A stretch of 12,939 nucleotides of DNA, from the NCBI GenBank assembly GCA_000388065.2, contig KB932210.1; one strand, written 5' to 3'. Below, piece after piece: positions 1 through 12,939 of this stretch. The first letter of the stretch is position 1, and each line of letters starts with the position of its first letter. The position numbers were made by a program, and so were the translations under genes. The notes under the pieces were generated by a model. It saw only the letters and a list, made by a program, of their open reading frames with translations, did not search any database and was not told the origin of the DNA. The DNA is from Fonticula alba ATCC 38817 (Eukaryota > Protista > Nucleariida).

Positions 1-174
1 GGGGGGGGGGGAGGGCCCAGCCGGCGGCAGGAGCGCAGCAGGACGCCTCGGGCCCGGCCGCCGCGGCACAGCGCGGCACCAGTCCAGGCCAGGTGGCGGA
101 CCCGGGCCGGTCCCGCACGTCACGCGCTTCGCCCGTGGAGGAGGCCCTGCCAGAGGCCGCAAATGTGCGTGTGG

Positions 175-221
175 CCCCCCCCCCCCGCGCCCCCCCCGGG
201 CCCCCCCCGCCCCCCCCCCCC
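175..221 (-). repeat. Four long C runs (C12-GCG-C8-GGG-C8-G-C12); G-quadruplex-compatible on the minus strand
   Basis: Read directly; four G runs with loops of 1-3 nt on the minus strand. Structure formation is only a prediction. Confidence 0.7.
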
Positions 222-809
222 GCCAAGAGCCGCACAGGCACATGGCCCCGGAGAGCTGCCCCGGGCCCCGAGGGCGGCGCGCGGCCCCTCCTCAGCCCGG
301 CGTCTGTCGGGAAGGCCGCGCGCCGCAGCCGGGGGGATGCGTCATTCCAGCCCCGCTGCTTTCCCTCTTGGGCATGCCGGCCGCTTGGCCGGACCAGCCC
401 GGCACATGCGCAGCCCGGCCAACAGCCCCCCCCCCCCTGGGCATGGGCATCCGCCGGCGGCACCGACCGCCATAAACAACCCGCGCACCAACATGCCCCC
501 CGCCCCTCGATGCCGTCTATAATGCCGGCAATATCATCTCCCATAATCCCGGCCGGCCGGCCGGCCCGCTCCGACCCCGCGAAAAGCACCAAACGCACGC
601 CCCCGGCCGCGCACATTCCACCGGGCCAACCATCACACCAAGACCGTCAGCCCTGGGTTCGTTGGCACCTTCCCTCGGGAACGTTTGCGGCTCCGTGTCC
701 CCGCCCCCAGGCGGAGTTGTTTATTTTCCCCGGGGCTCCCCGGGCGAAAGGACTTCCGGCCGGGGCCGCAAGCAACCTGGCGCGGCCCCCCCCCCCCCCC
801 CCCCCCCGC

Positions 810-1403
810 NNNNNNNNNNNNNNNNNNNNNNNNNNNNNNNNNNNNNNNNNNNNNNNNNNNNNNNNNNNNNNNNNNNNNNNNNNNNNNNNNNNNNNNNNNN
901 NNNNNNNNNNNNNNNNNNNNNNNNNNNNNNNNNNNNNNNNNNNNNNNNNNNNNNNNNNNNNNNNNNNNNNNNNNNNNNNNNNNNNNNNNNNNNNNNNNNN
1001 NNNNNNNNNNNNNNNNNNNNNNNNNNNNNNNNNNNNNNNNNNNNNNNNNNNNNNNNNNNNNNNNNNNNNNNNNNNNNNNNNNNNNNNNNNNNNNNNNNNN
1101 NNNNNNNNNNNNNNNNNNNNNNNNNNNNNNNNNNNNNNNNNNNNNNNNNNNNNNNNNNNNNNNNNNNNNNNNNNNNNNNNNNNNNNNNNNNNNNNNNNNN
1201 NNNNNNNNNNNNNNNNNNNNNNNNNNNNNNNNNNNNNNNNNNNNNNNNNNNNNNNNNNNNNNNNNNNNNNNNNNNNNNNNNNNNNNNNNNNNNNNNNNNN
1301 NNNNNNNNNNNNNNNNNNNNNNNNNNNNNNNNNNNNNNNNNNNNNNNNNNNNNNNNNNNNNNNNNNNNNNNNNNNNNNNNNNNNNNNNNNNNNNNNNNNN
1401 NNN
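810..1403. other. Assembly gap (594 N) hiding the start codon of gene 1
   Basis: Run of N, immediately preceded by a C22 homopolymer (786-807); the first bases after the gap are already in frame within a signal-peptide-like segment. Confidence 0.98.
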
Positions 1404-1487
1404 CGGCGCCACCGGCCACCGGGGCCGCTGCCACTGCTGAGTCCGCTGGTGCTGCTGGCGCTGCTGGTCGTGGGCCAGGCCATCGCC
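1404..1487 (+). other. Signal peptide of gene 1 (h-region LPLLSPLVLLALLVVG, likely cleavage after AIA)
   Basis: Basic n-region residues (RRHR), hydrophobic core and A-X-A motif before MDHAF; the true Met must lie in the gap. The first visible in-frame ATG (1488) is downstream of the signal. Confidence 0.75.
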
Positions 1488-2804
1488 ATGGACCATGCCT
1501 TCCTCCACGCCGTTCCCGCCTTCGACCCGGTGCTGGACGGGTGGCTGGACTTCACCACCCCCCATGGGCAACCGTCGACGGCATACACCCGGCCAACACA
1601 AGACCTCATCCGCACCTTCAGGCAGGTCAATTCCCTGGGCCCGAGCATGGAACATCGCCAGGGGCCCTTCTTCTCCGGTGTCTCGACGGACCTGGTCCGC
1701 AAGAACCCCAGCTTCGACGGGGGGTTCAAGCTCCGCCCTCTCGATGTCCTGCGGCCGGATCCTCCCCTCCTCGAGCAGCCGCCCTTCCTGATGGATACCA
1801 ATTCCAAAATGGGCTTCTTCACCGGGGAAGCAACCTTCTCCCTCCCCGGCGAGGGCGTCGCCATCGTGGCCGGCAGCTGCCTGTCCCTGGATGAGTGTGT
1901 CGTGTTCGGCCTCACGCATGTCGATCAACACTACAGCCCCTTCATGGCGCGCGTGGGGCAGCTCGCCTCCGAACCATTGGACACCCACGGATTGGGCTTG
2001 TCCGATCCGGTGCATGTCGTCGCCGGGCCCATGCAATCCTTCCACATCGCATCCCAAGGCATTGTCAGCCAGGTGGCGGCCCATTCGCCAGGCGAGTTGC
2101 TCGGCGTGCCGCAGAAGTACGGCGACGTCCGGGCGGTCCGGCTGTTGGCCACGCGCATGTACTCCCGCACCCGCGATTGCCCCTCTTCCTCGGACTTGGT
2201 GCTGCTGCTGGAGGACGGCCAAATCCTCGTCTGGCTGTGCGAGTGGTCCAGCGCCGGGGCCGAGCGGCCCCCGATGAAGGCCCCCCTGCCGGAGGGTGTG
2301 TCGGCCATCAGCGCCCGCCTGCTCAATCCCCCTGTCACGGCGTTCGCCCCGGATGACCAGCCCCTGCCCTATCTCCTGCTGTGGGACACCCTTTCGCGAG
2401 ACTGGCGGAAGGCCCTCTGGCGGGGGGTCCCCTCCGAAAGCGATCCCATCGCCTGGACCCGGGTCATCCTGCCTGTCGCGGTGACATTCCCCCTGGACTT
2501 GCATCTGATTCGGCTCAGGGCCGCCGCCGCCACATCGCCGGACGGGCTGTGGGCCTTGACCGACGGCGCGGTGGCCCTCTTTCCATCGAAGGACTTCCTC
2601 TGCGGATTGGACCGCTCCATCCGCTGCGCCGAGCACCTCGACGATGCCGACTCGCTTGTGAACGGGTGGACATGCGCCCCGGGCCACACCGAGTCGCCCT
2701 TCATCGCCTCGGAGCACCTGTGTGCCGGCTGTTCCGACGGTTTCTACCTCGACCGCCAGCCTGGTACGTGCATTTGTGTAGGTTTTTTTTTTTCATTTTT
2801 TATT

Positions 2805-2843
<39 letters not shown>

Positions 2844-5800
2844 CTTCTGTCCCCGAGACCACCCCCAGCCCCGAGACCACCCCCAGCCCCGAGGCCAATT
2901 CCGCAGGCCTTGTCACTCACCAAAAACGAACCTTTCCCCGGGTCCCCCCCCGTCCCTTCTTGGCCCCGCGCTCGCCTGCCGCCCTCTTTTACACAGACGA
3001 GCCGCCGATGTCTCAAGAATCGCACGTGTGCCGTGAGTGCCCCCAGAAAAACTGCCTGACATGCAACCCGGAGCACTGCCTCGTGTGTGACCGGGGCTTC
3101 GTCATGCAGTTCGGCCGCGAGGGCGAGGGAAACGCGTGCGTCGAAAAATGCCCCGACGGGTCGGGCCTCTACGGCGGAGCCTGCTACCCCTGGGGTACGC
3201 CGTTCCCGAAGCTGGAGGATTCCCCCCTGCGCGTGCTCCCCCGGGTTGACCAGCTGCCGTCGGAGCAGTTGACGGCCATCGTGCCCACGCGGCTGACCTT
3301 CGACCGGGACTCCGCCTCGCCGATCCTGTCGATGAGCCAGCCCGACCCCCCGCAGCATGTGCTCCTCTTCGACACCAAGCATGACACATACATCGTGCAC
3401 CGGAGCGAGCTCGGGCTCGAGGACGCGCCGTCCCTGATGCTCGTGCATTTGTTGAGCAAGGACCTCCCGGGGCCGGTGGTTGCCTCGGCCGAGGTGGGCC
3501 CCTTCTTCCATGATGGGGAGCTGGTCATGGGGCTGGTGCTGCTCACGCAGCTGGGCGAGCCCGTCCAGGTGTGGCTGTCCTGTGTCCCCCACGCGGAGGG
3601 GCCCTGCATGGCGACCTTCTCGGAGGTGAGCAGCCTGGAGGGCGCCTTCCTGGAGGTCCAGCGCCTGGATGACCGTCGGATTTTCCTGACAGCCGCCCAC
3701 GGCATGGCGGTCATCCTGGATGCCAGCCCGGCCGCGCGGCACTTCGGCCGGGTGCCCCTCCCGGCGCCGGCCTTCGGGGCGGTGGCCCTGCCCGGGCGCG
3801 AGGCCGGCCGGTCGTACCTGCCGGGCGACCTCGGGTCCTGGCTGGTGACCACGCGCCCGAATGCCCCGGCATCGGCCCAGCCCTGGGGGCTGGTGGCCAA
3901 TCAGGACCCCCGGCTCGGGGCCCTGGAGGGGGCCTTCCTGGCCTCGGTGCCGGCCATGTCGGAGGCGCCCTTCCTGCCGGTGCTCCTGCCTCGCGGGCAG
4001 GGCGCCCCGCCGGAGCTGGTCTTCTGCCCGCTGGCGCACGGCACATGGGAGGTGTACCATGTGCCGGGGGACATGCTGCCGGCCGGCCGGTCGACCGGCC
4101 TGCCGGGGGCGTGGCAGCGCCTGGGCCGCCTGCCGCGCGACCTGCCGGCCCCCTCCCCGGCCATGACGCACGTCCGCTACCAGGCCATCCCCCTGGACAC
4201 CGGGGACCCGATGTACCCGAGTGCCTTGGTGATCCTGTCGCGCACCTTCCTCGGGGTGTCCCTGCTCCGGTGCTCGGCGGCCAAGGAGCCCCATCACGCG
4301 GCCTGTCGGCTGACCGAGGCCACCTTCTTCAGCCTGGACCCGGTCGGCCTGGAGGAGAAGGCCCCCTTCTGGGGGTCGGTCGTGGCGCGCGAGCCGCCCG
4401 GCTCGTCGGCGTCCTCGGCCCCCGGCGGCCCTGTCCCCCGGTTGCCCGGGCTCCGGAGGGACTTGCTCTTTGTGTCGCCCGGCCGGGGCCTGGTCAGCGT
4501 GGACCTGGTGATCCGGTGCCCCGAGGGGACCTTCGGCCTGGACTGCCAGATGTGCCATCCCCTGTGCCGGGAGTGCTCCGGCCCGACGGCCGGCGACTGC
4601 CTGTCGTGCCGGGTCCACCTGCCGGCCGCGCCGAGCGTCTGCCTGGCCCAATGCCCCTGGGGCCTGGTCCTGGACCCGGCATCCGGCGCGTGCCGTTGCC
4701 ACGGCAGCTGCCTGCGCTGCGACGAAAGCCCCCCCGGCAGCCAGACGTATGCCTGCTCCCAGTGCTCGAGCGCCTTTGCCCCCGACCCCCGGGGCGTGGA
4801 CCCGAGCCGGTGCCTTGCGTGCGACCCCTCCTGCGCCGAGTGCGCGGTCCCCGCCGACCCGAGCGCCTGCACCCAGTGCCCCGGCACCGGGTGGCTGCTG
4901 GGCGGCGCGTGCGTGGCCGCCTGCCCGGTCGGCACCTGGGCCGATGACCTCACGCGCACGTGCCGCCCCTGCCCGGCCCGCTGCGAGGCGTGCTCCTCGG
5001 CCGGCGGCGCCTGCACGGCCTGCATCGCGCGGCATTATCTCGGCCAGGACGGCTTGTGCCGCGCGTGCGACAGCTCGTGCCATGTGTGTGCCGAGCGGCT
5101 GTCCTGCGAGGTGTGCCGGCCGGGGCTGGTGTTCCTGTCGGCCGAAAGCGCCACCCCCTCGCTGTGCGGCAGCACCTGCGCCCCGGGCGAGTATGTCGGG
5201 GCTGGCCGGTGCGCCGCGTGCGATGGGTCGTGTGAGCTGTGCGCCGGCGGGCCGGACCGGTGCCAGGTGTGTGCGGCGGGCTTCCGCTGGGGCGTGGTCC
5301 CGGGCCCCGGCGGCACTAGTACATGCGTCGCCTGTGAGCCTGGGTGCGCCTCTTGCACGAGCGCCGCCTGCCATGCCTGCCTGCCGGGCCTTGTCCTGGA
5401 CTCGAGCAACGCGTGCGTGGCCGCCTGCCCGGCCGGGTCGTTCAGCAACGGCGAGTCGTGCCAGCCGTGCGACGTGTCTTGTGTCGCCTGCGCCGGTGGC
5501 ATGGGCAACCAGTGCACGGGCTGTGCCGCCGGGCTGGAGCTTGTCGAAGTGACCCCCGGTATTGGCACCTGCGAGTCCGGCTGCCCGGAGGGCCAGTATC
5601 GTGCAGGTGTTGACTGCCTGCCCTGCGACGCGGCCTGCGCCACGTGCAACGGCCCCACGGACAAGGACTGCTGGCGGTGTGCCTCCGGCGTGCTGCAGGG
5701 GGGCGACTGCGTGCAGGACTGCGCGGCCAGGCATGTGGCCGTGGGCGACCGGTGCCTGCCGTGCCATGTCTCCTGCGCCGAGTGCGCCGGGGTCCGGTCG

Positions 5801-8152
5801 ACCGAGTGCCTGCCGGCCTGCCCTGGGGGACTGCTGGCCCTGCCGGCCGGGCAGTCGCCCACGCGCTGCGTGCCGGCCTGCCCAGTGGGGTACCACACCT
5901 CAATGGGCGGCTGCCGCCAGTGCACGGAGCACTGCGCCAGCTGCCCGGAGTCGAACGACACGTGCGCCCTGTGCGACCGGGGCTGGCTGCTGGCCAGCCC
6001 GGACTGCCTGGCCGAGTGCCCGGCCGGGTCGGTAGCCCAGGGCGGGCTGTGCGCCACCTGCCACGCGTCCTGCGCCACATGCTACGGCCCTGACCCGGAA
6101 AACTGCTTGACGTGTGCCCCATCCAAGCCGTTGGGCATGGATGGCGCCTGCTTTGACGCCTGTCCGCCGGGGACCTTCCAGTCGGGCGAGGCGTGCATGG
6201 CCTGCAACCCGGCGTGCGCGGCCTGCTCCGGGCCGGCGGCCACCGAGTGCACCTCCTGCCCGGGCAGCCGGCCGCTGATGGACGGGGCCTGTCTCGCGGC
6301 GTGCCCCGGCGGGTGGTTTGCTGATGGCGGGGTGTGCGTCGAGTGCGACGCGGGCTGCCGCACGTGCGACGGCCCGGCCACATGCACCTCGTGCCCGGCC
6401 GGGCTGATGCTCCGGCCGGACGGCTCGTGCGGGACCGCCTGCCCGGCCGGCTGGGCCGGCTGCACCGGGGCCGGCCGGTGTGAGGCGTGTCCGGAACACT
6501 GCACCGCATGCGCGATCAGCGACGCGGACTGCGCGCCAGTGTGCACCGTCTGCACGGGCGGCCACTTCCTGTGGGACGGGGCCTGCCACCTTTCCTGCCC
6601 CGCCGGGCAGTTCGCCGACCCGGGGAGCGCCGCCTGCCGGGCCTGCGACAGCGACTGCCGGACATGCGCCGGGGCGGCGGATCGGTGCACGAGCTGCACC
6701 ACCGGGGTGCTGCTGGTGTCGGAGGGGGCGTGCGTGTCCTCGTGCCCGGGCCCCTCGGCGCCGGCCCAGGGCATCTGCCTGGACTGTCCGGTGGGGTGCC
6801 TGCGGTGCGACGCGGGCGACGCGCCGGCCGAGTGCGAGGTCCAGCCCGGGGGGGCGTTGTCCTGCTCGGAGCTGCGCACCTGCGCCGAGTGTGCCGGCGG
6901 GCTGCTGCTGCTGGACGGGGCCTCGTGCGTGTCGGAGTGCCCGGCAGGGACCTTCGCCGACCATGAAGCCGCGCCGGCGTCGTGCGTCCCCTGTCACCCG
7001 AAGTGCAAGGTCTGCAGCGGCCCCGGTGCCGAGGACTGCGTGCGGTCGCCCAAGTCGGCATCCTCGCGCATCGGCCTCGCGGTCGGGCTGGGGGTCGGGC
7101 TGCTGGTGCTGCTGGTGCTGCTGATCCTGCTGGTGCTGTTCTGCGTCCGCCGGCGCGCCAAGGCCGGGCCCGGCGCCCCGAAGGAGCTGGACGCCGAGGA
7201 CGCCACCATGCTGAACACCATCGTGGAGCTGGCCCTGCCCGGGGCCATCCTGGTCGGTGTCGACACGGACTTCCGGCCGCTGGACGAGCAGCTGGGCGCC
7301 GGCACGCAGGCGTCGGTGTATGCGGCGCAGGCGGTCGGGGCCGGGATCGGGGCCCGGCTGGGCTGCCCGGACGTGGTGGCCGTGAAGAAGATGCGGACCG
7401 AGGCCATGGCCCCGGTGCACCACGCCTTGTTCCAGAACGAGGTGGCCCTGATGTGGCTGCTCCGGGAACACGGCAACATCGTCCGGCTGTACGGGTACAG
7501 CGAGCAGCCGCCGGCCATCGTCATGGAGCGCTACCAGACGGACCTGGCCACGCTGCTGCACTCGGAGGTCCCGCTGTCAGAGCTGCAGCTGGCGGACATC
7601 GGCCAGCAGTGGGCCACCGGGCTGGAGGCCATGCACGCGCACGGCATCGCCCACTGCGACCTGAAGCCGGGCAATGTGTTTGCCAGCCAACGGCCGGATG
7701 GCTCCTGGCGCGCGGCCCTCGGCGACCTGGGCACCTCGCGCAATCTGAGCGCCGACCGGTCGTCGGTCCTCGTCAACACCATGCCCGAGCTGAATGCCAT
7801 GACCGTGCGGTACGCCGCGCCGGAGGTGATCGCCGCCTTCCAGCGCGGGACTCCGCTGGACGCGGGACACTTCTTCCCGGCGGACATGTACGCCGCGGGC
7901 ATCATGCTGCTGGAGTGCCTCACCCGGTCGACCCCCTGGCCCGGGATGGACCTGTCGGCCATCGTGGCCGCCGTGCAGGCCGGCCAGCGCCCTGACACCA
8001 GCACCTTCCCCGGCACCGGGCCCTTTGCCAATGCCGGGGACCTGGTCGCGGCGACCTGGCAGGCGGACCCGGCCCGGCGGCCCGACGCCGCGGTCCTGCG
8101 CCAGCGGTGCGCCACCTTCTTCATTGCCGCCGGCGGCCTCGGCCGGTCGTAG
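1404..8152 (+). CDS. Gene 1: receptor-like TKL-family Ser/Thr protein kinase with furin-like cysteine-rich ectodomain; join(<1404..2763,2997..8152), 5' partial
   Basis: Frame 1404-2763 reads RRHRPPGPLPLLSPLVLLALLVVGQAIA (signal-like) to ...LCAGCSDGFYLDRQP. Splicing a phase-1 GT-AG intron joins it in frame to D-EPPMSQESHVCREC..., the frame of track ORF 2381..8152, which continues through Cys repeats, a TM helix and a complete kinase to TAG at 8150-8152. Exon total 1360+5156=6516 nt is divisible by 3. Confidence 0.9.
2805..2840 (+). repeat. Hexanucleotide microsatellite (CCGGCT)6, intronic
   Basis: Six perfect copies read directly, followed by CCG. Confidence 0.95.
2851..2893 (+). repeat. 18-bp tandem repeat CCCCGAGACCACCCCCAG x2 plus partial copy, intronic
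   Basis: Perfect copies at 2851-2868 and 2869-2886, partial CCCCGAG at 2887-2893. Confidence 0.92.
4517..7039 (+). other. Array of about 18 furin-like / CXXC cysteine-rich repeats (gene 1 stalk)
   Basis: Recurring pattern CPxG[F/Y/W]...CxxCxxxCxxCxG....CxxC.......C (e.g. CPPGTFQSGEACMACNPACAACSGPAATECTSC), counted by eye; matches furin-like Cys-rich / growth-factor-receptor Cys-rich repeats. Confidence 0.9.
7070..7147 (+). other. Transmembrane helix of gene 1
   Basis: IGLAVGLGVGLLVLLVLLILLVLFCV followed by the basic stop-transfer RRRAK (type I topology). Confidence 0.95.
7271..8120 (+). other. Protein kinase domain, TKL-like, non-RD
   Basis: LGAGTQASVY (Gly loop), VAVKK (beta3 Lys), NEVALM (alphaC Glu), NIVRLYGY, HCDLKPGN (catalytic loop), DLG, TVRYAAPE, DMYAAGIML, RRP (subdomain XI). 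DLKPxN and TxxYxAPE indicate Ser/Thr-type rather than Tyr kinase motifs. Confidence 0.95.
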
Positions 8153-8492
8153 GGGGCCGCCGGGCGCGGCCGCGGGGCGACCCTCCGGCCGGCCTCGCCC
8201 CCGCGCCCAATAGATTGTTTCTTGTCAAGCCCCCTCCCGGTGACCTCCTCCCCTTGCACGCTGCCGCCAGCACCGCTGGCCCCCTTCCGGCTGGCTTCCC
8301 TCCGCGCTGGGACTGGCGCGCCCCATCAGATGGGGCGGAACCTGTTGTGAGGCACGGCGGGCCCGTCGCCGAGGCCTGCCCGGGCAATCGTCCTGTGTGC
8401 GTGTGTGTGCTTGGGGGGTGCGGATGCATGCGTGCCCGCGGCCACATCTACGAAGGTGAGCGGGCGAGGCTTGGCGGCGGGGCGTCGAGGCA

Positions 8493-8496
<4 letters not shown>

Positions 8497-8526
<30 letters not shown>
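8497..8526 (+). repeat. (CA)15 microsatellite, intergenic
   Basis: Read directly. Confidence 0.95.
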
Positions 8527-8529
<3 letters not shown>

Positions 8530-8830
8530 ACGAGCGCGCGCGCCACGGCCGCCCGCGATTCCCCGGCGCGAGGGCAATCCTGAACGTTGGCACAAGGCGG
8601 CCCCCTGATAGTCACGGCAGGGCGCCGCGGGTCGATACGAGGGGCCGGCCCGGCGCATGACCCGGTCACATGAGCGGGTGCGCGCTCGGGGCACCACGGC
8701 CCCCCCCCCGCCGGCCTGCGCGCTGCTTTGTTGGGAATAATGCCTGACAAATTACATACGGGCTCAAACACCGAAGCCCAGGGGTGCCAATGGACGCCTG
8801 CCGCATCCATGTCGCGGGGCAGTGTGCGCC

Positions 8831-8846
8831 CGCGCGCGCGCGCGCG
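8831..8846 (+). repeat. (CG)8 tract, intergenic
   Basis: Read directly. Confidence 0.92.
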
Positions 8847-8958
8847 CACCCAGGCAGGGGGCCCACAAAGAGCGACCCCCAAGCGGCACCTCGGGCCCCG
8901 GGCAGCACAGGCAGCCAGATCCCCGAGCGGCGGCGTCCCCCACCCCCCACCCCTCCGC

Positions 8959-9013
8959 CGCACACACACGCACACACGCACACACGCACACACACACACA
9001 CACGCACATACAC
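8959..9013 (+). repeat. Compound (CA)n/(CG) alternating purine-pyrimidine tract just upstream of the gene 2 ATG
   Basis: 55 nt of uninterrupted Y/R alternation (CACACACACGCACACACG...CACATACAC) ending 39 nt before ATG 9053. Confidence 0.9.
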
Positions 9014-9052
9014 CTCCCCCCGCGTCCCCGCCCCTCGCTCCGGACAGCCAGC

Positions 9053-9194
9053 ATGGCCATGCGCGCGACGAGGCCCGGGCCGCCAGCTCGCCGGCGCTGG
9101 CCCGGTCCCGCCCACGCGTCCCCCGTGCCCTCGGCCCCCCCGGCGCCGCGGACACCGCTCGCCCCCGCTCTTGCCCTGCTGTCGCTGCTGTCGC

Positions 9195-9242
<48 letters not shown>

Positions 9243-9259
9243 CCGGATCGGTCTCCTCC
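9053..9259 (+). other. Long signal peptide of gene 2 with poly-Leu core
   Basis: 39-aa Arg/Pro-rich n-region, 24-residue hydrophobic core LALLSLLSLLSLLLLLLLLLLLLL, then PGSVSS as a plausible c-region; exact cleavage site uncertain. Confidence 0.75.
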
Positions 9260-12200
9260 TCCCTGCTCGAGGAGCAGCTCTACAAGCCTCTGCACCAGAT
9301 GACCTTCCCCGGCGCCCCGGGGCACCGGTACACACCGGCCGGCCGGCGGACCATGGCCCTGCGCTGGTCCCAGACCAACACACTTGAGGTCTTCCGGCAG
9401 GAGATCTTCCCGAGCACCATGCCGGAGTTCCGGTGGGGCCCCTTCCTGGAGGTGACGCCCAGCGCGTGGGTCCCGTCGGTGCGTGGCAAGACCGGCCTCG
9501 GCCCGCTGAGCAGGCTGCTGGTGTTCCCGGTCCCCGACACCGACATGCCCGTGGTCGTGGAGTACGACACCATCGACATGGCCCTCCTCCAATCGGCCCA
9601 CATCCACACCCTGCCCTGGACCGGGCACCAGATGGAGCTTCTCGCCGGCCGCGGGGTCGACCTCGACACCGTCCTCTTCCTGGTGTCCCAGAGGCTGGGC
9701 GACAACACACGCGAGGTCAGCCTCATGGTCCTGGCCGCCTCGGAGACCAGCCTGCCCCTGGAGCTGCTCCTCAAGGTGCCGGCCAATGATCCCGCGGGGT
9801 TGCACGCCGCTCCCGGCCCGGGAACATCGCTGCTCCTGCTCGCCGGGGATATCCTGTACCAGGTGTCCCTCACTGCCTCTTGGGATGTGGAGTACATGAT
9901 GGCTCCCCTGGGCATTGCCAACATCCTCGGCATGCATGTCTCGCGGCTGCTGCCGAGTGAGGGTGCTGCGTGTGCCTCCGGCGACCTGGTCCTCCTGCTG
10001 GCCGACCGCACCATCCGGGTGTTTCCCTGCTTCGCGGTGGACTCGCCGCTGCCGGGCTCCGTGGATGGGGCCCTGCCGCCGGGGGCCCTGACCCCCGGGC
10101 GCTTCCTCAATCCCACGCTGGACTCCATCACCCAGCCGGTCCCCTTCCTGTACTACTTGGACTCCGGCACCCCGCAGTCCGGGGGCCTGGTCCTGTGGCG
10201 CGCGCACATCACGCCATCTGCCTCGCAGAAGTTCACCTGGTCTCGCCTACAGACCCTCCACTCGCCCTTCGACCCGCAGGTGGACCTTGTGCGCATGCGG
10301 CTTGCCGCCTCCGGCGGCGGCGGCGGCGGCGCCGCCGACGACGACGCCCATGACCGCTGGCTTCCGCTGGTCGAAGATTTTGTCCTCTTCGACTCGGAGC
10401 AATTTGGCTGCGGCACCGACGACAGCATTATTTGCTCCGGCCCCGGCCTCGACCTGGGCCCGAATGTGCAAAGCGAATGTGCCCCGTCCCGGTCGATCAG
10501 CATGCTGGTCCCATCCGAGCGCCTATGCGCCGGCTGCGCTCCTGGCTACTCGATGAGCTGGTCGGATCGTGCGTCTTCCGATGGCCCCCTGGCCTGTGGT
10601 GTCCTTCACCTGTGTCTTTCTCTCTTGTCCCCTCTCTGCTTCGTCCTCGTCCCCTCGTGTCTCTCTCTCTCTCTCTCCCTTATCCTCTCCCTTATCCCCT
10701 CTCGGCCCCTCGCCCCCCCCCTCCCCCGCATCTTCTGCGCTGCATTCGCTGACCCATTCCGCTCTCTGTCCCCGTCGGCACACCCCCCCCCCCCTGCGTA
10801 TGGGCTTGTGCGGCTGCCGGCATGCCGGTCCTGTGGCTGGCGCGGCGTAGCCACCTTGCCCTGTCGACTCTGCCCTGGCCACTGCGGCGCTTGCGACGAG
10901 TCGGGCTGCCTCATCTGCCTCGCAAATTGGATGCTGGAGCCGAGCGGCCCGGCCGGGCAGGCCGTCTGCGTGTCCAGCTGCTCGGCCGGCTTCGAGGCCG
11001 TGGCCAACACCTGCCAGCCGATCAGCCACCCGGGGCCGGATGTGTCGCTGGCCTTCGACCGGCCGGTGGTGTCGTCGCCCGGCATCAACGCCGGGACATT
11101 CGTCCTGGACACGCATCTGGCCCTGGGCCCGATGGGCGAGCTGACCATCCCGGCCGCGGCCCTGGCCAACCCGGCCGGGCCCCGGGCTGGGAGTCTCTTT
11201 TTCATGGACAACGGCCATGTGTGGCTGGCGCCCAGCCGGGGCATCAGCTCCTCCGGCTTGCCGGGGCTGCTGCTGGAGCTGGTGCCCCCCCTGTCGGGCT
11301 TCGCCACGGGCCCGGTCCATGGCGCGGTGGAGCTGGGGCCCTATCTCGAGGATGGCCGGGCCGTCACGATGCTCGTCCTTTGCCATGGCGCCGGGCAGGG
11401 GATCTTCCTGTCGGTCTCCTGCCCGACCACCATCCTCGGGCCCGGGTGCTCGGTCGGGCTCCCGACGGCCATCCAGTCCGGGGGGGCCGCCTGCCAGGGC
11501 GTCCGGCGCCTTGACCCTGGCCATGCGATTCTCTCGCTCGATGCGTCGCACTCGGCGCTCCTCACCTGGCGCCACGCCCGGTGGCTGGATAGTCGCCTGG
11601 TGGCCGGCAGCCGCTTTGCCCTGCTGCCGGGCTGGCCGTCGGCCGGCGCCCAGCCCCCCGACCCGTGGCTCATGTACATCGACCAGGCGAACAGGCTCAC
11701 GGTCCTGCCGCTGGCCCTGCCGGAATCGGACCCCCGCATTCACATGCTGACCGGGGTGGCCCTGCCGACGGGTCTCCCCTCGCCGGCCGAGCTGCTTGCC
11801 CTGCCGGCCGGCGCCGGCCGGCTGGAGCCGGTGCTTTCCCTCCTCCATGAGGGCCTCTGGGTGGTGCACCTGCTGACCAAGGGCCTGGCGGGGGCCGGCC
11901 GTAATGTCGGCATGCTGACCACCAAGCAAACCCTCGGGGCCCTGCCCTCGCCACCGGACATGGGCTTCTCCTCGGTGACCTTCCAGGCCATCGACCTTTC
12001 CCCCGGGAGTGGCGAGCACCCGAGCGCCCTGGTGCTGCTGAGCGAGAAGTATGTGGGGCTGGCGGTGCTCCGGTGCCCCGGGTCCGGGCCCGGGCCGTGT
12101 GTCTTCCTGCCGGGCCGCTTTTACCAGCAGTCCCGGGCGCTGCCGCTGCTCGGCCGCCGGGGCGTCATCGCCCGGCCGGGGGGGCCGCTCGTCACCGATG

Positions 12201-12939
12201 CGCCCGGGCACCTGGCCACCCTGCTGGCCCTGGCCACCGGCTCGGACCCGGGCCTGGTGCTCACCTTCACGGCCGACTGCCCGAGCGGCACCTTCGGCCC
12301 CGAGTGCACCGCCTGCCATCCCACCTGCCAGCGCTGCGGCGGCCCGGGGCCCGACCACTGCCTGGACTGCGAGTTCTGGCTGCCCGGGGCGCCGGGCACA
12401 TGTCTGCCCGACTGCCCGGGCGGCGTCCCGCCCGGGCCCAGCGGCCAGTGCCCCTGCCCGGAGCACTGCACCACATGCGATGTCCAGTCGCCGGCTCCCC
12501 AGTGCTTGGCCTGTGCCCGGGGCTTTGCGCTGGACCCTGCCGGCGTGAGCCCGGGCCGGTGCGTCGCCTGCCACGCCAGCTGCGCCGAGTGCGCGCTCCC
12601 CGGCGACTCGGACGCCTGCACCAGCTGCCCGCCCGAGGCCGAGTGGCTCCTGGACGGGACGTGCGTGGCCGCCTGCCCGGCTGGCACCTGGCCCGATGCC
12701 CCCACGCGCGCGTGTCATCACTGCCCGGCCAGCTGCGCCACCTGCCAGTCGGCGAGTGCGTGCGCCACCTGCCCCGGCCAGCACTACCTCGGCCCGGACA
12801 GCCTGTGCCACGCGTGCAGCGGGTCGTGTGCCGCGTGCGACGGCAAGGCCTCCTGCGGGGCGTGCAAGCCCGGCCTGGTGTTCCTGTCGGCCGATCCGCA
12901 GCAGGCGTCCCTCTGCGGCAGCACCTGCGCCCCGGGCGA
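9053..12939 (+). CDS. Gene 2: paralog of gene 1, cysteine-rich surface receptor (probable receptor-like kinase); join(9053..10568,10851..>12939), 3' partial
   Basis: My translation of the frame starting at ATG 9053 (context CAGCATGG; nearest upstream in-frame stop TAA 8738-8740, no earlier ATG) has no stop to the window end. It gives MAMRATRPG...poly-Leu signal, then blocks matching gene 1: DLVLLLADRTIRVFPC vs DLVLLLEDGQILVWLC; LFDSEQFGCGTDDSIIC vs LFPSKDFLCGLDRSIRC; FQAIDL..PSALVLLS vs YQAIPL..PSALVILS; CPSGTFGPECTACHPTC vs CPEGTFGLDCQMCHPLC; PGLVFLSA.....SLCGSTCAPG in both. TM and kinase lie beyond the window and are inferred only. Confidence 0.9.
9176..9238 (+). repeat. Coding microsatellite (CTGCTGTCG)3(CTG)12
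   Basis: Read directly; encodes LLSLLSLLS followed by 12 Leu in the gene 2 frame. Confidence 0.95.
10569..10850 (+). other. Probable intron of gene 2 (282 nt, phase 1)
   Basis: Donor C|GTGCGT at 10569 sits at the same codon position as the gene 1 donor; pyrimidine-rich interior with (CT)8 and C12; branch-like GCTGAC at 10748-10753; the first AG after the donor is at 10849-10850 and is phase-compatible. The acceptor lacks an adjacent pyrimidine tract, so the 3' boundary is less certain. Confidence 0.72.
10661..10676 (+). repeat. (CT)8 microsatellite in the gene 2 intron
   Basis: Read directly. Confidence 0.9.
12278..12939 (+). other. Start of the furin-like Cys-rich repeat array of gene 2 (first ~5 units, truncated by window end)
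   Basis: CPSGTFGPECTACHPTCQRCGGPGPDHCLDC...; unit-by-unit colinear with gene 1 repeats 1-5. Confidence 0.9.

What the first reader, a model, noticed from the sequence alone, without database searches (positions are those of the whole stretch)
1404..12939. Tandem pair of giant receptor kinases: a candidate diversified sensing/recognition receptor cluster in a protist
Seen: two co-oriented genes 900 nt apart with the same ectodomain order (signal, module A, Cys linker, module B, furin-like array); gene 1 ends in TM plus kinase. Known: expanded Cys-rich transmembrane kinase families occur in amoeboid protists (Entamoeba TMKs with CXXC ectodomains), and fungi generally lack single-pass receptor kinases. 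Inferred: this is part of a tandemly expanded receptor family reading prey, kin or pathogen ligands. If the host is Fonticula alba (unverified guess), it would be a receptor system independent of animal RTKs in an aggregative fungal relative.
Basis: partly seen in the sequence, partly recalled or inferred. Interest (0 to 1): 0.8.

Follow-up and report, generated by a model that had tools for sequence, protein, structure and literature searches.

The report
Fonticula double-propeller receptor kinase array
The two genes are real neighbours in a very large, Fonticula-only family of surface receptors that carry two fast-changing propeller-shaped heads on a cysteine-rich stalk and an inner kinase, showing that a close amoeboid relative of fungi built its own receptor-kinase system.

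Summary
The window is Fonticula alba scaffold KB932210.1.

- **Gene 1** (1404-8152) is GenBank "TKL protein kinase" (2143 aa). It has a signal peptide cut by an N gap, module A, a Cys linker, module B, about 17 furin-like repeats, a TM segment and an intact kinase.
- **Gene 2** starts 900 nt downstream (ATG 9053). It repeats the same order until the contig ends in a scaffold gap, so its TM and kinase cannot be seen.

New here:
- Modules A and B each fold as roughly seven-bladed beta-propellers (pLDDT 85-89). Only Fonticula paralogs are close structural relatives.
- A profile of the head finds 71 protein clusters. Every one I checked is F. alba.
- At least 20 co-oriented copies fill about 350 kb of this gap-ridden scaffold.
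- The propellers are about 30% identical between paralogs, the stalk 52% and the kinase 64%.
- 38 of 40 kinases keep all catalytic residues, and 27 of 40 are non-RD.

Best reading: these are diversified ligand-sensing receptor Ser/Thr kinases. The ligand class is only inferred. I found no paper describing the family. The scan already followed up the same family 31 kb downstream (s1-065398). No RNA evidence was obtained.

The parts
810..1403 (.). Assembly gap (594 N) that removes gene 1's start codon and the first part of its signal peptide
1428..1487 (+). Gene 1 signal-peptide hydrophobic core (LPLLSPLVLLALLVVGQAIA), lying upstream of the annotated start Met at 1488
   Evidence: aligns with the signal peptides of paralogs P0013/P0015
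1488..2588 (+). Gene 1 module A (P0001 aa 1-367): roughly seven-bladed beta-propeller
   Evidence: AF2 pLDDT 88.6, pTM 0.89; Foldseek and VIA Z about 17 to WD40-type propellers
2589..3175 (+). Gene 1 Cys-rich linker (aa 368-485, 14 Cys), interrupted by the phase-1 intron at 2764-2996
3176..4516 (+). Gene 1 module B (aa 486-932): second, unrelated, roughly seven-bladed beta-propeller
   Evidence: AF2 pLDDT 85.4, pTM 0.88; VIA Z about 19; hhalign of A against B gives probability 0.6%
4517..7066 (+). Gene 1 furin-like repeat stalk (aa 933-1782; 140 Cys in 855 aa, about 17 repeats). It includes a mid-stalk core (about 5141-6040) that is 78-88% identical to distant paralogs
7067..7147 (+). Gene 1 transmembrane helix, followed by the basic stop-transfer sequence CVRRR
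7148..8152 (+). Gene 1 juxtamembrane segment and protein kinase domain, ending at the stop codon. HCDLKPGN lies at 7652-7675 and the DLG motif at 7724-7732
   Evidence: Pfam Pkinase E 9e-32; B-Raf is the best solved relative at 1e-16; motif table
8153..9052 (.). 900-nt intergenic spacer with (CA)n tracts at about 8493-8527 and 8958-9010
9053..9247 (+). Gene 2 start and signal peptide, with a (CTG)n poly-Leu run
9248..10396 (+). Gene 2 module A (propeller by homology)
10397..11035 (+). Gene 2 Cys-rich linker, with an inferred phase-1 intron at 10599-10850 (GTGTCC..TAG) at the same position as gene 1's intron
   Evidence: placed by homology only, no RNA support
11036..12277 (+). Gene 2 module B (propeller by homology)
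12278..12939 (+). Gene 2 first 220 aa of the furin-like stalk (37 Cys). The frame is open to the last base and then runs into a scaffold gap

Best explanation
Gene 1 and gene 2 are neighbouring members of a Fonticula alba-specific, tandemly amplified family of type-I single-pass receptor Ser/Thr kinases. From the outside in, each protein has a signal peptide, a seven-bladed beta-propeller (A), a spacer of about 120 aa with 14 cysteines, a second unrelated seven-bladed propeller (B), a rod of about 850 aa made of roughly 17 furin-like cysteine repeats, one TM helix, and a cytosolic kinase with a Ser/Thr-type catalytic loop. The architecture is shown. What follows is inferred. The two propellers form the ligand-binding head and have diversified so far that each paralog has its own specificity. 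The conserved stalk holds the head away from the membrane. Ligand binding brings receptors together, possibly non-RD members with RD members, so that the conserved kinases phosphorylate each other and pass a signal inward. The most likely ligands are surface molecules of bacteria that this bacterivorous amoeba eats or must resist. Gene 2 most likely continues into the same stalk core, TM and kinase inside the assembly gap.
For: - Identity and architecture.
- The kinase is intact. The VAVKK Lys, the NEV Glu, HCD, KPGN, DLG and APE are all present, and 38 of 40 family kinases keep all of these residues.
- Both heads fold confidently as propellers. Only F. alba paralogs are close structural relatives in AFDB clusters.
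- There is a divergence gradient: A 30%, linker 47%, B 31%, stalk 52%, TM plus kinase 64%. Gene 2's propellers are at most 33% identical to any paralog.
- The family is large and found only in Fonticula. The head profile finds 71 clusters at E<1e-10 and the kinase search finds 51 hits; every protein checked for source is F. alba.
- The copies are tandem and co-oriented, from about record position 264 kb to at least 612 kb. A clade of 8 RD kinases all come from this one scaffold.
- 27 of 40 kinases are non-RD, a feature linked to innate-immune receptor kinases across kingdoms (PMC8463890).
- Gene 2 ends on the stalk motif PGLVFL..LCGxTCxPG. Of 14 family models with that motif, 10 go on to a kinase and none of the kinase-less members has it.
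Against: - I obtained no RNA evidence. No RNA run was listed as holding the stretch, and the runs I laid are DNA contigs. Expression and the gene 2 intron are therefore unverified.
- No ligand, localisation or kinase activity is known.
- Gene 2's TM and kinase are absent from the assembly. Kinase-less family members do exist (P0019, P0030, P0061, P0076), so gene 2 could be one of them.
- Fast divergence of the heads could reflect relaxed constraint rather than selection for new specificities; no dN/dS or population test was possible.
- Propellers also serve as scaffolds, not only as ligand binders.
- The structure models rest on alignments made of paralogs only.
Confidence: 0.7

Rival explanations
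1. The family is an allorecognition (kin-discrimination) system for aggregative fruiting. The propeller heads would bind heads on neighbouring Fonticula cells, much as the polymorphic TgrB1/TgrC1 pair does in Dictyostelium.
For: F. alba aggregates to form fruiting bodies (PMC6733946, Supplementary Note 1). The family is large, species-specific, tandem and has hypervariable heads. Its absence outside Fonticula fits a lineage-specific social trait.
Against: Known allorecognition loci tend to have few genes with many alleles, not about 70 fixed paralogs (from my own knowledge). An independent soil-metagenome contig differs from gene 2 by only 4 bases in 1.5 kb, 2 of them in the intron (tables 3 and 8), so there is no sign of hyperpolymorphism. 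That is only one other sample, however.
Confidence: 0.15
2. The proteins are mainly adhesion or phagocytosis receptors, or a variable cysteine-rich surface coat like Entamoeba TMKs and Giardia VSPs. In this reading the kinase only couples engulfment to the cytoskeleton, and there is no paralog-specific ligand code.
For: There is a Pfam VSP match above the cutoff in the stalk. Entamoeba has a multi-family set of Cys-rich transmembrane kinases, one of which (PATMK) acts in phagocytosis (PMC2880585, PMC2211552). Fonticula feeds on bacteria.
Against: The variable part here is the two folded propellers, not the Cys-rich repeats, which are the conserved part. This pattern points to specific recognition by the heads rather than to coat variation.
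Confidence: 0.2
3. Gene 2 is a kinase-less receptor-like protein (a decoy or co-receptor) or a truncated pseudogene, so the pair is not two receptor kinases.
For: The GenBank model for gene 2 is 1052 aa with no kinase. Kinase-less members that end in a TM helix plus a short tail do exist. The 3' end of gene 2 is not assembled.
Against: The GenBank model reaches its stop at 12548 only by leaving frame 2. Frame 2 stays open to 12937 and remains homologous to paralog stalks (53% to gene 1, E 1e-61). The stalk motif at its end occurs in kinase-bearing members and not in kinase-less ones. The contig breaks exactly where the near-identical stalk core begins, as expected from collapse of a repeat during assembly.
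Confidence: 0.25
4. The pair or the family is an assembly or annotation artefact, caused by collapsed or chimeric copies.
For: The scaffold is riddled with gaps of up to 29 kb. Several gene models are fused or are spliced across gaps (P0016, P0032, P0037, P0044, P0071).
Against: A 3457-base contig from a public run matches 9249-12672 with no differences, and contigs from independent samples match with 0-4 differences (table 8). Both genes have long open frames with family-wide homology. Paralogs differ by 50-70% in the heads, so they are distinct loci.
Confidence: 0.03

Closest known systems
Entamoeba histolytica transmembrane kinases (EhTMKs; PMC2880585, PMC2211552)
   Same: These too form a large multi-copy family in an amoeboid protist. 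Both have a type-I topology, a cysteine-rich (CXXC, Giardia-VSP-like) ectodomain, a single TM helix and a cytosolic kinase. Some copies are truncated or lack the kinase. At least one member acts in phagocytosis.
   Different: The Fonticula proteins carry two folded beta-propeller heads and a Cys linker distal to the repeats. I know of no such heads in EhTMKs, but I did not test this here. The organisms are unrelated (Holomycota versus Amoebozoa). No orthology was shown, and no non-Fonticula protein matched the head profile.
Plant receptor-like kinases and receptor-like proteins (RLK/Pelle family; non-RD PRRs such as EFR, FLS2, XA21 with RD co-receptors)
   Same: Both are lineage-specific tandem expansions of single-pass Ser/Thr receptor kinases. 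Both have variable ectodomains and a conserved kinase. Both mix non-RD and RD members (27 versus 13 of 40 here). Both have kinase-less relatives.
   Different: The ectodomains here are propellers plus furin-like repeats, not LRR, LysM or lectin domains. Membership of the kinase in the RLK/Pelle-IRAK clade was not tested. The DFG motif is DLG.
EGFR / insulin-receptor ectodomain layout (L1 - furin-like CR - L2 - CR2 - TM - kinase)
   Same: The order is the same: globular head, Cys-rich spacer, second globular head, Cys-rich region, TM, kinase. There is also a weak GF_recep_IV match (E 8e-5, below the Pfam cutoff).
   Different: The heads are seven-bladed propellers, not beta-helix L domains. The kinase has a Ser/Thr-type loop, not a tyrosine-kinase loop. 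The stalk is about 17 repeats long.
MET/RON and plexins (Sema propeller + PSI cysteine knot); ROS1/Sevenless (YWTD propellers); M. tuberculosis PknD (NHL propeller sensor)
   Same: These are receptor kinases or receptors that use an extracellular beta-propeller, followed by a small Cys-rich module, as the ligand-binding head.
   Different: There is no Sema, YWTD or NHL Pfam match, and none of these domains is in the top 50 structural matches. Only the LGI1 EPTP propeller, an extracellular one, ranks among otherwise generic WD40-type hits. Two different propellers in series on a long furin-like rod is not an architecture I could find described.

Membership tests
Eukaryotic protein kinase superfamily (Pfam PF00069) | Significant match to the kinase profile above the gathering score | tested here: met
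   Pkinase E 8.9e-32, 110.9 bits against a cutoff of 31.7
Eukaryotic protein kinase superfamily (Pfam PF00069) | Catalytic residues present: G-loop, beta3 Lys, alphaC Glu, HxD Asp, catalytic-loop Asn, DFG Asp, APE | tested here: met
   Gene 1 has LGAGTQASV, VVAVKKM, FQNEVAL, HCDLKPGN, LGDLGTS (DLG in place of DFG) and YAAPEV
TKL group of kinases (the GenBank label) | Groups with TKL kinases in a kinase-domain phylogeny or has its best similarity to TKL members | tested here: inconclusive
   The best solved relatives are B-Raf and RAF1 at E 1e-16 to 1e-13. However, Pkinase scores higher than PK_Tyr_Ser-Thr, the Atlas neighbours are generic Ser/Thr kinases, and no reference phylogeny could be run.
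Animal receptor tyrosine kinases | Tyrosine-kinase catalytic loop (HRDLAARN or HRDLRAAN) | tested here: not met
   The loop is HCDLKPGN in gene 1 and HxDLKPxN in 38 of 40 paralogs
EGFR/insulin-receptor ectodomain family | Receptor L domains (right-handed beta-helix) flanking a furin-like region | tested here: not met
   There is no Recep_L_domain match. Both heads are predicted to be seven-bladed propellers.
Furin-like / VSP-type cysteine-rich repeats | Repeated CxxC-containing units of about 45-50 aa that match the Pfam models | tested here: met
   VSP E 6.7e-14, 52 bits against a cutoff of 31.4; GF_recep_IV is below its cutoff. There are 140 Cys in 855 aa in a regular CPxG..C..C pattern.
Entamoeba TMK family | Sequence relationship (orthology or a shared family) beyond the common architecture | not tested
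   No Entamoeba sequence was retrieved, and none appeared in the head-profile search.
Sema-domain receptors (MET, plexin) | Sema-type propeller with a PSI domain | tested here: not met
   There is no Sema or PSI Pfam match, and no Sema-domain chain is in the top 50 Foldseek or VIA matches for either head.
WD40-repeat proteins | WD40 sequence repeats | tested here: not met
   There is fold similarity only (TM about 0.5, Z 17-19, 6-12% identity) and no WD40 Pfam match.
Type-I single-pass receptor | N-terminal signal peptide, one TM helix, positive-inside tail, catalytic domain in the cytosol | tested here: met
   Gene 1 has a partial signal peptide at 1428-1487 and one TM helix at aa 1784-1809 followed by CVRRR. 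Gene 2 has a signal peptide only; its TM is not assembled.

The most novel reading that the evidence does not exclude
Fonticula has independently evolved a plant-like surface immune or prey-recognition repertoire. In it, non-RD double-propeller receptor kinases, RD paralogs and kinase-less receptor-like proteins from the same arrays work as sensor, co-receptor and decoy heteromers, and gene conversion in the stalk core shuffles heads onto signalling modules. This would be a third independent invention of an RLK/RLP-type innate recognition system, in the sister lineage of fungi.
Probability: 0.15. Interest if true: 0.85.

Novelty: new variant of a known kind. Interest (0 to 1): 0.6.

Why it matters
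Fungi are reported to have no receptor-kinase architectures (PMC6733946), and Fonticula is their closest amoeboid, aggregative relative. This family accounts for about 70 or more gene models out of roughly 6,300, which is over 1% of the genes and perhaps a fifth of the 323 Ser/Thr kinases counted for Fonticula. Cys-rich receptor kinases have therefore been invented and expanded in at least one holomycotan lineage, apart from animal RTKs, plant RLKs and Entamoeba TMKs. The family offers a concrete candidate set for how a bacterivorous, socially aggregating amoeba recognises prey, pathogens or partners. It also adds a head design (two different propellers in series) that I could not find described. 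In practical terms, the current assembly and annotation of these loci are unreliable: there are gaps at the conserved stalk core, fused and truncated models, and missing signal peptides.

Tried and rejected
- **RNA support.** Two run searches listed no RNA run that holds the stretch. The four runs I laid are DNA contigs that include the intron. Expression and splicing therefore stay untested.
- **A contig joint.** One contig joins 8485 to 9249. The skipped piece ends in CG..AT and is flanked by simple repeats, so I rejected it as an intron.
- **Extending gene 2 past the window end.** Two exact-pattern scans of JGI metagenome contigs found nothing.
- **A and B as copies of one domain.** hhalign gives probability 0.6%, so this is rejected at the sequence level, although both are propellers.
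- **EGFR-type L domains and Sema domains.** Both were rejected by fold and by Pfam.
- **Kinase subgroup.** The ESM Atlas returned only generic Ser/Thr kinases. I could not build a proper kinome phylogeny because I had no reference sequences.
- **Narrow HMMs.** HMMs built from 6 sequences missed the more divergent heads that the whole-head profile found. The counts by module are therefore lower bounds.
- **Literature.** Six searches found no description of the family. The library lacks most subscription journals.

Full report
**What is in the window.**
The sequence is 66-76% G+C and has one internal run of 594 N at 810-1403. On the + strand, frame 3 is open from the gap to 2763. A 233-nt intron with consensus ends (GTACGT..CAG, phase 1) spans 2764-2996. 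Frame 2 is then open to a stop at 8150-8152. The spliced product equals GenBank protein P0001, "TKL protein kinase [Fonticula alba]", 2143 aa, at 100% identity. The annotated start Met (1488) lies just after a typical signal-peptide core (LPLLSPLVLLALLVVGQAIA, 1428-1487) that aligns with the signal peptides of paralogs. The true start codon is therefore lost in the N gap, and the database protein lacks its signal peptide.

The second gene starts at ATG 9053, exactly 900 nt after the first gene's stop. It has a long poly-Leu signal peptide, and its frame stays open to the last base of the window.

**The window's ends are assembly gaps.**
The window corresponds to positions 311,848-324,786 of scaffold KB932210.1 (619 kb). 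It is bounded by N runs of 3,895 on the left and at least 5,213 on the right. The next assembled sequence that I could fetch begins at 355,839, so the right-hand gap may be as long as 31 kb.

GenBank's model for gene 2 (1052 aa, ending at 12548) reaches a stop only by leaving frame 2. Frame 2 stays open and remains homologous to paralog stalks up to 12937 (53% identity to gene 1, E 1e-61). Gene 2 is therefore truncated by the assembly, and its TM and kinase cannot be checked.

Gene 2's intron (10599-10850, GTGTCC..TAG, phase 1) is inferred from homology. It sits at the same place and in the same phase as gene 1's intron.

**Architecture of gene 1.**
- Pfam finds a protein kinase domain (E 9e-32), Giardia-VSP-type cysteine repeats above the cutoff, and nothing at all in the first roughly 930 residues.
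- The stalk (aa 933-1782) holds 140 Cys in a regular CPxG..C..C..C pattern, which makes about 17 furin-like units.
- A single TM helix is followed by CVRRR and then the kinase.
- The kinase keeps every catalytic residue. Its loop is HCDLKPGN (Ser/Thr type, non-RD), and it has DLG in place of DFG.
- B-Raf and RAF1 are the best solved relatives (E 1e-16). Pkinase nevertheless outscores PK_Tyr_Ser-Thr, and the Atlas neighbours are generic. I therefore regard the "TKL" label as unproven.

**The two unassigned modules are beta-propellers.**
I predicted both structures with AlphaFold2, using alignments of 31 and 38 paralogous segments.
- Module A (aa 1-367) gave pLDDT 88.6 and pTM 0.89, with 27 strands.
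- Module B (aa 486-932) gave pLDDT 85.4 and pTM 0.88.

Foldseek against the PDB returns only seven-bladed WD40-type propellers, with TM about 0.5 and 7-13% identity. VIA-align gives a flat plateau at Z about 17 for A and Z about 19 for B; LGI1's extracellular EPTP propeller is among the top matches for B. In AlphaFold DB fold clusters, only two other Fonticula proteins are close (TM 0.70-0.86), and everything else is generic. A profile-profile comparison of A against B finds no homology (probability 0.6%). The head is therefore two different, lineage-specific propellers separated by a linker of about 120 aa with 14 Cys. It follows an EGFR-like order of parts but does not use EGFR-type L domains.

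**Family size and range.**
- A profile of A + linker + B was searched against 1.84 billion cluster representatives. It found 71 proteins at E<1e-10 and one weak hit (E 1.5e-4) that matches only the Cys linker.
- A search with gene 1's TM plus kinase found 51 proteins at E<1e-20, 53-73% identical in the kinase. All are named Fonticula alba.
- I looked up 20 of the lowest-scoring or unnamed head hits. Nineteen are F. alba; the exception is the weak hit mentioned above.
- F. alba has roughly 6,300 gene models, judged from the locus tags seen, so the family is more than 1% of its genes.
- The family is not detected elsewhere in a collection of 15 billion proteins. I could not verify how well other nucleariids are represented in that collection.

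**Genomic arrangement.**
I fetched six stretches of the same scaffold. Family genes run from about 264 kb to at least 612 kb, and each lies on the same strand as its neighbours. They are interrupted by gaps of up to 29 kb. At least 20 gene models on this scaffold belong to the family. Locus tags indicate further arrays on other scaffolds, for example H696_03227-03238 and H696_05292-05301. Several models are clearly fused, with two A-B units in P0016, P0032, P0037 and P0044, or are spliced across gaps (P0071). Counts are therefore approximate and probably too low.

**Pattern of divergence.**

| Region | Mean pairwise identity, 10 full-length paralogs |
|---|---|
| Module A | 30% |
| Cys linker | 47% |
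| Module B | 31% |
| Stalk | 52% |
| TM + kinase | 64% |

- Gene 1 against gene 2 gives 26% for A, 32% for B and 53% for the stalk. Gene 2's propellers are at most 33% identical to any paralog.
- The two neighbours are therefore old, strongly diverged copies, not a recent duplicate pair.
- In a kinase tree, gene 1 falls in a clade whose members are spread over many scaffolds, while eight RD kinases from this scaffold form one clade of their own.
- Of 40 kinase domains, 38 keep all catalytic residues. 27 are non-RD (HCD 22, HGD 4, HCH 1) and 13 are RD.
- The paralog 31 kb downstream (P0002: HGDLSPAN, LGHLG) and P0063 look like pseudokinases.
- Some members end in a TM helix plus a short tail with no kinase.

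**Most likely mechanism.**
What is shown: a type-I topology, folded variable heads, a conserved rod, and conserved kinases that look active. What is inferred: the propellers bind ligands, each paralog has its own specificity, and binding drives receptor association and trans-phosphorylation.

[quoted passage not shown] Entamoeba's Cys-rich TMK families include a phagocytosis receptor (PMC2211552, PMC2880585). On that basis I favour recognition of bacterial (prey or pathogen) surface molecules. Kin recognition during aggregation and plain adhesion or phagocytosis remain live rivals. The single independent environmental contig over gene 2 differs at only 4 of 1,550 bases. This gives no hint of the hyperpolymorphism expected for allorecognition, but it is one sample.

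**Is gene 2 a kinase?**
This is not shown. Three points are in favour.
- The contig ends exactly where the family's most conserved stalk core begins. That core, gene 1 aa about 1141-1440, is 78-88% identical even to distant paralogs.
- Read depth rises there (table 2), as expected where an assembler collapses repeats.
- The stalk motif at gene 2's end is found in 14 family models. Ten of them continue to a kinase, three are truncated and one is a chimeric model. The kinase-less members lack the motif.

I put the chance that gene 2 has a TM and kinase at about 0.75.

**Known or new.**
The genes are in GenBank with automatic names. I found no paper describing the family. Kiss et al. 2019 counted 323 Ser/Thr kinases in Fonticula and stated that fungi show no receptor-kinase architectures.

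The same scan has already followed up this family 31 kb downstream (s1-065398) and reached the same general reading. Other first-reader notes on this window mention the non-RD/DLG motifs, the divergence gradient and the two unassigned modules.

This report adds:
- the propeller fold of both heads, and their lack of mutual sequence homology;
- the family count and the checks on which species the hits come from;
- the extent of the array and how it relates to the assembly gaps;
- the corrected gene models;
- the RD/non-RD census.

**Limits.**
There is no RNA, protein or ligand evidence. The structure models rest on paralog-only alignments. The kinase group is unresolved. Copy number is uncertain because of the gaps. 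The literature search covers open-access papers and bioRxiv only.

Noticed in passing
window 5141-6040 (gene 1 aa ~1141-1440); L001:20823-21799: This mid-stalk core is 78-88% identical in protein to otherwise distant paralogs (P0054, P0014). It is 87.8% identical in DNA over 983 nt. Third-codon-position identity is 85% here, against 73-76% in the kinase comparisons. This suggests gene conversion or mosaic exchange among array members.
   Followed up: partly
window 12939 (end); L003 after 14694; record gaps 267950-297160 and 324787-355838(?): Contigs of the assembly break where the conserved stalk core begins (gene 2 here, and the partial P0014). The breaks are followed by gaps of 5-31 kb. The gaps probably hide more copies.
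   Followed up: partly
window 1428-1488: The GenBank protein for gene 1 starts at an internal Met. The signal-peptide core lies just upstream, and the real start codon is lost in the 594-N gap.
   Followed up: yes
window 12042-12548: The GenBank model of gene 2 (1052 aa) ends at a frame-3 stop at 12546-12548. The homologous frame 2 continues to the end of the window, so the annotated 3' end is probably an artefact.
   Followed up: yes
L001:10001-16363 (P0002, 31 kb downstream): This paralog has HGDLSPAN and LGHLG, so it has lost the catalytic-loop Lys and the DFG Asp. It is a probable receptor pseudokinase. P0063 (HCHFGPDK) is another.
   Followed up: partly
P0019, P0030, P0061, P0076/P0103 (other scaffolds): These family members end in a TM helix plus a tail of 20-50 aa, with no kinase and a short stalk. 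They form a class comparable to plant receptor-like proteins.
   Followed up: partly
P0016, P0032, P0037, P0044; P0071 (L006:10001-43543): These gene models contain two A-B units or are spliced across a 29-kb gap. They are fused or chimeric annotations.
   Followed up: partly
window 8485/9249: One public-run contig joins 8485 directly to 9249, skipping 763 nt. The skipped piece ends in CG..AT and is flanked by (CA)n and (CTG)n repeats. It is probably an assembler artefact, not an intron.
   Followed up: partly
window 7140-7939: Summed contig depth over the kinase is 50-170 times that of the unique head region in the same run. This reflects the many near-identical kinase paralogs.
   Followed up: no
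window 9053-12939 (runs X3-X6, X8, X4, X10): Near-identical Fonticula sequence is present in 2025 DNA runs labelled with a different organism, and in soil and sediment metagenomes. Either the species is widespread or these samples are contaminated or mixed.
   Followed up: no
window 2780-2900; 8493-8527; 8958-9010; 9176-9241; 170-230 and 780-809: Simple repeats are present: a T-run and (GGCTCC)n inside gene 1's intron, (CA)n tracts in the spacer, (CTG)n encoding the poly-Leu of gene 2's signal peptide, and long C-runs upstream of gene 1.
   Followed up: no
window 2744-5896 (-), 10523-12811 (-): There are very long antisense open frames (1050 and 762 aa). These are expected from about 92% GC3 on the coding strand and are not evidence of genes.
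   Followed up: no
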